Shown: positions 1 through 64,000 of the stretch, in pieces | Position numbering within the stretch: the stretch's first letter is position 1 | Layout of the letters: every line of letters starts with the position of its first letter | From: Escherichia phage MLF4 | Length of the DNA stretch: 64,000 bases | Reading direction: 5' to 3' (one strand) | Sequence record: NC_055780.1 | The notes under the pieces: model-generated | Told to the model about the DNA's origin: nothing | The model's database searches: none | The model's input: only the letters and a program-made list of their open reading frames with translations | Position numbers and translations under genes: made by a program

Positions 1-927
<927 letters not shown>

Positions 928-968
928 GATTTCTCCTAATCTGGGCTTTAATTAGTTTATAATATTTA

Positions 969-2670
<1,702 letters not shown>

Positions 2671-2674
2671 TTAA

Positions 2675-2698
2675 AATCCTTTAGGGCCTTGCGGCCCC
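2675..2698 (-). terminator. possible hairpin terminator after wac
   Basis: GGGGCCGCAAGGCCC hairpin on minus strand followed by ATTTT; weak U-tract. Confidence 0.35.
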
Positions 2699-2701
2699 AT
2701 G

Positions 2702-4159
2702 TTATGCTGGTGATAAAAAGGTAGAAAGCAATACCCATTCGCCGTCTTTACGAACGTAAGCTTGACCATCTTTTGGAGCTTCAGGAATATAACCAGCTTC
2801 TTGTAAAGTCTGGACATCCCTCTGTAATGAGGACACATTACCTTTAATACTACGAATCTCTTGATTAATTGAAGAAATGTTAGTCTCATTAGCTTTTATT
2901 GAATTAGTCAATCCGCGTTCTTCGACAGTTGAACCATTCGGATTTGTTCCATTTACTAATTTATTTAGTGTTACAACTTGCCCTTTAATTCCGGAATTGT
3001 TATTACCAATTTCAACCTGTAAGTTTTGAACATCATTGTTAAGTCTATTAACAGAGGTTTCAACTGTTGAAACTCTATTTAAAAGAGACCCCGGAGGAGA
3101 AGGTTGACCTCCGCTAGAATCAGTTCCAACTATCTGATTTAGCCATGAAACGTTAGCTCTTAAACCGGACGAGGTGTTTTCACCTACAATTCCATTTAAA
3201 GATTCAATAGAAGTGGTATTATCTTTAATTTGACCTTTAATACTAGAAGGAATATCATCTGAACCAATCGATGTTTCAATAACAGTTAATCGCTGTTTAA
3301 CGCCGCCACTTTTATTTAGTTCATCATTTAAAGCTGAAATTTCTTGACTATTGACATTGACATCTGTGATTATTGAAGTATTTCCTGGATATCCAATAGA
3401 AGTTTTGATAGATTTAATTTCGGAACTAAGATTAATCTGCGATTGATCTAAATTATGCATACGTGAATATATGCTTTCACTAAATGAAGATGGTCTTTGT
3501 CCAAGTTCTTGTCTAAGATTTCCAACTTCAATTGTCAGTGAACCTACATCAGATTCAATAAATTTTTCTTCCAAATCACTTAGACGTATTCCTTGGGAAG
3601 TTATAGCATCTGTATTATTAATGATACGGTGCTTCATACCCGTGCTGCTATTTCCTACAACAGGAAGACCATTAATATCTTGTCCAGCATATTGCCCTAA
3701 TTCTCTTTTAATCCATAACAAATCATTTCGAACTGTTCTATAAACTGAATTTGCGTGTTCATTAAATGGACCTATATCAGAAAGAATGCGGTCAACAGTG
3801 GCATTTGTACCATTTAATATATCAGTGTGTTCATTCGTAAGCGTCTTTAAATTTGATATGTCATTTTTATTAACGCTAATCTGTGATAGTGCTTCGATAT
3901 CTCCAGATACATCCAAAATGCCTTGAATTGTTTTAATATCTTCCTGTGATGTTTCAACGGCAGTTTTAAGAATTCCTATATTTTCATCAAGAACCTCAAC
4001 ATTTTTAAATACGGACACAGTTGGTCTATTCATTGATCCATCGTTTCCATACTTAGTACTAGCTCCTAGTATTTCTTCACCATTTTTAATCCATGAAATA
4101 CGCTCCTGACCTTCGTCAGGAACGCTATCAACAAAAGGTAAATCTTTTAATTCAATCAT
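2702..4159 (-). CDS. wac: fibritin (whisker antigen control), 485 aa
   Basis: C-terminal foldon [30 protein letters not shown]; N-terminus [27 protein letters not shown] and long coiled-coil heptad body as in T4 fibritin. Confidence 0.95.
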
Positions 4160-4168
4160 TTGTAATCC

Positions 4169-5719
4169 TTAGTAATGAATTTTAATAATATAGTTTAATG
4201 ATATATTCCATGGTCTAGTTTCATAACCAATTAATCCTTCACGATTAAGTGTACCAAGGGCATCTCTCGGTCCACCTAATTCAAATCCATCATTAGTGAA
4301 GTATGAAGCATTATCCCAGTCGGCATATTTTCTAGTTCCAAGATATCCTTGATAAACGGACGCGCCAAATGGAGCTTCATGTCTTTGATATTCTCCCCAA
4401 CCACCAGCATGTTTATGGTATGACATCTGTTGTGCTTGAACACCGCCAACATGCATTCCGTCACATCCTACACCAAGTCTATCCTTCCCATAGCCATCTT
4501 GTCCTCGTTGATTTAAAATATGACCGCCCGTGCCAGCTCCTCTGACGAAAAGACCTCGCATATCAGGAATACCAGGGTTATTCCAATCACCACCAAATCT
4601 TGTTCCAACCGTGTTTCTATAATCAGGATATTGATCTCCTGACACGGTTCCGCCGTGGCACATAATCCAACCTGGAGGTGCTGAATCACCCGCAAACATC
4701 ATAATAGTTCCAACCGGAACCCGTTCGGACGCATATCTTTCAGTGGCAACAGGCTGATCGCCATTTTTCCACATTCCGCCGCGCGACCAAATTCCATTTG
4801 CCGTGAGATGGTCTAAATTTAAAGAACCATTAATAGTTTGTCCACCACGAGTATTAATTACATCTGCGTTCCAGGCTAATGCCCCAGAGCTATCACCTTC
4901 AGGGGCAATACCGGCTTGCGTCGTTAATTTTACTACCCCACGCATAGAACCGGTAGCTCCTCGACCATTTAGTGTTTCACCTGTTACTGCAACATCTCCC
5001 AAATTACTGTTAATTTCTGATTGTGTTCCTAAACGTATAACACCCTTATATTCTTGTGTTGCAACAGAATTCATAAAGGTATACGGAGAAATTGCATATC
5101 CTTCGCGGAGAGTTCCTTGACGAGTTTGAGCGACAGTTGATAACTGAACTACACCTCTAACAGATTCTGATGCTGTGTCTTCTGAAGGAGCTATTTGCGA
5201 AATTAATTTTATTGCGAGTTTTTGGGTTTTCAACGGAGTCATCGCCGTAGTATCATCTATACCAGCCAAAGCCGCAGGAGTAGATGATATTTTAATAACT
5301 CCATTTGATGATTCAGATGAATACCTATTTTGGAATACATCGTCAGTATGGTATTTCAGTTTTTGCGGCGTTATTGATGAATTATTATCTGAGCCTTCTA
5401 AAGTTTCTTCATTTGTTGAATAGCGCGTTAACCCATATTTAGTTTCAGTAGCATTTGGATACAATAATCTTGTTGCTAATGTAGCTGGTGTAACGATTTT
5501 AGAATTATTAGTTCCATCTAAAACCTCTTGCTCCGATGCAATCATTGCTATTCCTTTAACTTCCATAGTTGCATCAGGAATACCATTTACGCCGATATTA
5601 CTTATTTTTGATAATGCTGACTGCACTGTCGTGACAGTGTCAGGAAAATTCGATCCTGCAGGATCGAATTTAACGTATTTCGATTCATTTGATACGTGCT
5701 GATATGTATTGTTACTCAT
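4169..5719 (-). CDS. 12: short tail fiber gp12 (516 aa)
   Basis: Synteny between gp11 and wac; size close to T4 gp12; Gly/Ser-rich fibrous composition. Confidence 0.85.
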
Positions 5720-6375
5720 GCTATTCTCTCAAAATAATAAAATACTGTAGGTTGGGTGTGACTATCTAGCGTAACAGTTTGCGCACCTAATAATTGCCAA
5801 GTTCCATACCCAGGTTTAGAAGGAGAAATTATTTCCTGTTTGAAAGTAATTCCTTTATCAGAGTATTGTTCTAAGATATGTTCTTGGTTATCTAAATACT
5901 TAACTTGTATTTTATTTCCTATGGTAGGATGGTCTTCAAATGAATCAATTGCAATAAATTTTGCAACCATTTCCTGTAGAGCTGTTCTAACGGCACTGGT
6001 AAATTCGATTGAAGTCATTCCATTAGTAGCTTTAACAGGAATGCCAAACATATTAACAATAACTGGGTCACCTGGTTTGGCTGAAGTATCAGTAACAGTT
6101 CCTTCAAATGACCAATAGTCTGTTTGCTGCACGCCAGTAGGAGATACGCCACTTATATTAACTAATACAGCTCCAACCTGTTGCTCTGCCATATTTCTAA
6201 CATCATTGATAGCAGATTCTACATTTGGGTCATAAAAACCTTTTGCTATTTGTGAAATTGTTACAGCACCTACTGGCTGATTATTCATAACCGAAATATC
6301 ATTTTTCTTAGTTCTAAAACCAAGAAAATCTGCTAAGCGGGAAATAACTCCCGCTTTATTATTAAGTAAACTCAT
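5716..6375 (-). CDS. 11: baseplate wedge / short-tail-fiber attachment gp11 (219 aa from [10 protein letters not shown])
   Basis: Start trimmed to ATG overlapping gp10 stop (TAATG); [20 protein letters not shown] matches recalled T4 gp11 N-terminus. Confidence 0.85.
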
Positions 6376-8180
6376 TATGCAATCCTTATCCAACGGTATA
6401 CAGTAATAGACGGTTGAATATTACTAATATTAGCAGGAGGAGTATGTGAAGAGTTTGTTGTTGCGTAGTCTTCACGATATTTTGTATATATAGGACCAGT
6501 TTCATCTGGGTCATATTGGCAACCTCCAATAATAACTGATCCGTTTTCATCTTCAATTAAAACTTTTTCATCAGTTTTAGTTGCAGGAAGATTTGCGTTC
6601 TCAAGTGTCACTGATGTTGTTCCAACTGTTCCACCGGCAGTATGCGAAGGATTTCCGCTAGAATCTAAATCATTGTTATTTAATGCAAAGTTTGGATCCG
6701 TAACATCATCATTCCATCCTACTAAAACTTGTCCTTTACCAAATAATTTCCATGAACCAAATCCCATATAAGTCACCGGATTATTTGGGTTTATAGCATT
6801 TTCATAAATTGAACCAATGGGATAAATGCTATCGAAAATAGATGATATTGAATTATATGTTCTAGTATAAGAATCAACTTTTTCAACATTTGGCCAACCG
6901 ATTTTATCAAAATCAGTTAAGGCTACATCACCAGTAACTTCAGTAGATGATCCTTTGCTAACATAGCGTTCATCAGTTAATTCAATAATGTCATCTTTTT
7001 CCAAAAGAGTTCCTAAATCATTATTGAACCATGTTATAACGATTATATCACCTGATTCAAATTTTCTATCAAATAAAAGACTGACCGGTTTTCCATCTTC
7101 ATATTCTATAGAATAATCTGTGTTTGATTCTTTCCATTCACCACCAAGAGATATACATCCTTCTTGTGTATCTGAATTAGCGCCTTCACATAAAAACAGA
7201 GGATATCCTGCTGTTCCAGCTTGTTGTTGTAAAATTCCATTAAAACGAACTTCAAGAGAATTAGGATTAATAGGTTCTCCTGGAATTAATCCAAATGCGG
7301 AGAATGGAATTGATTTCATTGTCGATAAATCAGTAACGTAAATACTTCCTTCTAAAGAAGTTTTTGACGTTAATTTTGAATCTAATACTTTTATTTGGCG
7401 TCTTGTATATGAACTTCTCCATTGTGATACACCATCCATAAATGTTTCAATTTGAACAGTGTCACCAATATTACAAGGCTGTCTTAATCTAATATTAAAT
7501 CCATCAAGAGGAACCAATTCTCCTTCATTTTCCCCTGGAGAGCCAAAGTCACTGTTTTCGCTAAAAACATCGCCGTAATACAATTCGTTACCGCGGTGTT
7601 TTACTCTGATGTTATTAACATTATAACTAGTTCCACGGAAAATATCTAAAAAGTCTGTTTGTCCTTGAACTTCGACTAAAAATTCTTTACGAGCTACATT
7701 GCTAATGTCTGAACTAATAATTTTGTCAATTTGTTTATTTTTGACATATTCCCAACGACCCGGAGCGCAATAAACTAGCTCTAAATCACTAAATTGAACG
7801 TTAATTTCAACCGATGACGATGATCCTTTGATAGTATCACCAGAAGCGGCTACTAAAGTAACTGGATTAACATTCCATGTTGCAAATACATCCCTAGCTC
7901 TAATTACTTTATTATAATCATTAACAGTTCCTTTAGGAAGTTGCAGTGTTACTCTTCCAGACGAAGTATTAATAGCGTATGATTTTCCCCATTCAGCTTT
8001 TAATGTTTGCCCAGATGAAGCATTATAAGTTTTCCAGGCACCGGCTGAATATGGAACATTACCATCACCGAGTTCATAATAAAGCTCATCAAAGTTTTCA
8101 TTTATTTTTATACCACCTTTACGCAGGTAGTCACCGGTACCATCATCTACAACATTACCGATATTAATATTTTGTTTCAT
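6375..8180 (-). CDS. 10: baseplate wedge gp10 (601 aa)
   Basis: Length and synteny as T4 gp10. Confidence 0.85.
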
Positions 8181-9046
8181 TATTGAGCCACCCCGATTTT
8201 CTGCGTAGCGATAACTTTAACTGCTGCTCTCATGCCGACAGTTGAAGAATTTATAGTCGCCGTTACGTAATTTTCTTTAATACTAAATGCAATATTAGCG
8301 ATTTCGTCTTCTTCTGTTTCATTTCCAACTCGCATGACAGCATACTCAGAAGAAATAACTTCTGAATTAACAGTATCCACAAGAATATTTATTTCTGCTG
8401 TTTTAATTTTTCTTCCATCTACTGATTGGCACGTAACTAGCAATTTAGCCATATTGTATTCAGTGCGATGAAATAGTGGAATGTCAACTGATCCAGATGT
8501 AGAAATATTCCATGTACCTTCAGCAGGTGATTCCTTTTGACCAAACATACTTTCAATAGAATAATTCCAAACCGACGTAGAATTATCAGATGAAATACAA
8601 CGTAAGGTAACTTTACTATATGGACTAGTTACTACTAAATTACCTGAAACGCCTTTAATTGAATCAATAGCTTGAATCGTTAAAGGATTAGTAACTGATA
8701 TTGATCCATTTGAGTTAATAAATTCAACGCAGTCGCCAAGTTCGCCTCTTTCAATGATAACTTTAACACCTACAGTAGAGGTATCAATATCATGCCTAGT
8801 GCCAACTTTTACTGGAGTTGCATACTCTGCAATAGAATGTTTTTGATAATATCCAGTAGCATGGATAATTTGACCATCTGCTCCAGTGCCATTTGCTACT
8901 GCCATTTTACGTTGATCGCCAAACGCGTTATAAATTGCGTTAAAATCACTATTAATTTTATTACCACCGTCGAATAAGATATCACCAGTAGAAGCGTTAC
9001 CAATTTCGCCGGTATCAATCAATTTCTTTGGTTCTTGAATGAACAT
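8180..9046 (-). CDS. 9: baseplate wedge / long-tail-fiber socket gp9 (288 aa)
   Basis: Length and synteny as T4 gp9; preceded by late promoter TATAAATA. Confidence 0.85.
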   Translation of the reverse strand: MFIQEPKKLIDTGEIGNASTGDILFDGGNKINSDFNAIYNAFGDQRKMAVANGTGADGQIIHATGYYQKHSIAEYATPVKVGTRHDIDTSTVGVKVIIERGELGDCVEFINSNGSISVTNPLTIQAIDSIKGVSGNLVVTSPYSKVTLRCISSDNSTSVWNYSIESMFGQKESPAEGTWNISTSGSVDIPLFHRTEYNMAKLLVTCQSVDGRKIKTAEINILVDTVNSEVISSEYAVMRVGNETEEDEIANIAFSIKENYVTATINSSTVGMRAAVKVIATQKIGVAQ

Positions 9047-9070
9047 AGCGGTTTCCTTATGAGTTTATAG

Positions 9071-9078
9071 TATTTATA
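9071..9078 (-). promoter_or_regulatory. T4 late promoter TATAAATA for gene 9
   Basis: Minus-strand TATAAATA 25 nt upstream of gp9 ATG. Confidence 0.6.
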
Positions 9079-9081
9079 AAG

Positions 9082-9104
9082 AAAAAGGGAGCCCATGGGC
9101 TCCC
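9082..9104 (-). terminator. intrinsic terminator after gene 8
   Basis: Perfect palindrome GGGAGCCCATGGGCTCCC followed on minus strand by U-run. Confidence 0.6.
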
Positions 9105-9109
9105 TTAAT

Positions 9110-10114
9110 TTAAAATGTAAACAGAATATTGATTTCTTCTGTCTGATCCATTGCCATAATAATAGGTGGCCTATTTTCCATATAAATCATTTCGCCCGAA
9201 TGCCTCATTAAATCTTCCGGATCATAATAATCCTTTTCAGCTTTAACATTTGGGTCATTTGGATGAGCTTTAGCTTCAAGAGGATTCGTGATTATTGATA
9301 TTTGTCTAAATCCTTTATTTCCTGGCAATGCAGCTTCAGGAAAATAAACTGAATCTAAATATGCTTTAAAACGGATAGTATTTGCCTTAACACGGTAAAT
9401 TAATCCAAAATCATCTTGCTGCCAAGTGAGATTATCTTCATACCCCCATCTAGTCGGGTCTTCTTTTAATTCCTCAGGCCAAGGAACCACGATATATTCA
9501 TTCGTGCATCTATTTATAGATACATCAGGCGGAATCTCAAATAGATATTCCCAAACATATCCGTCCCCAGGTTCAATTGTTCCTTCAGCATCTCCTCGAC
9601 CTTCAGGAGGAGTCATTGACCTAGCAGAAGGAGTCCATTTTCCACCTAACTTAAGGCATTCATCCTTATTAGTTAAAGATGCTATTGAGCACATTCCAGT
9701 ATCAGGAACATCTAAACAGCGATACACTAACCATCCCGCGCCTGATTCAGTAGCGTTGTAAGGAGCTGAGTTACACACTACAATATCGTTAATTCTAAAT
9801 GTGTATGGATCCGGATATCTAGTATCTCCCCAATCTCGACGAGGAATAACTGCATCAAGCATTGATGGAAGAACTTTTACTGTTCCCATCATATGAGTCC
9901 ACATGTCAGTTACACCTAATACAGAATCGGTAGGATAAGGTGGGGCAAAGCCCACCTCATTTTCATTTGATGACCACGGTTCTGATCTTCCAAATGTGAT
10001 AAAGATAGTGTTTTTATCCGGACCACTTCCAATTGAATTATAAAAATTCAACATTTTTTCTGTTCTAAATTTTGAAGTAACTATCGCACGATAGATAACA
10101 CTTGAATCATTCAT
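9110..10114 (-). CDS. 8: baseplate wedge gp8 (334 aa)
   Basis: Length and synteny as T4 gp8. Confidence 0.85.
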   Translation of the reverse strand: MNDSSVIYRAIVTSKFRTEKMLNFYNSIGSGPDKNTIFITFGRSEPWSSNENEVGFAPPYPTDSVLGVTDMWTHMMGTVKVLPSMLDAVIPRRDWGDTRYPDPYTFRINDIVVCNSAPYNATESGAGWLVYRCLDVPDTGMCSIASLTNKDECLKLGGKWTPSARSMTPPEGRGDAEGTIEPGDGYVWEYLFEIPPDVSINRCTNEYIVVPWPEELKEDPTRWGYEDNLTWQQDDFGLIYRVKANTIRFKAYLDSVYFPEAALPGNKGFRQISIITNPLEAKAHPNDPNVKAEKDYYDPEDLMRHSGEMIYMENRPPIIMAMDQTEEINILFTF

Positions 10115-13100
10115 CTATTTTAACCTGTGTTGGATTTTCAGGGTCTCTTGGATTTCCTATATTATCTTTTAGACGTTTATTAACTAAATCTCTAAATTGC
10201 GCAAATGTTGTTCCAGATGCATCAAATAAAGGACTCATTAATTTACGTCGTTCAGACGGCAATTGACCTTGAAATATTGAATTGTTATTTTCAGCATTAT
10301 AGTCATCAGGAAGAGGATATTCTACACCAGCCATTGGGCCAGGCTCATAAATTGCTTCGCCTGTTACCGAATCATGCTCAATTTCACCAGTTGGAGTCAA
10401 TTTAGCTACTCTATCAGCATATTCAGTAGGCAATCCAGAATCCCATTTATAGTTTTTATATTTATTAATTATTGTCTCTGTGTGTTTAAGAGTTAAACCG
10501 ACATTAATAAACATAGTTAAAAGCGTGATTGCTATAAATCCAAATCCTACTGGGTGAACAAAACGAATAACGTCAGATTTCCAGCGGGAAGAAGGTAAAT
10601 TGGATTTAATTTTCATTACATAATATGATCTACTTCTATTAATATAGTCTATATTATTTTGAAGCAAATCTTTTCCTTTAACCCCACGAATAATTTCACC
10701 TTCAAAGCCCGGAAGTCTTTCTGCTTTAACTTCTTGTCCTGCTATTAACCGCCCCAAAAGATTATGTATAGTCACAGTCCATTGCAATTTACCATTAGAA
10801 TAACTTCTTTCTATATAAGTAACATTACATCTTCCAGTTGCAGTATAGATAGTTTGTCCTACTAAATCTTCTGTAAGAGAATCAGATTGAATGATTACAT
10901 CATATTCAGTACCTGCTCCCGATTCAATTTCAATTTCAACTTCTTCATTATAAAGAACTTTAAAAAGAAATTTATATGATGCTTCAATTCCTTTAGTAGA
11001 ATAAAAATCATAACTACGTGATTCAAAGAATCTTGCAACTGCATCGCGTTTGTCAGCATTTAAATAAATGTTTCTTTTATATATTTCTGACCATAAATAT
11101 TCCCACGCATGCTCTTCTCGTGGATATTGGTTACGAATTAAATTTCGTAAATTGTTATACTGAGTTCCATATCCATCAGAAAGATACTGAATATATGCTT
11201 CGCAAAATGCCTCAAAATTAGAATCTTGTAACAAATAAGAATCAGGCATCATTGTGCCAATTAATGGTCTTAAATCAGGGTCAGCTAATCCACGTTCTTC
11301 TTCTGGTGACCAAGGAGTTTCACGCTCTTGGTTTTGTAAAAATGCTTTTAAAAATACTTCAGTCGGCTTCCAAATAATTTCTACTGTATCTCTCACACGA
11401 TAGTTAAAATCATAATAAGAAATTATTTCACCAGAAGATTTATAAAAAAGCATTCCTGATGCGTATTTTTTAAATCCAGTGAATTTAACATTTGTCATTA
11501 CTATAGTGCAATCGCCATCATCCCAGTATTCATGCACTAATCTATCTGGTGACGTTTCTGGAATATTTTCAATAACTTTGGTGTATTTCAAATCTGCATA
11601 AACTACAACAGCTTTATCAGAGTTGTTTATCCAACAGCGCGTGTTAGATTTTTTAGACCAGTTAAAGAATGGTTCTGCATAGTATTTCATCGGCTGAGGC
11701 GTAAAAGTTTCCCAATCAGATTTTTCATCTGCTATAAATGCCATCATATGATAATGTTTATCAGCTAACCATTCGCGAGGAAATTCATATTTAACAGCAC
11801 CGATTAACTGATATTTCGCTGCAGTTTCAAGGTCATTAACAATGTTATCACTTAAAAATTTAAAATTACTCGAAGACAGAGAAACTAATTTACCATCAGT
11901 TGACATATTCGCATATCCAGGTTGAATACGTCTTCTTTCTTCTTCAGTGTTACCAAAAACTCTTTTCCATGTTTTTTCGTCATGATTTAAAACATATATT
12001 CCTTTATCAGCGGAATCAATTATTTTTGATGTTCTAGGATTAGCATTTAATGTTTCAACTTCACCAATAATAAGAGCAAAAACTTTATCACCAATAGAAT
12101 CCATTTTATAGCATACAGCTTTAGGATTTCCAGTTATAGTCATTGTATCAGGTTCAAAAAGTCTTTCCGAGTATGTTGGTGATAACGGGTCAGAATCTAT
12201 AGGTGCATTACTCGTTTTTATATATCTAACTTTATCTCTGGCAACAACATAGATATAATCATCCGTACAAGTAATGGCTTCAGCTATACGATATACATTC
12301 GCTGGTAAAGTCGCATAAGTAGCGAAGATTTCAACATCGAATCCTAAATGAAGTTGGTCTCCTAATTTAGCAAATGTTATATCCTGTGAACTGAATCTGA
12401 CATCATCTGCTGACCATCTAACGTCAGTCGATTTACGGCCATAGAAAATCTTATCGTATCCTAGAACGTATGTTGTGTTTGCAGATTGGTAATATACAGT
12501 CTTAGATAAAGGATATCCTACACGGTCATTGAAGAGCTTTACAGCTTTCCAGGTTTGTCCTTTATCATTGGATACTTTAACTACGGGTTGATAACGCTCA
12601 AAAAGATATAGAATCCCTTCTGATTCCATCAAATAAACTCGGTTAATATCCTTACATACTTGCTGAATAGAACCTTGTATTTCATGATACTCGTTTTCAC
12701 CAATAATAAAATTACTGATTGATGAGACATCAGCATACGATGGGCTGAACTGAAATGATTCATTCATCAACGCAGCCATTATTGTGTCATTATTGAAATT
12801 AACATAATCAGAATTATTAAGAGTAAATTTTTCCTGAATGAATTTATTGGCTAATTGCATTTCAATCATGTTTTGAAATGTATAAGCATTTGTAGCAAAA
12901 GTTTCAAACTCTTCGGTATAAATCCAATCAGACTGCTCAAAATCTTGCGCAGCTGTAGCTACTCTAATAACATATGATGTCAGTGGATCAGCATCATCAA
13001 AAAAGAAACTATTATTTGCTGTATATCCTAAATTAATCCAACGATATTGATTACTCGGGAGATTTTTTCCCGAGTTTGATTTTGTCTCAGCGATTTCTAC

Positions 13101-13205
13101 AAAGTAGTAGAAATTAGCACCAACGTCATCCCAGCGTACTTGCACCTGATTAGCGGATAACTTGGAAATTCTGAGACTAGTGACTGAAGGTGCTTTTACT
13201 GTCAT
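10107..13205 (-). CDS. 7: baseplate wedge gp7 (1032 aa)
   Basis: Length identical to T4 gp7; synteny. Confidence 0.9.
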   Translation of the reverse strand: MTVKAPSVTSLRISKLSANQVQVRWDDVGANFYYFVEIAETKSNSGKNLPSNQYRWINLGYTANNSFFFDDADPLTSYVIRVATAAQDFEQSDWIYTEEFETFATNAYTFQNMIEMQLANKFIQEKFTLNNSDYVNFNNDTIMAALMNESFQFSPSYADVSSISNFIIGENEYHEIQGSIQQVCKDINRVYLMESEGILYLFERYQPVVKVSNDKGQTWKAVKLFNDRVGYPLSKTVYYQSANTTYVLGYDKIFYGRKSTDVRWSADDVRFSSQDITFAKLGDQLHLGFDVEIFATYATLPANVYRIAEAITCTDDYIYVVARDKVRYIKTSNAPIDSDPLSPTYSERLFEPDTMTITGNPKAVCYKMDSIGDKVFALIIGEVETLNANPRTSKIIDSADKGIYVLNHDEKTWKRVFGNTEEERRRIQPGYANMSTDGKLVSLSSSNFKFLSDNIVNDLETAAKYQLIGAVKYEFPREWLADKHYHMMAFIADEKSDWETFTPQPMKYYAEPFFNWSKKSNTRCWINNSDKAVVVYADLKYTKVIENIPETSPDRLVHEYWDDGDCTIVMTNVKFTGFKKYASGMLFYKSSGEIISYYDFNYRVRDTVEIIWKPTEVFLKAFLQNQERETPWSPEEERGLADPDLRPLIGTMMPDSYLLQDSNFEAFCEAYIQYLSDGYGTQYNNLRNLIRNQYPREEHAWEYLWSEIYKRNIYLNADKRDAVARFFESRSYDFYSTKGIEASYKFLFKVLYNEEVEIEIESGAGTEYDVIIQSDSLTEDLVGQTIYTATGRCNVTYIERSYSNGKLQWTVTIHNLLGRLIAGQEVKAERLPGFEGEIIRGVKGKDLLQNNIDYINRSRSYYVMKIKSNLPSSRWKSDVIRFVHPVGFGFIAITLLTMFINVGLTLKHTETIINKYKNYKWDSGLPTEYADRVAKLTPTGEIEHDSVTGEAIYEPGPMAGVEYPLPDDYNAENNNSIFQGQLPSERRKLMSPLFDASGTTFAQFRDLVNKRLKDNIGNPRDPENPTQVKIDE

Positions 13206-15184
13206 TGTGATATAGGCTCCAAATCGATAGTTAAGTATTGTGGACGTAAGTCATTTTCAAATACAATCAGTGAACCATCGCGAGTAAAGATAACATCATC
13301 GGTTGGGTCAGAATATAATTCAATAGTCTGAACTTCAAATTTTTCAGATGTTAAATTAATTTTAGCGATATTCCAATAAATCATGTCAGCTGGATAATTT
13401 ATTTCACCGATAACATAGTATTTGTCGCGTCCATCAGAATTTGCTAATTTGTTAAAATCGTTGCCCGTATACGGCTGAATGTTTTCATTTTCTGCAACAT
13501 CGCCAGAAACAAATGGACCAATAATAACTTTACCAATTCCTTTAGAATCTCGGTCTGTTGATACTATACGAACGTCATATAATACATCTTCTTCTAAACC
13601 AGTATCAGGATTTACAACCTTTCGTCCAGAATTAAATGAAAACGTATTAGATTCCATAGAACGATCTTTTATTTGATTATTGTATTTAATACCTGCTTCA
13701 GGCGTTTTATAGAAGTTTTGTACTTCACGAACAATTTGAATAGTCGCTGATGAACCAATGATAGAATGATCTGCATCATCTACGTAAGTTAACATCTTAG
13801 ACTTGGCAAAAGATGAGTTAAAAATTTCTACATCTTCGGTATAATAGCGATCAATTTTATCAATTATTTGACCTTCAAGCCACTGTTCGGATTCTTGTAG
13901 TTTATTTAAAGCATATGTGACTTTTAAATTAGTCTTAATAAAAAGATAATTAGGAGAAATAATTGACGGTGTAATAGGCGCTAAATTATAGTCTTTGAGA
14001 TAATTTTTAATATCTTCACGTTGCACAGTAGTTAAATATAGTCCTGATTTAGGTTTAGCAGCAATAAATGCATACCCAGGTTTAGTAGAATCAGTGAAAG
14101 TCTGAACAGCTTGAATAATAGAACCAAATCTCTCTGAAACGAATGTATCATAGTCGGTCGCAGTTACGCAGCGTTGCTGGGTTTCGCGTTTAATAGTACC
14201 CAATTCGCGAATACGCTCAATATCTTCTGGATCGCCACCGCCATCGGCCCCAACAAAATCTGGGTCATCATTTGGATTTTCGTTAATATTGATGACAGTT
14301 ATATTTGTTAATGTATCTGCGTATGAAAATCCGACTGCACCATTCGCATCTGCACCGTTAGTACTGATGTACTCAATAACAATAGTAGAGTTCTGGGTAG
14401 GTTTAAGACCTCCAATATAGTTAGCAGTTAGAGCTCCTTCTGCCGCATTAACAGAAATTTCACCTTCGCCAAAATAGAATTCAGTGTTTCCATCAATAGT
14501 TTCACGCATGTAGTAAATTGTTGATGTAGAACCAGCATGAACCATTGACTTTCTTGTCCAGTTAATCCATTCTGCTCCATCAACGTATAGTTTAACTTGG
14601 TTTCTATCTATGTTTTTGTCATAAATGATAATAGGTGTTAATTTATCATAAATGATTTCAGTTCTTACTATACGTCCCTGGGCTAATTTTAATCGTGGAA
14701 AATATTGGTTATTTTTATCACGAATAGCAATAACGTCTTCGGTAGAAACGAAGTTATATGGATTAACAGAAGTATCCTTTGCATATGCTAAAAAGCGAGT
14801 ACCGCGAGGAATAGTAATGTAATTTCTATTCAATGCATCTGTACAAGTTAGCATAATTTCAGTTTGAGCAGCTGATTTTGAAGTAGGTAAATATCCATTA
14901 TCTTGTGCCGCTTGAACTACCGAACTACGTAAGTTAGCAGTACGCATAAAGCTTTCATACACAGCAGCATTACCAAACTGCTGAATGTACAATGTATTAT
15001 AAGCTAAAAGGTCGCACAGAACGTTTAATCTTGAGCCTTCAAAATCATAATCCAAAAATTCATTTTGGCCATTAAGCCATTCAATGAGGTTTTGTTTTAT
15101 TTCAGCAAACGTACCCCCGACGAATATCTCGGGAATAGCATTTGCTGTTCTTGTTAATTGATAATTTACAGGGGTATTTGCCAT
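13202..15184 (-). CDS. 6: baseplate wedge gp6 (660 aa)
   Basis: Length identical to T4 gp6; synteny. Confidence 0.9.
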   Translation of the reverse strand: MANTPVNYQLTRTANAIPEIFVGGTFAEIKQNLIEWLNGQNEFLDYDFEGSRLNVLCDLLAYNTLYIQQFGNAAVYESFMRTANLRSSVVQAAQDNGYLPTSKSAAQTEIMLTCTDALNRNYITIPRGTRFLAYAKDTSVNPYNFVSTEDVIAIRDKNNQYFPRLKLAQGRIVRTEIIYDKLTPIIIYDKNIDRNQVKLYVDGAEWINWTRKSMVHAGSTSTIYYMRETIDGNTEFYFGEGEISVNAAEGALTANYIGGLKPTQNSTIVIEYISTNGADANGAVGFSYADTLTNITVININENPNDDPDFVGADGGGDPEDIERIRELGTIKRETQQRCVTATDYDTFVSERFGSIIQAVQTFTDSTKPGYAFIAAKPKSGLYLTTVQREDIKNYLKDYNLAPITPSIISPNYLFIKTNLKVTYALNKLQESEQWLEGQIIDKIDRYYTEDVEIFNSSFAKSKMLTYVDDADHSIIGSSATIQIVREVQNFYKTPEAGIKYNNQIKDRSMESNTFSFNSGRKVVNPDTGLEEDVLYDVRIVSTDRDSKGIGKVIIGPFVSGDVAENENIQPYTGNDFNKLANSDGRDKYYVIGEINYPADMIYWNIAKINLTSEKFEVQTIELYSDPTDDVIFTRDGSLIVFENDLRPQYLTIDLEPISQ

Positions 15185-15192
15185 TTTAAATC

Positions 15193-15486
15193 CTATTTAA
15201 TGAATACTTTAGATGATGCCTGAGCCACAGTATCACCACATGATATTGAATCAGCCATTTGAACAGCTTTCTTTCCTGTGACATATACCTTAGAAGTTCT
15301 AGGTTGTGTCACTCCGCCATGTGTTTCATATGGCTTTTTGATTTCTGTATGTTCTGTAATTGGATCGCCTGCTATTAGAACAGCAATTCCTCCAGTGAAT
15401 ACTTTACTTTGTGTAGCATTCACAACTGTTGGAGGCCATGCTTCATGACCAGCAGTAACACATTTATCATAACTTAATCCTGACAT
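15193..15486 (-). CDS. 5.4: PAAR-repeat spike tip protein gp5.4 (97 aa)
   Basis: 97-aa ORF downstream of gene 5; small beta-rich protein with Cys/His (…AGHEAWPP…ISCGDTV…) as in PAAR tips. Confidence 0.8.
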
Positions 15487-16044
15487 CTATGGCCTCTCAT
15501 ACACATAGCTTCTTAATTTATTAGCCCAACGACTCCAATTTCCAACTATAGTTTTAGTATAATTTTTAACTAGAGTTTTTCTTACTGGAGCAGGAGGATC
15601 TGTCGGTTCAGTAGTATCAGAAGATGACCTAGAATTACTGCCAGAACCTCCAGATTCACTTTGTTCTTGGTAGTCATATATTAATGTTACTTCGTAAGTG
15701 AATGTCTTCTGGAGATTTTGAGGAGCTTTCCACAAATACAACTGAGTGTCAGAATCAGTAGGAAGTTCTTCCCATGAAGCAGCAGTTTTAAATTCATCAC
15801 CTAAACGATATTTCAACGCGTCATTTCCGAAACCAAATACAGATTCATATGTTCCGTATAAGCGACTTTCTTCTACTAAAACCCCAGGAGTTTCTTCGTA
15901 ACTAGTTATATTTATAGATACTAACGTTTCACCTGTTTCTAATTGAGCGGTAAAGGTGACGTCGATAGAAGAACCTTCCATGGATTCTCCTAAATCAGCG
16001 CTCATTGGAAGTATATTAGCCAATGTCAATCCTCGATCCATCAA
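15487..16044 (-). CDS. 5.1: gp5.1-like protein (185 aa)
   Basis: ORF between gene 5 and 5.4, as in T4; function unknown. Confidence 0.65.
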   Translation of the reverse strand: MMDRGLTLANILPMSADLGESMEGSSIDVTFTAQLETGETLVSINITSYEETPGVLVEESRLYGTYESVFGFGNDALKYRLGDEFKTAASWEELPTDSDTQLYLWKAPQNLQKTFTYEVTLIYDYQEQSESGGSGSNSRSSSDTTEPTDPPAPVRKTLVKNYTKTIVGNWSRWANKLRSYVYERP

Positions 16045-17743
16045 TTGTGTATTGACCAGATGAAATAGAACTCATAGATGCCATTTTTTCTGTCCAATCA
16101 CCACCAACGTCCCAATCAACTGTCCCAGCAACTTTCCAAGAAAGATTTCCATTTACTGTATTAGTCTGATTTCCTTCAACTAAAGTAGTAGCATCTCCTT
16201 TAACTGTAATGTCAGCATTACCTTCAACTACAATAGTAACATTACCTTTAACTAGGATAGTTCCATTACCTTCAACCGTCTTAGTTTCATCGCCACGTAC
16301 AAATATTGTATTGCTTCCATCTATTTGGTGAAGACGATTATCCATGTTGTAATAAATTTCTGATCCACCGACGTTAGTCTTTTTATCGCCGGCTACCAAA
16401 AAATTACCATCAGCGTTGGTTATATCATACAAATTATCAACAGTTTTTCTTGTTCTTCTCCCTGACGGTGATACTTCTTCATAAGTTCCAGTTGGATGAA
16501 CTAATCTATATCGTTCTTGCCCAGGGGTATCATCAAATTCCTGAATATGTCCACTTTCAGTTTCCATTGTATGCACATAAGGATATTCGCCTTTATATGA
16601 AGAAACTGGTTCTTTGAATAAAATTCTTGAGTCATTTGGAATAGGAGGGTCAGCTGGATCAGAAGACTTCGCCACAGTAGCAGCCATTGCCGACAAAGAC
16701 CTAGCTGGAGTTTTCACTTCAACACCATATGATTCCAAATTCCCCGTAAGAATAATCATGGTAACACGGGATGCACGGCCCTTTGTTTGTTGATACCACA
16801 ATGAATCACGACCGGCTTTATATGCTTTTTCCCAATCTCCTGCTAACATAGCAGTTAACATTGTGTTAAATTTAGCTACACCGCCAACACCCATCTGAAA
16901 TGCCATATTTTCTAATGCCATTTGACGAGAACGGTTGACAGCTTGCCAGACTGGTCCTACTTTAGAATGTGATTTAATGTCACGTTGCATATCAGCCAAA
17001 TCGCGTTCAAATAAAGTTACCGCTTCTTCCATTGTAATAGAACCTGGATTTCCGGTAATTTCACGACCAACTTGTTTTGATAAAACTTTATTAATTTGGG
17101 TCATATCACGAACTGGCTGCTTCATGATAAGATGACCAATACCAATTGTCGGATATCCTTCTGTATCCCAATAAACTTTTAGTCTTAATCCTTCATCGCG
17201 GCGAAGCATTTCAGCCATTGACATATTTGGATTATCATCAGTTGGAATCTCTGATAGTGGTCTATCATCGGGATTTATTGCGGTGTCTAAGTTACTATCT
17301 TGGATAACGTTAGAAGACGAATCATATCCTACTTCTCCGCCTTGGTTTAGTACGTTAGTATCATTTCCTAAACGTCTAGGATATTGCCCAGTCGGGTCAG
17401 AAAATCCTTCAAGTCTATTCGGTTTTTCGCGAACTATTCCACCATACGTGCCAAGAACAATTCCGTTAGTTTTCCATTTGTCCAAAAAATGACCATAAAC
17501 TCTAGTTCCTTCTACCGGTCCGGTAACGGAACCTCCAATTCCAGACATAGCTGCCGAAGTTATAGGCTGAATAACTGACATCCATGGCAATTTTTCAGTT
17601 GGAATACCCATTACATCACCTTGTGCTCTTTGTGGTGGATGCAGACCAACCACACGAACACGAACACGACCTAATTTTAATGGGTCCATTCTATCTTCAA
17701 CAACACCAACAAACCAATTAAGGTTATTACTTATCATTTCCAT
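16016..17743 (-). CDS. 5: baseplate hub / cell-puncturing device with lysozyme domain gp5 (575 aa)
   Basis: Length equals T4 gp5; internal lysozyme motif MAEMLRRDEGLRLKVYWDTEGYPTIGIGHL; C-terminal VxGxxxxxxG beta-helix repeats. Confidence 0.95.
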   Translation of the reverse strand: MEMISNNLNWFVGVVEDRMDPLKLGRVRVRVVGLHPPQRAQGDVMGIPTEKLPWMSVIQPITSAAMSGIGGSVTGPVEGTRVYGHFLDKWKTNGIVLGTYGGIVREKPNRLEGFSDPTGQYPRRLGNDTNVLNQGGEVGYDSSSNVIQDSNLDTAINPDDRPLSEIPTDDNPNMSMAEMLRRDEGLRLKVYWDTEGYPTIGIGHLIMKQPVRDMTQINKVLSKQVGREITGNPGSITMEEAVTLFERDLADMQRDIKSHSKVGPVWQAVNRSRQMALENMAFQMGVGGVAKFNTMLTAMLAGDWEKAYKAGRDSLWYQQTKGRASRVTMIILTGNLESYGVEVKTPARSLSAMAATVAKSSDPADPPIPNDSRILFKEPVSSYKGEYPYVHTMETESGHIQEFDDTPGQERYRLVHPTGTYEEVSPSGRRTRKTVDNLYDITNADGNFLVAGDKKTNVGGSEIYYNMDNRLHQIDGSNTIFVRGDETKTVEGNGTILVKGNVTIVVEGNADITVKGDATTLVEGNQTNTVNGNLSWKVAGTVDWDVGGDWTEKMASMSSISSGQYTIDGSRIDIG

Positions 17744-18317
17744 AAGATTTCTCCATTATACGTATAAGGTCGTTCATAAATGAATTGATGTCTGATTTTG
17801 CTATTATTTTTATTTGACGAAGTTTTTCATTTTCAAGAACAGCAGCTTCATACGTATTAACAGCAGCAAGTGCTCCTTCATATTGAGGATATTTTCTAGC
17901 TTTATCACCTTTGTCATACCAAACATATGGATTATCATCGTATGATACTAAATTATAAAATTTTTCACCGTTCTCATTTACATGATATACTATTTGGTCT
18001 CCACCTACGTTTTTGTATTTTTGTATAGATGCTTGATAAGCAGCTTCTTGTGAAGTAATCCATCCATAATATGGATCATAATTATCATTACACATCAATA
18101 AAACCCAATACAACTGTGGATTTCCATATATAGTATTTGCTAATTCTTCCGGGCGTGGTGAACCTTTAATATAATAAGTACGTAAGCGGTATCCCGCAAG
18201 AGCACGTTTGAAATAGTCTTTATAGTTTCTAAAAATATCTGTCATAGGAATAGTCGGCGCGTTTTTATTCACCGTTTTGGCCGCATATTCAATCGGATCA
18301 AAAAATGTAAAGAGCAT
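17727..18317 (-). CDS. 53: baseplate wedge gp53 (196 aa)
   Basis: Length identical to T4 gp53; upstream of gene 5; late promoter upstream. Confidence 0.85.
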   Translation of the reverse strand: MLFTFFDPIEYAAKTVNKNAPTIPMTDIFRNYKDYFKRALAGYRLRTYYIKGSPRPEELANTIYGNPQLYWVLLMCNDNYDPYYGWITSQEAAYQASIQKYKNVGGDQIVYHVNENGEKFYNLVSYDDNPYVWYDKGDKARKYPQYEGALAAVNTYEAAVLENEKLRQIKIIAKSDINSFMNDLIRIMEKSYGNDK

Positions 18318-18330
18318 GGGCCCTCCTGTT

Positions 18331-18338
18331 TATAAATA
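18331..18338 (+). promoter_or_regulatory. T4 late promoter TATAAATA for gene 4
   Basis: TATAAATA 27 nt upstream of gene 4 ATG, followed by AAGGAG RBS. Confidence 0.65.
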
Positions 18339-18345
18339 TATTATC

Positions 18346-18353
18346 TATTTATA
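18346..18353 (-). promoter_or_regulatory. T4 late promoter TATAAATA for gene 53
   Basis: Minus-strand TATAAATA about 30 nt upstream of gene 53 ATG; divergent from gene 4 late promoter. Confidence 0.65.
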
Positions 18354-18364
18354 AGGAGAATCCA

Positions 18365-18817
18365 ATGGCATATTCTGGAAAATGGGTTCCTAAAAATATA
18401 TCAAAATATAGAGGTGACCCTAAAAAAATTACGTATAGATCAAATTGGGAAAAATTCTTTTTTGAATGGTTAGATAAAAATCCAGAAATTATTGCATGGG
18501 GTAGTGAAACAGCAGTAATTCCTTATTTTTGTAATGCAGAAGGGAAAAAACGTAGATACTTCATGGATATTTGGATGAAAGATTCTTCTGGACAAGAATT
18601 TTTTATTGAAATAAAACCTAAAAAAGAAACACAACCACCAGTTAAACCAGCACATCTAACAACTGCAGCGAAGAAAAGATTTATGAATGAAATTTATACC
18701 TGGTCTGTGAACGCTGACAAATGGAAAGCAGCACAATCTTTAGCTGAAAAGCGTGGAATAAAATTTAGAATTCTAACAGAAGATGGATTACGAGCTCTTG
18801 GCTTTAAGGGGGCATAA
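18365..18817 (+). CDS. 4: head completion protein gp4 (150 aa)
   Basis: Length identical to T4 gp4; divergent from gene 53; late promoter plus AAGGAG RBS. Confidence 0.8.
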
Positions 18818-19641
18818 TGGCTATTTTTCAAATAATTAATGAAAGCACTCCCCAAGTTCCAAAGGTTAAGCAATCATTAAACGAAAAGAAATGGATTCAG
18901 ATAGGTCTTGAATATAAAAAGGCCAAAGCAAAAGGAATGACAGGAAAGCAATTTGCTGAAGAAAGAGGAATCAAATACTCTACGTTTACTTCGGCAATGT
19001 CAAAATATGCTTCAGGAATTAAAACAGCTGAAAAGATTCAAAAGCTTGAATCAAAACCAATGAATAAGCTCAATAAGCAAGAAAGACAACTGCTTATGAT
19101 AAATTCATTCAGACAAACATTGCGTGATAAAATTCGTAATGAAGGCGCAGCAATTAATAATAAAACCAGAAAATGGTTTGCTGAAACTATTAAGCAAGTA
19201 AAAGGACATAAAGTTGTTCGCCCGCAGCCGGGACGAATATATGCTTTTGCTTATGATGCTAAACACAAGGAAACTCTTCCTTACTGGGATAAATTTCCTT
19301 TGATAATTTACCTTGGTTTAGGTAAGCATAATTTAATGTACGGATTAAACTTGCACTATATTCCACCTAAAGCTCGTCAGCAATTTCTAGAAGAGCTTTT
19401 AAAGCAATATGCAAATACACCTACTATTACTAATAAAACGAAATTAAAAATTGATTGGAGTCAAGTGAAAGGATTTAGGGGTGCAGACCAAATGATTAAG
19501 GCATATATACCCGGTAATATTATGGGTAGCCTTGTTGAAATCGCCCCGAAAGACTGGGCGAACGTTGTGTTGATGCCACTTCAGCAGTTCGTTTCAAAAG
19601 GAAAACGTTTCTCTGCAAACAAAGTCTGGTCAAATATCTAA
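18817..19641 (+). CDS. 2: DNA end protector gp2 (274 aa)
   Basis: Length identical to T4 gp2; TAATG overlap with gene 4; synteny. Confidence 0.8.
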
Positions 19642-19747
19642 TTCTATTATCTTCCATTCTTTTCTGTTGTTTGTTCTAAATGGAATTGAATGGAAGGGAC
19701 TTAGACCCATTATACCACCAACAGTTATAAAGCATTATGAGGAATAT

Positions 19748-20278
19748 ATGTCGCAAGCTCTGCAACAAATTTTTAACCAAGCAAATACAACTAACTTTGT
19801 AGTATCAATACCACATAGTAATACTACATCTGCTTTTACTTTAAATGCTCAGTCAGTTCCTATTCCAGGAATTAGAATACCTGTTACTGATACCGTGACT
19901 GGGCCGTTTGGACTGGGCCGAGCACAACGTCCAGGTGTTACATTTGAGTATGATCCACTCATTGTGAGATTTATAGTTGATGAAGAACTTAAGTCATGGA
20001 TAGGAATGTATGAATGGATGCTAGGAACTAGCAACTATCTTACAGGTGAAAATACTGCCCAAAAAACAGGTCCTGAGTACATTACGCTTTACATCTTAGA
20101 TAATAGCAAAACTGAAATCGTGATGTCAATAAATTTTTATAAGCCTTGGGTTTCTGACCTATCTGAAGTAGAATTTAGCTATACGGAAGATTCAGACCCG
20201 GCTTTAGTATGTACTGCAACGATTCCTTACACCTATTTTCAAGTAGAAAAAGATGGAAAAATTATAGCAGAAGTTTAA
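19748..20278 (+). CDS. 3: tail completion / sheath stabiliser gp3 (176 aa from MSQALQQIF)
   Basis: Start trimmed to ATG at 19748 with GAGGAA RBS; 176 aa equals T4 gp3. Confidence 0.75.
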   Translation: MSQALQQIFNQANTTNFVVSIPHSNTTSAFTLNAQSVPIPGIRIPVTDTVTGPFGLGRAQRPGVTFEYDPLIVRFIVDEELKSWIGMYEWMLGTSNYLTGENTAQKTGPEYITLYILDNSKTEIVMSINFYKPWVSDLSEVEFSYTEDSDPALVCTATIPYTYFQVEKDGKIIAEV

Positions 20279-20302
20279 TGCTTCAGTTTTGTGTGTTATA
20301 AT
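20279..20302 (+). promoter_or_regulatory. T4 middle promoter (MotA box TGCTTCA plus -10 TATAAT) for gene 1
   Basis: TGCTTCA at 20279-20285, 11-nt spacer, TATAAT at 20297-20302. Confidence 0.6.
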
Positions 20303-20327
20303 CTTAATTAAATTTGAGGAGAAACAC

Positions 20328-21052
20328 ATGAAACTAATCTTTTTAAGCGGTGTAAAGCGTAGTGGAAAAGATACTACTGCTGATTTTATCATGAGCAATT
20401 ATTCTGCAGTTAAATACCAACTTGCTGGTCCTATTAAGGATGCATTGGCTTATGCATGGGGAGTATTTGCAGCAAACACTGGCTATCCTTGCTTAACTCG
20501 TAAAGAGTTTGAAGGAATTGACTATGATCGTGAGACTAATTTAAATCTGACTAAATTAGAAGTAATCACGATTATGGAACAAGCATTTTGCTATCTTAAT
20601 GGTAAAAGCCCAATTAAGGGTGTGTTTGTTTTTGATGACGAAGGACAAGAATCAGTTAATTCCGTAGCATTTAACAAGATTATTGACGTTATAAATAATA
20701 TTGAAGATCAATGGTCAGTCCGTCGTCTGATGCAAGCCCTAGGTACGGATTTGATTGTTAATAACTTCGACCGCATGTACTGGGTAAAATTATTTGCTTT
20801 AGATTATCTTGATAAATTTAACTCAGGTTATGATTATTATATCGTTCCTGATACCCGTCAAGATCATGAAATGGATGCGGCTAGGGCGATGGGTGCTACA
20901 GTAATTCATGTAGTTCGTCCTGGTCAAAAATCCAATGATACACATATTACAGAAGCTGGATTGCCAATTCGTGATGGTGATTTAGTAATTACAAACGATG
21001 GTTCTCTTGAAGAACTTTTTTCTAAAATTAAAAATACACTAAAGGTACTATA

Positions 21053-21053
<1 letters not shown>
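20328..21053 (+). CDS. 1: deoxynucleoside monophosphate kinase (241 aa)
   Basis: MKLIFLSGVKRSGKDTTADFIMSNY P-loop N-terminus as in T4 gp1; start trimmed to ATG with GAGGAG RBS. Confidence 0.95.
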
Positions 21054-21796
<743 letters not shown>

Positions 21797-21823
21797 TCAT
21801 CAAAATTAATTAGGAAAAATAAA

Positions 21824-22054
21824 ATGAAAACTTATAAAGAGTTTGCTACAGAAACTATTATCACTGAATCTTCTCATGGTATGGAAGTAAAGCTTGGAAT
21901 GGCTTTAGCTGAAGCTGAGCGTCTTTTCTCTCGTATTAAAGAACTTGCTGCTGCAGTCGATCCTTCGTCTTTTAAAGGAGACCAAACTAAAGTTAAAGCA
22001 CTTTTAGCATTATGCTCTGACGCAGGAGAAATCGCTAAAATGGTTCTAAGATGA
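21824..22054 (+). CDS. internal-protein-like head protein with capsid targeting sequence (76 aa)
   Basis: N-terminus MKTYKEFATE matches T4 internal protein CTS (MKTYQEFIAE); sits where ipI lies in T4. Confidence 0.7.
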   Translation: MKTYKEFATETIITESSHGMEVKLGMALAEAERLFSRIKELAAAVDPSSFKGDQTKVKALLALCSDAGEIAKMVLR

Positions 22055-22064
22055 AGAAACGATT

Positions 22065-22126
22065 AGAAGATTTAAAATAATTTCACAAAGTTGTTTACAC
22101 GGGGTTTTAGTAGTGATACTATTACC
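22065..22126 (+). repeat. direct repeat copy 2 (57B 3'-end footprint + early promoter)
   Basis: Near-identical to 21735-21796; includes remnant coding …EDLK-stop mirroring 57B …DDLK-stop. Confidence 0.85.
22093..22122 (+). promoter_or_regulatory. T4-type early promoter (duplicate)
   Basis: GTTTAC at 22093-22098 plus TGATACTAT; copy of promoter at 21763. Confidence 0.6.
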
Positions 22127-22150
22127 CTATCAACTACTGAGGAGAATAAA

Positions 22151-22336
22151 ATGAAACGTTGTGAATTAATTCGAAATGTTGCTATTGCAATTTCTGCTTC
22201 CGCTTTTAGTTTTTCAATGTTTGTTGGATTTATATGCGGATTATTAACTACAGCAGAAAATGTATTTTCACTTGTAGTAGCATTTTTAATTGGTTTAATT
22301 GCTATCGTTATGGATAAAATTTCTAAAGGTGAGTAA
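22151..22336 (+). CDS. small hydrophobic membrane protein (61 aa)
   Basis: Start at ATG 22151 with GGAGAA RBS; highly hydrophobic FSFSMFVGFICGLLTTAENVFSLVVAFLIGLIAIV. Confidence 0.55.
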   Translation: MKRCELIRNVAIAISASAFSFSMFVGFICGLLTTAENVFSLVVAFLIGLIAIVMDKISKGE

Positions 22337-22337
22337 A

Positions 22338-22718
22338 ATGTATAAAGTATATGCAGATTATCAGGCTAATCCATCTGAAAAGCCAGATTGCCAAATTGGA
22401 TGGGCTCATGATACTTTGCTTGAAGCAGTAGATGCTGCTCAAAAATTAGGATATAAATATGTAGAGATTGTTCAACCGACAGGAAAAGTTATTACTCTTG
22501 AAGAGTTCAATAATATTAAACCGAACTTTTTACTTTTTGCAGGTGATAATTATTATCCTCGCGGTGGATATGCTGATTTAATCGCGAAAGCCGCTACCGA
22601 AGATGAACTTCGTGATATTATCAAAGAAAATGAAAACAAACCGATGTATGGTTCTAATCGCTTTGATTGGTGGCAAATTGTAAATGCCCACACTCATACT
22701 ATTGTTGATGAAGGGTAA
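22338..22718 (+). CDS. hypothetical protein (126 aa)
   Basis: ATG at 22338 with AAGGTGAG RBS; no recognised motif. Confidence 0.55.
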   Translation: MYKVYADYQANPSEKPDCQIGWAHDTLLEAVDAAQKLGYKYVEIVQPTGKVITLEEFNNIKPNFLLFAGDNYYPRGGYADLIAKAATEDELRDIIKENENKPMYGSNRFDWWQIVNAHTHTIVDEG

Positions 22719-22720
22719 TA

Positions 22721-23011
22721 ATGATTCTTTATGCTAAAGTATCGTCCATTGAAAATGGATATAAATATGATCAAGAAGCAGCTAAAGCCTTGATTGATGA
22801 TTATGGCATTTTAACATGTTTTGAAGTTGAAAAGGTTTACATTGACCGTTCATCTTCTCAGGTTAAATTAGTGAAGGAAGACCGTAAATTTAATACAGTA
22901 AATTTTGATTTCTTTATTGAAACAGAAAAAGGTCCTCTTGAATATGATATTTTCAAGAATCCTTTAAGTCTTGAATGTATTAAATATACTTATATTAATG
23001 CAGCGTGGTGA
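22721..23011 (+). CDS. hypothetical protein (96 aa)
   Basis: Tightly packed same-strand ORF; no recognised motif. Confidence 0.55.
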   Translation: MILYAKVSSIENGYKYDQEAAKALIDDYGILTCFEVEKVYIDRSSSQVKLVKEDRKFNTVNFDFFIETEKGPLEYDIFKNPLSLECIKYTYINAAW

Positions 23012-23013
23012 AA

Positions 23014-23526
23014 ATGAATATTTGTTTAGGTACTACAATTCCGCAGGGTTACGTAATTGATGTCACTACCTGGGAAAATGATGGTGACAACTATAAAACT
23101 AAAACGCTGTTTGGCGTAGAAGAGCATGAAATCTTACAGTTCCAATATCTTTTAAAGAAGTTTAAAAGCAGACATTCTAGTACTAAAGCTGAACGTTATT
23201 GTGGTAATGGCTTGTTCAGCGAGCAATCGCTTTTTATTTATGAATACTTGGTTGAAGGACTGTTCTCAGAACAACTTTATCCAGAATTCATTAAAAAGGT
23301 CTTTGATATAGAAGTTGACCTTGGTAATAAATCCGAAGAAGATGAAGAACGTGTATTTGACTTATTCTTTGTGAATGGTAATAAGATATTTGAAGGCCTT
23401 ATTGATATTCTTGGTCATGCTTCTGAATATTATGACTATGATTTCTTGCGTGTAGTTGAGAGTGTTAAATACTCTTATATAGAAGAAATTGTTTTGCCGA
23501 CCGTTAAAATGTTTAATTTGCTTTAA
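23014..23526 (+). CDS. hypothetical acidic protein (170 aa)
   Basis: ATG at 23014 preceded by GGTGAAA; no recognised motif. Confidence 0.55.
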   Translation: MNICLGTTIPQGYVIDVTTWENDGDNYKTKTLFGVEEHEILQFQYLLKKFKSRHSSTKAERYCGNGLFSEQSLFIYEYLVEGLFSEQLYPEFIKKVFDIEVDLGNKSEEDEERVFDLFFVNGNKIFEGLIDILGHASEYYDYDFLRVVESVKYSYIEEIVLPTVKMFNLL

Positions 23527-23625
23527 GAATTATTTGTTATTATTAACTCATACCGCACTGATTAATACCCTCTATCATCAAGGGTTCTTGCTAAAGAGCC
23601 TTTGTTAATAATTGGGAATCATATT

Positions 23626-24234
23626 ATGGATACTAAATTAGCTGAAATTTTTGAAGGAAAACATCCAAATTTTAGTACAGGAAAGCTGAAAGACAAAATA
23701 ATAAAAGAAAATATTTTTCCATATGAGTGTGCAATTTGTAAAATTTCAAAATGGCAAAATAAGCATATTGTTCTGCAATTAGACCATATTGATGGAAATA
23801 ACAAAAATCATCTTAAATCAAATTTAAGATTATTATGTCCAAACTGCCATTCGCAAACTGATACTTTTGCTGGTAAAAATATTAAAAATAATAAAAAGCG
23901 TTATAATGTTAGTGATGAAGAAATTTTAAACGCACTATTAAATTCGGCTACTATATCATCTGCAATTACTTCATTAGGTTTAAGTAAAGGCGGAAACTAT
24001 AAAAGATTCATTAAAATTGCTAATGATAATAAATTATATCATTTACTGGTAAATATTAATGAAAAGATTTTAACTGATGAAATTTACGAAGAATTAGTTA
24101 AAATCGATTATTCTAAATTTGGATGGGTTAGTAAAGCTGCTAAAATAATAGGTATAAGCCCACAAAAAGCTAGAAAATGGATAGAACGAAAGTGTCCAGA
24201 ATTGATAGAACAGTCTTTTTCACGTAATAAATAA
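23626..24234 (+). CDS. HNH homing endonuclease-like protein (about 202 aa)
   Basis: HNH core LQLDHIDGNNKNHLKSNLRLLCPNCHSQT; C-terminal helix-turn-helix-like region; ends 6 nt before tRNA-Leu. Confidence 0.8.
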   Translation: MDTKLAEIFEGKHPNFSTGKLKDKIIKENIFPYECAICKISKWQNKHIVLQLDHIDGNNKNHLKSNLRLLCPNCHSQTDTFAGKNIKNNKKRYNVSDEEILNALLNSATISSAITSLGLSKGGNYKRFIKIANDNKLYHLLVNINEKILTDEIYEELVKIDYSKFGWVSKAAKIIGISPQKARKWIERKCPELIEQSFSRNK

Positions 24235-24240
24235 TATAGC

Positions 24241-24327
24241 GCGAGAATGGTCAAATTGGTAAAGGCACAGCACTTAAAATGCTGCGGAATTATTTCCTTG
24301 TGGGTTCGAGTCCCACTTCTCGCACCA
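24241..24327 (+). tRNA. tRNA-Leu (anticodon TAA), class II
   Basis: Acceptor GCGAGAA/TTCTCGC, anticodon loop CTTAAAA, long variable arm, T-arm GTGGG-TTCGAGT-CCCAC, CCA encoded. Confidence 0.9.
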
Positions 24328-24332
24328 AATTT

Positions 24333-24406
<74 letters not shown>

Positions 24407-24416
24407 ATTTAATTTA

Positions 24417-24490
24417 CTCCGTGTAGCTCAGTTTGGTAGAGCGCCTGATTTGGGATCAGGAGGTCCAAGGTTCAAATCCTTGTATGGAGA
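24417..24490 (+). tRNA. tRNA-Pro (anticodon TGG), CCA not encoded
   Basis: Anticodon stem-loop CCTGA-TTTGGGA-TCAGG; T-arm CAAGG-TTCAAAT-CCTTG; acceptor with two G-U pairs. Confidence 0.85.
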
Positions 24491-24492
24491 CT

Positions 24493-24582
24493 GGAGGCGT
24501 GGCAGAGTGGTTGAATGCACCGGTCTTGAAAACCGGCAGTCGCTCCGGCGACTCATAGGTTCGAATCCTATCGCCTCCGCCA
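24493..24582 (+). tRNA. tRNA-Ser (anticodon TGA), class II
   Basis: Acceptor GGAGGCG/CGCCTCC, anticodon loop CTTGAAA, long variable arm, CCA encoded. Confidence 0.9.
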
Positions 24583-24587
24583 GTTTT

Positions 24588-24663
24588 GCTGATTTAGCTC
24601 AGTAGGTAGAGCACCTCACTTGTAATGAGGATGTCGGCGGTTCGATTCCGTCAATCAGCACCA
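24588..24663 (+). tRNA. tRNA-Thr (anticodon TGT)
   Basis: Acceptor GCTGATT/AATCAGC, anticodon loop CTTGTAA, T-loop TTCGATT, CCA encoded. Confidence 0.9.
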
Positions 24664-24664
24664 A

Positions 24665-24739
24665 GGCCCTGTAGCTGGAAGGTTCAAGCAAGCGACTCAT
24701 AATCGCCAGATGGTGGTTCAATTCCACCCAGGGCCACCA
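24665..24739 (+). tRNA. tRNA with anticodon CAT (Ile via lysidine, as in T4, or Met)
   Basis: Acceptor GGCCCTG/CAGGGCC, anticodon loop CTCATAA, T-arm GGTGG-TTCAATT-CCACC, CCA encoded. Confidence 0.8.
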
Positions 24740-24745
24740 AATTAA

Positions 24746-24832
24746 GGGGAGTTATCCCGTAGAGGTAGCGGTGTGGACTGTAAATTCATTGTCATTGCGA
24801 CTCGGGTGGTTCGACTCCATCACTCCCCACCA
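24746..24832 (+). tRNA. tRNA-Tyr (anticodon GTA), class II
   Basis: Acceptor GGGGAGT/ACTCCCC, anticodon loop CTGTAAA, long variable arm with GTC/GAC stem, T-arm GGTGG-TTCGACT-CCATC, CCA encoded. Confidence 0.75.
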
Positions 24833-24836
24833 ATTT

Positions 24837-24911
24837 GGATGTGTAGCTCAATGGCAGAGCGATCGCCTGTTAAGCGATTGGTTATAGGTTCGAATCCTAT
24901 CACGTCCGCCA
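24837..24911 (+). tRNA. tRNA-Asn (anticodon GTT)
   Basis: Acceptor GGATGTG/CACGTCC, D-arm TAGCTCAATGGCAGAGC, anticodon stem-loop ATCGC-CTGTTAA-GCGAT, T-loop TTCGAAT, CCA encoded. Confidence 0.8.
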
Positions 24912-25025
24912 AATTTGTGACAACTGTCACATTAATATCTACTTGACGCGATTATAGGGGTTGAACTGATCACTCTTCTCTTAATTTCGTGTGAAGACAT
25001 CATGATTGTTGGAGTAGGTATTAAT

Positions 25026-25101
25026 GTGGCCGTAGTTCAGTTGGTAGAACTCGAGATTGTGATTCTCGTAGTCATGGGTTCGACTCCCATCGGTCACCCC
25101 A
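25026..25101 (+). tRNA. tRNA-His (anticodon GTG)
   Basis: Acceptor GTGGCCG/CGGTCAC, anticodon stem-loop CGAGA-TTGTGAT-TCTCG, T-loop TTCGACT, CCA encoded. Confidence 0.8.
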
Positions 25102-25105
25102 ATTA

Positions 25106-25181
25106 CGGGGCATAGCTCAGAAGGAAGAGCAAGGACCTTCTAAGTCCTGGGTCGTAGGTTCGATCCCTACTGCCTCGACCA
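25106..25181 (+). tRNA. tRNA-Arg (anticodon TCT)
   Basis: Acceptor CGGGGCA/TGCCTCG, anticodon stem-loop AGGAC-CTTCTAA-GTCCT, T-loop TTCGATC, CCA encoded. Confidence 0.85.
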
Positions 25182-25199
25182 ATTATAAGTGAGGAAAAT

Positions 25200-25550
25200 A
25201 TGAAAGGTAATGTTTATTTAGTAGTTCATGATTTAACATTCTATTTTAATCATAATGATACTGTTATTTCTGAACGTGTAATTAATTTGCTTTATCAGCA
25301 TGCAGATTATGTTTATGTCGAAAACGAATATGGTCATTGGCAATTTCTCAAAAATCGTTCATTTGGTTTAGATGGTTACGAATATTTTGAACGTAAAGAC
25401 CTTTTAGATAAAATTCCGTTATCTACACAATATCAAAATCATAAGTCTTTACATAAATGTCGACTAATTCGAAATGCTGAATCTGCTTATGAAGCAATTG
25501 ATTTATGGCGTTTACGCCGTGAACAGATTGATGCTTTAAAAGAATATTAA
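25200..25550 (+). CDS. hypothetical protein (116 aa) embedded in RNA gene cluster
   Basis: ATG 25200 with GTGAGGAAAA RBS directly after tRNA-Arg; no recognised motif. Confidence 0.55.
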   Translation: MKGNVYLVVHDLTFYFNHNDTVISERVINLLYQHADYVYVENEYGHWQFLKNRSFGLDGYEYFERKDLLDKIPLSTQYQNHKSLHKCRLIRNAESAYEAIDLWRLRREQIDALKEY

Positions 25551-25889
25551 GAAGCCGGGTCGCTACCGGTAAGTCGTCGGACTGATGTTCCCTGAGTAAG
25601 GACTAGCCTTAATAAATCTTTATGTTTTGTTAATGCTCCCTTACATCACAGCAGAAACGGCGCACCGAATTATCGATTCGAGGAAATATCTTTGCCGTAA
25701 GCCGAGTAGCGTTTTTGACGGAACGTTCGGATATGGTCGAGATATGGCCTTTTAAAAATATTGAGTAGCGTCAACTGCTTGATAACCGGGTTCGAATCCC
25801 GGCGTTTCGTACAAACACTTGCCTTAGCAGGTGGAACCCCGACAAGGTTGCCGCAAGGCTTAGCCCCAGCCGAAAGGTTGGGGCTTTTT
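25551..25889 (+). ncRNA. candidate structured stable RNA(s), possibly T4 species-1/2 (rnaC/rnaD)-like, ending in intrinsic terminator
   Basis: About 340 nt with no ORF; GC content clearly above surroundings; multiple short hairpins; tRNA-like T-arm CCGGG-TTCGAAT-CCCGG at 25786-25802; terminator at 25863-25889. Confidence 0.45.
25863..25889 (+). terminator. intrinsic terminator (copy 1 of repeated element)
   Basis: GCCCCAGCC-GAAA-GGTTGGGGC hairpin plus TTTTT. Confidence 0.7.
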
Positions 25890-25891
25890 AG

Positions 25892-25899
25892 TATAAATA
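25892..25899 (+). promoter_or_regulatory. T4 late promoter TATAAATA upstream of IP-like gene
   Basis: Exact TATAAATA 37 nt upstream of ATG 25936. Confidence 0.55.
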
Positions 25900-25935
25900 A
25901 GTATATTAAATCTACAAATTAAAACAGGAAATAAG

Positions 25936-26409
25936 ATGAAATCATATACTCAATTTTTAAATGAAGCGGTGTTAAATGAAGCGTCTAGCACCGAAATTCA
26001 AGCTGTCGCAAAAGCAGCCATTGCAGCGGGTAAATATTCCTATAAAGATGCTTCTGATGAATCACGATTCCAATTTGCTCGCGACATGAAAGCAGAAGGA
26101 TTTACGGGGAATGCTGTTAGTATGGCCTGGAAAAGTTTAGTTGCTACTGGCGCTGCTTTTGCAAAGGCTTCGGGTAAACCTGCTCCTAAAGCAGATCCTA
26201 AAGTCACACAAGAGAAAAATATCGTTAAAGGAATTATCTCTAGGTATGAAGCAATTCTTAAAGAGCTTTTAGTAATCAAAACTGAAGGCCAAAAACTAGC
26301 TCGTGCTTATAGTTTCAAAGATAACCCACATGCTCACTCTCTTGAGTATGTTGAAGACATTCAAAAAATTATTAAAGACCGCATTTGGTCTGCTAAACAA
26401 ATCAAATAA
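25936..26409 (+). CDS. internal-protein-like protein with CTS-like leader (157 aa)
   Basis: N-terminus MKSYTQFLNEA resembles T4 IP capsid-targeting leader with L-x-E cleavage context; Ala/Lys-rich body. Confidence 0.6.
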   Translation: MKSYTQFLNEAVLNEASSTEIQAVAKAAIAAGKYSYKDASDESRFQFARDMKAEGFTGNAVSMAWKSLVATGAAFAKASGKPAPKADPKVTQEKNIVKGIISRYEAILKELLVIKTEGQKLARAYSFKDNPHAHSLEYVEDIQKIIKDRIWSAKQIK

Positions 26410-26417
26410 CATTCTTA

Positions 26418-26444
26418 GCCCTAGCCGAAAGGTTGGGGCTTTTT
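26418..26444 (+). terminator. intrinsic terminator (copy 2 of repeated element)
   Basis: GCCCTAGCC-GAAA-GGTTGGGGC plus TTTTT; 29-nt direct repeat of 25861-25889 with one mismatch. Confidence 0.7.
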
Positions 26445-26579
26445 GGTATCTAGGCCTTTCCAGGCCTCTCTAGGCATCATTTAGTTTCTACCCTTTATAA
26501 TATATTATCCTATCTTTTAATTGCCCCTCCCTGCCCTAGAATTCCCTAAAACTTTTTAAAAAAATTTTTTCACAAAACG

Positions 26580-26610
26580 GTTTACATCCTTGTCCTTCCA
26601 TGGTACTATA
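26580..26610 (+). promoter_or_regulatory. T4-type early promoter
   Basis: TTTTTCACAAAACGGTTTACA … TGGTACTATACAACTATCAAC module. Confidence 0.55.
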
Positions 26611-26652
26611 CAACTATCAACTACTGATACAGAAAACAACTTGGAGAATGAA

Positions 26653-26916
26653 ATGGATAATTACGGCGAACTGTTCAACTTCTTTATGAAATGTGTTTCA
26701 GAAGATTTCGGTCGTACAGTGAATGATATTAAAGTTATCGGTCCTGATCATCCGATGTTTGAAACTTACGCAGTAATGGGTAATGAAGACGGTCAGTGGT
26801 ATACTGTAAAGGTTGTGATTAACATGTTCACAGCAGAAGGTTATGTTAAACTGTCTTCTAAAGTTTACCATGATAACGACGAAATCGCAGAAGAATATTT
26901 CAATAATATGAAATAA
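26653..26916 (+). CDS. hypothetical protein (87 aa)
   Basis: Start trimmed to ATG 26653 after GGAGAA RBS; the track start at 26590 lies inside the promoter. Confidence 0.55.
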   Translation: MDNYGELFNFFMKCVSEDFGRTVNDIKVIGPDHPMFETYAVMGNEDGQWYTVKVVINMFTAEGYVKLSSKVYHDNDEIAEEYFNNMK

Positions 26917-26946
26917 GTTTACACAGGCTCATGATTGAGATATTAT
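26917..26946 (+). promoter_or_regulatory. T4-type early promoter
   Basis: GTTTAC at 26917, 18-nt spacer, TATTAT at 26941. Confidence 0.5.
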
Positions 26947-26972
26947 GAGCCTATACAAATGAGGAAAACATT

Positions 26973-27308
26973 ATGAAACGTAACTTTAGTAAAGCTTTTT
27001 GTAATAGAAATAATTATCCTGAAGAGCTTTTTGAATCTAAGGACTTTGAAGAGTTTAATGAACGCTCTCAAAACATGCCTGTACAATGGGTGTTAGATTA
27101 TGCCAAACGTATCTTTGAAGGCGTGCGGGATATTTGTCCTGATGATGAAGCTCCTTATTTTAAAAAGGCTTGGGAACTCGCCAACCAAGCATATATCAAT
27201 GCTTTAGAATCTTCTAAAGGTACTGACGATGATTTTATTTTATTAGCTATCAATGATGCCGTTATCGAGGCCATCAACGTCTTTATCGACGAGCTAGACG
27301 AAGAATAA
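26973..27308 (+). CDS. hypothetical acidic protein (111 aa)
   Basis: GAGGAAAA RBS; no recognised motif. Confidence 0.55.
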   Translation: MKRNFSKAFCNRNNYPEELFESKDFEEFNERSQNMPVQWVLDYAKRIFEGVRDICPDDEAPYFKKAWELANQAYINALESSKGTDDDFILLAINDAVIEAINVFIDELDEE

Positions 27309-27337
27309 GTTTACAATCTATTAAAACGTGATATTAT
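27309..27337 (+). promoter_or_regulatory. T4-type early promoter
   Basis: GTTTAC at 27309, 17-nt spacer, TGaTATTAT extended -10. Confidence 0.55.
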
Positions 27338-27364
27338 CTAATTATACCAACCTAAGGAAATACT

Positions 27365-27958
27365 ATGAACACACTGAAGAAAATTGTTGAGTTTATTCGC
27401 ACTAAACTTGGTTCTGCTATGGCTAAAAATCTATCTGTTGAAGAACAGTATACTGCTGCGGCAGCAAAACTACTCGATAAGATTAAAGATCTAAAAACTG
27501 CTTCTGTTAAATCTATTAATGAAGAAAAGCGTATTCGTGAACTTATTGTCGAAAAGAATAAGCAGGCCGAATCAAAAGAGCGTGAAATTCGCAAGCTTCT
27601 TTCGGAAGGTCAAGATGTAACAATGCATGCTAAACTTGGTTTACTATATCGTCGAACAGCTGAGCAGTTGACTACTAAAGCTGATGGTTATGCTGAAATG
27701 CGAATTGAAATCGCCAAGAAAGTAGTTGAGTTAGATGATGCTCGCCAAGAACTTGCAGTTAAATTGGAATATATCCGTGAAACTCGCGCCGCGAATGCCC
27801 TCGGAATTAGTACTGCTGATGATGTAGTTGAAATTGCAGCACTGACTAAGGTTGATATTGAAGATACTCTTGCTCGAGTTGAAACCTTTAATGGCAATAT
27901 TTCTGGGGTTGAAACTACCTCTGCCGATGTTCAGGAATACATTAATTCTCTGAAATAA
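27365..27958 (+). CDS. coiled-coil protein (197 aa), possibly PspA/IM30-like
   Basis: Entirely alpha-helical heptad-rich composition; AAGGAAA RBS; hairpin terminator-like element follows at 27964-27979. Confidence 0.55.
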
Positions 27959-27999
27959 TGATAAGGGGCTTCGGCCCCTATTACTTGGAGTAAGTAGGA

Positions 28000-28605
28000 A
28001 TGAAAATGCAAAGTGATTTCAATTCAATGTTTGAAGAGTTCCAAAGACAGGTTGATGTTCCAGACCAATTATTAAATGCTCTTAAACGTATGGCAGAAGG
28101 ACGTAATTATTATTGGGGTTCTTCATATGAAACTGATGAAAGTCTTTCTGGATTTTATAAAGGTAAAAAGTCTTTAATACGTCCTGGAATACTTATTAAC
28201 AGTATTGAATCAATTCATTCATTAACATGTGATTTTGATGTTGAATTTACTGATTTCATTTCTCCTGAATGGACAGTATGTTATTTAAACGACGATTATG
28301 ATTATCTTGGCGTTTATAGTTTAAGTGATGCATGGTTTAAACGTAATTTACAAAAGTCAAATTTATTCTATATTGATACTACTGTAAAATTTCAGGGCAA
28401 GAAATATTTCTTTACTCTTATAGTTGATTCTGAAACGAAGCATGAAAATAAACGTATTCTTAGTAAAAAGAATATCTTAACTATTGTTGATGATCTTTTT
28501 GATAAATTTGTGGAAAATCCCAATTTTGAAAGCGATTTATTACTAGAAAAATTTGTTAAGGAATGTAGAGAATATGTCAAAGCCATCACTATACCTTCCA
28601 AGTAA
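28000..28605 (+). CDS. hypothetical protein (201 aa)
   Basis: No recognised motif. Confidence 0.55.
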   Translation: MKMQSDFNSMFEEFQRQVDVPDQLLNALKRMAEGRNYYWGSSYETDESLSGFYKGKKSLIRPGILINSIESIHSLTCDFDVEFTDFISPEWTVCYLNDDYDYLGVYSLSDAWFKRNLQKSNLFYIDTTVKFQGKKYFFTLIVDSETKHENKRILSKKNILTIVDDLFDKFVENPNFESDLLLEKFVKECREYVKAITIPSK

Positions 28606-28966
28606 ACCGTTGAAGTATGAATTAAAGCGTCAGATAATTTCTACTGATGTGTTAATAGGTCCTGTGGTAGCCGTATCATTTGTGATTCTGCTGATTGCTG
28701 GAATAGTTATAGACGTTATGACTGATATTGAATCTGGTGCAATATTTGGAGCAACACTAATTCTTCCATTGGTAGTTCCGCTTTTATTAGTACCTATAAA
28801 TTGGATAGGATATTGGTATCAAGGAAGACACTATCGTAAACGTGTACGTGATTGGAAAGCTCAGTGTAAAAAGATTAAAAAGGAACATCAGCTTAAACTT
28901 GCTGCGCATGAATTTGATGAAATTATGAAATTTGTTAAGGAATCACGATGCAAAAGCCAAAACTAA
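28553..28966 (+). CDS. membrane protein (130-137 aa; likely start at 28574)
   Basis: Hydrophobic segment VLIGPVVAVSFVILLIAGIVIDV and second TM segment; overlaps upstream ORF. Confidence 0.5.
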   Translation: MLRNVENMSKPSLYLPSKPLKYELKRQIISTDVLIGPVVAVSFVILLIAGIVIDVMTDIESGAIFGATLILPLVVPLLLVPINWIGYWYQGRHYRKRVRDWKAQCKKIKKEHQLKLAAHEFDEIMKFVKESRCKSQN

Positions 28967-29310
28967 ATAAAGTCAAATATTCTCTTCCTGAGTCATTTTT
29001 AATTTTTGCTGTAGCGTTGGCTGCAGCTCTTGCGGGTAGTCTTTTTGGATTGTTAATTGACTGTCTTATTTTAAACATTGACGGCACAGTAAATATAATA
29101 GAAGTTTGGAGTGAACTTCACTATACTAAAATTATTTCATTATTTTCATTCTTTGGTACAATGTTATATTTTCATTATGATAATTTTAAAATAAATTGGC
29201 AAAGAAAAAAGGATTACAAAATACAATTAAAGGAATATAATAGCTACATGTCTTATATTGAAAAAGAATCAATGGAAGAGTTTGTGAGTGATTGTAGGAA
29301 AATTAAATGA
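28948..29310 (+). CDS. membrane protein (120 aa)
   Basis: TM segment FLIFAVALAAALAGSLFGLLIDCLIL. Confidence 0.5.
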   Translation: MQKPKLNKVKYSLPESFLIFAVALAAALAGSLFGLLIDCLILNIDGTVNIIEVWSELHYTKIISLFSFFGTMLYFHYDNFKINWQRKKDYKIQLKEYNSYMSYIEKESMEEFVSDCRKIK

Positions 29311-29776
29311 TTTTAAAAACTCGCTGGTATGATTTAGATGATGGGGATGATGGCATTTCAGTTGATAGAGTTGACTGGAATGGTTGTTCCGAAGATATGA
29401 AAAATTTGTTGATTAGGGAGTTTAGAATGGGATATCAAGCAGCTAAGCCATCTATTATAACAGATGATAAATTCGTGTGTATTCATAATGGTCGTGCTAA
29501 GTTAACGAACGCTGATTGGTTCACAGATAAAATTATGATTCTGTGGTATATTATTAGTCTTCCTGTGACATCATTCGTATTTTACTTTTTTATAAAAAAT
29601 CCAATGGACAGAATAGGAGATTGGATTCTTTTAACCATACTTGTTAATATTTTTACAGCAGCAATATTATCTGGGATATGGTGCGTGTTCATTGAAATGC
29701 CATGGCGGCTACGCAGACAGCAAAAGATTTTTGATGAAAAGAAATACATTCAAAATTTAAATAACTTTATCACTGA

Positions 29777-29795
<19 letters not shown>
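29307..29795 (+). CDS. membrane protein (162 aa)
   Basis: Two TM segments (ILWYIISLPVTSFVFYFFI; LLTILVNIFTAAILSGIWCVFI); ATGA overlap with previous ORF. Confidence 0.5.
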
Positions 29796-30764
<969 letters not shown>

Positions 30765-30767
30765 AGT

Positions 30768-30798
30768 TGTTTACTTTCTCCTAGAATTGTGATAGTAT
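30768..30798 (+). promoter_or_regulatory. T4-type early promoter upstream of denV
   Basis: GTTTAC at 30768 and TGTGATAGTAT -10 region. Confidence 0.5.
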
Positions 30799-30823
30799 AT
30801 TCACAGTTACTTGGAGGGATAAA

Positions 30824-31240
30824 ATGACTCGTATTAATTTGACTTTAGTATCTGAACTTGCTGATCAACATTTAATCGCAGAATACCGTGAATTGCCGCG
30901 TGTTTTTGGTATAGTTCGTAAGCATGTGGCAAACGGTAAGCGCGTTAAAGATTTTAAAATATCTTCCGAGTTTATTTTAGGTTCTGGTCATGTTACGTTC
31001 TTTTACGATAAGTTAGAATTTTTGCGAAAGCGTCAATTAGACATTATAACGGAATGCTTAAAACGCGGGTTCAGTATAAAAGATACTGAAGTTCCTGACA
31101 TCAGCGATATTCCAGTAGAATGGAAAAATGATTATAATCCATGCAAATCAGCTATTAAATTGAGTCAACAACGACTTGATGAAAAAATTTTAATGAAACC
31201 ACATTGGTATAAGTATTACGGTAAAAATATTTACATTTAA
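30824..31240 (+). CDS. denV: endonuclease V (pyrimidine dimer DNA glycosylase), 138 aa
   Basis: [30 protein letters not shown]-terminus and length equal T4 DenV. Confidence 0.95.
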
Positions 31241-31249
31241 AGGAAACCC

Positions 31250-31723
31250 ATGAAAACATATCAAGAATTTATTACTGAAGCAGCTATTAATTCTCAAATT
31301 ATTGCTGAATCTTTTACTGATCTTTTGAAATTTAAAAAAGGTCAAAAAATCACTGCTGTATTGGATGATGGTACAGAAGTTGAGATGGATGTACAGGGAT
31401 ATAATTATGCAGTAGATGGAAAACTGTATAATAAATCTCATGCTAAATTTGATTCATTTGACGACTTTGTTAATACAGTTGAAGATGAAAAAACTCGTCG
31501 ATCCATTGTAACTGGTGATGCTAAGGTTCTTATGGCACATGGTCATGAACGCATTCGCGCTAAACAGAATAAAATGGGTGAAGATAATTTTGCATTAGTT
31601 GGTTATCAATCTGGTAAGCAAACTTATGGCTATCAGCGTACTGCTACCATGTATAATAAAAATGGTAAAATTGCCTTTGTAAATAGTAAAGGTTCTATTC
31701 AGTACGTTAAATCGTTCAAATAA
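31250..31723 (+). CDS. internal protein with capsid targeting sequence (157 aa), IpII/IpIII-like
   Basis: N-terminus MKTYQEFITEAAI is the canonical T4 IP CTS; basic Lys-rich body. Confidence 0.75.
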   Translation: MKTYQEFITEAAINSQIIAESFTDLLKFKKGQKITAVLDDGTEVEMDVQGYNYAVDGKLYNKSHAKFDSFDDFVNTVEDEKTRRSIVTGDAKVLMAHGHERIRAKQNKMGEDNFALVGYQSGKQTYGYQRTATMYNKNGKIAFVNSKGSIQYVKSFK

Positions 31724-31864
31724 TATGGGAACAAGCTGGACCTCATGATTCTGTGAGGGATTCCCGCCAACCTGTAATAAGGTCGAGCCCAAGTGCGGTA
31801 ATGGGTAAATACAGAAATGGACAATTCATGCGCCATGGAATGGCCCAAATTTAGAGAGAATAAA

Positions 31865-32407
31865 ATGAGAACATTTTTAACTGGTCCTTATCTATCCCTG
31901 ATGAATGCTTTTACACACCATTCTGACGCTAGAGTAGAAGAAATTTGTAATAGTGGATTTTATGTACCTGATTCGTCGTATTTATTTAAAGAATATTGTA
32001 CACTTCGTTTAGATGGTGGCAGACAATCCGGTAAATCAACTGCAGTAACTAATTTTGCCGCTAATTGGTTGTATGATGGTGGAACAGTTATTGTTCTTTC
32101 TAATACTTCAGCTTACGCTAAAATTTCTGCGGGCCGCATTAAAAAAGAATTTTCTCGTTATTCTAGCGATGATATTCGATTCCGTTTATTTACTGATTCT
32201 GTCCGTAGTTTTGTTGGTAATAGAGGTAGCAAGTTCAGAGGTTTATCGCTTTCTCGAATTTTGTATATAATCGATGAGCCTGTTAAATCTCCTGATATGG
32301 ATAAAATTTACGATATTCATATTGAAACTGTGCAATATTGCTGCAATAGTAAATGCTGTATTGGTGGTATTACTCGTCCGCAGTTTTTCGTAATTGGAAT
32401 GCAATGA
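31865..32407 (+). CDS. P-loop NTPase-like protein (about 180 aa)
   Basis: Walker A-like GGRQSGKST; start trimmed to ATG 31865 (RBS AGAGAGAA). Confidence 0.55.
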   Translation: MRTFLTGPYLSLMNAFTHHSDARVEEICNSGFYVPDSSYLFKEYCTLRLDGGRQSGKSTAVTNFAANWLYDGGTVIVLSNTSAYAKISAGRIKKEFSRYSSDDIRFRLFTDSVRSFVGNRGSKFRGLSLSRILYIIDEPVKSPDMDKIYDIHIETVQYCCNSKCCIGGITRPQFFVIGMQ

Positions 32408-32733
32408 TGACAGATACGCAACTTTTCGAATATCTTTATTTTTCGCCAAAAACTATTAAAAATAAATTGGTGAATCATTTTGAAATTTTAGCAAATAATA
32501 ACATTTTGAGCGAATTTTATCCCAAGCAATACAAATTACAAAAAGGTGTATTCAAAGGATGCAGAGTTTTATGTACTGCTCCTAATGCACGGCTAATGAA
32601 TAAAATTCCATATTTTACCATGGAATTTATTGATGGACCTTTTAAAGGATTAATTACGCAAAGTTTAATGGCATATGATTCTGAGCCGTTTTTAATTAAA
32701 GAACAATCTTGGATAAATTTATTTTCTAATTGA
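32404..32733 (+). CDS. hypothetical protein (109 aa)
   Basis: ATGA overlap with upstream ORF; no recognised motif. Confidence 0.5.
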
Positions 32734-32740
32734 GGTTTAT

Positions 32741-33103
32741 ATGAAAGCATATCAAATTCTTGAAGGCACACACAAAGGTACTATTTATTTTGAAGATGGT
32801 ATTCAAGCACGAATTATCGTTTCTAAAACCTTTAAAGAGGACTCTTTTGTAGACCCAGAAATTTTCTATGGTTTGCATGCCCGTGAAATTGAAATTGAGC
32901 AACAGCCTGCAGTTAAAATTGAAGGTGGTCAACACCTGAACGTTAACGTTCTGCGTCGTGAAACTCTGGAAGATGCAGTTAAGCATCCGGAAAAATATCC
33001 GCAGCTGACCATCCGTGTATCCGGTTATGCAGTTCGCTTTAACTCTCTGACTCCGGAACAGCAGCGCGACGTTATCGCTCGTACATTCACCGAGAGTTTG
33101 TAA
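32741..33103 (+). CDS. autonomous glycyl radical cofactor (GrcA/YfiD-like), 120 aa
   Basis: C-terminus [61 protein letters not shown] carries the glycyl radical motif RVSGY of the pyruvate formate-lyase family; T4 is known to encode such a homolog. Confidence 0.9.
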
Positions 33104-33324
33104 TGGCAAAGATAATTATTGAAGGTTCTGAAGATGTGCTAAATGCTTTCGCCGAGTGGTTTAGTAATTCAGGCGAACAGCAATTTAATGAAGCCTGGAA
33201 TATGGGTGATATTGATGGAATTTATCCTACGACAGAAATTTCTGTTCAGGGATATGGCATTCATGAACCTATTCGTTTAGTTGAATACGATTTATGTACT
33301 GGTGAGGAAGTCAAATATGATTGA
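33103..33324 (+). CDS. hypothetical acidic protein (73 aa)
   Basis: TAATG overlap with upstream gene. Confidence 0.5.
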   Translation: MAKIIIEGSEDVLNAFAEWFSNSGEQQFNEAWNMGDIDGIYPTTEISVQGYGIHEPIRLVEYDLCTGEEVKYD

Positions 33325-33583
33325 AGATATTAAAGGTTATAAGCCGCATACTGAAGAGAAAATCGGTAAAGTGAATGCTATCAAAGACGCTGAAGTTCGT
33401 TTAGGACTTATCTTTGATGCTTTATACGATGAATTCTGGGAAGCACTAGATAATTGTGAAGACTGTGAATTCGCGAAGAATTATGCTGAAAGCCTCGATC
33501 AGTTAACTATTGCTAAAACGAAACTCAAAGAAGCCAGTATGTGGGCTTGTCGCGCAGTGTTCCAACCAGAGGAAAAATACTAA
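33317..33583 (+). CDS. hypothetical acidic protein (88 aa)
   Basis: Start ATG 33317 inside the end of the previous ORF; helical. Confidence 0.45.
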
Positions 33584-33861
33584 TGGCTCAATTAAGTGCA
33601 GGGTTTGGTTATGAGTATTATACTGCACCTCGTCGTGTATCTGTCGCTCCTAAGAAAATTCAAAGTCTTGATGACTTCCAGGAAGTAGTCCGTAAAGCTT
33701 TTCAGGACTATGCACGTTATCTTAAAGAAGATTCACAGGACTGTCTCGAAGAAGATGAAATTGCTTACTATGAGCAGCGTCTTGAACAGCTCAAAAATCT
33801 ACATGAGGTTCGTGCAGAAGTTTCAAAGTCTATGAATAAATTGACTAGATTTAAAGAATAA
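33583..33861 (+). CDS. hypothetical protein (92 aa)
   Basis: TAATG overlap; start [13 protein letters not shown]. Confidence 0.5.
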
Positions 33862-33863
33862 CT

Positions 33864-33893
33864 GTTTACTTTTCCTCTTGACTGTGGTATAAT
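33864..33893 (+). promoter_or_regulatory. T4-type early promoter upstream of regB
   Basis: GTTTAC at 33864, 18-nt spacer, TGgTATAAT at 33885-33893. Confidence 0.65.
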
Positions 33894-33919
33894 TTTCTAT
33901 CAGTTAAGAGGAGAATAAC

Positions 33920-34381
33920 ATGACTATCAACACAGAAGTTTTTATCCGTCGAAATAAGCTTCGTCGTCACTTTGAGTCGGAGTTTCGTCAAATTAACAAT
34001 GAGATTCGTGAGGCATCAAAAGCAGCAGGGGTCTCATCGTTTCATCTAAAATATTCTCAGCATCTTCTTGATCGTGCAATTCAACGGGAGATTGATGAGA
34101 CATATGTTTTTGAATTATTCCACAAAATAAAAGACCATGTTTTAGAAGTTAATGAATTCCTGAGTATGCCTCCGCGTCCTGACATTGACGAGGATTTTAT
34201 TGATGGGGTTGAATACCGTCCTGGACGTTTAGAAATCACAGATGGAAATCTTTGGCTTGGATTTACAGTTTGTAAACCTAATGCGAAGTTCAAAGACCCG
34301 TCACTTCAATGTAGGATGGCAATTATTAACAGTCGTCGTTTACCAGGAAAGGCTTCTAAAGCAGTAATTAAAACTCAATGA
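33920..34381 (+). CDS. regB: site-specific endoribonuclease RegB (153 aa)
   Basis: MTINTEVFIRRNKLRRHFESEFRQINNEIREASKAAG and length equal T4 RegB. Confidence 0.9.
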   Translation: MTINTEVFIRRNKLRRHFESEFRQINNEIREASKAAGVSSFHLKYSQHLLDRAIQREIDETYVFELFHKIKDHVLEVNEFLSMPPRPDIDEDFIDGVEYRPGRLEITDGNLWLGFTVCKPNAKFKDPSLQCRMAIINSRRLPGKASKAVIKTQ

Positions 34382-34388
34382 GGTAAGC

Positions 34389-34934
34389 ATGAGAAAAGCA
34401 CTACTCGCTGGTCTATTGGCCATTTCAATGATGGCGCATAGCTCCGAGCATACTTTCAGTAATGTCCAACTCGATAACATGCGTTACGCGTATCAATTCG
34501 GGGAACAATTTTCTAAGGATGGAAAATATAAAACACACAAAAATATCCACAAGAGCGGATTAGGTCATATAATGGCTGCTATTTTATGGCAAGAAAGCTC
34601 TGGCGGAGTTAATTTAAAATCTAAACCAAAGCATCACGCCTACGGAATGTTCCAAAATTATTTGCCTACTATGCGAGCAAGAGTTAAGGAACTTGGTTAT
34701 AATATGACCGATGCTGAAATAAAAAGAATGTTGAATAAACGGTCCAATTCAGCTTCCTGGGCGTACATTGAACTTTCTTATTGGTTAAATATACATAAGG
34801 GCGATATAAGAAAAGCAATATCCTCTTATAATTCGGGATGGAATGTTAAAGCAGGTTCTAAATATGCTTCTGAAGTCCTAGAAAAGGCTAATTACCTTAA
34901 AAATAATAAACTTTTGGAAATAGTAAATGACTAA
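34389..34934 (+). CDS. secreted lytic transglycosylase-like protein (181 aa), vs.1-like
   Basis: Signal peptide MRKALLAGLLAISMMAHS; WQESSGG…YGMFQ resembles the SLT catalytic region. Confidence 0.55.
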   Translation: MRKALLAGLLAISMMAHSSEHTFSNVQLDNMRYAYQFGEQFSKDGKYKTHKNIHKSGLGHIMAAILWQESSGGVNLKSKPKHHAYGMFQNYLPTMRARVKELGYNMTDAEIKRMLNKRSNSASWAYIELSYWLNIHKGDIRKAISSYNSGWNVKAGSKYASEVLEKANYLKNNKLLEIVND

Positions 34935-35268
34935 AATTTTGGTTTTATGTATAGGATTAATTTCATTTTCTGCGTTAGCAGATACATCATATACTGAAAT
35001 TAGAGAGTATGTAAACCGTACTGCAGCGGATTATTGCGGGAAAAATAAAGCATGCCAAGCTGAATTTGCACAGAAATTAATATATGCATATAAAGACGGA
35101 GAAAGAGATAAATCAAGCAGATACAAAAACGATACATTATTAAAACGATATGCTAAAAAGTGGAATACCCTAGAATGTTCAGTTGCGGAGGAAAAAGATA
35201 AAGCCGCTTGTCATTCAATGGTTGACCGTTTAGTAGATTCTTATAATCGAGGATTGAGTACTAGATGA
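34927..35268 (+). CDS. small secreted protein (113 aa)
   Basis: Signal peptide MTKILVLCIGLISFSALA; four Cys. Confidence 0.5.
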   Translation: MTKILVLCIGLISFSALADTSYTEIREYVNRTAADYCGKNKACQAEFAQKLIYAYKDGERDKSSRYKNDTLLKRYAKKWNTLECSVAEEKDKAACHSMVDRLVDSYNRGLSTR

Positions 35269-35744
35269 TTGTAAAATATATCAAGGGCGATATTGTCGCC
35301 CTATTTCTTCAAGGTAATATTATTGCGCACGGGTGCAATTGTTTTCATACTATGGGTTCAGGCGTAGCGGGTCAATTAGCAAGAGCCTATCCCAAAATTT
35401 TAGAAATAGATAAAACCACTACTGAGTACGGTTCTCGTGATAAATTAGGCGATATGTCTATTGTTTTTAAACATAGTCCTACGGGATTTGGTATATGCTA
35501 TAACCTGTATACGCAATACGAACCAGGTCCTAATCTTGATTATGGTGCTTTAGTAAACTGCATGATAGAATTAAATCTACAGGCAGAAACCCTTTTGTTT
35601 AAACCAGTAATTTACATTCCGCGTATAGGTTGTGGTATTGCTGGCGGCGATTGGGATAAGGTTTCTAAATTAATCGACATGTTTACTCCTGATATTGATT
35701 TAATAGTGGTGGATTATGAAAGTACATTACCCGCATCCGTTTGA
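35265..35744 (+). CDS. macro-domain-like protein (159 aa)
   Basis: IIAHGCNCFHTMGSGVAGQLARAYP and IYIPRIGCGIAGGDWDKV resemble the two conserved macrodomain ADP-ribose-binding loops. Confidence 0.55.
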   Translation: MIVKYIKGDIVALFLQGNIIAHGCNCFHTMGSGVAGQLARAYPKILEIDKTTTEYGSRDKLGDMSIVFKHSPTGFGICYNLYTQYEPGPNLDYGALVNCMIELNLQAETLLFKPVIYIPRIGCGIAGGDWDKVSKLIDMFTPDIDLIVVDYESTLPASV

Positions 35745-35928
35745 TCCTAAAAACAAAGCAGAAATTATTCGTCAATGGGAACGCATTTGCCGTACTAAAT
35801 GCCCAATTAATAGTCCACATGATGTAAATAAAGACTACATTGGAACATTCGTTGAATATACCTTTATTGATAAGAAAGGTCGTAAACAACATGTAGAAGA
35901 ATATTGCTTAAAGGTTACATGGTTATGA
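35716..35928 (+). CDS. hypothetical protein (70 aa)
   Basis: ATG with GTGGA RBS; overlaps neighbours; Cys-containing. Confidence 0.45.
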   Translation: MKVHYPHPFDPKNKAEIIRQWERICRTKCPINSPHDVNKDYIGTFVEYTFIDKKGRKQHVEEYCLKVTWL

Positions 35929-36131
35929 GCCAAACTAGTATTCTTAAAAATGCCCACTGTGAAAAGTGTAAGTGGCCGGTTGTTTTTGCTTTATGCAACG
36001 ATGAAATGACTTGTGATTTCGATTATTGGTGCTATTGTTCTAATAAAGGATGTATCAATCATAAAGGTGAAGGATTTTATTCGGGATTTTATCCTTATCC
36101 AGATTTCGTTAAAGAAGGTAAACCAAAATGA
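35904..36131 (+). CDS. Cys-rich small protein (about 70 aa), putative zinc binding
   Basis: CEKCKWP…CNDEMTCDFDYWCYCSNKGC; start uncertain (35919 or 35925). Confidence 0.45.
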   Translation: MLKGYMVMSQTSILKNAHCEKCKWPVVFALCNDEMTCDFDYWCYCSNKGCINHKGEGFYSGFYPYPDFVKEGKPK

Positions 36132-36297
36132 ATAGTTTTGAGTTACAATACGAAGTGTTACGTGAGCTTGATAATTTAATTGAACTCGCTGCTAATAAAG
36201 GTTTTGCCATTGGAATTGGTCAAAAAGATACTGATCATTTAACTATGGAAATATTTAAGCAAAAGCGAATTATTTTAAAACTCCTGGAAATTAATAT

Positions 36298-36483
36298 ATG
36301 AGTCTGAGTAAAGAACAAAAAGATAAATTGTTTGAGCTTATCCATGAACTTCTAGATGAGCATACAGAAGCAAACACCTTTTATGATGAATACGGCCCGC
36401 TATCTCCCGAACAGCAGGAAGAATTTGCTGTTCGGTTTGATAAGAAAGAAAATGAATTAATAGCTTATGTGAATACGCTTTAA
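36298..36483 (+). CDS. hypothetical acidic protein (61 aa)
   Basis: Small ORF immediately upstream of tk. Confidence 0.45.
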   Translation: MSLSKEQKDKLFELIHELLDEHTEANTFYDEYGPLSPEQQEEFAVRFDKKENELIAYVNTL

Positions 36484-36492
36484 GAAGGTGAT

Positions 36493-37074
36493 ATGGCGAG
36501 TTTAATTTTTACTTATGCAGCAATGAATGCTGGAAAATCTGCTTCTCTTTTGACTGCTGCACATAATTATAAAGAACGTGGAATGGGTGTATTAGTTCTT
36601 AAGCCTGCTATTGATACTCGCGATTCTGTCTGTGAAGTTGTTTCTCGCATTGGAATTAAGCAGGAAGCGAATATTATTACAGATGATATGGATATTTTCG
36701 AGTTCTATAAATGGGCTGAAGCACAAAAAGATATTCATTGCGTATTTGTAGATGAAGCTCAGTTTTTAAAAACTGAACAGGTGCACCAATTAAGCCGAAT
36801 TGTTGATACATATAATGTTCCTGTTATGGCTTATGGATTAAGGACTGATTTCGCTGGAAAATTGTTTGAAGGTTCTAAAGAACTTTTGGCGATTGCAGAT
36901 AAACTTATTGAACTAAAGGCAGTTTGTCATTGTGGTAAAAAAGCTATTATGACAGCTCGATTAATGGAAGATGGAACACCAGTTAAAGAAGGTAATCAAA
37001 TCTGTATTGGTGATGAAATTTATGTTTCTTTGTGTAGAAAACATTGGAATGAATTAACTAAAAAGCTCGGTTAG
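36493..37074 (+). CDS. tk: thymidine kinase (193 aa)
   Basis: P-loop AAMNAGKSASLL; Zn-binding C…CHCGKKA…C region; length equals T4 Tk. Confidence 0.95.
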   Translation: MASLIFTYAAMNAGKSASLLTAAHNYKERGMGVLVLKPAIDTRDSVCEVVSRIGIKQEANIITDDMDIFEFYKWAEAQKDIHCVFVDEAQFLKTEQVHQLSRIVDTYNVPVMAYGLRTDFAGKLFEGSKELLAIADKLIELKAVCHCGKKAIMTARLMEDGTPVKEGNQICIGDEIYVSLCRKHWNELTKKLG

Positions 37075-37083
37075 TGCAAAAGT

Positions 37084-37091
37084 TATAAATA
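37084..37091 (+). promoter_or_regulatory. T4 late promoter TATAAATA
   Basis: Exact TATAAATA 27 nt upstream of ATG 37118. Confidence 0.5.
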
Positions 37092-37117
37092 GGTTTATCT
37101 AACTAAAGGGGTATATA

Positions 37118-37330
37118 ATGCTACAATTAACTGAAAAGCAACTTCGCAATCTTACTGTTCTTCAATTAGATGAAATTCGTAGGGAAGTTGGAAATATCAT
37201 TTCAGCTTTGCGTCGAGAAGTATCACTCAACCAATCTCCGGCAGACTATACTAGATTGCGAAATTTTGAAAAATACCTTGATAAAGTTAAGGCCGTGCAT
37301 CGGCATAAAGTAAATACAGGACAAAAATGA
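37118..37330 (+). CDS. hypothetical protein (70 aa)
   Basis: GGGGTATATA then ATG; basic helical protein. Confidence 0.5.
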
Positions 37331-37342
37331 TAGGAGGCCTTT

Positions 37343-37636
37343 ATGGCCTTAAAAGCAACGGCACTATTTGCCATGCTAGGATTAGCATTTGCTTTGTCTC
37401 CACCGATTGAAGCAAATGTCGATCCTCATTTTGATAAATTTATGGAATCTGGTATTAGACATGTTTATATGCTTTTTGAAAATAAAAGCGTAGAATCATC
37501 TGAACAGTTCTATAGTTTTATGCGAACGACTTATAAAAATGACCCGTGCTCTTCCGATTTTGAATGTATAGAGCGAGGCGCGGAGATGGCACAATCATAC
37601 GCTAGAATTATGAACATTAAATTGGAGACTGAATGA
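37343..37636 (+). CDS. rI: lysis inhibition regulator RI (antiholin), 97 aa
   Basis: N-terminal signal-anchor MALKATALFAMLGLAFALS; length and position equal T4 RI. Confidence 0.85.
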   Translation: MALKATALFAMLGLAFALSPPIEANVDPHFDKFMESGIRHVYMLFENKSVESSEQFYSFMRTTYKNDPCSSDFECIERGAEMAQSYARIMNIKLETE

Positions 37637-38019
37637 AATTCAGCGACTTTTCACAAAGTGGAAAACCTTCAAAGGCAGATGAATACTTAGGTTTATTAAT
37701 GGCTGCACAAGCTTATTTTCATTCTGCACATTTTGAAACTAAAAGTTATGCTAGACACAAAGCATACGATTTTATTTTCTCCGAGTTGCCAGATTTGATT
37801 GATAAATTTGGTGAGCAATATTTGGGGTATTCTGGTAGAAAATACACGCCTTCAATTCCAGATGCCAGTAAACTTCCTACCGACACAATTAAAATGATTG
37901 ATCGCATACTAGACCAATCTAACAGCATTTATAAAGAAATGCCTCCAGCCATTCAAAGCACGATAGATGATATTACTGGAATGTTTTACCAGAGTAAGTA
38001 TCTTCTTTCCCTCGAATAA
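37633..38019 (+). CDS. hypothetical protein (128 aa)
   Basis: ATGA overlap with rI; GGAGA RBS. Confidence 0.55.
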
Positions 38020-38024
38020 CATTA

Positions 38025-38046
38025 GTCTCCTTCGGGAGACTTTTTT
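38025..38046 (+). terminator. intrinsic terminator
   Basis: GTCTCC-TTCG-GGAGAC hairpin plus TTTTTT. Confidence 0.7.
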
Positions 38047-38056
38047 CATTTTACCG

Positions 38057-38086
38057 GTTTACTTTCCGTTTGAGCTGTGATACTAT
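38057..38086 (+). promoter_or_regulatory. T4-type early promoter
   Basis: GTTTAC at 38057 plus TGTGATACTATACAACTATCA module. Confidence 0.55.
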
Positions 38087-38114
38087 ACAACTATCAGATA
38101 AAGAGGAGAACATC

Positions 38115-38303
38115 ATGAAAATTGAAGCACTCAATCAAGAAGGAAATATCTACGTCATCATTAATGGTGATTTTTTCGTCGACATGGATGAAGTTACTAG
38201 TGAAGAACTTGTAGAATTTCTTAAGAAACGTTATAATATGTGTGATGAAGTTGCAACTCACATGGCATGTGCAATATTCTCTCTTTCATATGTGGTGGAA
38301 TAA
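38115..38303 (+). CDS. hypothetical protein (62 aa)
   Basis: Start trimmed to ATG 38115 (RBS AAGAGGAGA). Confidence 0.5.
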
Positions 38304-38506
38304 TGATTAGTATCGAACAAGCGGATAAAATTAAGGAATTGGTAGCTTTAATTCGTAAAGCAGATGAGGAACTTAGTGACTTTGCTTGGTTTTCATCAGG
38401 CATTGCAAATAAAGACATTGATGAACTTGAAGCTAAAGTTGATAATGCTTTAGAAGCGTTAGATATGTTTCTTGATGAAATTATCGATCATAATACGAGA
38501 GTTTAA
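38303..38506 (+). CDS. hypothetical protein (67 aa)
   Basis: TAATG-coupled start. Confidence 0.5.
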   Translation: MISIEQADKIKELVALIRKADEELSDFAWFSSGIANKDIDELEAKVDNALEALDMFLDEIIDHNTRV

Positions 38507-38508
38507 GT

Positions 38509-38703
38509 ATGCTAACACGTGAACAGTTTGAAAAAATCATTAAATTAGCACGTGATATTGAAATAGATTCATACCAATTAGCAGTTGAGCATTGTGAAGG
38601 ATATTCATACGACGGTATAGAAGCAGCTAAAAAGGATTTGGATAAATCCAAAGCTAAGTTAGTTCAATATCTTGAAATGATTAGGTGGAATAATGAAAAC
38701 TGA
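38509..38703 (+). CDS. hypothetical protein (64 aa)
   Basis: Small helical ORF in coupled series. Confidence 0.5.
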   Translation: MLTREQFEKIIKLARDIEIDSYQLAVEHCEGYSYDGIEAAKKDLDKSKAKLVQYLEMIRWNNEN

Positions 38704-38866
38704 AAAGCAGATGTTTTTAATGAAGCTAATTGAAGAATATGCTAATGCAGTTTCTGACTATGAGTATTCTGCTCGGGAAAGAGGTACGGCTTTCGCTAAA
38801 GAAGAATTGAAAATCATGGTTGATGCTCATACAAAGCTTCAGAATTTTATCGAAAACGTCATTTAA
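38693..38866 (+). CDS. hypothetical protein (57 aa)
   Basis: ORF below track cutoff; ATG 38693 after GGTGGAATA; fills otherwise empty coding space. Confidence 0.4.
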   Translation: MKTEKQMFLMKLIEEYANAVSDYEYSARERGTAFAKEELKIMVDAHTKLQNFIENVI

Positions 38867-38868
38867 TG

Positions 38869-38898
38869 GTTTACAAGTTGGCAAGGTTATGGTATAGT
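38869..38898 (+). promoter_or_regulatory. T4-type early promoter
   Basis: GTTTAC at 38869, TGGTATAGT -10. Confidence 0.5.
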
Positions 38899-39030
38899 AA
38901 TCTTGTCAACTGCCAAGGAGAAGAGAATGAAAGTTTTGTTTGTTGTGTATGTGATGATTCAATATAATTACCCAATGTTTACTTATAATCTGGTGAACAA
39001 TATTATTGATATGATTCAGAGGAGTATGTA

Positions 39031-39216
39031 ATGACAAGTGAGCAGGCTTTTAAATTAAGAGAATTAATTGAGACGTATAGTAAAGCTGTTCATACATCAA
39101 CAATTATTGATGAATCAGCTTTCTCCGGACATGCTAACAAGATTAAATACAAAACTCTTATGGAAGAAGCTAAAGTAAATCTCGATTCTTATATTGAAAC
39201 TTTAATTGGTAAATAA
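39031..39216 (+). CDS. hypothetical protein (61 aa)
   Basis: GAGGAG RBS. Confidence 0.5.
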   Translation: MTSEQAFKLRELIETYSKAVHTSTIIDESAFSGHANKIKYKTLMEEAKVNLDSYIETLIGK

Positions 39217-39217
39217 T

Positions 39218-39760
39218 ATGAAAGCTGTAATTGAAACAACTGATTTGTTCGGTGACCTAGTTATCGAAAAACGCGGTAATGTATACGTTCTGACGCAGGA
39301 AGACGATAGTATTACTATTCTTCCTATGGAACTGGCTGCGATTTTATCTTATGCTCCCTCAGGAGTTACCGGTGTAACTAATATTACAGGTGACCTCCAA
39401 GTTCGTTTTTATCGTGGCCTTTACGGCGGTAATATTGAAACTGAATTTATGTGTCTTTCTATCAACAATTGGGCAACATTCGTTGCCAAGGTGAAAGAAT
39501 TCTTAGAATCTGAAACAGTCGAAACACCCGAAAAGGCTAAACTTCAATGGGCTAAAGATCGCGGTGCTAACATTATTAATCCAGTAGCTGCAAACTATAC
39601 TACGACTTTGGATGTCAAGACTTCTTATGAAGATGGCGATGTCGTACTTGTTCGCCAAAATGATGATTCTCGAGCACATATTGTCACATTTACCAAAGAC
39701 GAAGCTATTGCGCTAAAGACTTATCTTGATTCTGTCATTCCAACTATGATTTCAAAGTGA
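39218..39760 (+). CDS. hypothetical protein (180 aa), paralog A
   Basis: C-terminus …FTKDEAIALKTYLDSVIPTMISK resembles the next ORF's …SKSEAEAMIKYLTTVTPSMRG. Confidence 0.55.
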   Translation: MKAVIETTDLFGDLVIEKRGNVYVLTQEDDSITILPMELAAILSYAPSGVTGVTNITGDLQVRFYRGLYGGNIETEFMCLSINNWATFVAKVKEFLESETVETPEKAKLQWAKDRGANIINPVAANYTTTLDVKTSYEDGDVVLVRQNDDSRAHIVTFTKDEAIALKTYLDSVIPTMISK

Positions 39761-39766
39761 GGAAAT

Positions 39767-40288
39767 ATGTTTATTTCAAGTGGAAGTGGTTTAATTCGTG
39801 TTGAATTTAAAAATGACATCTTTCTTATTCAAGGAGATGATATTATTAAAATGAGTTATGACGAAATCAAGAAAATTTGTCATGCTCTTGAAAGTCATGG
39901 AAAAGTGAACGCTGTTATTGATATTGGCGATTTATGGGTGACACTTTATGAAGTATCCGAAGGATTTAACATTGAAGATGAAAATAACATTTTAGCTATT
40001 GATAAAAGAAGTGATTTGTTTGATGTATTAAAAGTTTATGAACAGTCAAATGGCGGAAGAAAAGCTGCATTGATTTATCAAAAACCGCATTCATGTGGAA
40101 CTGCTTCAATCATTTCAAATATTGAAGATGAAGTTGATACTTATATGTGTGTTTTAAAAGCTGGTGGTGACCGTCATCCGGATTTTATTTCTATTCGTCA
40201 AAACAATGGAGAAATTTCATTATCAAAATCAGAAGCTGAAGCTATGATTAAGTATTTAACAACTGTTACGCCTTCAATGAGAGGATAA
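39767..40288 (+). CDS. hypothetical protein (173 aa), paralog B
   Basis: GAGGAAAT RBS; C-terminal motif shared with the upstream ORF. Confidence 0.55.
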   Translation: MFISSGSGLIRVEFKNDIFLIQGDDIIKMSYDEIKKICHALESHGKVNAVIDIGDLWVTLYEVSEGFNIEDENNILAIDKRSDLFDVLKVYEQSNGGRKAALIYQKPHSCGTASIISNIEDEVDTYMCVLKAGGDRHPDFISIRQNNGEISLSKSEAEAMIKYLTTVTPSMRG

Positions 40289-40290
40289 TT

Positions 40291-40752
40291 ATGATTATTA
40301 ATGAAAACTCTTGGCACTATAAATTATTCAAATTGTTTAACGATGAATGGCAACGACCTAAGACACTATGCGCATATTTTTGGTCTATTGCCATTCCTAC
40401 ATTTTTCGTTTCTATTTTTGGATGTGCTATACTCGTAGGGCTAACAATTATTTGTGCAGAAAGCCTACAGCGTTGGATTATTTTTGGTAGTTTATGGACT
40501 TTGCTTCCATCAGCATTTATACTTGCGCTTTTGGTTGTTTTACTTATTATCGGTTCATTTGTTATTCCTGCACATTTGCGTGAAAAATATAAAGATTATA
40601 AATGGAAAAAGGATTATGCTTTACACGTAGAAAATATTGATAGGGCGTATAAAGGTTTACCTCCTATTCAACCCAAGAAATCTATTATCGTCGAATTTTT
40701 AAAAGCCCGTAAAGCTAAAGTATGTCCTGTTATTGAATATAAGGCTGAATGA
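40291..40752 (+). CDS. membrane protein (153 aa)
   Basis: Three predicted TM segments. Confidence 0.55.
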   Translation: MIINENSWHYKLFKLFNDEWQRPKTLCAYFWSIAIPTFFVSIFGCAILVGLTIICAESLQRWIIFGSLWTLLPSAFILALLVVLLIIGSFVIPAHLREKYKDYKWKKDYALHVENIDRAYKGLPPIQPKKSIIVEFLKARKAKVCPVIEYKAE

Positions 40753-41762
40753 TGAAAACAGTAATGAAAAGCTATTTTGGTAGTCATCTTTATGGAACTT
40801 CTACTCCAGAATCTGATGTAGATTTTAAAGAAATCTTTGTTCCTCCTGCTCGCGATATTCTTATCGGAAATGTCAAAGAGCACATGAGTAAAAACACTAA
40901 CAATACATCATCTAAAAACACTAAAGATGATATTGACCATGAACTATACAGTCTTAAATATTTCTTTAAATTAGCAGCAGATGGTGAAACCGTAGCATTG
41001 GATATGCTTCACACTCCACCTGAACTAGTGGTTAAATCCGATTTGCCTGATGTGTGGAAGTTTATTCAAGACAACCGTTCTCGTTTTTATACGACTAACA
41101 TGAAATCATATTTAGGATATGTCCGCAAGCAAGCTTCTAAATACGGCGTCAAGGGTTCTCGTTTGGCTGCATTACGTGATGTATTGAAAGTAGTTAATCA
41201 AATCCCTGAGCAATGGGTTGATTACCAAGAAGACGGTTCCATTAAGCAGCGTCGTACTAAAGTTGAAGATATTAAGCATCGTCTTCCAGAAAACGAATTC
41301 TGTGAATGGGTGTTCCATAATCATGAGAAAACAGGCCCACAAACGTTCTACACTGTGTTGGGTCGTAAATATCAGACAACGCTTTCTCTTATTGAGCTTA
41401 AGCAGTCACTGAACAAATTAGATGCTGAATACGGTGAACGTGCTCGTAAGGCCGAAGCCAATGAAGGCATTGATTGGAAAGCACTAAGTCATGCTTGTCG
41501 TGGTGGACTCCAACTATTGGAAATTTACAAAACTGGTGACTTAGTCTATCCACTTCAAGATGCTCCATTTATTCTCGACGTGAAGTTGGGTAAACATCCA
41601 TTTAAAACAGTTCAAGAGTTTTTGGAAGATGTGGTCGATCAAGTAGAAGCAGCATCTACTGAAGCTTCTAAGAACGGTATGCCTAAAACAGTAGACATGA
41701 GTTTCTGGGATGACTTCCTTGAGAAGGTCTATCTTGAAAACCACCGAAGTTATTATAAATGA
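40749..41762 (+). CDS. nucleotidyltransferase-fold protein (337 aa)
   Basis: N-terminal FGSHLYGTSTPESDVDF matches the Pol-beta-type NTase motif hG[GS]x(9-13)DhD; downstream acidic residue in VALDMLH. Confidence 0.6.
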   Translation: MMKTVMKSYFGSHLYGTSTPESDVDFKEIFVPPARDILIGNVKEHMSKNTNNTSSKNTKDDIDHELYSLKYFFKLAADGETVALDMLHTPPELVVKSDLPDVWKFIQDNRSRFYTTNMKSYLGYVRKQASKYGVKGSRLAALRDVLKVVNQIPEQWVDYQEDGSIKQRRTKVEDIKHRLPENEFCEWVFHNHEKTGPQTFYTVLGRKYQTTLSLIELKQSLNKLDAEYGERARKAEANEGIDWKALSHACRGGLQLLEIYKTGDLVYPLQDAPFILDVKLGKHPFKTVQEFLEDVVDQVEAASTEASKNGMPKTVDMSFWDDFLEKVYLENHRSYYK

Positions 41763-41764
41763 TA

Positions 41765-41788
41765 GGGAGCCTTCGGGCTCCCTTTTTT
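41765..41788 (+). terminator. intrinsic terminator
   Basis: GGGAGCC-TTCG-GGCTCCC hairpin plus TTTTTT. Confidence 0.75.
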
Positions 41789-41812
41789 ATTTCAAAAATT
41801 TTTCACAAAACT

Positions 41813-41842
41813 GTTTACAAGCATAAAGCTTTATGGTACTAT
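41813..41842 (+). promoter_or_regulatory. T4-type early promoter
   Basis: TTTTTCACAAAACTGTTTACA … TGGTACTATACAACTATCAAAAC. Confidence 0.6.
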
Positions 41843-41880
41843 ACAACTATCAAAACAAATGAGTAAATTGGAGATACAAA

Positions 41881-42081
41881 ATGACTACTTTGAATAAACG
41901 TTTCGGTAAAGCTAAATCTGGGTGTGCAGCTGAACGTCGTTATGTTTTCGCTCAGTTAGAAGATGTAGAGTATCAGATTAATCAAGTTCACATTACTGGT
42001 ATCGAGCCTATGTGTGGCCTTGAAGCTCTTCGTGAAGTTCGTGACGGGTATCGTCGTGACATCGAAGAAATGTCAAAATAA
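41881..42081 (+). CDS. hypothetical protein (66 aa)
   Basis: GGAGATACAAA then ATG; sits between the NTase and ATPase genes. Confidence 0.5.
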   Translation: MTTLNKRFGKAKSGCAAERRYVFAQLEDVEYQINQVHITGIEPMCGLEALREVRDGYRRDIEEMSK

Positions 42082-42138
42082 GTATACAAACTGATAGGAC
42101 TATGTTATAGTAGTCCTATCAAATCAAAGGAGAATAAA

Positions 42139-43107
42139 ATGAAAACTGTAACTATCAATAAGGGTATTTACTTCGGTAAAGAAATCTCTGGAACTTTTGA
42201 GCTCTTAGGCGAATGGTTCCCAGATAATGCTCCGGTAGATGCACAAGGAGATGGTAAAGTTTTTGTTGAAATTGACGGTAAACGTCGCGGTGTTTGGGTT
42301 TACAAATCAGACATTTCATATGATGGTGTAAAAGTTGAAGAAGTTAAAGAATCGTATGAAGATATGAAAACCCGCATTAATAAAAGATTTAATGTTATGG
42401 GAATGATGACGAATGGTATTATTAACGGAAACATTCGTTCATTAATTATCTCTGGTGCAGCAGGTATTGGTAAAACGTATTCTTTAGATAAAGCTTTAAA
42501 TAAAGCAAATGATATTGGATACATTGAATATAAAAGCATTAATGGTAAAATCTCTGGTATTGGTCTTTATGAGCAGCTTTGGAATAATCGTGAAGAGAAT
42601 TCTGTCCTTTTGATTGATGATGTGGATGTTTTCTCTGATATGGACATTCTTAATCTTCTGAAAGCTGCTCTGGACACTGGAGAGACCCGTAAAGTCTGCT
42701 GGAGCACCGCATCTTCTTACTTAGAAGAAAAAGGCATTGAGCGTGAGTTTGAATTTAAAGGAACGATTGTTTTTATCACAAACGTTGACATTGACCGCGA
42801 ATTAGACCGTGGTACTAAACTTGCTCCACATTTACAAGCATTAGTGTCCCGCTCAGTTTATTTGGATTTGGGTGTTCACACTAATGAAGAAATTATGGTC
42901 AGGGTTGAAGATGTTATTCTTTCAACTGACATGATGCAAAAGCGCGGTCTTTCTGATGAAGAAACTTATAAAGCATTATCATGGATGAAAGTCAATGTTA
43001 ATCGTTTACGCAATGTTTCACTGCGTACTGCTCTTTATCTTGCTGACTTTATTATGACCGACAAAAACGGTTGGGAAGAAATCGCTGAGGTTACTCTTCT
43101 GAAATAA
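42139..43107 (+). CDS. AAA+ type P-loop ATPase (322 aa)
   Basis: Walker A GAAGIGKT, Walker B VLLIDDVD, sensor-1-like FITN, Arg-finger-like LVSRS. Confidence 0.65.
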   Translation: MKTVTINKGIYFGKEISGTFELLGEWFPDNAPVDAQGDGKVFVEIDGKRRGVWVYKSDISYDGVKVEEVKESYEDMKTRINKRFNVMGMMTNGIINGNIRSLIISGAAGIGKTYSLDKALNKANDIGYIEYKSINGKISGIGLYEQLWNNREENSVLLIDDVDVFSDMDILNLLKAALDTGETRKVCWSTASSYLEEKGIEREFEFKGTIVFITNVDIDRELDRGTKLAPHLQALVSRSVYLDLGVHTNEEIMVRVEDVILSTDMMQKRGLSDEETYKALSWMKVNVNRLRNVSLRTALYLADFIMTDKNGWEEIAEVTLLK

Positions 43108-43205
43108 TTCATAAGAGGACTTCTATGACAAAAAGGCAGTTCAGAAATAGATTATATGGACTGCCATCAAAAAGATGACTAGAATTAAACTGGTAAATGG
43201 AGGTA

Positions 43206-43511
43206 ATGATGTTATACTCAAAGGCTCGTGAAATTTACGAAACTAAAATTAAAGAAGCTGTATTTCAATTCGCAACGACAATGCGATGGACAAATGACTG
43301 GGAGTATTCAAAAAATCATAAGAAGCCCTTGGTGACAAGAAAGGCTCATATGTTAGTGTTAATAGACCGTGAGCAGATTAAAGCCCGAGAAGCCCTCCAG
43401 AATCATAAAAAGGCTGCCTTTGAATGGTTTATGGATAACACTGCTCCTGAGACTAAGAAAGCAGTGAGCGCGTGGTTCAGTGGAAAAAATTGTGAAAGAA
43501 GTTTCTTTTAG
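43206..43511 (+). CDS. hypothetical basic protein (about 101 aa)
   Basis: Start trimmed to ATG 43206 (RBS GGAGGT). Confidence 0.5.
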   Translation: MMLYSKAREIYETKIKEAVFQFATTMRWTNDWEYSKNHKKPLVTRKAHMLVLIDREQIKAREALQNHKKAAFEWFMDNTAPETKKAVSAWFSGKNCERSFF

Positions 43512-43533
43512 TGGTTTACAAGACTGTTCCTCT
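43504..43533 (+). promoter_or_regulatory. T4-type early promoter
   Basis: GTTTAC at 43504 plus TGGTACTATACAACTATCAAC module. Confidence 0.55.
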
Positions 43534-43571
43534 GTGGTACTATACAACTATCAACTACGGAGGAACAGAAA

Positions 43572-44099
43572 ATGAATGCTAAAGATATTTTCAACTTGGT
43601 AAATTACAACGATGGTAAATTTAAATCTGAAGCACAAAGCAAGTTCTTTAATGACATCTCAATTGGAGGTGAAATCACGGTTGATGGAGGACAAATTTAT
43701 AAATCTCGTTGGAATTGGATTGTTATCATCGATGAGATTGGTATTGTAGAAATTTACAAAAATACGAATAAAAATCGTACATTACACTGGTCTCGTGATA
43801 CTAACGAACAGTACAAAAAGGATAAAGCATCTAAGTTATCTCGTGTAACTCAAGAAGATATTGAGTTCATCAAGAAAGATATTTTGATGTATGATAACTT
43901 AATTGCTGAAGAGCAAGCTGTTATTGATAAATTTGATGAGATTAAAGCTTCTCGTGAAATTCCTGATTTTATGAAAGAATCAGTAAATGAACGATACACT
44001 CTCATTTCAGAGCGTATTAAAACTTACAAAAAGCAAAGAGCTGAACGCCAGAATACTCTTCGGAAGTTTGAAGAACGGTTAAAGACGGTACTCGCATAA
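43572..44099 (+). CDS. hypothetical protein (175 aa)
   Basis: GGAGGAAC RBS; coiled-coil C-terminal half. Confidence 0.55.
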   Translation: MNAKDIFNLVNYNDGKFKSEAQSKFFNDISIGGEITVDGGQIYKSRWNWIVIIDEIGIVEIYKNTNKNRTLHWSRDTNEQYKKDKASKLSRVTQEDIEFIKKDILMYDNLIAEEQAVIDKFDEIKASREIPDFMKESVNERYTLISERIKTYKKQRAERQNTLRKFEERLKTVLA

Positions 44100-44100
44100 C

Positions 44101-44125
44101 CGCTTTATACCAAGGATGGTATAAT
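44101..44125 (+). promoter_or_regulatory. possible T4 middle promoter (imperfect MotA box cGCTTTA plus TATAAT)
   Basis: CGCTTTA at 44101, 12-nt spacer, TATAAT at 44120. Confidence 0.4.
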
Positions 44126-44154
44126 GGTTCTAAGCCCTTTTAATTGAGATTATT

Positions 44155-44562
44155 ATGAAACAGTTGATAATTAAAAGATTGAATTTATTGATATGTTGTT
44201 TATGTATAGTAATTGCATATGGTTATTACGCAATTAATGATTATATGCATTATAAAGATTATGATGTTACTGTAGTTAATACCCTTACAGGAACTCAAGG
44301 AAAGGGGTCTAGTTTATCGTTTATTGCCGTATATGAACTCAAAGACGGTTATAGATTTAGTGAATATATTTCCCCAGAGATGTATTCATCAATAGAAAAA
44401 GGCGATAATATTACTGTAAGTTTACGTCCTTTCGACGTAAAACAGACATTGTTTGATAATATTGTTTGGTTCTTTGGAATGGTATTAGTTCAATCTGTGT
44501 GTGGTGCTTATATAGTCTTTTCCATCATATTCTGTATATTTAGTAAAATTGAAATTGAGTGA
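44155..44562 (+). CDS. membrane protein (135 aa)
   Basis: N- and C-terminal TM segments. Confidence 0.55.
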   Translation: MKQLIIKRLNLLICCLCIVIAYGYYAINDYMHYKDYDVTVVNTLTGTQGKGSSLSFIAVYELKDGYRFSEYISPEMYSSIEKGDNITVSLRPFDVKQTLFDNIVWFFGMVLVQSVCGAYIVFSIIFCIFSKIEIE

Positions 44563-44569
44563 GGAAAAT

Positions 44570-45457
44570 ATGTCAGTAGTAATTAATAATGTCAATACAG
44601 TAATTAAATCTTTAGTTAATAAAAAAATGAATGAATGGACTGTACTTCGTCGTGGAGAGCCAGATAAATTTTTTCATAGATTTAACCCAACTTTGGATTT
44701 GAATGTTATTGACAGAGATGTTCATGCAGAAATTTTAGATAAGTTTAAAGTTGATATTGGATTTGGATTAGAAAAACATTTGCAGCGAACAAACGGGTCT
44801 GGAATGGGTTTATCTAATCGCATTATGAAAGCCCTTAATAAAATTGGAGCATTGTCTCGTATTAACGCGAGTGAAATTCTTCGCAATTATAATAAAGGCT
44901 ATGATCTTTATGGTCGACTAATGCCGAAATTATCATTTGACCAAATGATCGCAGATTTGTGGGAAAATCAACGACGATTATTAGCATTAGGCGCTCGATT
45001 AGCTAAAGGTCTAGATAAACAAATGATTTTTAAGACCAATAATACAGAAGACCTTAAATGCTTTAAATTTAGTATTCGCGGAGATGATTATTATGTCAGA
45101 GCTCGCTCTACAGATTATGTTAATATGGGGCATCATCTCTGTTTAGCTTTTGAAGTTTTAAAAGAAGCCGGAACATTAGAATATGTGTCTGGTGCTAAAT
45201 GCCCGATTGGTTCAAGTTGTATTTTAATTTATCGCCCGGATGAATCCAGTTTAACTAAATTGCCTACAAAACCTGTACCAGTTCGCAGTAATGAAAAACA
45301 TTCTGAGCAAATTGATTATTTTAATAAGCAAATTGAAGAGCTGAATATTTCTATTCAACAGTATGACGATGAAATTTTCAGACTATCTGGATTGAGTAGT
45401 AAAGCTAAATCTGAGCGTGAAAAATTAATTAAAATTGTTGATTTACTTAAATCTTAA
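44570..45457 (+). CDS. hypothetical protein with C-terminal coiled coil (295 aa)
   Basis: Start trimmed to ATG 44570 (RBS GAGGAAAA); C-terminal about 45 aa heptad-rich. Confidence 0.55.
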   Translation: MSVVINNVNTVIKSLVNKKMNEWTVLRRGEPDKFFHRFNPTLDLNVIDRDVHAEILDKFKVDIGFGLEKHLQRTNGSGMGLSNRIMKALNKIGALSRINASEILRNYNKGYDLYGRLMPKLSFDQMIADLWENQRRLLALGARLAKGLDKQMIFKTNNTEDLKCFKFSIRGDDYYVRARSTDYVNMGHHLCLAFEVLKEAGTLEYVSGAKCPIGSSCILIYRPDESSLTKLPTKPVPVRSNEKHSEQIDYFNKQIEELNISIQQYDDEIFRLSGLSSKAKSEREKLIKIVDLLKS

Positions 45458-45465
45458 GGAACACT

Positions 45466-46470
45466 ATGAAAACTCGTTCTCAAATTGAAGATATGGTTCG
45501 TAATGCCAGCTATACTCGTGATGTTATGACATTTTTGTGCCAAAATAATTTAGACCCTGATAAAGTTAATCGTGATATTCACTTTAAATATATGAATAGC
45601 AGTGAATGGTTACGTCATTTTAGTAAAGCGGGGTATATTACACAAATGACTGCTCGTGAGCAGCTCACCGATTTCTGTAAAACTATTGATTATAAAAATC
45701 CTCTGTTTGTTCAAGGTGTTGGTCAGAGTAAGGTCGATTTATCATCTGGATTTTTTAATCCAAATCATTATCGTATTGAATGGAGATTTATTGCTCTATT
45801 TCGTAAACAATTAAAGCAAATTTTGTCTACTGCTAGTCGATTAAAAGGCTCTGATATTAACTTAAAGAATCTGAAATTTGATGGTTATACTCTTCAGATG
45901 GAAGTAAGACCATTAAAAGAAAATAATAGAACTGCACGAATTAGCTTTAAACCTAGTACTAAAAATTCTCTTTCAATTTGTGAATGTCTTAAATCACAGC
46001 TGACAGAAGCATTTAAGTATATGGATGTTGTTGCCGCTGTTCAATCTAAGATTTCGCAGCATTTCGAACGATTTAAATTAGATACGACAACATATGAACT
46101 TGATATGATCGTTTCATTTAAATATGATTTTTTGAGAAAGGACGAAGTTACACAAGAGAAAAAACCTGAACCCCAAACTAATTACTCATCAAACGATCCT
46201 AAATTTTGGATGTATAGTTCAGGTAATAAAGATGCATGGAAATTTAATAAAGTGAATTTTCTTCCTATTGAAAATCCGAGTCTTAAACCTGTTGAAAAAT
46301 GGCACGCGGATGCGATTGAGAAGTCTCTTAAGGCAGTAGATGATGAACTCGTTAAAGCAACTAATGAAGTGTTAGAAGCTGAAAAGATGCTAGAAAAAGC
46401 TCAAGAAAAAGTAAAAAATCTCACGAAGCAACGTTCTAAATTGAACAACGCACTAAATGCACTAAACTAG
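45466..46470 (+). CDS. hypothetical protein with C-terminal coiled coil (334 aa)
   Basis: AAGGAA RBS; C-terminus …EKMLEKAQEKVKNLTKQRSKLNNALNALN. Confidence 0.55.
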   Translation: MKTRSQIEDMVRNASYTRDVMTFLCQNNLDPDKVNRDIHFKYMNSSEWLRHFSKAGYITQMTAREQLTDFCKTIDYKNPLFVQGVGQSKVDLSSGFFNPNHYRIEWRFIALFRKQLKQILSTASRLKGSDINLKNLKFDGYTLQMEVRPLKENNRTARISFKPSTKNSLSICECLKSQLTEAFKYMDVVAAVQSKISQHFERFKLDTTTYELDMIVSFKYDFLRKDEVTQEKKPEPQTNYSSNDPKFWMYSSGNKDAWKFNKVNFLPIENPSLKPVEKWHADAIEKSLKAVDDELVKATNEVLEAEKMLEKAQEKVKNLTKQRSKLNNALNALN

Positions 46471-46499
46471 TTTACTTCGCCACAAGGATGTGGTATAAT
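46470..46499 (+). promoter_or_regulatory. T4-type early promoter
   Basis: GTTTAC at 46470, 18-nt spacer, TGgTATAAT at 46491-46499. Confidence 0.6.
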
Positions 46500-46527
46500 G
46501 TTCTTACTTTCTACTGAGGAGATTAAT

Positions 46528-47529
46528 ATGACTCGCAACGAATATATTAAATCGTTCAACAGCGTTATTGATGATAAAGTTAAACCTATGTTTAGTCAGA
46601 ATAGTGTGATTTCTATTATCAATCAATGGCTCAATAATACTGATGCAAGTATTGTTTCTTCCAGCAAATTTATTCATGAAGTTCATAAAATTTCTAGTCG
46701 TGCAGATAAAGATGATATTAAGGAAACCTTTAAAGGGTCTCGTCTTCTTTCATACTTAGTCAACAGAGATATTCTTAGTAAATTTGGGAAAGAAATTAAA
46801 CGAACTAAAGATGTAGTAGGATATAATTGGTTTGGTGATGTTAATTCTTATCATCTTAATAATAAAGAAGACCCTGAGAATATTTTTACTCGTCGTTGGA
46901 TTAGTAATTTCAGACTTTTCAAAGGACAAATTCTAAAATCAGCTTCTAAATTATGTTATGGCGATTATCGTCAAATTCATCCTTTGGCTTCTGATATGAT
47001 TATCGTAAAAGAATATGAGCTTGATGAAAATAAAGTAGCTATTTTTGTGAATTATGGATTTTTTACACCAAACGCTAATCAAAAGAATATTAATAAATTT
47101 TTCTCAATTGCTAGCACTATAACTTATCAATTAGAGGCGGTTTTGGGCTGTATGGAAACAGTAGAAAATATTCATACATATCCTTTTAAGAATATATGCG
47201 GTTGGGAAGGATATAAAATTGTAGTTAGTCTCCGTGAAGTAAAGTGCGCGTACTCACCGACTGATAAAGAAATTTATCATCAAAAATGTGATGAAATTGT
47301 GAATACTCCTAAAGAAGAAACTACACTTGAGGAACTAATGGAATGTCTTGATGATTCACCTGAACCGGTAGAAATTCGTCCAGAAGTTATTGCATTAGAA
47401 AAAGCTTATAAGGAAGCTCTAGAAATTTCTAATAAAGCACAGAAAGAATATGAGAAGGCTAAAAGGATTTGGGAAGAATCTGTTAATCGCCTTGATCGCT
47501 TAGAACAGGCTTTACAGTTAATTAAGTAA
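46528..47529 (+). CDS. hypothetical protein with C-terminal coiled coil (333 aa)
   Basis: Start trimmed to ATG 46528 (RBS GAGGAG); C-terminus …ALEKAYKEALEISNKAQKEYEKAKRIWEESVNRLDRLEQALQLIK. Confidence 0.55.
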   Translation: MTRNEYIKSFNSVIDDKVKPMFSQNSVISIINQWLNNTDASIVSSSKFIHEVHKISSRADKDDIKETFKGSRLLSYLVNRDILSKFGKEIKRTKDVVGYNWFGDVNSYHLNNKEDPENIFTRRWISNFRLFKGQILKSASKLCYGDYRQIHPLASDMIIVKEYELDENKVAIFVNYGFFTPNANQKNINKFFSIASTITYQLEAVLGCMETVENIHTYPFKNICGWEGYKIVVSLREVKCAYSPTDKEIYHQKCDEIVNTPKEETTLEELMECLDDSPEPVEIRPEVIALEKAYKEALEISNKAQKEYEKAKRIWEESVNRLDRLEQALQLIK

Positions 47530-47583
47530 AATTTAAAGCCAAGGATGGCTCGGAGTATAAATCATTAACCAAGTGAGAAGAAC

Positions 47584-48513
47584 ATGAAAACTCGTAAACA
47601 TTATATTGATTATTTTGACAGTCTTATTACTAAACATCGTAATTATCAGATCGGACACAGAGCAGTAATCAATAATATTCTTCGTGATTTCCTTCAATAT
47701 GTTGGCCAGGAAAATTATATCTGTAAAGATACTCAAAACGCTTATTCTCATTCGTTAGGTAATTTGCTTGAATGGTTTAAACGTTCTCGTATGTTATCTT
47801 CTACTGTAGCTCGCGATAACATTAAAAACTTTATGAAGCCGAGCTTTATTAAATCTGAGACATCTATAACTGATTTGGTTGAATTTACTATTGTTAACGA
47901 TGTTAAAAAGACTCATTTGGCTGATTGGTTATCTACCATTCCTGAAACTAAATTTGCTGATAAATTTGCTTGTCAATTCAATGACCAAGTGAATATGCTT
48001 TTTAAGCATGCTCGCAAACTGTTTACCGCGGGTGATGACCGTACAAATACAGTTCATGTTAAGGACTGGGTTATTGCTGATGAAGTAACACACAAGCCAG
48101 GTGGTTCATCAGTATTAATTAATATCCAGGTTCCTTATTATTACTCACGTAATCTCGGCACCATGACAGCTAAAGAAATTAATAAGCACAACAAAACTAT
48201 TCGTTCGTTGTCTTATAAACTCCGCATGATGTTAAAAATCATGGACGTAGTAGAAATGTATGACGAAACCGAAGATAATGGTTCAATGTTATACAGTTCA
48301 CGTATTCTAATTAAACTGAAGAACCCTAATACATATAAGACAGTTGTAAAAGAGCCTAAAGCAGAAAAGATTGATAACATGAGTGAAGAACGTGAATACC
48401 TCAAATCTCGACTGGTTGAAGTTGAATCCCAGATTGCCGAACACACCAAATTGTTAAAAGCTCTTAATGCAAAAGCAAATGGTTTACGTAATGCTATTGA
48501 GGTATTGAAATGA
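47584..48513 (+). CDS. hypothetical protein with C-terminal coiled coil (309 aa)
   Basis: C-terminus …[42 protein letters not shown]. Confidence 0.55.
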   Translation: MKTRKHYIDYFDSLITKHRNYQIGHRAVINNILRDFLQYVGQENYICKDTQNAYSHSLGNLLEWFKRSRMLSSTVARDNIKNFMKPSFIKSETSITDLVEFTIVNDVKKTHLADWLSTIPETKFADKFACQFNDQVNMLFKHARKLFTAGDDRTNTVHVKDWVIADEVTHKPGGSSVLINIQVPYYYSRNLGTMTAKEINKHNKTIRSLSYKLRMMLKIMDVVEMYDETEDNGSMLYSSRILIKLKNPNTYKTVVKEPKAEKIDNMSEEREYLKSRLVEVESQIAEHTKLLKALNAKANGLRNAIEVLK

Positions 48514-48899
48514 AAAAGCGTTTATTAGAAGACATTGCAGCTTCAAGTAATTCCAGTTTAATTAAAATTATTATGGCTGGTGAGGAAGATGATATGGAAA
48601 TGCGTGGAAAGATTCACGGCTGCGACGATTTAGATTTTAAACCTCCAGCATGGGATGCTATTATGGCTATGGTTGAACGACGTGAAAGAGCTTCTAAAAA
48701 CGTTCCTAATTGCCCTGAATGCGGTACTGAACAAGTTCAGTTGATTAACTGGCGTAAACCAGAGCTTGAATATAAATGCCGTCAATGTAAACATAAATTC
48801 AGTAAGCATGCTCCGGAAATGGTTAAATTGCCTGACTCTACTGAGTTCTTTAAAGAACTTGTGAGTGTTCAACCAATGCCTAATAATATTTTGGATTAA
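48510..48899 (+). CDS. zinc-ribbon protein (129 aa)
   Basis: CPECG…(17)…CRQCKHKF four-Cys zinc ribbon; ATGA overlap upstream. Confidence 0.55.
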
Positions 48900-48901
48900 A
48901 A

Positions 48902-49144
48902 ATGACCAAGCGTAAAGAATATATGGAGGCTGCTGAAAAGGCAGTCCGTGAATTAGCAATAGCTTATTATAATGAACACGGTAAATTTCCTGATAGATAC
49001 AGCGTGCTTAAATCTGCTTTAACTCGTTCATATAAAAATATGCTATCAGAAGTAAGTGATATTATATACAAACATAAAGAACAAACGGGCCAAAGTCTTG
49101 ATTACGACGAGACTTTTAAACAAGTACTAGGAATTAAGGAATAA
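48902..49144 (+). CDS. hypothetical protein (80 aa)
   Basis: Small helical ORF just upstream of nrdC. Confidence 0.5.
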
Positions 49145-49145
49145 T

Positions 49146-49409
49146 ATGTTTAAAGTATATGGTTATGATAGCAACATTCATAAATGTGTGTATTGCGATA
49201 ATGCAAAACGTCTTTTGACCGTGAAGAAACAGCCGTTTGAATTTATCAACATTATGCCGGAAAAAGGTGTTTTTGATGATGAGAAAATCGCTGAGCTTCT
49301 GACTAAACTAGGTCGTGATACTCAAATCGGCTTGACAATGCCCCAGGTATTTGCTCCTGATGGAAGTCATATTGGTGGATTTGACCAACTGCGAGAATAT
49401 TTTAAATGA
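49146..49409 (+). CDS. nrdC: thioredoxin/glutaredoxin NrdC (87 aa)
   Basis: MFKVYGYDSNIHKCVYCDNAKRLL with CVYC active site; length equals T4 NrdC. Confidence 0.9.
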   Translation: MFKVYGYDSNIHKCVYCDNAKRLLTVKKQPFEFINIMPEKGVFDDEKIAELLTKLGRDTQIGLTMPQVFAPDGSHIGGFDQLREYFK

Positions 49410-49621
49410 TGCTCGAAGGAACTGACTATATTCATGATTACCGCGGAAGCGCGGTATATGTAGGTGATGAAGTTGCAGTTTATTATGGGTATGGAACTTT
49501 GATGACAGCCAAGGTTATTCAAATTAAAAATAATCGTGCTAAACTCGAAGTTTATTATTCTAATGGTGAAAAGTCTATTTCTAAGTGGAAATACGGCGAT
49601 TGTATGGTTAAATTGGGGTAA
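49406..49621 (+). CDS. hypothetical protein (71 aa)
   Basis: ATGA-coupled to nrdC. Confidence 0.5.
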   Translation: MMLEGTDYIHDYRGSAVYVGDEVAVYYGYGTLMTAKVIQIKNNRAKLEVYYSNGEKSISKWKYGDCMVKLG

Positions 49622-49804
49622 ATATGATTTACGATATTAATGTATCACGAGCTCCGTCAATGGTTACTATTCCAGCCGAAGAACTAGATCGTCTTCAGAA
49701 AATTGAAGAACTTCTTTGGGAAATTGAATGTGACCTGCCATCAGGACTAGAATCCTGGATTGATGATGAAGAACTTAATAAATTGCGAAATTAATTGGTG
49801 AAAA

Positions 49805-50125
49805 ATGACTATTGAAAATAAATTAGATGTTGATGCAGTTCTGAGCGAAATCATTGAAGACCATGATGCATTTTCGGAAAACTATGATTTCGATTTTTCC
49901 AATTATCTTAAACCTGTCGAAATAGAAGACTGGGTGCAAGATGGTAAATGTCAATATCGTCAGTGTGTTTACTTTAGTCCAAAACATAATGTACATGTGG
50001 CTGTAAATGAATCTCGGTCAGGTTCTTATCATTCTGACTGGTATTATGCAGTTCCGACTGTTGAACTAGTCGAGCTCCATGAACGTGTAGTAACTCAGAC
50101 AGTACGAGAATGGATTACGCTATAA
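49805..50125 (+). CDS. hypothetical acidic protein (106 aa)
   Basis: GGTGAAAA RBS. Confidence 0.5.
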   Translation: MTIENKLDVDAVLSEIIEDHDAFSENYDFDFSNYLKPVEIEDWVQDGKCQYRQCVYFSPKHNVHVAVNESRSGSYHSDWYYAVPTVELVELHERVVTQTVREWITL

Positions 50126-50248
50126 AACCTTGGTGGGCGGCTAGATGGGAAACTGTAGAGTCAGAGCCGGAAGAACCGGTTTACACTGATGAAGAAACAG
50201 TATATAATGAACCAACGATAAATGACTTAATTGATATGGAGATGGGAC

Positions 50249-50734
50249 ATGATTACAGTAGATAAGTGGTTTAGAATTAATCGTACTGATACAGGGCTGT
50301 GTAATTACTGGCCGGAACTTAGTGCAGGTACTGTCTTTAAAGTTCGTGAACTCGCAAAAGAATGTGAAGATGATATAGAGCCTGACACTGGAATTATTGA
50401 AATTGAACTTTCTGATGGAAAAATTATTAACATCTACGATAAGCCAATTACGTATTGGTGCTTGTGGAATACTGAATCAGTAGAAAATGGCGAAATTGAA
50501 GAAGTTGTAGAGAGAACTAATCAAGTTGTTCAGAAGCCTAAAGCCGATTTTCAAGGTGAACGTATTCCATACGCATTAGCTAAATTAGCTGCGCAAGAAA
50601 ATAACGATGGCTATGAAGGTAACCTGATGCAAGCTGCCGCAGAATACATTGAATGGCTTGAAAATCAAATTTCTTTTTCTGACCAAAAGATTCGGCAATA
50701 TAAGCGATTGAATCAAATGTTTTACAATACTTGA
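50249..50734 (+). CDS. hypothetical protein (161 aa), possibly Pin (Lon protease inhibitor)
   Basis: Start trimmed to ATG 50249 (RBS GGAGATGGG); 161 aa and position next to gene 49 fit T4 pin, sequence not independently recognised. Confidence 0.45.
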   Translation: MITVDKWFRINRTDTGLCNYWPELSAGTVFKVRELAKECEDDIEPDTGIIEIELSDGKIINIYDKPITYWCLWNTESVENGEIEEVVERTNQVVQKPKADFQGERIPYALAKLAAQENNDGYEGNLMQAAAEYIEWLENQISFSDQKIRQYKRLNQMFYNT

Positions 50735-50775
50735 AAATAATAAATACCCTTATCTATTTAAGGTAAGGGTTTATT

Positions 50776-51249
50776 ATGTTATTGACTGGCAAATTATATA
50801 AAGAAGAAAAACAGAAATTTTATGATGCACAAAACGGTAAATGCTTAATTTGCCAACGAGAACTAAATCCTGATGTTCAAGCTAATCACCTTGACCATGA
50901 CCATGAATTAAATGGACCAAAAGCAGGAAAGGTACGTGGATTGCTTTGTAATCTCTGCAATGCCGCAGAAGGTCAAATGAAGCATAAATTTAATCGTTCT
51001 GGCTTAAAGGGACAAGGTGTTGATTATCTTGAATGGTTAGAAAATTTACTTACTTATTTAAAATCCGATTACACCCAAAATAATATTCACCCTAACTTTG
51101 TTGGAGATAAATCAAAGGAATTTTCTCGTTTAGGAAAAGAGGAAATGATGGCTGAGATGCTTCAAAGAGGATTTGAATATAATGAATCTGACACTAAAAC
51201 ACAATTAATAGCTTCATTTAAGAAGCAGCTTAGAAAGAGTTTAAAATGA
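50776..51249 (+). CDS. 49: recombination endonuclease VII (157 aa)
   Basis: CLICQRELNPDVQANHLDHDHELNGPKAGKVRGLLCNLCN zinc/HNH-like core; length equals T4 gp49. Confidence 0.9.
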   Translation: MLLTGKLYKEEKQKFYDAQNGKCLICQRELNPDVQANHLDHDHELNGPKAGKVRGLLCNLCNAAEGQMKHKFNRSGLKGQGVDYLEWLENLLTYLKSDYTQNNIHPNFVGDKSKEFSRLGKEEMMAEMLQRGFEYNESDTKTQLIASFKKQLRKSLK

Positions 51250-53063
51250 CAATTGAAAAAGAAATTGAAGGATTGATTCATAAAACTAATAAAGACCTTT
51301 TAAACGAGAATGCTAATAAAGATTCTCGTGTTTTTCCAACTCAACGGGACCTTATGGCTGGTATTGTGTCTAAACACATTGCCAAAAATATGGTCCCGTC
51401 TTTTATTATGAAAGCGCATGAAAGCGGAATTATTCATTTCCATGATATTGATTATTCCCCTGCTCTTCCATTTACTAATTGCTGTTTAGTAGATTTAAAA
51501 GGAATGCTTGAGAACGGATTTAAGCTTGGTAATGCACAGATTGAAACTCCTAAATCAATCGGTGTTGCTACTGCAATTATGGCACAAATTACTGCACAGG
51601 TTGCTTCCCATCAATACGGCGGAACGACTTTTGCTAATGTAGATAAAGTACTTTCTCCTTATGTTAAACGCACCTATGCAAAACATATTGAAGATGCAGA
51701 AAAATGGCAAATCGCTGATGCGTTGAATTATGCTCAATCTAAAACAGAAAAAGATGTATACGATGCATTCCAAGCTTATGAATATGAAGTAAATACTCTC
51801 TTTAGTTCAAACGGACAAACACCTTTTGTAACAATTACATTTGGTACAGGAACTGACTGGACTGAACGAATGATTCAGAAAGCAATTCTGAAAAATCGTA
51901 TTAAAGGTCTCGGTCGTGATGGGATAACTCCTATTTTCCCTAAGCTTGTTATGTTCGTTGAAGAAGGTGTTAATCTTTATAAAGACGATCCGAACTATGA
52001 TATTAAACAGCTTGCTCTAGAGTGCGCAAGCAAAAGAATGTATCCTGATATTATTTCAGCTAAGAACAATAAAGCTATCACTGGCTCATCTATTCCTGTT
52101 TCTCCAATGGGTTGTCGTAGTTTCTTGAGCGTATGGAAAGATTCGACTGGCAATGAAATTCTTGATGGACGTAATAATCTCGGTGTTGTAACACTGAATC
52201 TTCCTCGTATCGCATTAGATTCTTATATTGGAACACAGTTCAATGAACAGAAATTTATCGAATTGTTCAATGAACGAATGGATTTATGTTTTGAAGCTTT
52301 GATGTGTAGAATTAGTTCCTTAAAAGGAGTTAAAGCGACTGTTGCTCCTATTCTTTACCAAGAAGGTGCATTCGGGGTTCGTCTTAAACCTGATGACGAT
52401 ATAATTGAGTTATTTAAAAACGGCAGAAGTTCAGTGTCTTTAGGATACATTGGTATTCATGAATTGAATATTCTTGTCGGTCGTGATATTGGACAAGAAA
52501 TTTTAACTAAAATGAATGCTCGTCTTAAGCAGTGGACTGAAAGAACCGGATTTGCTTTTAGTTTATATTCGACTCCTGCTGAAAACCTTTGTTATCGCTT
52601 CTGTAAACTCGATACCGAAAAATATGGAAGTGTAAAGGATGTTACCGATAAAGGCTGGTACACTAACAGTTTCCATGTTTCAGTAGAAGAAAATATTACT
52701 CCGTTTGAAAAGATTTCTCGCGAAGCGCCGTATCATTTCATTGCGACAGGCGGTCACATTTCTTATGTTGAACTTCCAGATATGAAAAACAATTTAAAGG
52801 GTCTTGAGGCTGTCTGGGATTATGCTGCACAACATTTAGATTATTTTGGTGTTAATATGCCGGTAGATAAATGTTTTACATGCGGAAGTACCCATGAAAT
52901 GACTCCTACTGAAAACGGATTTGTTTGTTCTATCTGTGGAGAAACTGATCCTAAAAAGATGAACACAATAAGAAGAACATGTGGTTATTTGGGAAATCCG
53001 AACGAACGTGGATTTAATCTCGGTAAAAATAAAGAAATCATGCATAGGGTTAAACACCAATGA
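51246..53063 (+). CDS. nrdD: anaerobic ribonucleoside-triphosphate reductase NrdD (605 aa), uninterrupted
   Basis: Continuous 605-aa ORF with C-terminal Cys cluster CFTCGSTHEMTPTENGFVCSICG and glycyl-radical-type RxxGY region; no intron. Confidence 0.95.
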   Translation: MTIEKEIEGLIHKTNKDLLNENANKDSRVFPTQRDLMAGIVSKHIAKNMVPSFIMKAHESGIIHFHDIDYSPALPFTNCCLVDLKGMLENGFKLGNAQIETPKSIGVATAIMAQITAQVASHQYGGTTFANVDKVLSPYVKRTYAKHIEDAEKWQIADALNYAQSKTEKDVYDAFQAYEYEVNTLFSSNGQTPFVTITFGTGTDWTERMIQKAILKNRIKGLGRDGITPIFPKLVMFVEEGVNLYKDDPNYDIKQLALECASKRMYPDIISAKNNKAITGSSIPVSPMGCRSFLSVWKDSTGNEILDGRNNLGVVTLNLPRIALDSYIGTQFNEQKFIELFNERMDLCFEALMCRISSLKGVKATVAPILYQEGAFGVRLKPDDDIIELFKNGRSSVSLGYIGIHELNILVGRDIGQEILTKMNARLKQWTERTGFAFSLYSTPAENLCYRFCKLDTEKYGSVKDVTDKGWYTNSFHVSVEENITPFEKISREAPYHFIATGGHISYVELPDMKNNLKGLEAVWDYAAQHLDYFGVNMPVDKCFTCGSTHEMTPTENGFVCSICGETDPKKMNTIRRTCGYLGNPNERGFNLGKNKEIMHRVKHQ

Positions 53064-53530
53064 ATTATGATAGATTTTATCCTTGCGATTTTGTGAATGG
53101 CCCTGGTTGCAGGGTCGTTCTTTTCGTTACAGGTTGTTTGCATAAATGTGAAGGGTGTTATAATAAATCAACATGGAATGCTAGAAATGGTATTCCATTC
53201 ACTGGTGAAACACTAGAACAATTAATTGAATGTTTGAATAATGATTATATAGAAGGATTAACTATAACTGGGGGTGACCCTCTTTATCCTGATAACAGAG
53301 ACGTGATTCACTCTGTGGTTCAAACTATTAAAAATCTTTATCCCAATAAAAGCATTTGGTTGTGGACAGGATATAAGTTTGAAGATATTAAACAACTAGA
53401 AATGCTTAAATATGTTGATGTTATTATTGATGGGAAGTATGAGAAAAATCTTCCGACTAAAAAGCTGTGGCGAGGATCAGATAATCAGCGACTTTGGTCA
53501 AATACCGATGGGGTGTGGACACATGATTAA
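53060..53530 (+). CDS. nrdG: anaerobic RNR activating radical-SAM protein NrdG (156 aa)
   Basis: CxxxCxxC radical SAM motif CLHKCEGCYN; ATGA-coupled to nrdD. Confidence 0.9.
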   Translation: MNYDRFYPCDFVNGPGCRVVLFVTGCLHKCEGCYNKSTWNARNGIPFTGETLEQLIECLNNDYIEGLTITGGDPLYPDNRDVIHSVVQTIKNLYPNKSIWLWTGYKFEDIKQLEMLKYVDVIIDGKYEKNLPTKKLWRGSDNQRLWSNTDGVWTHD

Positions 53531-53645
53531 ATTGAATTACATTATGGATACTATAAATGATATGATTTTTCATTTTGGTCCAGAATTTTATTCGCAATAT
53601 AGTTTAGTGCTTATCAATGCTTGGTTAATCAATTAAGGGTAAAAT

Positions 53646-53861
53646 ATGTATAAATTTCGTAAAGGTTTAGCTGATTTTCTTACAACTGTAACGTTCTTTC
53701 TGTTTATGGCAGTTGGAGCTATTTTCCTTATTCCTTTTATTGTTGTATTTTTCGTGATTAGTTTAATTTCTCCAGAAAAGGGCTTATCTTCTAGTGAGTT
53801 CAATGAGCGTCTGGATAAAATTACTAACAAGCTGAATGCTGTTCTTGATAAAAAGGCTTAA
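53646..53861 (+). CDS. small membrane protein (71 aa)
   Basis: Two TM segments. Confidence 0.5.
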   Translation: MYKFRKGLADFLTTVTFFLFMAVGAIFLIPFIVVFFVISLISPEKGLSSSEFNERLDKITNKLNAVLDKKA

Positions 53862-53863
53862 TT

Positions 53864-54175
53864 ATGATTAGTTTTGAGCGGTATGTAGTAGAGAGTTGGA
53901 AGGGGTTTGATATGTTCGGTAATGACTATTATTTTTACGAATGTAGTCTAAATCCTAGTTTTTGGGCTGGACGTGAACGAGATCTCGAAGAAATTAATGC
54001 TCGTGCCGAATTGTTAGGTGAACTGCCTACGGTTTATTTTACCTTTGATGCATCTGGATTTGTTATCCAGGTTTATTTTCCTGAAGAAAACTCTGGTGAG
54101 GATTCTGTTAATCCTCCTTATTGGGCTTACCAAGGAATTATTTCTCGTGGAACAAAACTCGAACTTAAAGAATAA
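53864..54175 (+). CDS. hypothetical protein (103 aa)
   Basis: Compact ORF; no recognised motif. Confidence 0.5.
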   Translation: MISFERYVVESWKGFDMFGNDYYFYECSLNPSFWAGRERDLEEINARAELLGELPTVYFTFDASGFVIQVYFPEENSGEDSVNPPYWAYQGIISRGTKLELKE

Positions 54176-54176
54176 G

Positions 54177-54470
54177 ATTGAAGTCTACGGAATTCCAGAT
54201 GAAGTTGGTCGTTGTCCTGGATGTCAATCAGTTACAAAACTTCTAAAGGAGCTCAATGCTCCTTTTACTTTCTATAAAGTTCTTACTAATAATGGTAAGA
54301 TTGAGTACGATCGCCCATTGATTGTATCTCTTGCTAAACGCGCTGGATTCACATCTCTTAATATTCGGTATCCTGTCATTTTCATTAATGATTCTAGACA
54401 AAAGAACATTAAACACTTCAAAGAAACTCTCATTTCACTTGGATATGATAGAGATATCATAGAAGACTAA
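54177..54470 (+). CDS. glutaredoxin-like protein (NrdH-like), start codon uncertain
   Basis: Thioredoxin-fold start KIEVYGIPDEVGRCPGCQ with CPGC active site; no in-frame ATG/GTG/TTG between the upstream stop (54175) and the active site. Confidence 0.5.
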   Translation: MEVYGIPDEVGRCPGCQSVTKLLKELNAPFTFYKVLTNNGKIEYDRPLIVSLAKRAGFTSLNIRYPVIFINDSRQKNIKHFKETLISLGYDRDIIED

Positions 54471-54567
54471 GACGGGCCCTCTGGGCCTTTCTTTCTTACA
54501 TTCTGTATATTACCATTCTAAGCTATCGTTCCTTTCTTATCATTCCCTAAAATATTTTTCACAAAGT

Positions 54568-54599
54568 TGTTTACAACAAGCTCAAACTGTGGTATTATT
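54568..54599 (+). promoter_or_regulatory. T4-type early promoter
   Basis: TTTTTCACAAAGTTGTTTACA, then TGTGGTATTAT -10. Confidence 0.55.
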
Positions 54600-54628
54600 A
54601 ACACATGAATTGCCTTTGAGGAATTGAT

Positions 54629-54811
54629 ATGGTTGTGGTTGATAAAGAAATTAAAAAGGGGCAGTATTATCTCATTAATGGTAATGCTGTTCGTGTTACT
54701 CATGTAAATAGTTTTGAAGTTTGCTATATTATACTCAAGTTACATAAACGCATGATTTGCGATCGTGCTGCATTTAGTTCAGTTGCTAAGGAAATTAAAC
54801 TCCATGGGTAA
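54629..54811 (+). CDS. hypothetical protein (60 aa)
   Basis: First ORF after the early promoter. Confidence 0.4.
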   Translation: MVVVDKEIKKGQYYLINGNAVRVTHVNSFEVCYIILKLHKRMICDRAAFSSVAKEIKLHG

Positions 54812-55097
54812 AACGTATCGTCGTAAAGATTTAAAAGTACGTGATTATGACTATTTCGGAAAGCGTAAAGCTCCTGATGGGGTAAGTCATAAAGATATGG
54901 TTGAAAACATTTTTCGCTCAGATAAATGGCGTAGAATGAAAGGTATTGATTCAGAAGTTAAAGATGAGCTAAATCGCCAATTACGTGGTGAAGTAAGAAA
55001 GTTGAAAAAATCAGTTTACATTGACGATGATTTTGATTATAATACTTCTCAACGAGTTGCTAAACGTAAATCAAACGAGTGTTATCGTTACAGCTGA
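54804..55097 (+). CDS. hypothetical basic protein (97 aa)
   Basis: Start trimmed to ATG 54804; Lys/Arg-rich. Confidence 0.45.
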   Translation: MGKTYRRKDLKVRDYDYFGKRKAPDGVSHKDMVENIFRSDKWRRMKGIDSEVKDELNRQLRGEVRKLKKSVYIDDDFDYNTSQRVAKRKSNECYRYS

Positions 55098-55236
55098 GGA
55101 AATTATGAATATCAAACGAATGCTTTTTAAGCAGGGGTTATACACTTTAAATGTTACTCCAAAAGGTGATACAACTAAGTGGTCAGTAAATGACTGGATT
55201 AAATTTATTGATGAAAACGGTAACTGGAAAATTTAA

Positions 55237-55437
55237 ATGAATCCTGAATCTAAATTATCACAACGAATTGCCGAATCTCGTCGTCAGTTCTTTGAAAATA
55301 TGATAGCCCAAGGTATTGATGACGAAGTTTTTCTAAACTGGTTTTGGAATCACAAATATTCAAGTTGCTCAGGAGCAATATTAATATCAGCCGCAATGAT
55401 GTACGAAGGCTGGAAGGGTGCCAAAAAGTTTAGCTAA
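55237..55437 (+). CDS. hypothetical protein (66 aa)
   Basis: Followed by intrinsic terminator. Confidence 0.5.
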   Translation: MNPESKLSQRIAESRRQFFENMIAQGIDDEVFLNWFWNHKYSSCSGAILISAAMMYEGWKGAKKFS

Positions 55438-55454
55438 GGGCTTCGGCCCTTTTT
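55437..55454 (+). terminator. intrinsic terminator
   Basis: AGGGC-TTCG-GCCCT hairpin plus TTTT. Confidence 0.6.
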
Positions 55455-55489
55455 GGATAATAAAATTTTAACGCAATTGAGGATAATGT

Positions 55490-55816
55490 ATGACTATTCA
55501 AATTAAAAACGTCATTAATTCTTACGCATATGATAAAGTAGTTTCTTTGCTAGAAAAAGGCGATATTGTAACTCCTCAAATTTTGGATAAATGGGAAAAA
55601 GAGCTTCATCAAACGATGAAACAGAATGATCAGAAGATTGGACGCAATACTGTCCGTGAATTGTTGGTTCAATATATCTTGTCAGAATTTGATGTTAAAG
55701 CTTTTGGCGTAGAATCTAAAGCTTATCAAAAGCATGAAATTTCCGATAAAACTATTCGTCGCATGAAAAATCAACGCAAGAAAAAATTTGCAGACCTGAA
55801 AATTACTAAGGTATAA
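55490..55816 (+). CDS. hypothetical protein (108 aa)
   Basis: GAGGATAATGT RBS. Confidence 0.5.
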   Translation: MTIQIKNVINSYAYDKVVSLLEKGDIVTPQILDKWEKELHQTMKQNDQKIGRNTVRELLVQYILSEFDVKAFGVESKAYQKHEISDKTIRRMKNQRKKKFADLKITKV

Positions 55817-55818
55817 TT

Positions 55819-56034
55819 ATGAACGAAGCTCTTATTAACGATTTGCGTCTTGCCGGATATGAAGTAAATACAAATGGCATTGGTTTAACTCAAATTGAAG
55901 GAAATGGATTCATCCTTGAGTATGAATTTAGCCAATGGTGGTTATACGCTAATTACGGCGAATTGATTGAATATGTTGATCAATTTGATTCACTAGATGC
56001 AGCTCTTGAAGCGGCTAAGTTGATGAATGTATGA
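55819..56034 (+). CDS. hypothetical protein (71 aa)
   Basis: Closely coupled small ORF. Confidence 0.5.
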   Translation: MNEALINDLRLAGYEVNTNGIGLTQIEGNGFILEYEFSQWWLYANYGELIEYVDQFDSLDAALEAAKLMNV

Positions 56035-56300
56035 AATTTATTAATATTTCTATTACTATTGAAAATTATGGCATTTTCTATGTTGACCAATACATGAAAA
56101 TTTCATTTTTCCCAAATAAGACTGGTGTTGGATATTGGGAAAGCCATGTTTCTGAATTAAATGAAAGTGAATATGTTAGTACACATGAAAAGTTTTTAGA
56201 CTTTTTATATCATGCTGATCTAACTAGTCATTATATAGATATTCATGAATTTAAAAAGATGATGGAAAAAGTATTCCAAGCATACTGTTTACTTAGATAA
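56031..56300 (+). CDS. hypothetical protein (89 aa)
   Basis: ATGA overlap. Confidence 0.5.
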   Translation: MKFINISITIENYGIFYVDQYMKISFFPNKTGVGYWESHVSELNESEYVSTHEKFLDFLYHADLTSHYIDIHEFKKMMEKVFQAYCLLR

Positions 56301-56378
56301 CTGATATCCTCTATGCTTTAAGATAGATCTTCAAATATTATGATATAATAGATCTATGAATTGAGCTAAGAGGTGAAA

Positions 56379-56936
56379 ATGTCAGAAACTAAGCCTAAAT
56401 ATAATTACGTAAACAATAAAGAGCTTTTACAAGCTATTATTGATTGGAAAACAGAATTAGCAAATAATAAAGACCCAAATAAAGTAGTTCGTCAGAATGA
56501 TACTATCGGATTAGCCATTATGCTTATTGCAGAAGGCTTATCTAAACGTTTCAACTTTTCAGGATACACCCAGTCTTGGAAACAAGAAATGATTGCAGAT
56601 GGTATAGAAGCTTCTATTAAGGGGCTTCACAATTTTGATGAAACGAAATATAAAAACCCACATGCATATATAACTCAAGCTTGTTTTAATGCATTCGTCC
56701 AGCGTATTAAAAAAGAACGTAAGGAAGTTGCAAAGAAATATAGTTACTTCGTTCACAATGTCTATGACAGCCGTGACGACGATATGGTTGCGTTAGTAGA
56801 TGAAACTTTTATTCAAGACATCTACGATAAAATGACGCATTACGAAGAATCAACCTATAGAACACCGGGGGCTGAAAAGAAAAGTGTTGTAGACGATTCT
56901 CCTAGTTTGGATTTTTTATATGAGGCTAACGATTAA
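56379..56936 (+). CDS. 55: late transcription sigma factor gp55 (185 aa)
   Basis: [33 protein letters not shown] matches recalled T4 gp55; start trimmed to ATG 56379. Confidence 0.9.
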
Positions 56937-57138
56937 CCTCTCCGGATTCTTGGAAGAAATACCTGAAGTTGAAGCTATTCCCTATTTACTTAAAATGTAT
57001 CTCAGGGAAGTTTTAGCTCTTGACATTGATATTGATCCAGAAAATCCGTATGATACCGCTTTTAAATCTAATGGTGTAGAATTAAACTATCGGTATCATT
57101 TAACAGATGATGATTTTTATTTTATATTAGAGAAATAA
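56920..57138 (+). CDS. hypothetical acidic protein (72 aa)
   Basis: Overlaps gp55 3' end; start uncertain. Confidence 0.4.
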
Positions 57139-57139
57139 T

Positions 57140-57457
57140 ATGACTGATAAACCCGAAATTAATGATGAAGTGGAAAAGCTTATTTCTTCTATTGAAGAAA
57201 AGAACCGTCTTGAAGCAGAAAGAAAAGCAAATAAGTTATTGTCTAAAAACAAACGCGAACTGAATCGTCTTTATAAGCACGCTCAGATCGCAGCTGAAAA
57301 CAATAATTTTGCTCAATACGAATATGCTATCAAGAAAAGTCGGGATATTCTAAAACAGCCATATAACGATGAACTCATCAGTATTCTTTGGAAGACTACT
57401 AGATCGCAGATTGAGGATATGATTGATGCTTACACACGTAAAATTCAAGCGTCTTAA
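57140..57457 (+). CDS. hypothetical protein (105 aa)
   Basis: Helical, Lys/Glu-rich. Confidence 0.5.
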   Translation: MTDKPEINDEVEKLISSIEEKNRLEAERKANKLLSKNKRELNRLYKHAQIAAENNNFAQYEYAIKKSRDILKQPYNDELISILWKTTRSQIEDMIDAYTRKIQAS

Positions 57458-57629
57458 AATTAATGCAGGATTTACTGAATCTTTGAATGGTCATCTTTGT
57501 GTGAAAATTTCTGAAAAAGAATACCATGATAGTTCAATTAAAGAAGTTAATCCTCCTATTGTAAGAGCAGACCCTAATATGAAAGTGTGGGTTGATTCTT
57601 ATCAAGTCAAAAAATGGTGGCAACTATGA
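57423..57629 (+). CDS. hypothetical protein (68 aa)
   Basis: Overlapping small ORF. Confidence 0.4.
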   Translation: MMLTHVKFKRLKINAGFTESLNGHLCVKISEKEYHDSSIKEVNPPIVRADPNMKVWVDSYQVKKWWQL

Positions 57630-57824
57630 AAGATGAACACCCAGACTTCTGAAATAGATTATAATAAAATTCGTTCCTCTAAAGAGGAAATGATGAGACG
57701 CTTTAAAGAGTCTCATGATAAAGCTAAAGCAGAAGGAACTATAACATATAAGCGCATAAAATTTAAAAGTTCTAACGAGCCTCTATATGGCGTATTATGC
57801 GGATAGGAGCTTCGGCTCCTATAT

Positions 57825-57848
57825 TGCTTTATAAATTTTTGGTAAAAT
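57825..57848 (+). promoter_or_regulatory. T4 middle promoter (MotA box TGCTTTA plus -10 TAAAAT) for agt
   Basis: TGCTTTA at 57825-57831, 11-nt spacer, TAAAAT at 57843. Confidence 0.55.
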
Positions 57849-57872
57849 AAACCAAAACAAAGAGGATATTAA

Positions 57873-59075
57873 ATGAAAGTATGTATTTTTATGGCTCGAG
57901 GTCTTGAAGGTTGTGGTGTAACTAAATTTTCTCTTGAGCAACGTGATTGGTTTATTAAAAATGGTCATGAAGTAACTTTGGTTTATGCTAAAGATAAATC
58001 ATTTACTCGTAATTGTGCGCATGATTATAAATCATTTTCAATTCCGGTTTTATTGGCAAAAGAATACGATAAAACACTTAAGCTGGTAAATGATTGTGAT
58101 ATTCTAATTATCAATTCAGTTCCTGCTACTTCGGTTGAAGAAGACACTATTAATAACTATAAAAAAATTATTGATAACATTAAACCTTCTGTTCGTGTTG
58201 TAGTTTATCAACATGACCATTCTTCTCTTTCTTTGCGCCGAAATTTGGGATTAGAAGAAACTGTTCGTCGAGCTGATGTCATTTTTAGCCATTCTGATAA
58301 TGGTGATTTTAATAAAGTTCTGATGAAAGAATGGTATCCAGAAACTGTTTCTCTGTTTGATGATATTGAAGAAGCACCGACAGTATATAACTTTCAGCCT
58401 CCTATGGATATTGCGAAGGTTCGGTCAACCTACTGGAAAGATGTTTCTGAAATTAACATGAATATCAACCGTTGGATTGGTCGCACGACTACATGGAAAG
58501 GTTTTTATCAGATGTTTGATTTTCATGAAAAACATCTTAAACCTGCAGGACTAAGTACTATTATGGAAGGTCTGGAACGTTCTCCAGCGTTCATTCCTAT
58601 TAAAGAAAAAGGAATTCCATACGAGTATTATCGTCTTCATCAAGTAGACCAAATTAAAATTGCTCCTAATTTGCCAACGCAAATTCTTGACCGTTATGTA
58701 AATAGCGAAATGCTTGAACGCATGAGTAAATCCGGTTTTGGTTATCAGTTGAGTAAGTTGGATAAAAAATATCTACAACGTTCTTTAGAATATACTCATC
58801 TCGAGCTTGGTGCATGTGGAACAATTCCGGTATTTTGGAAATCTACTGGCGAAAATTTAAAATTCCGTGTTGATAATACTCCATTAATTTCTCATGATAG
58901 CGGTATCGTTTGGTTTGATGAAAATGACATGGAATCAACATTTGAACGTATTAAAGAACTGTCATCTGACCGAACTCTTTATGACCGTGAACGCGAAAAA
59001 GCTTATGAATTTTTGTATCAGCATCAAGATTCAAGCTTCTGCTTTAAAGAACAGTTTGACATTATTACAAAATAA
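57873..59075 (+). CDS. agt: DNA alpha-glucosyltransferase (400 aa)
   Basis: MKVCIFMARGLEGCGVTKFSLEQRDWFIKNGHEVTLVYAKDKSFTR matches recalled T4 AGT; length 400 aa. Confidence 0.92.
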   Translation: MKVCIFMARGLEGCGVTKFSLEQRDWFIKNGHEVTLVYAKDKSFTRNCAHDYKSFSIPVLLAKEYDKTLKLVNDCDILIINSVPATSVEEDTINNYKKIIDNIKPSVRVVVYQHDHSSLSLRRNLGLEETVRRADVIFSHSDNGDFNKVLMKEWYPETVSLFDDIEEAPTVYNFQPPMDIAKVRSTYWKDVSEINMNINRWIGRTTTWKGFYQMFDFHEKHLKPAGLSTIMEGLERSPAFIPIKEKGIPYEYYRLHQVDQIKIAPNLPTQILDRYVNSEMLERMSKSGFGYQLSKLDKKYLQRSLEYTHLELGACGTIPVFWKSTGENLKFRVDNTPLISHDSGIVWFDENDMESTFERIKELSSDRTLYDREREKAYEFLYQHQDSSFCFKEQFDIITK

Positions 59076-59251
59076 AGGGCTTCGGCCCTTTAGCTTTATA
59101 CGGAGTTTGATATAATGATATTTCTTGGATATGTGATACTTTTTCTCGCGTTTTATCTTTTCACTAGAGCGTGTTGGGTTGGATTCTTTAGCACACCAGA
59201 TGGGTTTATTTCAATAATTTTATTTTGCATTTCAATGACGGTTCTTGATAT

Positions 59252-60271
59252 ATGAAAATTTTAAATTTAGGTGATTGGCATTTAGGCGTTAAAGCCGATG
59301 ATGAGTGGGTTCAATCCATTCAGTTAGATGGAATTAAACAAGCAATAGAATATTCTAAGAAAAATGGAATTACTACCTGGATTCAATACGGCGATATTTT
59401 TGATGTGCGAAAAGCAATCACGCATAAAACTATGGAGTTCGCTCGTGAAATAGTTCAAATGCTTGATGATGCCGGTATTACCCTACATACTGTTGTAGGA
59501 AACCATGATATGCACTTTAAAAATACTTTAACCCCAAATGCCTCTACTGAGCTTTTGGCTAAATATCCTAATGTTAAAGTGTATGATAAGCCTACTACAG
59601 TAGATTTTGACGGATGTTTGATTGATTTAATTCCTTGGATGTGTGAAGAAAATACTGGTGAAATTCTTGAGCATATCAAAACTTCATCTGCTTCTTTTTG
59701 TGTTGGTCACTGGGAACTGAACGGATTTTATTTTTATAAAGGAATGAAATCTCATGGTCTTGAACCTGATTTCCTTAAGACTTATAAAGAAGTGTGGTCT
59801 GGTCACTTCCATACTATCTCTGAGGCTGCTAACGTCAGATATATTGGGACACCATGGACACTAACTGCAGGTGACGAGAATGACCCTCGTGGGTTCTGGA
59901 TGTTTGATACAGAAACAGAACGAATGGAATTTATTCCAAACAATACTACCTGGCATCGTAGAATTCATTATCCATTTAAAGGAAAAATTGACTATAAAGA
60001 TTTTACAAATCTATCAGTACGTGTTATAGTAACTGAAGTAGACAAAAATCTGACGAAGTTCGAATCTGAACTAGAAAAAGTTGTGCATTCATTACGAGTT
60101 GTGTCAAAGATTGATAACTCTGTCGAGTCAGATGATAGTGAAGAAGTTGAAGTTCAATCTCTTCAGACATTGATGGAAGAATACATTAATGCAATTCCAG
60201 ACATCACTGATTCTGATCGCGAAGCACTTATTCAATATGCAAATCAGTTATATGTAGAGGCAACACAATGA
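59252..60271 (+). CDS. 47: recombination nuclease subunit gp47 (Mre11-like), 339 aa
   Basis: Phosphoesterase motifs LNLGDWHLG, GDIFD, GNHD, GHWE/GHFH; length equals T4 gp47. Confidence 0.9.
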   Translation: MKILNLGDWHLGVKADDEWVQSIQLDGIKQAIEYSKKNGITTWIQYGDIFDVRKAITHKTMEFAREIVQMLDDAGITLHTVVGNHDMHFKNTLTPNASTELLAKYPNVKVYDKPTTVDFDGCLIDLIPWMCEENTGEILEHIKTSSASFCVGHWELNGFYFYKGMKSHGLEPDFLKTYKEVWSGHFHTISEAANVRYIGTPWTLTAGDENDPRGFWMFDTETERMEFIPNNTTWHRRIHYPFKGKIDYKDFTNLSVRVIVTEVDKNLTKFESELEKVVHSLRVVSKIDNSVESDDSEEVEVQSLQTLMEEYINAIPDITDSDREALIQYANQLYVEATQ

Positions 60272-60531
60272 CTTTTGATGAATTTAAAAATGTTATGATG
60301 AGTCAGCATTTTGAATGCGAAGTAAAAGATGATATTGGGCATAAAGAAATTATTGAATATTGGTTTGAACCGTTAGAGGTTGAAGATAATTGTATTAAAA
60401 AGGTTACAGTCTGCACTGACTGGGCTGTATCTTTTAACTTCAACATTTTAGATAATGACACACCTAAATCATTACGAGATATGGCTGTATCTTGTATTAA
60501 GGATGCATACTGTGAAGTTTTCGACATTTGA
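60268..60531 (+). CDS. hypothetical protein (87 aa), 46.1-like position
   Basis: ATGA-coupled to gene 47. Confidence 0.5.
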   Translation: MTFDEFKNVMMSQHFECEVKDDIGHKEIIEYWFEPLEVEDNCIKKVTVCTDWAVSFNFNILDNDTPKSLRDMAVSCIKDAYCEVFDI

Positions 60532-60718
60532 CATTAATGATGAATTCATAGCAAACATTGATTATACCGAAGAAGATTCTAGATATGTTGGAATAATTTA
60601 TATCACATCAAAAGCAGCACAAGGCGTTGTTTGCATGGCTGAATTTGATGAATACTTTTTAGATTATGATGATATGATAGAATGGTCTAAAAGATACATT
60701 AAAAGGAATCTTTTGTGA
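60503..60718 (+). CDS. hypothetical protein (71 aa)
   Basis: Start trimmed to ATG 60503; ends overlapping gene 46 start. Confidence 0.4.
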   Translation: MHTVKFSTFDINDEFIANIDYTEEDSRYVGIIYITSKAAQGVVCMAEFDEYFLDYDDMIEWSKRYIKRNLL

Positions 60719-62397
60719 AGAATTTTAAACTAAACCGAGTTAGGTATCAAAATATAATGTCAGTAGGTGGAAATCCTATTGACATTCAATTAGATAAGGT
60801 TCAAAAAACTCTTATTACTGGACGAAATGGCGGTGGTAAGTCTACTATGTTAGAAGCCATCACATTTGGGCTTTTTGGCAAGCCATTTCGTGATGTAAAG
60901 AAAGGTCAATTAATAAACAGCACAAATAAGAAAGAACTTTTAGTTGAACTGTGGATGGAATATGATGAGAAAAAGTACTATATCAAAAGAGGACAAAAAC
61001 CAAACGTTTTCGAAATCACCGTTAACGGTACACGTCTTAATGAATCTGCCAGCAGTAAAGATTTCCAAGCAGAATTTGAACAGCTTATCGGAATGTCATA
61101 TGCCAGTTTCAAGCAGATTGTTGTCCTTGGTACAGCAGGGTATACCCCTTTCATGGGTTTGTCGACCCCTGCGCGAAGAAAGCTTGTGGAAGACCTGCTT
61201 GAGGTAGGAACATTAGCTGAAATGGATAAGCTTAATAAAGCACTAATACGTGAATTAAATTCACAAAACCAAGTGCTTGATGTTAAAAAAGATAGTATTA
61301 TCCAACAAATTAAAATATATAATGATAACGTTGAACGCCAGAAAAAATTAACGGGTGACAACCTTACTCGTCTTCAAAATATGTATGATGATTTGGCAAA
61401 AGAAGCTAGAACGCTAAAATCGGAAATAGAAGAAGCTAATGAAAGATTAGTTAATATTGTTTTAGATGAAGACCCGACTGATGCATTTAATAAAATCGGT
61501 CAAGAAGCAGTTTTAATTAAATCAAAAATTGACTCGTATAATAAAGTCATTAATATGTATCACGAAGGTGGATTATGCCCAACCTGCTTGTCACAATTAA
61601 GTTCAGGTGATAAAGTTGTTTCTAAAATTAAAGATAAAGTTTCTGAATGTACGCATTCGTTTGAACAGCTTTCAACACATCGTGATAATTTAAAAGTTCT
61701 TGTTGATGAATACCGAGATAATATTAAAACCCAGCAGTCGTTGGCAAATGATATTCGCAATAAAAAGCAATCTCTGATCGCAGCAGTAGATAAAGCTAAA
61801 AAGGTTAAAGCGGCTATAGAAAAAGCATCTTCTGAGTTTATTGACCATGCTGATGAAATAGCACTGCTTCAAGAAGAACTTGATAAAATTGTTAAGACAA
61901 AAACTAATTTAGTAATGGAAAAATACCACCGAGGAATTTTGACTGATATGCTCAAAGATTCTGGTATTAAAGGTGCTATTATTAAAAAGTACATTCCATT
62001 ATTTAATAAGCAGATTAACCATTATCTTAAAATAATGGAAGCGGATTATGTGTTTACATTAGATGAAGAATTTAATGAGACAATTAAATCCCGTGGTCGT
62101 GAAGATTTTAGTTATGCTTCATTTAGTGAAGGTGAAAAGGCACGAATTGATATTGCTCTTTTATTTACTTGGCGTGATATTGCTTCTATCGTATCTGGTG
62201 TTAGTATTAGTACATTAATTCTTGATGAAGTGTTTGATGGGTCATTTGATGCCGAAGGTATTAAAGGTGTAGCTAATATTATAAATTCAATGAAAAACAC
62301 TAATGTTTTTATAATTTCGCATAAAGACCATGACCCGCAAGCATACGGTCAGCATCTTCAAATGAAGAAAGTTGGTCGATTTACTGTAATGGTTTAA
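60715..62397 (+). CDS. 46: recombination ATPase gp46 (Rad50/SbcC-like), 560 aa
   Basis: Walker A GRNGGGKST, central coiled coil with CPTC zinc hook, signature SFSEGEKARIDIA, Walker B LILDEVFD. Confidence 0.92.
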   Translation: MKNFKLNRVRYQNIMSVGGNPIDIQLDKVQKTLITGRNGGGKSTMLEAITFGLFGKPFRDVKKGQLINSTNKKELLVELWMEYDEKKYYIKRGQKPNVFEITVNGTRLNESASSKDFQAEFEQLIGMSYASFKQIVVLGTAGYTPFMGLSTPARRKLVEDLLEVGTLAEMDKLNKALIRELNSQNQVLDVKKDSIIQQIKIYNDNVERQKKLTGDNLTRLQNMYDDLAKEARTLKSEIEEANERLVNIVLDEDPTDAFNKIGQEAVLIKSKIDSYNKVINMYHEGGLCPTCLSQLSSGDKVVSKIKDKVSECTHSFEQLSTHRDNLKVLVDEYRDNIKTQQSLANDIRNKKQSLIAAVDKAKKVKAAIEKASSEFIDHADEIALLQEELDKIVKTKTNLVMEKYHRGILTDMLKDSGIKGAIIKKYIPLFNKQINHYLKIMEADYVFTLDEEFNETIKSRGREDFSYASFSEGEKARIDIALLFTWRDIASIVSGVSISTLILDEVFDGSFDAEGIKGVANIINSMKNTNVFIISHKDHDPQAYGQHLQMKKVGRFTVMV

Positions 62398-62411
62398 TTT
62401 ATAAGAGATTA

Positions 62412-62435
62412 TGCTTTAATTTATTAGAGTATAAT
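62412..62435 (+). promoter_or_regulatory. T4 middle promoter (MotA box TGCTTTA plus TATAAT)
   Basis: TGCTTTA at 62412-62418, 11-nt spacer, TATAAT at 62430. Confidence 0.55.
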
Positions 62436-62452
62436 CTCTATGGAGGAAAAAC

Positions 62453-62641
62453 ATGGAATATTCAACTGGACAGCATCTATTAACTATTCCTGAAATAAAA
62501 CGATATATTCTGAGAAATAATTTTTCTAATGAAGAGCATATAGTTACTGAATCTATGCTTAGGAATGCATTTAAAGCAGAATATACAAAAATAATGTCCA
62601 ATAGAAATGAAGCTTGGACTGTTACTGATTATTATGACTAA
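62453..62641 (+). CDS. hypothetical protein (62 aa), 45.2-like position
   Basis: GGAGGAAAAAC RBS. Confidence 0.5.
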   Translation: MEYSTGQHLLTIPEIKRYILRNNFSNEEHIVTESMLRNAFKAEYTKIMSNRNEAWTVTDYYD

Positions 62642-62650
62642 AGGTGTATT

Positions 62651-63040
62651 ATGACTAAAATTACTGTGAATTATACTGTTGATGTAAAAGATATTCAGCC
62701 AAAACACGTGCGTTCTGACTCAAATCCGCAAAACCAAAATAAAATTCGTCGCGCATGGGTTTTGTCTCTTTCTGATAACGCAATGGAAGTTATTCAGAAC
62801 AAAATTAAATCTGCACCTGCTCGTCATGCATATTATGAAGCTATCGATCGTGAAGTAAGTAATAAATGGATTGAACTAATGCGCAAACATACGACAGAAT
62901 CTCTAAATGCTGGTGCTAAATTTATTATGACTTCATGCGGTGAACGCCTTGAAGATGATTATTGCGGTAATGCAGATGAACGTCTAATTGTTGCTGCTCA
63001 AATTGTTGCGGAAACAATTGCTGCTGATTTTAATCGTTAA
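62651..63040 (+). CDS. rpbA: RNA polymerase binding protein RpbA (129 aa)
   Basis: Length and position (between 46 and 45) equal T4 rpbA. Confidence 0.8.
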
Positions 63041-63041
63041 T

Positions 63042-63066
63042 TGCTTTATTAAATTAGTTATAAAAT
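63042..63066 (+). promoter_or_regulatory. T4 middle promoter for gene 45 (MotA box TGCTTTA plus TAAAAT)
   Basis: TGCTTTA at 63042-63048, 12-nt spacer, TAAAAT at 63061. Confidence 0.6.
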
Positions 63067-63095
63067 TAAATCTCATTTGAATTGAAGGAAATTAC

Positions 63096-63782
63096 ATGAA
63101 ACTGTCTAAAGATACTACTGCTCTGCTTAAAAATTTCGCTACTATTAACTCTGGTATTATGCTTAAATCCGGTCAATTTATTATGACTCGTGCAGTTAAT
63201 GGTACAACTTATGCGGAAGCAAATATTTCTGACACTATTGATTTTGATGTAGCAATTTACGATTTGAATGGTTTTCTCGGTATTCTGTCTTTAGTTAATG
63301 ATGATGCAGAAATTTCCCAGTCAGAAGATGGAAATATTAAAATTGCTGATGCCCGTTCAACAATTTTTTGGCCAGCAGCCGATCCGAGTACAGTAGTTGC
63401 TCCTAATAAACCAATTCCATTCCCAGTAGCATCTGTTGTTACTGAAATTAAAGCTGAAGACCTTCAACAGCTGTTGCGTGTATCTCGTGGTCTGCAGATT
63501 GATACAATTGCTATCACGGTAAAAGAAGGTAAAATCGTAATTAACGGTTTTAATAAAGTAGAAGATTCTGCTCTGACCCGTGTTAAATATTCTTTGACTC
63601 TTGGTGATTATGATGGTGAAAATACATTTAATTTCATTATCAATATGGCAAATATGAAAATGCAACCAGGAAATTATAAACTTCTACTCTGGGCAAAAGG
63701 TAAACAAGGTGCTGCTAAATTTGAAGGTGAACACGCAAATTATGTAGTAGCTCTTGAAGCTGATTCTACCCACGATTTTTAA
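63096..63782 (+). CDS. 45: sliding clamp gp45 (228 aa)
   Basis: MKLSKDTTALLKNFATINSGIMLKSGQFIMTRAVNGTTYAEANI matches recalled T4 gp45. Confidence 0.95.
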   Translation: MKLSKDTTALLKNFATINSGIMLKSGQFIMTRAVNGTTYAEANISDTIDFDVAIYDLNGFLGILSLVNDDAEISQSEDGNIKIADARSTIFWPAADPSTVVAPNKPIPFPVASVVTEIKAEDLQQLLRVSRGLQIDTIAITVKEGKIVINGFNKVEDSALTRVKYSLTLGDYDGENTFNFIINMANMKMQPGNYKLLLWAKGKQGAAKFEGEHANYVVALEADSTHDF

Positions 63783-63785
63783 TAA

Positions 63786-63801
63786 AGGGCTTCGGCCCTT
63801 T
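63786..63801 (+). terminator. hairpin, weak intrinsic terminator after gene 45
   Basis: AAGGGC-TTCG-GCCCTT then TATAATTT (poor U-tract). Confidence 0.4.
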
Positions 63802-63834
63802 ATAATTTACACTAAAACTTGAATGAGGAAATTA

Positions 63835-64000
63835 TGATTACCGTAAATGAAAAAGAACACATTCTTGAACAGAAATATCGTCCATCTACTATCGATGAAT
63901 GTATTCTTCCCGCCTTTGATAAAGAAACCTTTAAATCTATTACAAGTAAAGGTAAGATTCCACATATTATTCTTCATTCTCCTTCTCCAGGAACAGGTAA
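63835..64000 (+). CDS. 44: clamp loader subunit gp44, N-terminal fragment (runs off window end)
   Basis: MITVNEKEHILEQKYRPSTIDECILPAFDKETFKSITSKGKIPHIILHSPSPGTG (AAA+ clamp-loader N-terminus). Confidence 0.85.

Follow-up and report, generated by a model that had tools for sequence, protein, structure and literature searches.

The window, that is the whole stretch of 64,000 nucleotides analysed here, is a segment of a Tequatrovirus (T4-like) genome. Phage a51 is the closest match to the region of the tRNA array (23000-25600, 97.8% identity), which is also matched by over a thousand T4-type records. The tRNA operon is preceded by a leader that is 95.6% identical to the T4 leader. A gene for a 202-aa HNH protein is located between this leader and tRNA-Leu and not within an intron or intein. 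Table 1 gives an overview of the features at this locus.

Table 1. Features of the tRNA operon and of the HNH gene (nucleotide positions refer to the window, residues to the 202-aa protein)
Feature	Position	Strand	Description
trna.2 homolog	22721..23011	+	Conserved left neighbour of the tRNA operon
173-aa ORF (phrog_2290, RB32ORF134c-like)	23005..23526	+	Indel polymorphism in its own right, located between trna.2 and promoter
T4 middle-promoter-like element of the tRNA operon	23517..23543	+	MotA box TTTGCTTTA, 12 nt, TATTAT
Leader hairpin, conserved, with hypervariable loop	23580..23603	+	Upstream of the junction; variation confined to the loop; fold computed
tRNA-Gln left remnant	23613..23619	+	TGGGAAT, first 7 nt (5' strand of the acceptor stem); T4 and R5505 tRNA-Gln begin identically
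Replacement cassette	23620..24237	+	618 nt (6-nt 5' UTR, CDS and 3 nt past the stop); in place of tRNA-Gln nt 8-71
HNH endonuclease CDS	23626..24234	+	ATG 23626, TAA 24232-24234; 202 aa plus stop
HNH core of the 202-aa protein	residues about 33-78		Zinc ligands C35/C38 and C71/C74; D53-H54; N66; H75
Remainder of the 202-aa protein			Middle helical module; C-terminal helix-turn-helix at about residues 165-190
Right-hand junction	24238..24240	+	AG (last two nt of tRNA-Gln), then C as spacer before tRNA-Leu
Remaining tRNA array	24241..25181	+	Leu, Gly, Pro, Ser, Thr, Met (CAT, annotated Ile in T4), Tyr, Asn, His, Arg

For phage Lutter a promoter is annotated at the equivalent of the promoter-like element; a sigma-70 promoter scan is uninformative for a T4 middle promoter. 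In 18 phages the stems of the leader hairpin are invariant, and the 4-nt loop reads CTAA, TTTG, TTAG, CTTG, CTTA and others. The 173-aa ORF reaches into the MotA-box-like motif with its stop codon; it is present in a51, CM8, R5505, T2 and phiD1 and absent from T4, ACG-C40, T6 and others.

An HNH core had been read from the sequence of ORF 23626-24234 in an earlier note on this DNA, and it is indeed present in the 202-aa product, which includes LDHIDGNNKNHLKSNLRLLCPNCH, while the Pfam HNH profile (PF01844) scores 17.3 bits, short of its gathering threshold of 21.4 bits. Across 40 aligned homologs the residues C35, C38, W43, H54, G57, N66, L67, C71, P72, N73, C74, H75 and T78 are invariant. The general-base histidine is found in the pair D53-H54 within LQLDHIDG, of which D53 is conserved in at least 90% of the sequences. 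The structural Asn and the metal-binding His/Asn (N66, N73, H75) as well as the zinc site (C35-x2-C38 and C71-x2-C74) are retained throughout. Hence neither the catalytic His nor the Asn is missing, and these residues and the zinc ligands do not vary even in orthologs that are just 58% identical to the protein. Two such orthologs, P0003 and P0004, also give a weak precomputed match to PF01844. PHROG 14736 ("HNH endonuclease") matches the protein from end to end (E=5e-124), and the PHROG HNH families match strongly. Proteins annotated as HNH endonucleases in ACG-C40, slur14, HY03, Ozark, Lutter and other phages are 100% identical to it, and 5510 homologs were retrieved from a search of 5.8 billion proteins. 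No GIY-YIG domain was matched in Pfam, and no PDB chain matching by sequence was found. An AlphaFold model with the 40-homolog alignment as input reached a mean pLDDT of 90.9. All 11 HNH ORFs that were compared are intact, with CDS copies at least 97.9% identical in pairwise comparison. Their variable codons comprise 16 synonymous and 4 non-synonymous ones, which indicates purifying selection on the ORF.

The closest characterised relative is F-TflIV (hegA) of phage T5 (BLASTP E=2e-22, 35% identity over 170 aa, residues 16-184), and the protein falls into an F-TflIV-like subfamily by this match. Both share the CxxC...DH...N...CPNCH core and an HTH-like C-terminal tail, and F-TflIV is likewise encoded inside a phage tRNA cluster, directly after tRNA-Ile2. 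It is classed with the PF01844-type His-Me finger nucleases (PMC5714182). F-TflIV differs in its origin from the Demerecviridae, whereas the HNH protein belongs to the Straboviridae, and in its length of 227 aa including an N-terminal extension. Since the two are distantly related, the specificity of F-TflIV cannot be transferred to the HNH protein. MobA-E of T4 are similar to the HNH gene in their PF01844-type His-Me group (PMC5714182) and in being intergenic free-standing genes of T-even phages. As judged from the numbers of records obtained by tblastn they are not close relatives: the HNH protein matched 251 phage records at E≤1e-3, compared to more than 500 existing Tequatrovirus-type records, so that most T4-type genomes hold nothing detectably similar. 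I-HmuI and I-TevIII also combine an HNH motif with a modular build of nuclease and helical DNA-binding domains, but are intron-encoded, unlike the gene in the window. I-HmuI is placed in a different His-Me group (PF05551/PF13392; PMC5714182) and was not among the top structural matches of the HNH protein model. In kind the ORF is ordinary: a putative free-standing HNH homing endonuclease gene of the F-TflIV type which, although uncharacterised, already has its annotation in public records.

ARAGORN predicts 10 tRNAs in the window and tRNA-Gln is not among them. With T4 tRNA-Gln as blastn query only chance matches were obtained in the 64 kb; a hidden or degenerate copy was found neither by blastn-short nor by Rfam at E≤1, and the stretch 22500-24240 is devoid of any tRNA-like Rfam match. 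The absence of tRNA-Gln asserted in the earlier note is thus upheld, and the distance of 6 nt given there between the HNH stop codon (ending at 24234) and tRNA-Leu (starting at 24241) is correct. R5505, teqhal and slur13 have 11-tRNA arrays in the same order, with Gln as the one addition. For ACG-C40, which carries an HNH gene identical to that of the window, the genome paper reports no more on the tRNA/HNH locus than the number of 10 tRNAs.

Several further features were observed along the array. The tRNA at 24665-24739, called Met (anticodon CAT) by ARAGORN, corresponds to the T4 gene annotated as tRNA-Ile; the blastn alignment with T4 enters this tRNA by about 20 nt before the sequences diverge. 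At position 24291 in the variable-arm loop of tRNA-Leu the window has a private T, while the other 18 of 19 arrays have a G. The segment 24912-25101, consisting of a 114-nt spacer without Rfam match and tRNA-His, is an indel block that is missing in T2, Lutter and phiD1, where Arg directly follows Asn. Downstream of the array, positions 25551-25895 are 93% identical to T4 rnaD and rnaC (stable RNA species 2 and 1) and end with a terminator-like hairpin (25862-25885). Two small ORFs overlapping these RNA genes (25627-25755 and 25761-25922) appear as hypothetical proteins in some of the related records; they are probably spurious.

The breakpoints of the cassette were derived from blastn and from alignments with T4, R5505, T2 and other relatives that lack the HNH gene. 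R5505 and the window share one background, 173-aa ORF included, yet R5505 possesses 11 tRNAs. Exactly 618 nt lie at the swap site in all 11 carriers, compared to 64 nt in each of the 7 parsable non-carriers, and both junctions are the same in 11/11 carriers. The GC content of the cassette is 25.9%, compared to 35.0% for the window. As the alignments indicate, tRNA-Gln was destroyed rather than interrupted, no host gene being split and re-joined, and the HNH cassette physically displaced the body of the first gene of the Tequatrovirus tRNA operon. The displacement of tRNA-Gln by a free-standing HNH gene, which the earlier note had put forward as a possibility, is therefore supported by the exchange of tRNA-Gln nt 8-71 for 618 nt between constant junctions. 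The junction triplet AGC shows the variants AAC and AGA in cassette carriers only, which is consistent with lost constraint on the remnant. The orthologs on contigs L009 and L010 have AATTGGAA, similar to TGGGAAT, ahead of their ATG, and the 7 nt on the left side could partly represent microhomology or cassette sequence instead of a true tRNA remnant.

The position of the gene also suggests how it may be expressed. The resident middle promoter of the tRNA operon would transcribe the HNH gene as first cistron of the tRNA precursor, and 5' processing of tRNA-Leu would generate the 3' end of the HNH mRNA 6 nt past the stop codon. A weak Shine-Dalgarno function is now conceivable for GGGA of the Gln remnant, which is located 8 nt ahead of the ATG.

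The cassette is found in 62 phage records (about 12% of the matching ones), at one place each and always at least 98.7% identical, whereas the order leader-Gln-Leu is intact in 448 of 531 matching phage records. This sporadic presence with exact junctions is as expected for a free-standing homing endonuclease gene. We mapped 19 arrays, 11 of HNH carriers and 8 of non-carriers: tRNA-Gln is absent from all carriers (0/11) and present in all non-carriers (8/8). SG1 (with Gln) and JEP6 (with HNH) even belong to one ICTV species and differ at this locus. Among the 19 arrays, the 173-aa ORF, segB and orf160 (a 160-aa ORF at the Thr slot) each accompany the cassette in some cases and are missing beside it in others. 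Thus the cassette is polymorphic in otherwise colinear genomes and resides on several flanking backgrounds. Such recombinant backgrounds are compatible with super-Mendelian inheritance in mixed infection, but are no proof of it.

Related genes occupy syntenic positions in other T4-like genera. P0003 and P0004 are encoded on the T4-like contigs L009 and L010, and on L009 the segment 3896-4587 with the HNH gene replaces positions 1798-2019 of Erwinia phage Cronus (Roskildevirus), tRNA-Gln included. The L010 ortholog, too, stands in place of a segment with tRNA-Gln when Cronus is the reference. By comparison with Cronus (L023, 2254-2329), tRNA-His was also lost from L009 by a clean deletion (about 4823-4831). 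P0002, which is 68% identical to the HNH protein, stems from contig L008, a relative of Klebsiella phage PhiKpNIH-6 (Marfavirus). Compared to that phage, the L008 cassette replaces the tRNA-Asn immediately 3' of tRNA-Gln, and tRNA-Gln itself is intact. Judged by synteny, the HNH lineage is tied to the tRNA-Gln locus in three genera, with a tRNA gene replaced each time, and its recurrence in two genera besides Tequatrovirus points to locus-specific targeting. Since L008 keeps an intact tRNA-Gln beside the gene, a tRNA-Gln as such is not enough to define the target. The recognised site may extend across the boundary to the following tRNA, or the orthologs may have drifted apart in their specificity.

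According to the earlier note the HNH ORF lies where T4 carries segB. This is wrong: the T4 order is trna.2 - 97 nt - Gln Leu Gly Pro Ser Thr Ile - segB - Arg - rnaD - rnaC, which puts segB seven tRNA genes downstream, at a site corresponding to the Tyr-Asn-His stretch of the window (24746-25101), and the HNH ORF takes the position of T4 tRNA-Gln. The related statement that a different endonuclease family sits at the same locus fails likewise, as the segB site differs and both genes coexist in HY03, JEP6, SH-2 and pSe_SNUABM_01. The two genes are therefore rejected as alternatives for a single site; each invaded the tRNA array independently of the other. SegB resembles the HNH protein in being encoded by a free-standing homing endonuclease gene of the same operon whose 3' end abuts a tRNA gene, and in the C-terminal helix-turn-helix motif A-K-x-I-G-(V/I)-S-x-x-Q-A-(K/R)-K. 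It differs in its catalytic family, GIY-YIG and unrelated to HNH, and in its site, which in T4 is Ile/Arg and not the Gln slot. SegB recognises the T-psi-C region of tRNA genes with a preference for T2L tRNA-Asn, and its homing is about 100% efficient and deletes neighbouring tRNA genes (PMC2330249). A broad association of segB with tRNA genes has been described (PMC13096335).

In all carrier arrays among the 19 mapped the HNH gene is found at the Gln slot, whereas SegB-like genes occur at no fewer than four positions: Ile/Arg in T4, Tyr/Arg in T6, Gly/Ser in CM8, where tRNA-Pro is replaced, and Leu/Arg in SH-2. The SegB-like GIY-YIG genes of CM8 (L002, 2953-3561), T6 (L012, 2220-2885) and SH-2 (L022, 2433-3098) are 83-97% identical to T4 SegB, and a GIY-YIG domain match is present in the CM8 protein. 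The 160-aa ORF replaces tRNA-Thr from nt 13 onward in OE5505 (L006, 2628-3110), Lutter, pSe_SNUABM_01 and, as trna.1, in T2 (L011, 2214-2615). It has no Pfam domain, is about 32% identical to the CM8 GIY-YIG protein by tblastn, and ends in a C-terminus (NVSHTQARKFL) similar to the HTH tails of SegB and the HNH protein; it may represent a third, unclassified or degenerate homing endonuclease. Arrays with two or three endonuclease genes (HY03, JEP6, pSe_SNUABM_01) look like products of reciprocal homing between co-infecting phages. The tRNA-Asn of the window (24837-24911) is 100% identical to that of T2, and T2L tRNA-Asn holds the experimentally preferred cleavage site of SegB (PMC2330249). Since segB is absent from the window, we predict that the window phage is SegB-sensitive in mixed infection with T4.

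We consider it probable that a free-standing homing endonuclease gene of the F-TflIV type, with an HNH (His-Me finger) nuclease as its product, has replaced the body of tRNA-Gln. This nuclease is most likely active and aimed at the tRNA-Gln region. In mixed infections it would cut or nick cassette-free genomes at tRNA-Gln or directly beside it; the carrier genome would then serve as template for a repair that brings in the cassette and deletes tRNA-Gln, and carriers would be immune since the swap removes the target site. In T-even phages the cleavage sites of free-standing endonucleases are often remote from the endonuclease gene itself, which counts against a local target. The flanks were compared with regard to marks of a remote, protected cleavage site, and over 1.5 kb on the upstream and 1.3 kb on the downstream side no alignment column was found that separates carriers from non-carriers. 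The sole consistent difference between the two groups in this comparison is the swapped segment itself. Provided that this locus is the target, the simplest reason for a protection of the carriers is that the site comprises tRNA-Gln sequence which they have lost. T4-like phages package their DNA by a headful mechanism. A packaging-associated role of the HNH protein was rejected on context, the gene being part of an early/middle tRNA operon.

It is conceivable that the nuclease is kept mainly for the benefit of the phage, by excluding competitors or by stimulating recombination and copy-number changes of the array, in which case it would be more than a selfish homing element. This reading overlaps with the homing explanation, and both may hold together. 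The purifying selection on the ORF and the persistence of the lineage at the same locus in three genera (58-68% identity) would fit, and SegB-driven amplification of tRNA genes is known to neutralise Septu (PMC13096335). Nevertheless, we regard benefit to the phage as an unlikely main cause, as the cassette is present in a small part of the matching records, its arrival costs the phage one tRNA gene, and no tandem amplification was seen in the window or the examined loci.

Even lower is the probability that the HNH gene is an inactive relic which was inherited or hitchhiked via ordinary recombination. The near identity of the CDS copies would leave little time for visible decay, but the 11 ORFs are without exception intact, synonymous codon changes prevail over non-synonymous ones, the catalytic and zinc ligands are retained in the most divergent orthologs, and the cassette resides on many different flanking backgrounds. 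Least credible are two unrelated events, in which tRNA-Gln was deleted and the HNH gene inserted into the gap later. Plain tRNA deletions do occur, for example of His in T2, Lutter, phiD1 and L009 and of Pro-Ser in T6. However, a deletion of Gln without the cassette was seen in none of the examined Tequatroviruses, both junctions are identical in every carrier examined, and the swap of a tRNA for an endonuclease gene is seen again in two further genera and for two further ORFs of the array. Homing with replacement of tRNA-Gln thus remains the preferred explanation.

The exchange is a very clean example of a mobile element replacing a tRNA gene, within the known behaviour of homing endonucleases of T-even phages. 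Our literature searches found no published description of this HNH gene or of its swap with tRNA-Gln; new are the recurrent association of the HNH lineage with the tRNA-Gln locus across genera and the pattern of one endonuclease for one tRNA in the array. At nucleotide resolution a second, unrelated endonuclease family is seen to act on the same tRNA array as SegB. Natural pairs of filled and empty alleles are available (window or a51 versus R5505, JEP6 versus SG1), and such matched pairs make homing, mapping of the target site and the fitness cost of tRNA-Gln loss directly testable. Phage tRNA arrays are counter-defence loci, and this array is remodelled by SegB (PMC13096335); according to a 2026 study amplification of tRNA-Tyr by SegB leads to escape from the tRNA-cleaving Septu system (PMC13096335). 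We give an even chance to the broader view that the HNH lineage is specialised on the tRNA-Gln locus in at least three T4-like genera (Tequatrovirus, relatives of Roskildevirus and relatives of Marfavirus), swaps one whole tRNA gene per invasion and, together with SegB-like genes and T2 trna.1/orf160, progressively erodes or reshuffles the 11-gene array, as an HNH counterpart of SegB. If this is true, such a lineage could shape which host defences a phage evades, because phage tRNAs can neutralise tRNA-cleaving host defences.

What the first reader, a model, noticed from the sequence alone, without database searches (positions are those of the whole stretch)
25861..26445. Second CTS-like head protein gene, with its own late promoter, flanked by 29-bp direct-repeat terminators
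ORF 25936-26409 (157 aa) begins MKSYTQFLNEA, resembling the IP capsid-targeting leader. It has an exact late promoter TATAAATA (25892-25899) and sits between two nearly identical terminator hairpins (25861-25889 and 26416-26444, one mismatch). Direct repeats of a regulatory element around a single gene again suggest a mobile cassette; late expression fits a virion-packaged protein. This is a second, unrelated candidate injected effector.
Basis: partly seen in the sequence, partly recalled or inferred. Interest (0 to 1): 0.65.

Follow-up and report, generated by a model that had tools for sequence, protein, structure and literature searches.

The report
Candidate third internal-protein gene of T-even phages
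A small late gene that model phage T4 lacks but most of its relatives carry, sitting between two copies of one terminator, starts with the signal T4 uses to load proteins into its head for injection, so it is probably an unrecognised injected protein.

Summary
ORF 25936-26409 (157 aa), TATAAATA at 25892-25899 and two near-identical terminator hairpins (36-nt repeat, 94% identical) are all present.

The window is a Tequatrovirus, a close relative of T4. The gene is 'RB32ORF132c, hypothetical protein'; the RB51 GenBank record already notes the flanking repeat.

T4 lacks the gene and has one terminator there. This empty state is the minority: 80 of 584 records.

The leader MKSYTQFLNE|AVLNE|A keeps all four residues that mutagenesis showed to matter in the T4 capsid-targeting sequence: Y4 and F7 for targeting, L8 and E10 for cleavage.

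Other T4-like genera carry divergent relatives at the same site. All belong to PHROG 2280 (unknown function), are basic, and have the same kind of leader. Most have TATAAATA directly after the upstream terminator.

A near-identical ortholog was detected by mass spectrometry in phage fD1 particle preparations, but that protein list is permissive. A distant allele was not detected in CsCl-purified Klebsiella phage virions.

Best reading: a late-made, head-targeted, protease-processed internal protein at a third polymorphic locus, gained and lost by recombination between the terminator repeats. An anti-defence role is inferred only. It is a new member of a known kind.

The parts
25673..25811 (+). 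rnaC (species 1 stable RNA), the last gene of the tRNA/stable-RNA transcription unit. It forms the upstream context of the cassette.
   Evidence: Base-for-base correspondence with the annotated T4 rnaC and with the Kha5h annotation. There is no Rfam family for it.
25859..25894 (+). Repeat copy 1: an intrinsic terminator (stem-loop 25862-25885, GAAA loop, T-run to 25889) that ends the tRNA/rnaC unit. Its last bases overlap the start of the late promoter.
   Evidence: -20.6 kcal/mol. A terminator is annotated at this place in Kha5h.
25892..25899 (+). T4-type late promoter motif TATAAATA, 36 nt upstream of the ATG.
   Evidence: The same motif follows the terminator T-run within 1-3 nt in RB51, Kha5h, Kelasse, JK42, phiKp_22 and ValerieMcCarty04. 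O157 typing phage 3 has AATAAATA instead.
25926..25929 (+). Shine-Dalgarno AGGA, 6 nt before the ATG.
   Evidence: Read directly from the sequence.
25936..26409 (+). ORF of 157 aa (RB32ORF132c; PHROG 2280). The precursor is 17.3 kDa with pI 9.5; the predicted mature protein is 15.5-16.1 kDa. All-helical: three-helix N domain, Pro/Lys/Ala linker, long helical hairpin.
   Evidence: dN/dS is 0.03 against RB51 and 0.11 against a Mosigvirus ortholog.
25936..25980 (+). Codons 1-15, the capsid-targeting-sequence-like propeptide MKSYTQFLNE|AVLNE|A. It has two L-x-E sites of the type cut by the gp21 prohead protease.
   Evidence: Alignments A1 and A3. Key residues are taken from the mutagenesis summarised in PMC9026906. 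Specificity scan.
25957..25983 (+). The 12-mer TTAAATGAAGCG occurs twice, 15 nt apart (25957-25968 and 25972-25983). This in-frame duplication doubles the LNE|A cleavage motif.
   Evidence: Read directly from the sequence. Mosigvirus and Jiaodavirus orthologs have a single site.
26414..26449 (+). Repeat copy 2: an intrinsic terminator (stem-loop 26417-26440) that ends the late unit 7 nt after the stop codon.
   Evidence: -18.3 kcal/mol.
26581..26609 (+). Sigma-70-type early promoter (TTTACA, 17 nt, TACTAT) of the next gene, e.8. It marks the downstream limit of the cassette.
   Evidence: The sequence is the same in T4.
26653..26916 (+). e.8, the downstream neighbour.
   Evidence: Annotations of RB51 and T4.

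Best explanation
The ORF encodes a previously unrecognised internal head protein of T-even-type phages.

Proposed mechanism, mostly inferred. The gene is transcribed only late, from its own TATAAATA promoter. That promoter lies between the terminator of the tRNA/rnaC unit and a second copy of the same terminator. The precursor carries a 10-15-residue N-terminal capsid-targeting sequence, which would dock it to the scaffolding core of the prohead. The gp21 prohead protease would cut after LNE (Glu10 and/or Glu15), leaving a basic, all-helical protein of about 15.5 kDa inside the head. That protein would leave with the DNA at infection. By analogy with Ip1, Ip2 and Ip3, its most likely job is to disarm a first-line host defence. 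A DNA-associated structural role is the main alternative.

The locus. The site between rnaC and e.8 is a third polymorphic IP-type locus, in addition to the ipI and ipII/ipIII loci. In different Tevenvirinae it holds zero, one or two divergent members of one family (PHROG 2280). Units of the form [late promoter - ORF - terminator] are lost, gained and exchanged by homologous recombination in the roughly 36-bp terminator/promoter repeats. They may also hitch-hike on homing-endonuclease-driven conversion of the adjacent tRNA region.

Shown: the anatomy, conservation of the leader, family membership, the precise indel, purifying selection, and detection in fD1 particle preparations.
Inferred: targeting, cleavage, injection and function.

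The confidence of 0.6 refers to 'head-targeted, processed internal protein at a recombining polymorphic locus'. The anti-defence function alone would rate about 0.3.
For: 1. Leader. Y4, F7, L8, E10 and A11 match the four positions that amber-suppressor mutagenesis of IPIII identified: 4 and 7 for targeting, 8 and 10 for processing. The gp21 cleavage motif is L/I-x-E (PMC9026906).
2. Specificity. It is the only such N-terminus among 583 ORF starts in the window apart from the two annotated IPs.
3. Conservation. Leaders of the same type head every allele at this locus: MKSYAEFLTE, MKFKEFLAE, MKTYAEFLTE, MYTFNEFLAETEVITE and MKFKDFLTEEELFE (alignments).
4. One family. All alleles hit phrog_2280 at E-values from 1e-10 to 1e-60. 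Profile-profile comparison gives 87% probability, E 3.9e-6. The AF2 models of alleles A and C share one architecture. All are basic, pI 9.3-9.6.
5. Late promoter. It sits directly after the terminator and is kept across genera and alleles.
6. Real gene. dN/dS is 0.03-0.11.
7. Proteomics. fD1 Gp140 differs from this ORF at 2 of 157 residues. It is scored 'PPAP' under the strict threshold in LC-MS/MS of purified particles (PMC8309999 Table S3).
8. Indel. T4, Sf24 and PST have one terminator and no gene. Their left flank equals that of copy 1 and their right flank equals that of copy 2. RB69 lacks exactly the 555-bp A unit relative to Kelasse.
9. Precedent. Ip1, Ip2 and Ip3 each inhibit a different GmrSD type IV nuclease (PMC12373910).
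Against: - No direct evidence of cleavage, of location inside the head, or of injection.
- The fD1 particle list is permissive. It has 113-137 phage proteins, including DenV, lysozyme e, NudE and a putative homing endonuclease, plus 672 host proteins.
- In CsCl-purified ValerieMcCarty04 virions no peptide of the locus protein (allele D, WKM80661) appears in the stored part of the table, while IPII/IPIII-like proteins give about 92 rows. The CTS-bearing ipI-locus protein of that phage was also not genuinely detected, so the negative result is weak.
- Ip1-3 are unrelated to one another, whereas this family is recognisably conserved across genera with a strongly conserved N domain (GKYSYKD.SDESRF). 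That fits a conserved target or a structural role at least as well as an arms-race inhibitor.
- TATAAATA alone is at chance frequency.
- Two alleles have one-mismatch variants of it.
Confidence: 0.6

Rival explanations
1. It is a head-targeted protein but not an effector. On this reading it is a prohead-core accessory or DNA-associated packing protein. The leader takes it into the core, where it helps assembly or DNA condensation. It is then either degraded or kept as a basic counter-ion, with no role against host defence.
For: - All alleles are basic, helical proteins with a Pro/Lys/Ala-rich linker.
- The family is conserved across genera under purifying selection.
- IPIII itself affects head morphogenesis (PMC9026906).
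- An internal L-K-E site exists within the long helix (sequence).
Against: - The gene is dispensable. T4 and about 14% of records lack it.
- The locus swaps very divergent alleles, a pattern typical of host-interaction genes.
- All three T4 IPs turned out to be anti-restriction proteins.
Confidence: 0.2
2. It is a late, non-virion protein. The N-terminal similarity would then be a relic, or would serve another purpose such as translation initiation, and the fD1 detection would be carry-over from the lysate.
For: - The fD1 particle list contains obvious non-virion proteins.
- Allele D gave no peptides in CsCl-purified virions.
- Annotators who knew the Ip genes left it as 'hypothetical'.
Against: - The four functionally mapped leader positions, and a following L-x-E|A or L-x-E|S site, are kept in alleles whose mature parts have diverged to 28-40% identity.
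- A 10-residue CTS is sufficient to load foreign proteins.
- Chance similarity is excluded.
Confidence: 0.15
3. The unit is an autonomous mobile element whose 29-36-bp repeats are recognition sites for a dedicated recombinase.
For: - The gene is flanked by direct repeats, and the empty site is precise.
- PeSL mini-circles have been demonstrated in RB49 and phi1 (PMC2839356).
Against: - The unit encodes no recombinase.
- The repeats are functional terminators, and there are only two copies in the window.
- In every genome examined the family was found only at this one syntenic site.
- T4 recombination needs less than 50 bp of homology.
Confidence: 0.03

Closest known systems
T4 internal proteins IPI, IPII and IPIII, and the Ip4-Ip13 set of other T-even phages (Black; Repoila et al. 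1994; Silas et al. 2025)
   Same: - An N-terminal leader of the form M-K-T/S-Y-x-E/Q-F-L/I-x-E, followed by Ala or Ser.
- An L/I-x-E protease site.
- A small, non-essential protein.
- Presence/absence and allele polymorphism among close relatives.
- Its own promoter.
   Different: - It lies at a third site (rnaC to e.8), not at the ipI or ipII/ipIII loci.
- It has no sequence similarity to any named Ip beyond the leader.
- Its alleles form one recognisable family across genera.
- T4 lacks it.
- Packaging, cleavage and injection have not been shown.
[quoted passage not shown] 2010; Comeau et al. 2014)
   Same: - A short conserved regulatory repeat containing a GGGG...CCCC-type stem-loop terminator flanks a single accessory ORF.
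- The close relative without the ORF keeps one chimeric copy.
- The unit is transcriptionally insulated.
   Different: - The promoter joined to the stem-loop is a late TATAAATA, not a sigma-70 early promoter.
- The repeat is about 36 bp, not about 100 bp.
- Only the stem-loop and the first bases of the promoter are duplicated.
- Mini-circles have not been tested.
Morons of lambdoid phages
   Same: A single gene with its own promoter and terminator, set between other transcription units.
   Different: It has the same orientation as its neighbours, is flanked by homologous repeats, and is expressed late in lytic growth rather than from a prophage.
PHROG 2280 (unknown function); RB32ORF132c, RB69ORF148c/149c, fD1 Gp140
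   Same: This is the family the ORF belongs to. The HMM match is full-length, E 9e-60.
   Different: No function is attached to the family. The leader and the locus structure are not annotated in any of the records read here.

Membership tests
T-even internal proteins (CTS-bearing IPs) | N-terminal capsid-targeting sequence, with the residues at positions 4 and 7 that are needed for targeting | tested here: met
   Y4 and F7 are present. The positions are defined by the IPIII amber-suppressor work summarised in PMC9026906. The score is 7 of 11 identities to canonical leaders, unique among 583 ORF starts.
T-even internal proteins (CTS-bearing IPs) | gp21 prohead-protease site L/I-x-E at the end of the propeptide (positions 8 and 10) | tested here: met
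   L8-N-E10|A11, and again L13-N-E15|A16. An equivalent site is present in all alleles. Actual cleavage was not tested.
T-even internal proteins (CTS-bearing IPs) | Present in purified virions at tens to hundreds of copies | tested here: inconclusive
   fD1 Gp140 is scored 'PPAP' by LC-MS/MS, but in a permissive list. Allele D was not detected in CsCl-purified ValerieMcCarty04. No copy numbers are available.
T-even internal proteins (CTS-bearing IPs) | Propeptide removed in the mature head; protein injected with the DNA | not testable with these tools
   This needs N-terminal or semi-tryptic mass spectrometry of virions, plus osmotic-shock or injection assays.
T-even internal proteins (CTS-bearing IPs) | Encoded at the ipI locus (57B to tRNA.4) or the ipII/ipIII locus (next to e) | tested here: not met
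   The gene lies between rnaC and e.8. The window's classical IP genes are at 21824-22054 and 31250-31723.
T-even internal proteins (CTS-bearing IPs) | Non-essential and polymorphic among close relatives | tested here: met
   Absent from T4, Sf24 and PST. Alleles A, A', B, C and D, and tandem pairs, occur at the same site.
GmrSD inhibitors Ip1/Ip2/Ip3 | Sequence or structural relatedness to Ip1, Ip2 or Ip3 beyond the leader | tested here: not met
   The window's IP genes fall in other PHROGs (3499, 3155) and in DUF7412; the target falls only in phrog_2280. Foldseek found nothing in PDB or BFVD apart from the target's own orthologs. Inhibition of any nuclease was not tested.
PeSL regulatory cassettes | Composite element made of a sigma-70-like early promoter plus a stem-loop | tested here: not met
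   Copy 1 is followed by a late TATAAATA. The nearest early promoter after copy 2 starts 132 nt beyond the repeat.
PeSL regulatory cassettes | Repeats flank an accessory ORF that a close relative lacks, and that relative keeps a single chimeric element | tested here: met
   T4 and Sf24 have the copy-1-type stem joined to the copy-2-type downstream flank. RB69 compared with Kelasse lacks exactly 555 bp.
PeSL regulatory cassettes | Excision as mini-circles during infection | not testable with these tools
   This needs inverse PCR on infected cells.
PHROG 2280 | Full-length match to the family HMM | tested here: met
   E 9.3e-60, covering residues 1-157 against profile positions 1-172 of 178. Alleles B, C, A' and D also match.

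The most novel reading that the evidence does not exclude
The rnaC-e.8 site is a third, so far unnamed internal-protein locus of the Tevenvirinae. It is occupied in about 86% of sequenced T4 relatives that share this region, but empty in T4 itself. Its PHROG 2280 proteins would be head-packaged and injected, and would neutralise a first-line host defence that is not yet matched to any phage inhibitor. Examples are one of the GmrSD groups that Silas et al. could not pair with Ip1-10, or another DNA-sensing system. Alleles would be exchanged as late-promoter/terminator cassettes.
Probability: 0.3. Interest if true: 0.6.

Novelty: new member of a known kind. Interest (0 to 1): 0.45.

Why it matters
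All three T4 internal proteins have recently been shown to be injected inhibitors of different type IV restriction enzymes. Several active GmrSD variants still have no known inhibitor (PMC12373910).

This is a further leader-bearing family. It is present in hundreds of therapeutic and environmental T4-like phages and absent from T4, which is probably why it was overlooked. It is therefore an immediate, cheap candidate for new anti-defence activity and for explaining host-range differences between T4 and its relatives.

The locus also shows that the cassette shuffling described for early promoter/stem-loop elements can work with a late promoter joined to a terminator.

It adds a natural second example of a doubled protease site in a targeting leader, which is useful for T4 head-cargo engineering.

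Tried and rejected
- Pfam: no family. The only hit is a chance Shikimate_dh_N match at E 0.12.
- Foldseek of the AF2 model against PDB: nothing better than E 1.7.
- Foldseek against BFVD: only the protein's own orthologs.
- Exhaustive HMMER against 1.8 billion representatives: only T4-like phage proteins, plus four large repetitive proteins (E 8e-6 to 2e-4). Their Pfam content (cadherin, Ig, VWA) marks these as compositional matches, and they were discarded.
- Rfam: nothing for the hairpins or for rnaC/rnaD.
- Pairwise BLASTP between alleles: only marginal, E 5e-4 to 0.6. Homology was settled by the PHROG HMM and hhalign instead.
- Shared 'promoter + leader' DNA module between this gene and the classical IP genes: none found. 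Only the roughly 30 nt coding for the leader are alike.
- First empty-junction query: badly designed, with only 11 nt of right flank, so it could not separate the states. It was redone.
- Literature: no paper contains 'RB32ORF132c'. Repoila et al. 1994 is not held. The supplements of Silas et al. contain no sequence of this family.
- Strong concerted evolution of the two repeat copies: considered and set aside. Copy 1 and copy 2 differ at 1-2 stem positions in most genomes, and the window's copy 1 is intermediate. That is compatible with occasional conversion but proves nothing.

Full report
**What the window is**

The 1.4-kb stretch around the finding is 95-97.5% identical to hundreds of Tequatrovirus genomes, such as vB_Eco_EL, RB51, RB68 and Kha5h. 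Gene order in the window is that of T4:
- 57B, then an ipI-locus gene, tRNA.4-tRNA.2 and a tRNA array of ten genes;
- then the stable RNAs rnaD and rnaC, the finding, e.8 ... e, and an ipIV-type gene.

So the gene and its repeat have already been seen by annotators. Its leader has not been annotated in any record I read.

**Check of the observation**

All coordinates are right.
- The two 29-mers differ at one base. The repeat extends to 36 nt at 94% identity.
- Nothing else in the window matches it, even with three mismatches, and shuffles give none.
- Both copies are textbook intrinsic terminators: a 10-bp stem, a GAAA loop and a T-run. They fold at -20.6 and -18.3 kcal/mol, z about -4.
- TATAAATA is at 25892-25899, but the motif occurs 12 times in the window against 11.1 expected. 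On its own it proves nothing.
- What counts is where it sits. It follows the terminator T-run directly in RB51, Kha5h and Kelasse (allele A), JK42 (allele C), phiKp_22 (A') and ValerieMcCarty04 (D). O157 typing phage 3 and allele B have one-mismatch variants.
- The ORF is a real gene. dN/dS is 0.03 against RB51 and 0.11 against a Mosigvirus ortholog.

**The leader**

According to the review PMC9026906:
- the first 10 residues of IPIII suffice for loading into the head;
- suppressor mutagenesis mapped targeting mainly to residues 4 and 7, and processing to residues 8 and 10;
- gp21 cuts after L/I-x-E.

The ORF begins M-K-S-Y4-T-Q-F7-L8-N-E10|A, followed by a second V-L-N-E15|A. The second site was created by an in-frame repeat of the 12-mer TTAAATGAAGCG, 15 nt apart. 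IPI likewise has a 19-residue propeptide ending in ITE|A.

I scored every ATG start with at least 40 codons in the window against seven canonical IP leaders. Only the two annotated IP genes (11 of 11) and this ORF (7 of 11) exceed 5 of 11.

**The locus in other phages**

T4 has no gene here. It has a single terminator whose left flank is that of the window's copy 1 and whose right flank is that of copy 2. Sf24 and PST are the same.

A junction-specific search shows this empty state in only 80 of 584 records that hold the region. The occupied state is therefore the norm, and T4 is the exception.

The site is occupied by different things in different phages:

| Allele | Length | Leader | Where found |
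|---|---|---|---|
| A (this ORF) | 157 aa (154 aa in Mosigvirus) | MKSYTQFLNE (MKSYAEFLTE in Mosigvirus) | about 385 records at 80% or more protein identity; about 75% identity in some Mosigvirus |
| A + B in tandem | B is 187 aa | MKTYAEFLTEA | Kelasse and 164 other records; RB69 has B alone, split into ORF148c/149c |
| C | 208 aa | MYTFNEFLAETEVITEA | JK42 and 143 other records (Escherichia, Enterobacter, Klebsiella, Serratia and other hosts) |
| A' | 177 aa | MKFKEFLAEA | Jiaodavirus |
| D | 194 aa | MKFKDFLTEEELFEA | ValerieMcCarty04 |
| A' type + C type together | 178 and 189 aa | MLEYSEFLKE (A'-type copy), MLQYNEFLKE (C-type copy) | Yersinia phage fHe-Yen9-01 (genes 153 and 154) |

Evidence that these are one family:
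- All match phrog_2280, 'unknown function'.
- Profile-profile comparison of the A and C groups gives 87% probability, E 3.9e-6.
- AF2 models of A and C share one plan: leader helix, three-helix N domain, disordered Pro/Lys/Ala linker, helical C domain.
- All are basic, pI 9.3-9.6.

This is therefore an old, resident, fast-diverging locus of the Tevenvirinae, not a recent insertion.

**How the cassette moves**

- Empty-site genomes carry the copy-1-type stem (GCCCCGACC) joined to the copy-2-type downstream flank (GGTATCTAGG). The crossover therefore lay in the identical 3' part of the repeat.
- RB69 (Mosigvirus) is 94-95% identical in DNA to Kelasse (Tequatrovirus) from rnaD through allele B and e.8, and lacks exactly the 555-bp A unit. 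Similarity collapses after e.8. By contrast, another Mosigvirus with allele A is only 80.5% identical to the window over this stretch. Units and their surroundings are thus exchanged between genera.
- This matches the recombination model proposed for PeSL elements (PMC2839356 and PMC4122927), with two differences. The promoter here is late, and the duplicated element is mostly the terminator.
- The site adjoins the tRNA region, where homing endonucleases act: SegB in T4, and an HNH-like ORF at 23602-24234 in the window. Co-conversion could help spread the cassette. This last point is inference only.

**Is the protein in the virion?**

Two published datasets bear on this.
- **fD1 / phiD1 (Tequatrovirus).** Gp140 differs from the window ORF at two residues. 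It is marked 'PPAP' under the strict criterion in LC-MS/MS of ultracentrifuged particles (PMC8309999). The same list contains DenV, lysozyme e, NudE and a putative homing endonuclease, so it shows expression and co-purification rather than location inside the head.
- **ValerieMcCarty04 (Jiaodavirus).** In CsCl-purified virions the IPII/IPIII-like proteins give about 92 peptide rows. The locus protein (allele D) gives none in the stored part of the table, which does cover its neighbours. The CTS-bearing ipI-locus protein has only one spurious match. The authors state that all hypothetical proteins had low counts.

Taken together this is suggestive, not decisive.

**Function**

No Pfam family, solved structure or viral model gives a lead. 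The exhaustive HMMER search finds only T4-like phage proteins plus compositional noise.

The functional inference rests on analogy. Ip1, Ip2 and Ip3 are unrelated to one another but share the leader, and each blocks a different GmrSD-type nuclease. Ip4-10 were tested without a match, and several active GmrSD groups remain unpaired (PMC12373910). IPIII works in the cytoplasm without its leader (PMC9391042).

Against a pure arms-race reading, the N domain of this family is strongly conserved across genera and the family is under purifying selection.

**Verdict**

The leader, the late unit and the repeat-bounded indel are real. 'Mobile cassette' should be read as recombination-mediated shuffling at a resident polymorphic locus. 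Packaging has preliminary support. Effector function is untested.
- It is best filed as a new member of a known kind: an additional leader-bearing internal-protein family at a third locus. Practical interest is moderate, because T4 lacks the gene and it has therefore never been studied.

Noticed in passing
window 23602-24234 (+): A 210-aa ORF with an HNH-type motif (HIVLQLDHIDGNNKNH...CPNCH) lies just upstream of the tRNA array. The Pfam HNH hit is weak and below the cut-off. RB51 and T4 carry different homing endonucleases at other positions in the same tRNA region. It may drive co-conversion of the neighbouring cassette.
   Followed up: partly
window 24241-25181 (+): The tRNA array has ten genes (Leu, Gly, Pro, Ser, Thr, Met/Ile-CAU, Tyr, Asn, His, Arg), against eight in T4. 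ARAGORN did not call a tRNA-Gln in the scanned range 22000-28000. The content differs from RB51 and Kha5h as well.
   Followed up: no
window 21824-22054 (+) and 31250-31723 (+): These are the two classical IP-type genes of this phage. One is a 76-aa ipI-locus protein (MKTYKEFATETIITE; phrog_3499), preceded by a sigma-70-like promoter rather than a late one. The other is a 157-aa IpIV-type protein (phrog_3155, DUF7412).
   Followed up: partly
L013 1801-2363 (RB69, AY303349): RB69's allele B is annotated as two overlapping ORFs (149c and 148c), and tblastn needs two pieces to cover it. This indicates a frameshift, which is either a pseudogene or a sequencing error in the reference record.
   Followed up: partly
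L013 versus L007 (RB69 versus Kelasse): The rnaD-rnaC-alleleB-e.8 stretch is 94-95% identical in DNA between a Mosigvirus and a Tequatrovirus, and the similarity ends abruptly after e.8. This is an inter-genus recombinational mosaic.
   Followed up: partly
window 26450-26474 (+): The near-palindromic element CTAGGCCTTTCCAGGCCTCTCTAGG lies immediately after terminator copy 2. It is conserved, with a few base differences, in T4 and RB51 at the same place. Its function is unknown.
   Followed up: no
window 25200-25550 (+): A 116-aa ORF (RB51ncORF141c, similar to RB69ORF150c) lies between tRNA-Arg and rnaD. It is absent from T4, where segB lies next to tRNA-Arg. It has no Pfam family.
   Followed up: partly
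L010 (ValerieMcCarty04) 17897-18280 (-): The ipI-locus protein of this Klebsiella phage (MKSYQEFLMETEALLE...) has a good leader, yet shows no genuine peptide in the CsCl-virion mass-spectrometry table. Either small Lys-rich IPs escape that workflow, or not every leader-bearing protein is abundant in virions.
   Followed up: partly

Follow-up and report, generated by a model that had tools for sequence, protein, structure and literature searches.

The feature analysed here occupies positions 25551-25889 of a 64,000-nt stretch of the genome of Escherichia phage MLF4 (NC_055780.1; the whole stretch is hereafter the window). Its G+C content is 48.4% against a window mean of 35.0%, and values that high are found in 0.7% of the 339-nt windows of the composition profile. 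The first-pass annotation had remarked on this enrichment over the flanks and on the absence of a credible ORF, and on both counts it was right, the only reading frames being TTG-initiated ones of 42 aa and 53 aa and shorter ones. Its leading guess, namely that the stretch corresponds to the stable RNAs rnaC and rnaD of bacteriophage T4, is supported by 94-98% identity to the T4, RB7 and T2 locus, by annotated records and by BLAST. In BLAST searches, the entire 339 nt was recovered from 678 phage records at a coverage of at least 80%; the identity over 25551-25889 is 94.4% to T4 and 96.8% to RB7, in both of which rnaD and rnaC are annotated, and the labels rnaD/species 2 and rnaC/species 1 are carried by the records of RB7, RB33 and T4 and by X03016, the original T4 record. 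At the level of sequence, these comparisons establish 25551-25889 as orthologous to T4 rnaD (species 2) plus rnaC (species 1).

The species 1 and species 2 RNAs of T4 and its relatives, located at the end of the tRNA operon, have been known since the 1970s, and the occurrence of the locus in this phage is ordinary because it is this classical T-even pair. Both RNAs are an already known feature, and neither has an Rfam family: in a scan with Rfam 15 at gathering thresholds, a check foreseen in the first-pass annotation, only the upstream tRNAs pass and no family is assigned to 25551-25889, and in a relaxed scan of 25150-26500 with E up to 10, every match lies far under threshold, with no tmRNA or YrlA family among the matches. 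What is new here is a covariation-supported structure for each of rnaC and rnaD. Both RNAs have been detected during T4 infection, RNAC also by northern blot (PMC9697503); their function is given as unknown in reviews (PMC3014915), and our literature search turned up no functional study of either. The locus resembles that of T4 in gene order, strand, position at the operon end and the presence of the trailer hairpin and terminator, and differs from it in a 116-aa ORF before rnaD and a 157-aa cassette after the RNAs. Very probably, the region represents the distal part of a T-even-type tRNA operon, in which two processed non-coding stable RNAs are followed by a trailer hairpin and a terminator. 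Its parts are the following.

25547-25667, plus strand: homologue of rnaD (species 2 RNA), about 121 nt, with coordinates transferred from the RB7 and X03016 annotations.
25554-25570, plus strand: HP1 of rnaD, a 5-bp stem with the 7-nt loop GUCGCUA.
25573-25579, plus strand: 5' strand of the rnaD closing helix, GUCGUCG, pairing with 25658-25665.
25586-25653, plus strand: inner helix of rnaD (25586-25589 with 25650-25653) around the apical hairpin (25593-25648).
25658-25667, plus strand: 3' strand of the rnaD closing helix, CGGCGCAC, with a 2-nt tail.
25668-25673, plus strand: 6-nt spacer AAUUAU between rnaD and rnaC.
25674-25810, plus strand: homologue of rnaC (species 1 RNA), 137 nt, from acceptor C1 to discriminator U.
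25674-25680, plus strand: 5' strand of the rnaC acceptor stem, CGAUUCG, pairing with 25803-25809 (CGUUUCG) with two central U.U mismatches.
25681-25750, plus strand: P2 hairpin of rnaC in place of the D arm, 26 bp interrupted by internal loops, with a 3-nt bulge on the 5' side below the tip helix.
25715-25720, plus strand: putative kissing loop 1, UUGACG, at the tip of P2, complementary to 25769-25774.
25751-25758, plus strand: A-rich single-stranded joiner between P2 and P3, running as UUUAAAAAU into the first P3 base.
25759-25784, plus strand: P3 hairpin of rnaC in place of the anticodon arm, a 10-bp stem with a 6-nt loop.
25769-25774, plus strand: putative kissing loop 2, CGUCAA, in P3.
25786-25802, plus strand: T arm of rnaC, CCGGG-UUCGAAU-CCCGG.
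25810-25813, plus strand: discriminator U followed by ACA.
25816-25833, plus strand: 3' trailer hairpin, CACUUGC-CUUA-GCAGGUG.
25862-25890, plus strand: intrinsic terminator of the tRNA/stable-RNA operon.

Full-length homology to the species 2 gene of T4 and RB3 identifies the first RNA as rnaD: it aligns with RB3 rnaD at 98% coverage and 94% identity and with T4 rnaD at 97% coverage and 89.7% identity. Unlike in T4, it does not start directly after tRNA-Arg; the 116-aa ORF (351 nt, 25200-25550) intervenes, as it does in T2 and RB69, and because this ORF and not tRNA-Arg precedes rnaD, the 5' end is uncertain by a few nucleotides. The rnaD sequence is intact from 25551 on, and the intervening ORF affects how the locus is arranged and leaves the identity of the RNA untouched.

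Comparison of the homologues demonstrates that rnaD consists of a 5' hairpin and a long irregular hairpin that closes on the 3' end of the RNA itself. The former, HP1, contains the hairpin CCGG-GTCGCTA-CCGG (25555-25569) singled out in the first-pass annotation; it is genuine, being 100% paired in 12 homologues and, when extended to the five pairs of HP1, showing compensatory changes at three of them. A second hairpin proposed there, TAAGG-ACTAG-CCTTA (25597-25611), lacks conservation, with 72% pairing among the homologues, and was ruled out as an alternative rnaD pairing, and in the supported structure its bases pair instead with CCUUAC further 3'. The local hairpin AGUC-GUCG-GACU, likewise tested as an alternative, is invariant in sequence and offers no variation to inform pairing. 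The closing helix is 100% paired and is without compensatory support because its sole changes are from G-C to G-U; the inner helix contributes two compensatory pairs and the apical stem five. Overall, 96% of the cells are paired and 10 pairs are compensatory, which none of 500 shuffles match, and the folding energy of rnaD relative to 200 shuffles corresponds to z=-2.1. About 45 nt of core sequence do not vary across more than 25 variants, drawn from Tevenvirinae and Vequintavirinae, and the tip of the apical hairpin is exchangeable, having been swapped between phage lineages, with at least four unrelated tip sequences. The 2-nt tail is CG here and CA in T4; after ...CACC, G takes the place of A.

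For rnaC, the homology to the species 1 gene is again full-length, with 139 of 139 nt aligned to annotated T4 records at 97.8% identity, and the gene lies 3' in the tRNA cluster, on the same strand and upstream of the operon terminator. The 'species 1 RNA' feature of X03016 maps exactly onto 25674-25810, from the first acceptor base to the discriminator; the ends given in GenBank differ by one nucleotide on each side (139 nt in RB7 and T4, 137 nt in X03016). The comparative evidence demonstrates that rnaC presents the 'top half' of a tRNA, that is, a 7-bp acceptor stem stacked on a canonical T arm (UUCRANY loop), with a discriminator U. The T arm, which is 100% paired with two compensatory pairs, lies exactly where it had initially been placed, and the acceptor-like strand noted after it turns out to belong to rnaC, since 25803-25809 pairs with 25674-25680 in a stem backed by covariation. 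Acceptor pair 3 covaries, with G-C in 14 sequences and A-U in 9; the two U.U mismatches recur in 21 of 23 sequences, and in the TG1 type all seven pairs are standard. After the acceptor stem, UCA is encoded in relatives of the TG1 type and CCA in those of the Marfavirus type (as U-CCA). Kanagawavirus copies of rnaC have a non-canonical T loop, and therefore a canonical one is not universally required.

Below this top half, two long hairpins stand in for the D and anticodon arms, and the 6-nt loop of one is complementary to that of the other, with covariation between them. RNAalifold and the single-sequence MFE concur on the structure of P2, of which the base helix (AGG/CCU) is without compensatory support; the P3 stem shows compensatory changes at 7 of its 10 pairs, and the AAAAU of the joiner is invariant in the rnaC alignment. 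With nine rnaC sequences, RNAalifold predicts 46 pairs, 21 of them with compensatory changes. Among 23 distinct sequences, 93% of cells are paired, compared with 82% in shuffles, and 17 pairs have changed on both sides; these pairing values are reached by 0 of 500 shuffles, slid controls are 32-44% paired, and the folding energy relative to 200 shuffles gives z=-3.8. Across related phages, covariation analysis of the kind initially suggested for this region thus supports the structures of both rnaC and rnaD. Perfect complementarity between the loops (UUGACG and CGUCAA) is seen in every one of the 23 distinct sequences of the alignment and in three more variants (L097, Ursula and Kosakonia 305), 26 in total, with paired changes to UUGGCG/CGCCAA in three sequences and to UUGAUG/CAUCAA in two. 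The kissing helix is accordingly 100% paired with two of six pairs compensatory in two separate lineages, its support consisting of two such events, seen in five sequences that come from closely related groups of phages.

The geometry of rnaC is constant even in variants with unrelated P2 sequence. In 24 of 24 variants, P2 spans 70-72 nt with a 3-4-nt bulge below the tip helix, its proximal part comprises 18-22 bp, and P3, the kiss and the P2 tip together comprise 20-22 bp. The covariation as such would be compatible with an intramolecular kiss, a dimer or an alternative long-range helix, and cannot tell these apart; the arm lengths suggest closure within the molecule. In such a model, the two loops would kiss inside one molecule to form two side-by-side helical stacks of 20-22 bp each and, with the stacks closed in this way, rnaC would therefore offer no anticodon. 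Fully complementary 6-nt hairpin loops that kiss between two molecules are known from HIV-1 TAR-TAR* and from ColE1 RNA I-RNA II. The rnaC loops resemble these in being 6 nt long and fully complementary, with all loop bases able to pair, and differ in that both reside in one 137-nt RNA, for which intramolecular closure is a prediction.

The tRNA-like features of rnaC (acceptor stem, 5-bp T stem with UUCGAAU loop, discriminator, NCA/CCA tail and the spacing within tRNA arrays) raise the question of whether it could be an aberrant tRNA that nonetheless serves in translation, or a molecule of the tmRNA kind. We regard this as extremely unlikely. At 25547-25813, ARAGORN reports no tRNA and no tmRNA, and the Rfam tRNA model likewise gives no call, in agreement with the initial failure to fold a canonical cloverleaf; the best match within the tRNA clan, tRNA-Sec, scores 16.4 bits (E=4.7), compared with gathering scores of 29 and 47. 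Compared with canonical tRNAs (RF00005), rnaC is 137 nt long, has a 70-nt hairpin for the D arm and a 10-bp third arm, and its 'anticodon' loop has 6 nt instead of 7, is without U33 and is fully complementary to the other loop. The tRNA-like domains of tmRNA and YrlA provide a further structural parallel, in that the 5' and 3' ends of rnaC form the acceptor stem, with the T arm just 5' of the 3' strand, and the remainder is a non-tRNA insert with a predicted pseudoknot-type tertiary contact. From these, rnaC differs in having no G3:U70 pair (pair 3:70 is A-U or G-C), tag reading frame, pseudoknot series or Ro-binding stem, and in having no homologue in the bacterial genomes searched.

The same alignments bear on the notion that the region encodes small proteins, the candidates being the 42-aa and 53-aa TTG ORFs (25627-25755 and 25761-25922). 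Automated annotation lays 'hypothetical protein' CDSs over the locus in many phages, but neither start is ATG, substitutions track RNA pairing and not codon position, single-base indels separate close relatives, P2 and the tip segments are swapped for unrelated sequence of equal length, and the RNAs themselves have been detected in T4 (PMC9697503). We consider a coding function extremely improbable.

With respect to distribution, both RNAs appear to occur only in phages. No match was found when GTDB genomes were scanned for the 3' half of rnaC and the rnaD core or when 5,426 complete E. coli genomes were searched with BLAST, so that neither a homologue in hosts or prophages nor any evident extended complementarity emerged from them. 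Pattern searches of IMG/VR returned mostly isolates already found; a relaxed rnaC pattern search gave 109 stretches, of which filtering on acceptor and T-stem pairing left one new variant, L097, nearly all of the filtered matches being ordinary tRNAs with a chance CGAGGA upstream. rnaC is always found in tRNA arrays, and rnaD is preceded by a tRNA or by a small ORF: its start lies 1-4 nt past the 3' end of a tRNA in T4 and in Dhakavirus and Vequintavirinae phages. In EcS1, COW86c, Moon, CF-SP2 and EnC15, rnaC lies between tRNA genes with 6-9-nt spacers, and in TG1 it is preceded by a CDS and followed by a tRNA after about 10 nt. Dhakavirus phages possess rnaD and are devoid of rnaC.

By its shape, rnaC would be excised from the operon transcript in the manner of a tRNA, with RNase P generating the 5' end at C1, trimming of the 3' end stopping at the discriminator and CCA being added in phages that do not encode it; host T-loop modification enzymes would probably act on the RNA. 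RNase P cutting and CCA addition are what we presume from this shape and from the T4 literature of the 1970s-80s. For rnaD, the ends would result from processing of its neighbours and from 3' trimming as far as the closing helix.

It could be argued that such RNAs have no function in trans and are by-products or cis elements involved in processing punctuation, protection of the precursor 3' end or downstream regulation. This explanation would fit with the viability, on laboratory hosts, of T4 mutants that lack the tRNA region, and with the location of both RNAs at the operon end, flanked by processing sites, in T4-type phages. The region has, in addition, been interpreted as regulatory for downstream genes (PMC12685909). 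Against it, rnaC lies inside tRNA arrays and not at their 3' end in six other phages, it retains its length, kissing loops and tRNA-like end where P2 has a different sequence, and rnaD is conserved in Vequintavirinae in a different context. Moreover, compensatory changes are kept, which by-products would not do. Hence we view this explanation as very unlikely.

Action in trans could take the form of base-pairing: rnaD, and possibly rnaC, might be an sRNA that uses its invariant loops or unpaired stretches to bind host or phage mRNAs, like 3'ETS-leuZ, the E. coli tRNA-operon spacer RNA. The likeness is that rnaD starts near a tRNA 3' end and is processed from a tRNA precursor; the differences are that rnaD has no known sponge or target pairing, is highly structured and is preceded here by an ORF. 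The invariant core with its swapped tip suggests sequence-specific recognition, and a single convergent rnaD SNP, which alters performance on one host, arose in all three T4-like lines adapted to a semi-permissive E. coli host (PMC12685909). On the other hand, much of that core is base-paired in the supported structure, mature rnaD is without a Rho-independent U tail or an evident Hfq module, no target was found, and according to reviews a trans-acting sRNA of T4 has yet to be characterised (PMC3014915). As for rnaC, an external target is made less likely by the fact that its sole conserved loops are complementary to, and covary with, each other. On balance, an sRNA role seems unlikely. A pairing between the HP1 loop of rnaD and a GUAGCG segment of rnaC, spotted by eye, was rejected because the segment is not conserved in type-B P2 variants and because Dhakavirus phages have rnaD without rnaC.

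Our best guess, offered as speculation, is instead that rnaC might be a processed, non-decoding tRNA mimic, a decoy or ligand to which host or phage proteins specific for the acceptor/T-arm domain would bind, and rnaD a host-dependent accessory RNA, a proposal that we regard as possible though not probable. A more specific version, which we deem distinctly unlikely, would have rnaC as a purpose-built decoy in host tRNA maturation, with a CCA-ended top half on a rigid, kiss-sealed, non-decoding two-helix bundle that titrates or misdirects a host factor recognising the top half of tRNAs, and rnaD as a second, independently mobile accessory RNA that adjusts infection in certain hosts. If the decoy proposal were true, candidate targets would include processing enzymes and toxins or defence effectors that act at the 3' end or elbow of tRNAs.

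The question of what rnaC and rnaD do is about fifty years old, and in a 2025 evolution experiment a single convergent rnaD mutation appeared as the phage adapted to a new host (PMC12685909). The model of rnaC presented here, with its tRNA top half, covarying kiss and constant arm lengths, is concrete and testable by mutation. Furthermore, in hundreds of phage GenBank records the locus is blank or lies under 'hypothetical protein' CDSs; with no Rfam family for either RNA, the present alignments and structures could therefore fix a recurrent annotation error.

The sequence of the trailer hairpin is found directly 3' of rnaD in Dhakavirus phages without rnaC. The terminator that had been predicted at the end of the region is borne out by a 10-bp stem with seven G-C pairs and a GAAA loop (25862-25885) followed by TTTTT, and the equivalent hairpin is given as a potential terminator in X03016; the folding energy of trailer plus terminator relative to 200 shuffles corresponds to z=-3.9. 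Pfam and PHROGs assigned no function to the flanking ORFs, and no T4 late-promoter core was found within the cluster upstream of rnaD/rnaC. Downstream of the terminator lies the 157-aa ORF cassette, which carries a second copy of the terminator. The only perfect late-promoter core, TATAAATA, also sits downstream, at 25892.

The GC-rich region without a credible ORF that the first-pass annotation placed at 25551-25889 is real: its G+C content is 48.4% as against a window average of 35.0%, a level found in only 0.7% of same-length windows, and its only ORFs are TTG-started frames of at most 53 aa. The perfect T arm reported there lies at exactly 25786-25802, and the proposed terminator at the end of the region is a strong hairpin. 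The judgement that no canonical cloverleaf, and hence no standard tRNA, is present agrees with ARAGORN and Rfam, which called no tRNA, tmRNA or other family in the region, the best tRNA-clan score in Rfam being a sub-threshold 16.4 bits.

With respect to identity, the region had been tentatively equated with the T4 species 1 and species 2 stable RNAs (rnaC and rnaD, respectively). A blastn search with the 339-nt query against 50,697 phage records returned matches in 804 records, 678 of them with at least 80% query coverage; nearly all matches come from T4-like phages of Escherichia, Shigella, Yersinia, Salmonella and their relatives. The counterpart in RB7 is annotated as rnaD ('species II RNA') followed by rnaC, that in T4 as rnaC ('small, stable RNA; species 1 RNA'), and the three-way alignment is near-identical from 25551 through the terminator. 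The original T4 record, X03016, lists a species 2 RNA of 120 nt beginning one base past the end of tRNA-Arg, a species 1 RNA of 137 nt and a potential terminator. Judged by full-length homology and synteny, the locus belongs to the rnaC and rnaD families of T4; thus, the feature is already known, and the leading interpretation of the first-pass annotation was correct. The organization of the locus is as follows.

Features of the locus in order (rnaD and rnaC boundaries transferred from T4-type annotations)
24241-25181, tRNA cluster of ten tRNA genes (ARAGORN), upstream of the region
25200-25550, 116-aa ORF between tRNA-Arg and rnaD
about 25547-25667, rnaD
6-nt spacer between rnaD and rnaC
25674-25810, rnaC
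conserved trailer between rnaC and the terminator
25862-25885, followed by TTTTT, intrinsic-terminator hairpin at the end of the region

Both RNAC and RNAD have been detected during T4 infection and are placed among the late RNAs; for RNAC, a northern blot is available (PMC9697503). Their roles have been stated as unknown (PMC3014915). The recommended Rfam scan matched neither RNA, and Rfam 15 contains no family for either one. In many GenBank phage records, the stretch over rnaC and rnaD is either blank or covered by a 'hypothetical protein' CDS or two such CDSs, and one record labels the site 'tRNA-OTHER'. The gain from the present analysis is modest but real: it offers structure models for both of these phage RNAs, which still lack an explanation, as well as the kissing loop described below, and it exposes a clear gap in annotation.

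Homologues of rnaC reach far outside Tequatrovirus, to Mosigvirus RB69, Kagamiyamavirus EcS1, Kanagawavirus (Entb_45, Q7622 and Kosakonia phage 305), Karamvirus EnC15, Moonvirus (Moon and NM4.3), Tegunavirus TG1, Gelderlandvirus CF-SP2, Edwardsiella phage PEi20, Erwinia phage COW86c, Citrobacter phage Ursula and the Klebsiella Marfavirus group. In five phages outside Tequatrovirus, rnaC is flanked by tRNA genes on both sides with 6-9-nt spacers: tRNA-Trp upstream and tRNA-Gly downstream in COW86c, CF-SP2 and EnC15, tRNA-Met upstream and tRNA-Gly downstream in Moon, and tRNA-Phe upstream and tRNA-Trp downstream in EcS1; in TG1, it lies downstream of a CDS and upstream of tRNA-Trp. Exact-pattern scans of GTDB, with one genome per species, gave no hit for the 3' half of rnaC or for the core of rnaD, and a blastn search with the locus as query gave no match in 5,426 complete E. 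coli genomes; as far as these collections show, both RNAs are phage-specific.

The conserved structure in relatives that the first-pass annotation called for is present in both RNAs. For rnaC, RNAalifold analysis of nine sequences yields a 46-pair four-way junction, in which 21 pairs show compensatory changes, and the minimum free energy structure of the window rnaC alone is the same fold (-49.3 kcal/mol, z=-3.8). The two ends form a 7-bp acceptor stem (25674-25680 with 25803-25809); the D-arm position is occupied by a 70-nt hairpin (P2) and, after an A-rich joiner, the anticodon-arm position by a 10-bp hairpin with a 6-nt loop (P3), and the 3' part consists of one unpaired A, a canonical T arm and a discriminator U. 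In most phages, two U.U mismatches interrupt the centre of the acceptor stem; the TG1 type has seven standard pairs, and pair 3 covaries between G-C and A-U. Thus, rnaC shares the acceptor stem and T arm with tRNAs but lacks the cloverleaf and the anticodon loop, which rules it out as a tRNA; the absence of a G3:U70 pair and of a tag frame, together with the negative ARAGORN result, rules out a tmRNA.

T4 tRNAs without an encoded CCA have it added or repaired, and the species 1 RNA is described as about 140 nt, which would correspond to 137 + 3. The three bases encoded after the rnaC discriminator are ACA for most phages; the TG1 type has UCA here and the Marfavirus type CCA. The species 1 feature in X03016 ends precisely at the discriminator; together, these observations suggest that the mature rnaC carries a 3' CCA that is added or repaired. 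In the Kanagawavirus phages Entb_45 (locus L004, 1501-1641) and Q7622 (locus L025, 227-367), the T stem is kept with the loop UGCAUGC instead of UUCGAAU, so that the canonical T loop is not retained in every lineage; Kosakonia phage 305, placed in the same genus, has the canonical loop.

The P3 loop, CGUCAA (25769-25774), and the P2 tip, UUGACG (25715-25720), are exact reverse complements of each other. A complementary loop pair is present in every rnaC homologue despite differing carrier stems, with P2 sequences belonging to at least two unrelated families: UUGAUG and CAUCAA occur in TG1 and a related IMG/VR contig, UUGGCG and CGCCAA in Marfavirus sequences, and three further variants also have complementary loops. 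Across 23 distinct sequences, in a count covering the well-aligned helices and the loop-loop pseudoknot, the kissing helix was 100% paired, with both sides changed in two of its six pairs; the whole structure was 93% paired versus 82% in column shuffles, and 17 pairs had changed on both sides. These values were reached by none of 500 shuffles, and sliding the partners by 1-3 columns reduced pairing to 32-44%. Such covariation could also arise from a kissing dimer or from another long-range helix. Under constrained folding, all 24 variants have a P2 span of 70-72 nt and a 3-4-nt 5'-side bulge right beneath the tip helix, with a proximal part of 18-22 bp, and P3 (10), the kiss (6) and the P2 tip helix (4-6) amount to 20-22 bp. 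Both sides are therefore equally long, as an intramolecular kiss would need, and we infer that rnaC may form two helical stacks that run antiparallel and are connected at both the junction and the bulge. We found no description of this kissing loop in the accessible literature.

The second RNA, rnaD, accompanies rnaC in Tequatrovirus and Mosigvirus and occurs without it in Dhakavirus JS98, IME08 and VR5, where the trailer lies directly 3' of rnaD, so that the two RNAs are independent modules. It is also found directly after tRNA-Met in some Vequintavirinae (A5-4, W70 and LTH01), and its distribution points to horizontal transfer as an RNA module. Among these rV5-like phages, beyond the T4-like family (loci L012, L014 and L035, respectively), the rnaD-like element of LTH01 begins right past the annotated tRNA-Met, and A5-4 has two copies, a Dhakavirus-type element and a distinct LTH01-type element.

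Twelve diverse rnaD sequences support a 5-bp 5' hairpin with the loop GUCGCUA (25554-25570; three compensatory pairs), which had been spotted as CCGG-GTCGCTA-CCGG, and a long irregular hairpin closed at its base by pairing of GUCGUCG (25573-25579) to the 3'-end CGGCG(C)AC (25658-25665), followed by a 4-bp inner helix (two compensatory pairs) and an apical stem (five). Overall, 96% of cells are paired, with 10 compensatory pairs, a result matched by none of 500 shuffles. The other hairpin named in the first-pass annotation, TAAGG-ACTAG-CCTTA, did not hold up, being 72% paired across homologues, and gives way to a longer-range GUAAGG/CCUUAC pairing. On at least three occasions, unrelated sequence has taken the place of the apical tip, whereas near-invariance extends over about 45 nt in the 5' part and about 20 nt in the 3' part.

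The operon transcript would extend to the terminator (25862-25890), and rnaC would be excised in the manner of a tRNA, by RNase P at C25674 and 3' trimming to U25810 followed by CCA addition, and would owe its stability to its compactness. The 5' boundary of rnaD would be set by the cleavage that frees the tRNA ahead of it or, in this phage, by cleavage within the 3' end of the ORF, and its 3' boundary by trimming to the closing helix once RNase P has freed rnaC. Given that P2 is replaced while the arm lengths, the kiss and the acceptor/T minihelix stay constant, we speculate that selection keeps the shape of rnaC and not its sequence. The only conserved loops are consumed by each other. This pattern would fit a structural mimic and not a base-pairing regulator; conceivably, rnaC is bound by something that recognises tRNA top halves, a role as decoy or ligand being a tentative possibility. 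For rnaD, whose invariant core points to sequence-specific recognition, a base-pairing or sponge role is likewise a tentative possibility, slightly less probable. A host-dependent accessory function of rnaD fits the adaptation of a T4-like phage to a semi-permissive host, in which one rnaD SNP arose convergently in three of three lines and the virulence index rose from 0.17 to 0.98, a finding that does not identify the mechanism (PMC12685909).

Several neighboring elements deserve mention. The 114-nt spacer between tRNA-Asn and tRNA-His (24912-25025) folds well (-32.7 kcal/mol, z=-3.7) and may be another structured spacer RNA of the same operon; a 206-nt query comprising this spacer and tRNA-His is at least 80% covered in 244 phage records, in which tRNAs are the only features annotated beneath the match. 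ARAGORN detects 10 tRNAs versus 9 at the Rfam gathering threshold, the one absent from the Rfam table being tRNA-Tyr (24746-24832), with its long variable arm. At the edge of the cluster, the ORF at 23602-24234, which stops 7 nt ahead of tRNA-Leu, contains an H-N-H motif (DHIDGN...N...CPNCH; Pfam HNH E=0.005, below the cut-off) and probably encodes a homing endonuclease; T4 and RB7 have a tRNA-Gln ahead of tRNA-Leu that is missing here. The 116-aa ORF (phrog_3355, unknown function, no Pfam match), whose stop codon TAA (25548-25550) lies within the rnaD 5' leader, is present in T2 and RB69 and absent from T4 and RB7; it corresponds to the T2L 'trna.2 ORF', with primers 24 and 25 of PMC2330249 at its two ends and one mismatch in primer 24. 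Downstream, a 157-aa ORF (25936-26409; phrog_2280, unknown function) lies in a cassette (25862-26445) that includes a perfect T4 late-promoter core of its own, TATAAATA, at 25892. The terminator hairpin is present on either side in nearly identical form, at 25862-25885 and at 26417-26440. Since T4 and RB7 have a single terminator and lack this ORF, the cassette appears to have been inserted through recombination at the terminator.

What the first reader, a model, noticed from the sequence alone, without database searches (positions are those of the whole stretch)
35265..35744. Macro-domain-like protein in the regB-tk accessory region
The 159-aa protein shows the two glycine-rich loops typical of macrodomains (AHGCNCFHTMGSGVAGQL and PRIGCGIAGGDW), which bind or hydrolyse ADP-ribose derivatives. 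ADP-ribosylation matters on both sides of phage-host conflict: T4 itself uses ADP-ribosyltransferases (Alt, ModA, ModB), DarT-type toxins ADP-ribosylate phage DNA, and NAD-derived molecules act as defence signals. A phage macrodomain is therefore a plausible counter-defence or regulatory enzyme. I cannot confirm whether T4 has an ortholog.
Basis: partly seen in the sequence, partly recalled or inferred. Interest (0 to 1): 0.6.

Follow-up and report, generated by a model that had tools for sequence, protein, structure and literature searches.

The report
Divergent allele of T4 anti-DarT2 macrodomain

Summary
The ORF at 35265-35744 (+, 159 aa) is real and encodes a macrodomain: Pfam Macro scores above its cutoff, the AlphaFold model has pLDDT 94, and the top structural matches are BT1257, DarG, Poa1p and TARG1. 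The window is a T4-like phage. The gene sits between vs and tk.3, exactly where T4 has tk.4, so T4 does have an ortholog (58% identical). A 2025 preprint showed T4 tk.4 (renamed adfM) is the one gene T4 needs to grow on DarTG2 hosts. The likely function here is removal of ADP-ribose that DarT2 places on thymidines of phage ssDNA; this allele is untested. Three refinements came out of the work. (1) The family has an invariant Gln where DarG and TARG1 have the catalytic Lys, as in Streptomyces SCO6735. It scores weakly on DarG models, unlike PhiKZ 'AdfM', which is a true DarG-type protein. (2) The gene body is a roughly 370-bp cassette of Gaprivervirus-like ancestry inside T4-like flanks. It is under strong purifying selection and is more canonical than the T4 allele. 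(3) A terminator-like hairpin inside codons 7-13 is more stable than synonymous recodings allow and recurs in several phage lineages. Verdict: a new member of a known kind, of modest interest.

The parts
35265..35744 (+). Macrodomain ORF (159 aa), the positional ortholog of T4 tk.4 / adfM
   Evidence: ORF. Pfam Macro 32 bits against cutoff 22. 58% identity over 155 aa to T4 Tk.4 with no gaps. Same position between vs and tk.3 as in T4, RB9, fPS-2, SP18 and QL01. Model pLDDT 94.3.
35265..35268 (+). ATGA start/stop overlap with the upstream vs gene (the vs ORF ends at 35268)
   Evidence: The same arrangement occurs in T4. That this means translational coupling is my inference.
35284..35312 (+). 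Terminator-like hairpin inside codons 7-13 (AGGGCGAT-ATT-GTCGCCCT) followed by ATTTCTTCAA
   Evidence: Found by the terminator scan and annotated as a terminator in the phage fPS-2 record. MFE is -12.9 kcal/mol against -4.5 +/- 2.0 for 300 synonymous recodings, p=0.003. The stem is kept with different sequences in Winklervirus-like and Vequintavirus homologs. Function untested.
35325..35378 (+). Loop 1 / ADP-ribose-binding segment, residues 21-38, including invariant H22, G23, N25, C26, G33 and A35
   Evidence: Invariant columns in the 60-sequence alignment. Residues 20-38 are identical in the T4 allele. N25 aligns with PhiKZ AdfM N23, whose mutation to Ala reduces activity. H22 and T29 align with Poa1p H23 and S30.
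35502..35516 (+). N80-L-Y-T-Q84 strand; the invariant Gln84 occupies the position of the catalytic Lys of TARG1 (K84) and DarG (K80)
   Evidence: N80, Y82 and Q84 are invariant and T83 is at least 90% conserved. The profile-to-TARG1 alignment places Q84 on K84, and BT1257 also has Gln there. SCO6735 has Gln85 at the equivalent site and Q85A is inactive (PMC9411070).
35619..35654 (+). Loop 2, PRIGCGIAGGDW, residues 119-130 (by analogy with other macrodomains, the loop expected to bind the diphosphate and distal ribose)
   Evidence: P119, G122, G124 and W130 are invariant. The motif matches SCO6735 PRIGCGLAGGTW and BT1257 PRIGCGLAGGKW, not TARG1 PRIGCGLDRLQW. The T4 allele departs here: PRIGAGIGKGNW.
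35380..35755 (+). Gene-body cassette of Gaprivervirus-like ancestry inside T4-like flanks (approximate breakpoints)
   Evidence: Sliding-window identity: the window is 98-100% identical to T4 up to about 35290. Over about 35380-35755 it is 40-70% identical to T4 but 87-98% to SP18. Over 35756-35905 it is 92-98% identical to T4 again. dS/dN incongruence between vs and the macro gene is.
35716..35744 (+). 29-nt overlap of the macrodomain ORF's 3' end with the start of tk.3 (DUF7202)
   Evidence: A 13-nt gap relative to T4 in the alignment shifts the stop. The last five residues have pLDDT below 50, which suggests a disordered tail.

Best explanation
The ORF encodes a stand-alone macrodomain of the TARG1/DarG/SCO6735/Poa1p structural class. 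It is a deeply diverged allele (58% aa identity) of T4 tk.4 = adfM, the phage's anti-DarTG2 factor. Most likely mechanism: after infection the host toxin DarT2 ADP-ribosylates thymidines in phage single-stranded DNA and blocks replication. This enzyme binds the ADP-ribose through its two Gly-rich loops and hydrolyses the thymidine-ADP-ribose bond, restoring the DNA. Its active site is of the SCO6735 type, with an invariant Gln84 in place of the DarG/TARG1 catalytic Lys, so catalysis probably runs through an activated water rather than a lysine. Shown here: the gene, the fold, the class, positional orthology with T4 tk.4, conservation of all family-invariant residues, and purifying selection. 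Shown by others: T4 tk.4 is required on DarTG2 hosts (genetics only), and Gln-type SCO6735 cleaves thymidine-linked ADP-ribose from DNA. Inferred: that this allele has the same activity and target.
For: The fold and class are supported. Orthology with T4 tk.4 and shared synteny are shown. For T4, tk.4 was the single significant hit on a DarTG2 host, and a clean knockout became sensitive. T4 lacking adfA and adfN stays DarTG2-resistant, so another factor was expected. SCO6735 lacks the Lys/Asp dyad and has Gln85; Q85A is inactive; the enzyme removes T-linked ADP-ribose from DNA and protects against DarT. Q84 is invariant in 60 family members and aligns to TARG1 K84. The window allele keeps 35 of 38 conserved family columns against 31 for the validated T4 protein. 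dN/dS is 0.045-0.13 within the allele type. The allele is common: 311 phage records at 90% identity or more. An unrelated-branch phage macrodomain, PhiKZ AdfM, removes DarT2 marks in vitro, which shows the strategy works for phages.
Against: No experiment exists for this allele. It differs from T4 Tk.4 at 65 of 155 positions, including four in loop 2. Even for T4 the enzymatic step is inferred, not measured. The family scores poorly on DarG models: PADLOC 27.5 bits against 132.9 for PhiKZ AdfM, and NCBIfam 27.7 against a cutoff of 250. It lacks the DarG lysine. It shares the HxCNC motif and the His/Ser-equivalent residues with the phosphatase Poa1p, so other substrates are not excluded. I could not see a residue-level alignment to SCO6735 around Gln85. 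That equivalence rests on the TARG1 alignment, the paper's statement and coordinate offsets.
Confidence: 0.65

Rival explanations
1. It is a small-molecule ADP-ribose-derivative enzyme, as current database labels ('phosphatase', 'Poa1p-like', 'O-acetyl-ADP-ribose deacetylase') imply. It would dephosphorylate ADP-ribose-1''-phosphate, or degrade OAADPr or NAD-derived immune signals, rather than repair DNA.
Against: These labels are homology transfers, not tests. The only functional data for the T4 ortholog is a DarTG2-specific phenotype. From general knowledge, T4's own tRNA repair (Pnkp/Rnl1) does not generate ADP-ribose-1''-phosphate. The invariant Gln84 matches the residue essential for DNA de-ADP-ribosylation in SCO6735.
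Confidence: 0.12
2. It neutralises DarT2 mainly by binding (toxin inhibition, or shielding of modified DNA) rather than by catalysis.
For: Catalytically dead SCO6735 Q85A, DarG K80A and TARG1 K84A all inhibit DarT activity in vitro, and SCO6735 does so most strongly.
Against: The protein has no DarT-binding C-terminal domain: it is 159 aa and covers only positions 3-144 of the 329-position DarG model. Strict invariance of the active-site residues H22, N25, N80, Y82 and Q84 across 38-100% identity fits an enzyme. PhiKZ AdfM acts catalytically, and an active-site Asn mutant is impaired.
Confidence: 0.08
3. Its main substrate is ADP-ribosylated protein or RNA. It would either reverse or tune the phage's own Alt/ModA/ModB modifications, or remove host-inflicted RNA marks such as uracil-ADPr.
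For: SCO6735 and TARG1 also act on protein substrates and on uracil-linked ADP-ribose in RNA.
Against: From general knowledge, Alt and Mod enzymes modify arginine, a linkage that TARG1-class macrodomains are not known to cleave. No phenotype other than DarTG2 sensitivity is reported for T4 tk.4, and it is dispensable on plain K-12. The mRNA adenine marks made by CmdT are described as irreversible.
Confidence: 0.1
4. The allele is a decaying or non-functional copy left over from recombination.
For: The gene has a mosaic structure and a 3' end shifted by a 13-nt gap relative to T4, which gives a 29-nt overlap with tk.3 and a disordered 5-residue tail.
Against: The ORF is intact. dN/dS is 0.045-0.13 across Tequatrovirus and Gaprivervirus carriers. 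All invariant residues are retained. The allele is present in 311 records, and the model is high-confidence.
Confidence: 0.02

Closest known systems
T4 Tk.4 = AdfM (anti-DarT factor Macrodomain; NP_049723.1; bioRxiv 10.1101/2025.11.20.689424)
   Same: Same locus (vs - macro - tk.3), same length class and the same family. It is 58% identical over 155 aa without gaps. Loop 1 and the N-L-Y-T-Q strand are identical, and the 5' intragenic hairpin is the same.
   Different: There are 65 substitutions, concentrated after residue 40. Loop 2 is PRIGCGIAGGDW here and PRIGAGIGKGNW in T4. The gene body has a different, Gaprivervirus-like ancestry with dS about 1.25 to T4, while the flanks have dS about 0.16. 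Only the T4 allele has been tested genetically.
Streptomyces coelicolor SCO6735 (PDB 5E3B), a stand-alone thymidine-ADPr DNA hydrolase
   Same: It is a stand-alone macrodomain of the TARG1-like class, with Gln instead of the catalytic Lys and an AGG-type loop 2 (PRIGCGLAGGTW). It has no partner toxin gene. It counters DarT.
   Different: Identity is about 25%. SCO6735 is a bacterial, DNA-damage-induced genome protector with a longer, Lys-bearing mobile loop after the Gln. Coordinate offsets suggest that loop is about 3 residues shorter here and lacks lysines.
DarG antitoxin of DarTG2 (PDB 5M3I, 5M31, 7OMU)
   Different: DarG uses Lys80, has a C-terminal DarT-binding domain and is encoded next to darT. 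None of these holds here. DarG model scores are far below family thresholds.
PhiKZ gp104 'AdfM' (Cell Rep 2026, PMC13309987)
   Same: It is a phage-encoded orphan macrodomain that counters DarTG2, and its conserved loop-1 Asn (N23) corresponds to N25 here.
   Different: It belongs to a different branch. PhiKZ AdfM matches Mtb DarG at E 9e-25, carries the FPTK lysine motif and scores 132.9 bits on the PADLOC DarG model. It is barely alignable to the window protein (BLASTP E 0.001 over 23 aa). It is also imported into a phage nucleus.
Bacteroides thetaiotaomicron BT1257 (PDB 2AFC/2FG1) and yeast Poa1p (PDB 6LFQ-6LFU)
   Different: BT1257 has no known function. Poa1p is a eukaryotic ADP-ribose-1''-phosphate phosphatase, and identity is about 24-29%.

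Membership tests
Macro domain superfamily (Pfam PF01661) | Profile match above the curated gathering score | tested here: met
   32 bits against a cutoff of 22, covering profile positions 2-117 of 118.
Macro domain superfamily (Pfam PF01661) | Three-layer alpha/beta/alpha macro fold | tested here: met
Macro domain superfamily (Pfam PF01661) | Binds ADP-ribose | not testable with these tools
TARG1/DarG/SCO6735/Poa1p ('ALC1-like') macrodomain class | Closest structural and sequence neighbours belong to this class rather than to MacroD, viral or PARG types | tested here: met
AdfM, T4 Tk.4 type | Positional orthology: encoded between vs and tk.3 in a Tevenvirinae genome | tested here: met
AdfM, T4 Tk.4 type | Full-length homology to T4 Tk.4 with family-invariant residues retained | tested here: met
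   58% identity over 155 aa, E 1e-70. All 15 invariant columns and 35 of 38 conserved columns are retained.
AdfM, T4 Tk.4 type | Required for, or sufficient for, phage growth on DarTG2-expressing hosts | not testable with these tools
   This is shown only for the T4 allele. I found no published data for phages with this allele.
AdfM, T4 Tk.4 type | Hydrolyses thymidine-linked ADP-ribose on ssDNA | not testable with these tools
   It has not been measured even for T4 Tk.4. It has been measured for SCO6735 and PhiKZ AdfM.
DarG antitoxin (DarTG2) | Catalytic lysine (Taq/Mtb DarG Lys80, equivalent to TARG1 Lys84) | tested here: not met
   An invariant Gln84 occupies this column. PhiKZ AdfM and DarG share FPTK.
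DarG antitoxin (DarTG2) | C-terminal DarT-binding domain | tested here: not met
   The protein is 159 aa. It matches only positions 3-144 of 329 in the PADLOC DarG model and 2-142 of 338 in the NCBIfam model.
DarG antitoxin (DarTG2) | Encoded next to a darT toxin gene | tested here: not met
   The neighbours are RegB, Vs.1 (SLT), Vs, Tk.3 (DUF7202), a zinc-binding protein, Tk.2 (DUF7438) and Tk.
DarG antitoxin (DarTG2) | Family model score (NCBIfam NF048014 equivalog) | tested here: not met
   27.7 bits against a cutoff of 250.
SCO6735-type thymidine-ADPr hydrolase | Gln at the catalytic position, with the TARG1 Lys/Asp dyad absent | tested here: met
   Q84 falls on TARG1 K84 and A126 on TARG1 D125. 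The SCO6735 residues are taken from PMC9411070.
SCO6735-type thymidine-ADPr hydrolase | Extended mobile loop after the Gln carrying Lys89 and Lys94 for DNA binding | tested here: inconclusive
   Coordinate offsets indicate SCO6735 has about 3 more residues between window positions 84 and 113, and window residues 85-112 contain no Lys. No residue-level alignment of this stretch was obtained.
Poa1p-type ADP-ribose-1''-phosphate phosphatase | Loop-1 His23 and Ser30 equivalents | tested here: inconclusive
   H22 aligns with His23, and Thr29 (not Ser) aligns with Ser30. This is compatible with such activity but not diagnostic, because H22 is also shared with BT1257 and TARG1.

The most novel reading that the evidence does not exclude
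The two deeply diverged adfM alleles of T-even phages (window type and T4 type; 58% identical, differing in loop 2) may not be interchangeable. They could have different target ranges, for example different DarT2 variants, sequence contexts, or DNA-thymidine versus RNA-uracil ADP-ribose. They would then be kept in circulation by cassette exchange between phage genera. Their expression may in addition be gated by a conserved terminator-like hairpin inside the first 15 codons.
Probability: 0.2. Interest if true: 0.55.

Novelty: new member of a known kind. Interest (0 to 1): 0.3.

Why it matters
DarTG is a widespread defence that stops phages by ADP-ribosylating their DNA, and AdfM-type macrodomains are how large lytic phages undo it. 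The practical value here is annotation. This allele is at least as common in sequenced T4-like phages as the T4 allele (311 records against 224), yet it is labelled 'phosphatase' or 'hypothetical protein'. It should be read as a probable anti-DarTG2 factor, which is relevant to predicting the host range of therapeutic T4-like phages. The mechanistic point is that phages have recruited two different macrodomain lineages under the one name AdfM. One is a DarG-derived Lys type (PhiKZ). The other is a SCO6735/BT1257-like Gln type (T4 and this window). The 'captured antitoxin' story therefore does not simply apply to T-even phages, and any inhibitor or mutational work should target Gln84 and Asn25 rather than a lysine.

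Tried and rejected
(1) I tried to obtain a residue-level alignment to SCO6735 around its catalytic Gln85. Sub-queries of the PDB returned only the loop-2 segment or no SCO6735 hit at all. The equivalence therefore rests on the TARG1 profile alignment plus the paper's statement.

(2) The hhalign comparison with PhiKZ AdfM has low confidence across the catalytic strand and places the Lys two residues off. I did not rely on it, and used the DarG alignment of PhiKZ AdfM instead.

It was rerun without that row.

(4) The promoter scan gave 12 sites against 15 +/- 4 expected, so it carries no signal. The terminator count of 4 against 2.1 +/- 1.4 is not significant on its own. A 91-nt fold gave z = -1.65 against dinucleotide shuffles. 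Only the synonymous-recoding control gave a clear result for the hairpin.

(5) I looked for published DarTG2 sensitivity data on phages carrying this allele and found none.

(6) I checked whether the other T4 anti-DarT genes lie nearby. adfN is gene 30.3. By my reckoning from the T4 map, both adfN and adfA (61.2) fall outside the window. I did not search the window for them.

(7) I considered a pseudogene or decaying copy and rejected it on dN/dS.

(8) I considered a captured DarG antitoxin and rejected it on the catalytic residue, domain content, model scores and neighbours. One bacterial homolog I examined is a stand-alone gene with no DarT beside it (a single example).

Full report
OBSERVATION. 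Both quoted Gly-rich motifs are present, at residues 21-38 and 119-130. The flanking genes are RegB (Pfam REGB_T4, 1.4e-68), an SLT-domain protein (vs.1) and vs upstream. Downstream lie tk.3 (DUF7202), a phage zinc-binding protein, a 57-aa ORF, tk.2 (DUF7438) and thymidine kinase. A 3.2-kb stretch around the gene is 98-99% identical to many Tequatrovirus (T4-like) genomes. The gene's ATG overlaps the vs stop codon (ATGA), and its 3' end overlaps the tk.3 start by 29 nt.

IS IT A MACRODOMAIN? Yes, by every test available.
- Pfam Macro scores 32 bits against a gathering cutoff of 22, over nearly the whole profile.
- PHROG 335 matches at 1.2e-71.
- The nearest solved proteins by sequence are BT1257, Poa1p, SCO6735, M. 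tuberculosis DarG and TARG1. A 60-sequence family profile raises these to E 2e-19 to 5e-12.
- AlphaFold2 on a 59-sequence alignment gives pLDDT 94.3 and pTM 0.89.
- Foldseek against the PDB returns TARG1, Poa1p, BT1257, DarG and SCO6735, all at probability 1.00 with TM 0.7-0.83.

DOES T4 HAVE IT, AND IS IT KNOWN? T4 encodes tk.4 (NP_049723.1, 155 aa, annotated 'phosphatase; contains A1pp phosphatase motif') at the same position between vs and tk.3. The window protein is 58% identical to it over 155 residues with no gaps. A bioRxiv preprint of November 2025 (10.1101/2025.11.20.689424) ran a T4 transposon library on a DarTG2-expressing host and found tk.4 as the single significant hit. A clean knockout became DarTG2-sensitive, and the authors renamed the gene adfM, 'anti-DarT factor Macrodomain'. 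They state only that enzymatic removal of ADP-ribose from DNA 'seems likely'. This fits earlier work showing that T4 lacking adfA and adfN remains DarTG2-resistant. Independently, a Cell Reports 2026 paper gave the same name to PhiKZ gp104. It showed in vitro removal of DarT2-placed ADP-ribose from DNA, reduced activity in an active-site Asn mutant, and rescue from DarT2 toxicity. Phage macrodomains as a class were catalogued earlier: 41% of myoviruses carry one. So the kind of gene is known. This allele has not been tested, and I found no published DarTG2 data for phages that carry it.

WHAT KIND OF MACRODOMAIN? An alignment of 60 family members spanning 38-100% identity has 15 invariant columns: H22, G23, N25, C26, G33, A35, D49, G62, N80, Y82, Q84, P119, G122, G124 and W130. 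The profile-to-TARG1 alignment puts the invariant Gln84 on TARG1's catalytic Lys84 (NlYtQ over YLITK). It puts Ala126 on TARG1's Asp125, and BT1257 also has Gln at the first site. According to PMC9411070, TARG1 Lys84 corresponds to DarG Lys80 and to Gln85 of Streptomyces SCO6735. SCO6735 lacks both dyad residues and is inactivated by Q85A, yet it efficiently removes thymidine-linked ADP-ribose from DNA and protects against DarT. Its dead mutant also inhibits DarT by interaction. Loop 2 of the window protein (PRIGCGIAGGDW) matches SCO6735 (PRIGCGLAGGTW) and BT1257 (PRIGCGLAGGKW) rather than TARG1 (PRIGCGLDRLQW).

PhiKZ AdfM is a different case. It aligns to Mtb DarG at E 9e-25, shares DarG's FPTK..WR.PS motif including the lysine, and hits nothing but DarGs in the PDB. 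On the PADLOC DarG model it scores 132.9 bits, against 36.0 for T4 Tk.4 and 27.5 for the window protein. The NCBIfam DarG equivalog gives the window protein 27.7 bits against a cutoff of 250. The window protein and PhiKZ AdfM are barely alignable by BLASTP. The conserved Asn mutated in PhiKZ (N23) corresponds to the window's invariant N25.

The name 'AdfM' therefore covers two lineages. One is a Lys-type, DarG-derived protein (PhiKZ). The other is a Gln-type protein close to BT1257 and SCO6735 (T4 and this window). The window protein fails every DarG-specific membership test: lysine, C-terminal DarT-binding domain, adjacent darT gene and model score. It plausibly still works like DarG. One bacterial homolog I examined (Pelagimonas, 40% identity) is a stand-alone chromosomal gene with no DarT nearby. 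This is a single example and only weakly informative.

THE ALLELE IS A SWAPPED CASSETTE.
- Against T4, nucleotide identity is 96.7% in vs and 86% in the first 130 nt of the macro gene. It drops to 57.4% over the rest of the gene and rises to 92.9% in tk.3.
- A five-way comparison shows the window is 98-100% identical to T4 up to about 35290. Over about 35380-35755 it is 87-98% identical to Gaprivervirus SP18 and only 40-70% to T4. From 35756 to 35905 it is T4-like again, and there SP18 is only 57-80% identical.
- Nei-Gojobori estimates agree. In vs, window against T4 gives dS 0.16, and window against SP18 is saturated. In the macro gene, window against SP18 gives dN 0.027 and dS 0.6, and window against T4 gives dN 0.376 and dS 1.25.
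- This is phylogenetic incongruence over a few hundred bases: a recombinational exchange of the gene body between genera. One junction lies in the highly conserved loop-1 coding region and the other at the tk.4/tk.3 boundary.
- Related alleles in Dhakavirus and Gaprivervirus phages form an identity gradient. This suggests the donor was of that group, but the direction of transfer is my inference.
- Within the window-type allele, dN/dS is 0.045-0.13, so the gene is functional.
- The allele is found at 90% aa identity or more in 311 phage records. The T4 type is found at 90% or more in 224 records, with a further 159 at 80-90%.
- Compared with 35 distant family members, the window protein keeps 35 of 38 conserved columns, and its three exceptions are I/L/V swaps shared with T4. 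T4 Tk.4 keeps 31, and its extra departures are A126G, G127K, D129N and I137L.
So the untested allele is the more canonical of the two, which raises my confidence that it is active.

MECHANISM AND RIVALS. The best-supported reading (confidence about 0.65) is a DNA ADP-ribosylglycohydrolase that removes DarT2's thymidine-linked ADP-ribose from phage ssDNA, using a SCO6735-like Gln84-centred active site.
- Shown here: gene, fold, class, orthology, residue conservation and purifying selection.
- Shown by others: the T4 genetics, and the biochemistry of SCO6735 and PhiKZ AdfM.
- Inferred: this allele's activity and target.
The rivals are as follows.
- A Poa1p-like phosphatase or small-molecule ADPr enzyme. 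The HxCNC motif and the H22/T29 equivalents of Poa1p H23/S30 are present, and this is what database labels say. Those labels are untested, and the only phenotype known is DarTG2-specific.
- Non-enzymatic inhibition of DarT2. Dead SCO6735 provides a precedent, but there is no DarT-binding domain and the active site is strictly conserved.
- Protein or RNA de-ADP-ribosylation. SCO6735 and TARG1 cleave uracil-ADPr RNA. This could be an additional activity rather than an alternative.
- A decaying copy. This is rejected by dN/dS.

SIDE OBSERVATION. A terminator-like hairpin (AGGGCGAT-ATT-GTCGCCCT followed by ATTTCTT) lies inside codons 7-13 at 35284-35302. One phage record annotates it as a terminator. 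The generic statistics are weak: a 91-nt fold gives z = -1.65 against dinucleotide shuffles, and the terminator count in the region is not above chance. A control that recodes the same peptide with synonymous codons gives -12.9 kcal/mol observed against -4.5 +/- 2.0 expected, p = 0.003. Across 65 distinct homolog sequences, 20 reach p <= 0.05 where about 3 are expected. The stem is kept with different sequences in Winklervirus-like phages (GGTGAC/GTCGCC, GGCGAC/GTCGCC) and in Vequintavirus (GGGAGAT/ATCTCCC). The Vequintavirus version involves changes on both arms and an Ala-to-Ser replacement. The hairpin is absent in Moonvirus, Jiaodavirus and others. Because it sits just after the upstream gene's stop codon, an attenuator or terminator separating the upstream unit from adfM is a reasonable but untested idea.

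VERDICT. The gene is a new, untested member (a deeply diverged, horizontally exchanged allele) of a recently described kind, T4 tk.4/adfM. The added value is modest: correct annotation for a very common allele, the Gln-type against Lys-type distinction within 'AdfM', the cassette exchange, and the intragenic hairpin. Interest 0.3.

Noticed in passing
window 35284-35312 (+), inside codons 7-16 of the macrodomain ORF: A terminator-like hairpin plus T-rich tail lies within the coding sequence. It is significantly more stable than synonymous recodings of the same peptide (p=0.003). It recurs with sequence-distinct, pair-preserving stems in Tequatro-, Gapriver-, Dhaka-, Winkler-like and Vequintavirus homologs but is absent in Moonvirus and Jiaodavirus. 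It may be an attenuator between vs and adfM.
   Followed up: partly
window 35322-35348 (+): A second, weaker stem-loop (ATTGCGC-ACGG-GTGCAAT) followed by TGTTTTCATA lies over the HGCNCFH codons. It is only partly preserved in T4, and its conservation was not tested.
   Followed up: no
window ~35380-35755, compared with T4 (L001) and SP18 (L002): The body of the macro gene has Gaprivervirus-like ancestry (87-98% to SP18), while vs and tk.3 on either side are T4-like (92-100%). This looks like a cassette exchange of a few hundred bp between phage genera.
   Followed up: yes
window 35904-36301 (+): Gene content between tk.3 and tk differs from T4. A 75-aa phage zinc-binding-domain protein (PF23895) and an unrelated 57-aa ORF sit where T4 has nothing equivalent. 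T4 tk.1 has no counterpart: the 57-aa ORF shows no similarity to it. The 61-aa ORF at 36298-36483 is tk.2, at only 54% identity. RB9 and fPS-2 share this arrangement.
   Followed up: partly
window 35716-35744 (+): The macro ORF overlaps tk.3 by 29 nt because of a 13-nt gap relative to T4, where the overlap is only ATGA. The extra C-terminal residues are predicted to be disordered.
   Followed up: partly
literature, not the window: The name AdfM is now used for two proteins from different macrodomain branches. PhiKZ gp104 is DarG-like with the catalytic Lys (PADLOC DarG 132.9 bits). T4 Tk.4 is Gln-type (36 bits). Neither source I read remarks on this.
   Followed up: yes
window 34927-35268 (+), vs gene: The adjacent vs gene (valyl-tRNA synthetase modifier) has no Pfam match. 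The same preprint reports it as the T4 gene most strongly depleted in minimal medium. So two conditionally essential accessory genes sit side by side with overlapping stop and start codons.
   Followed up: no
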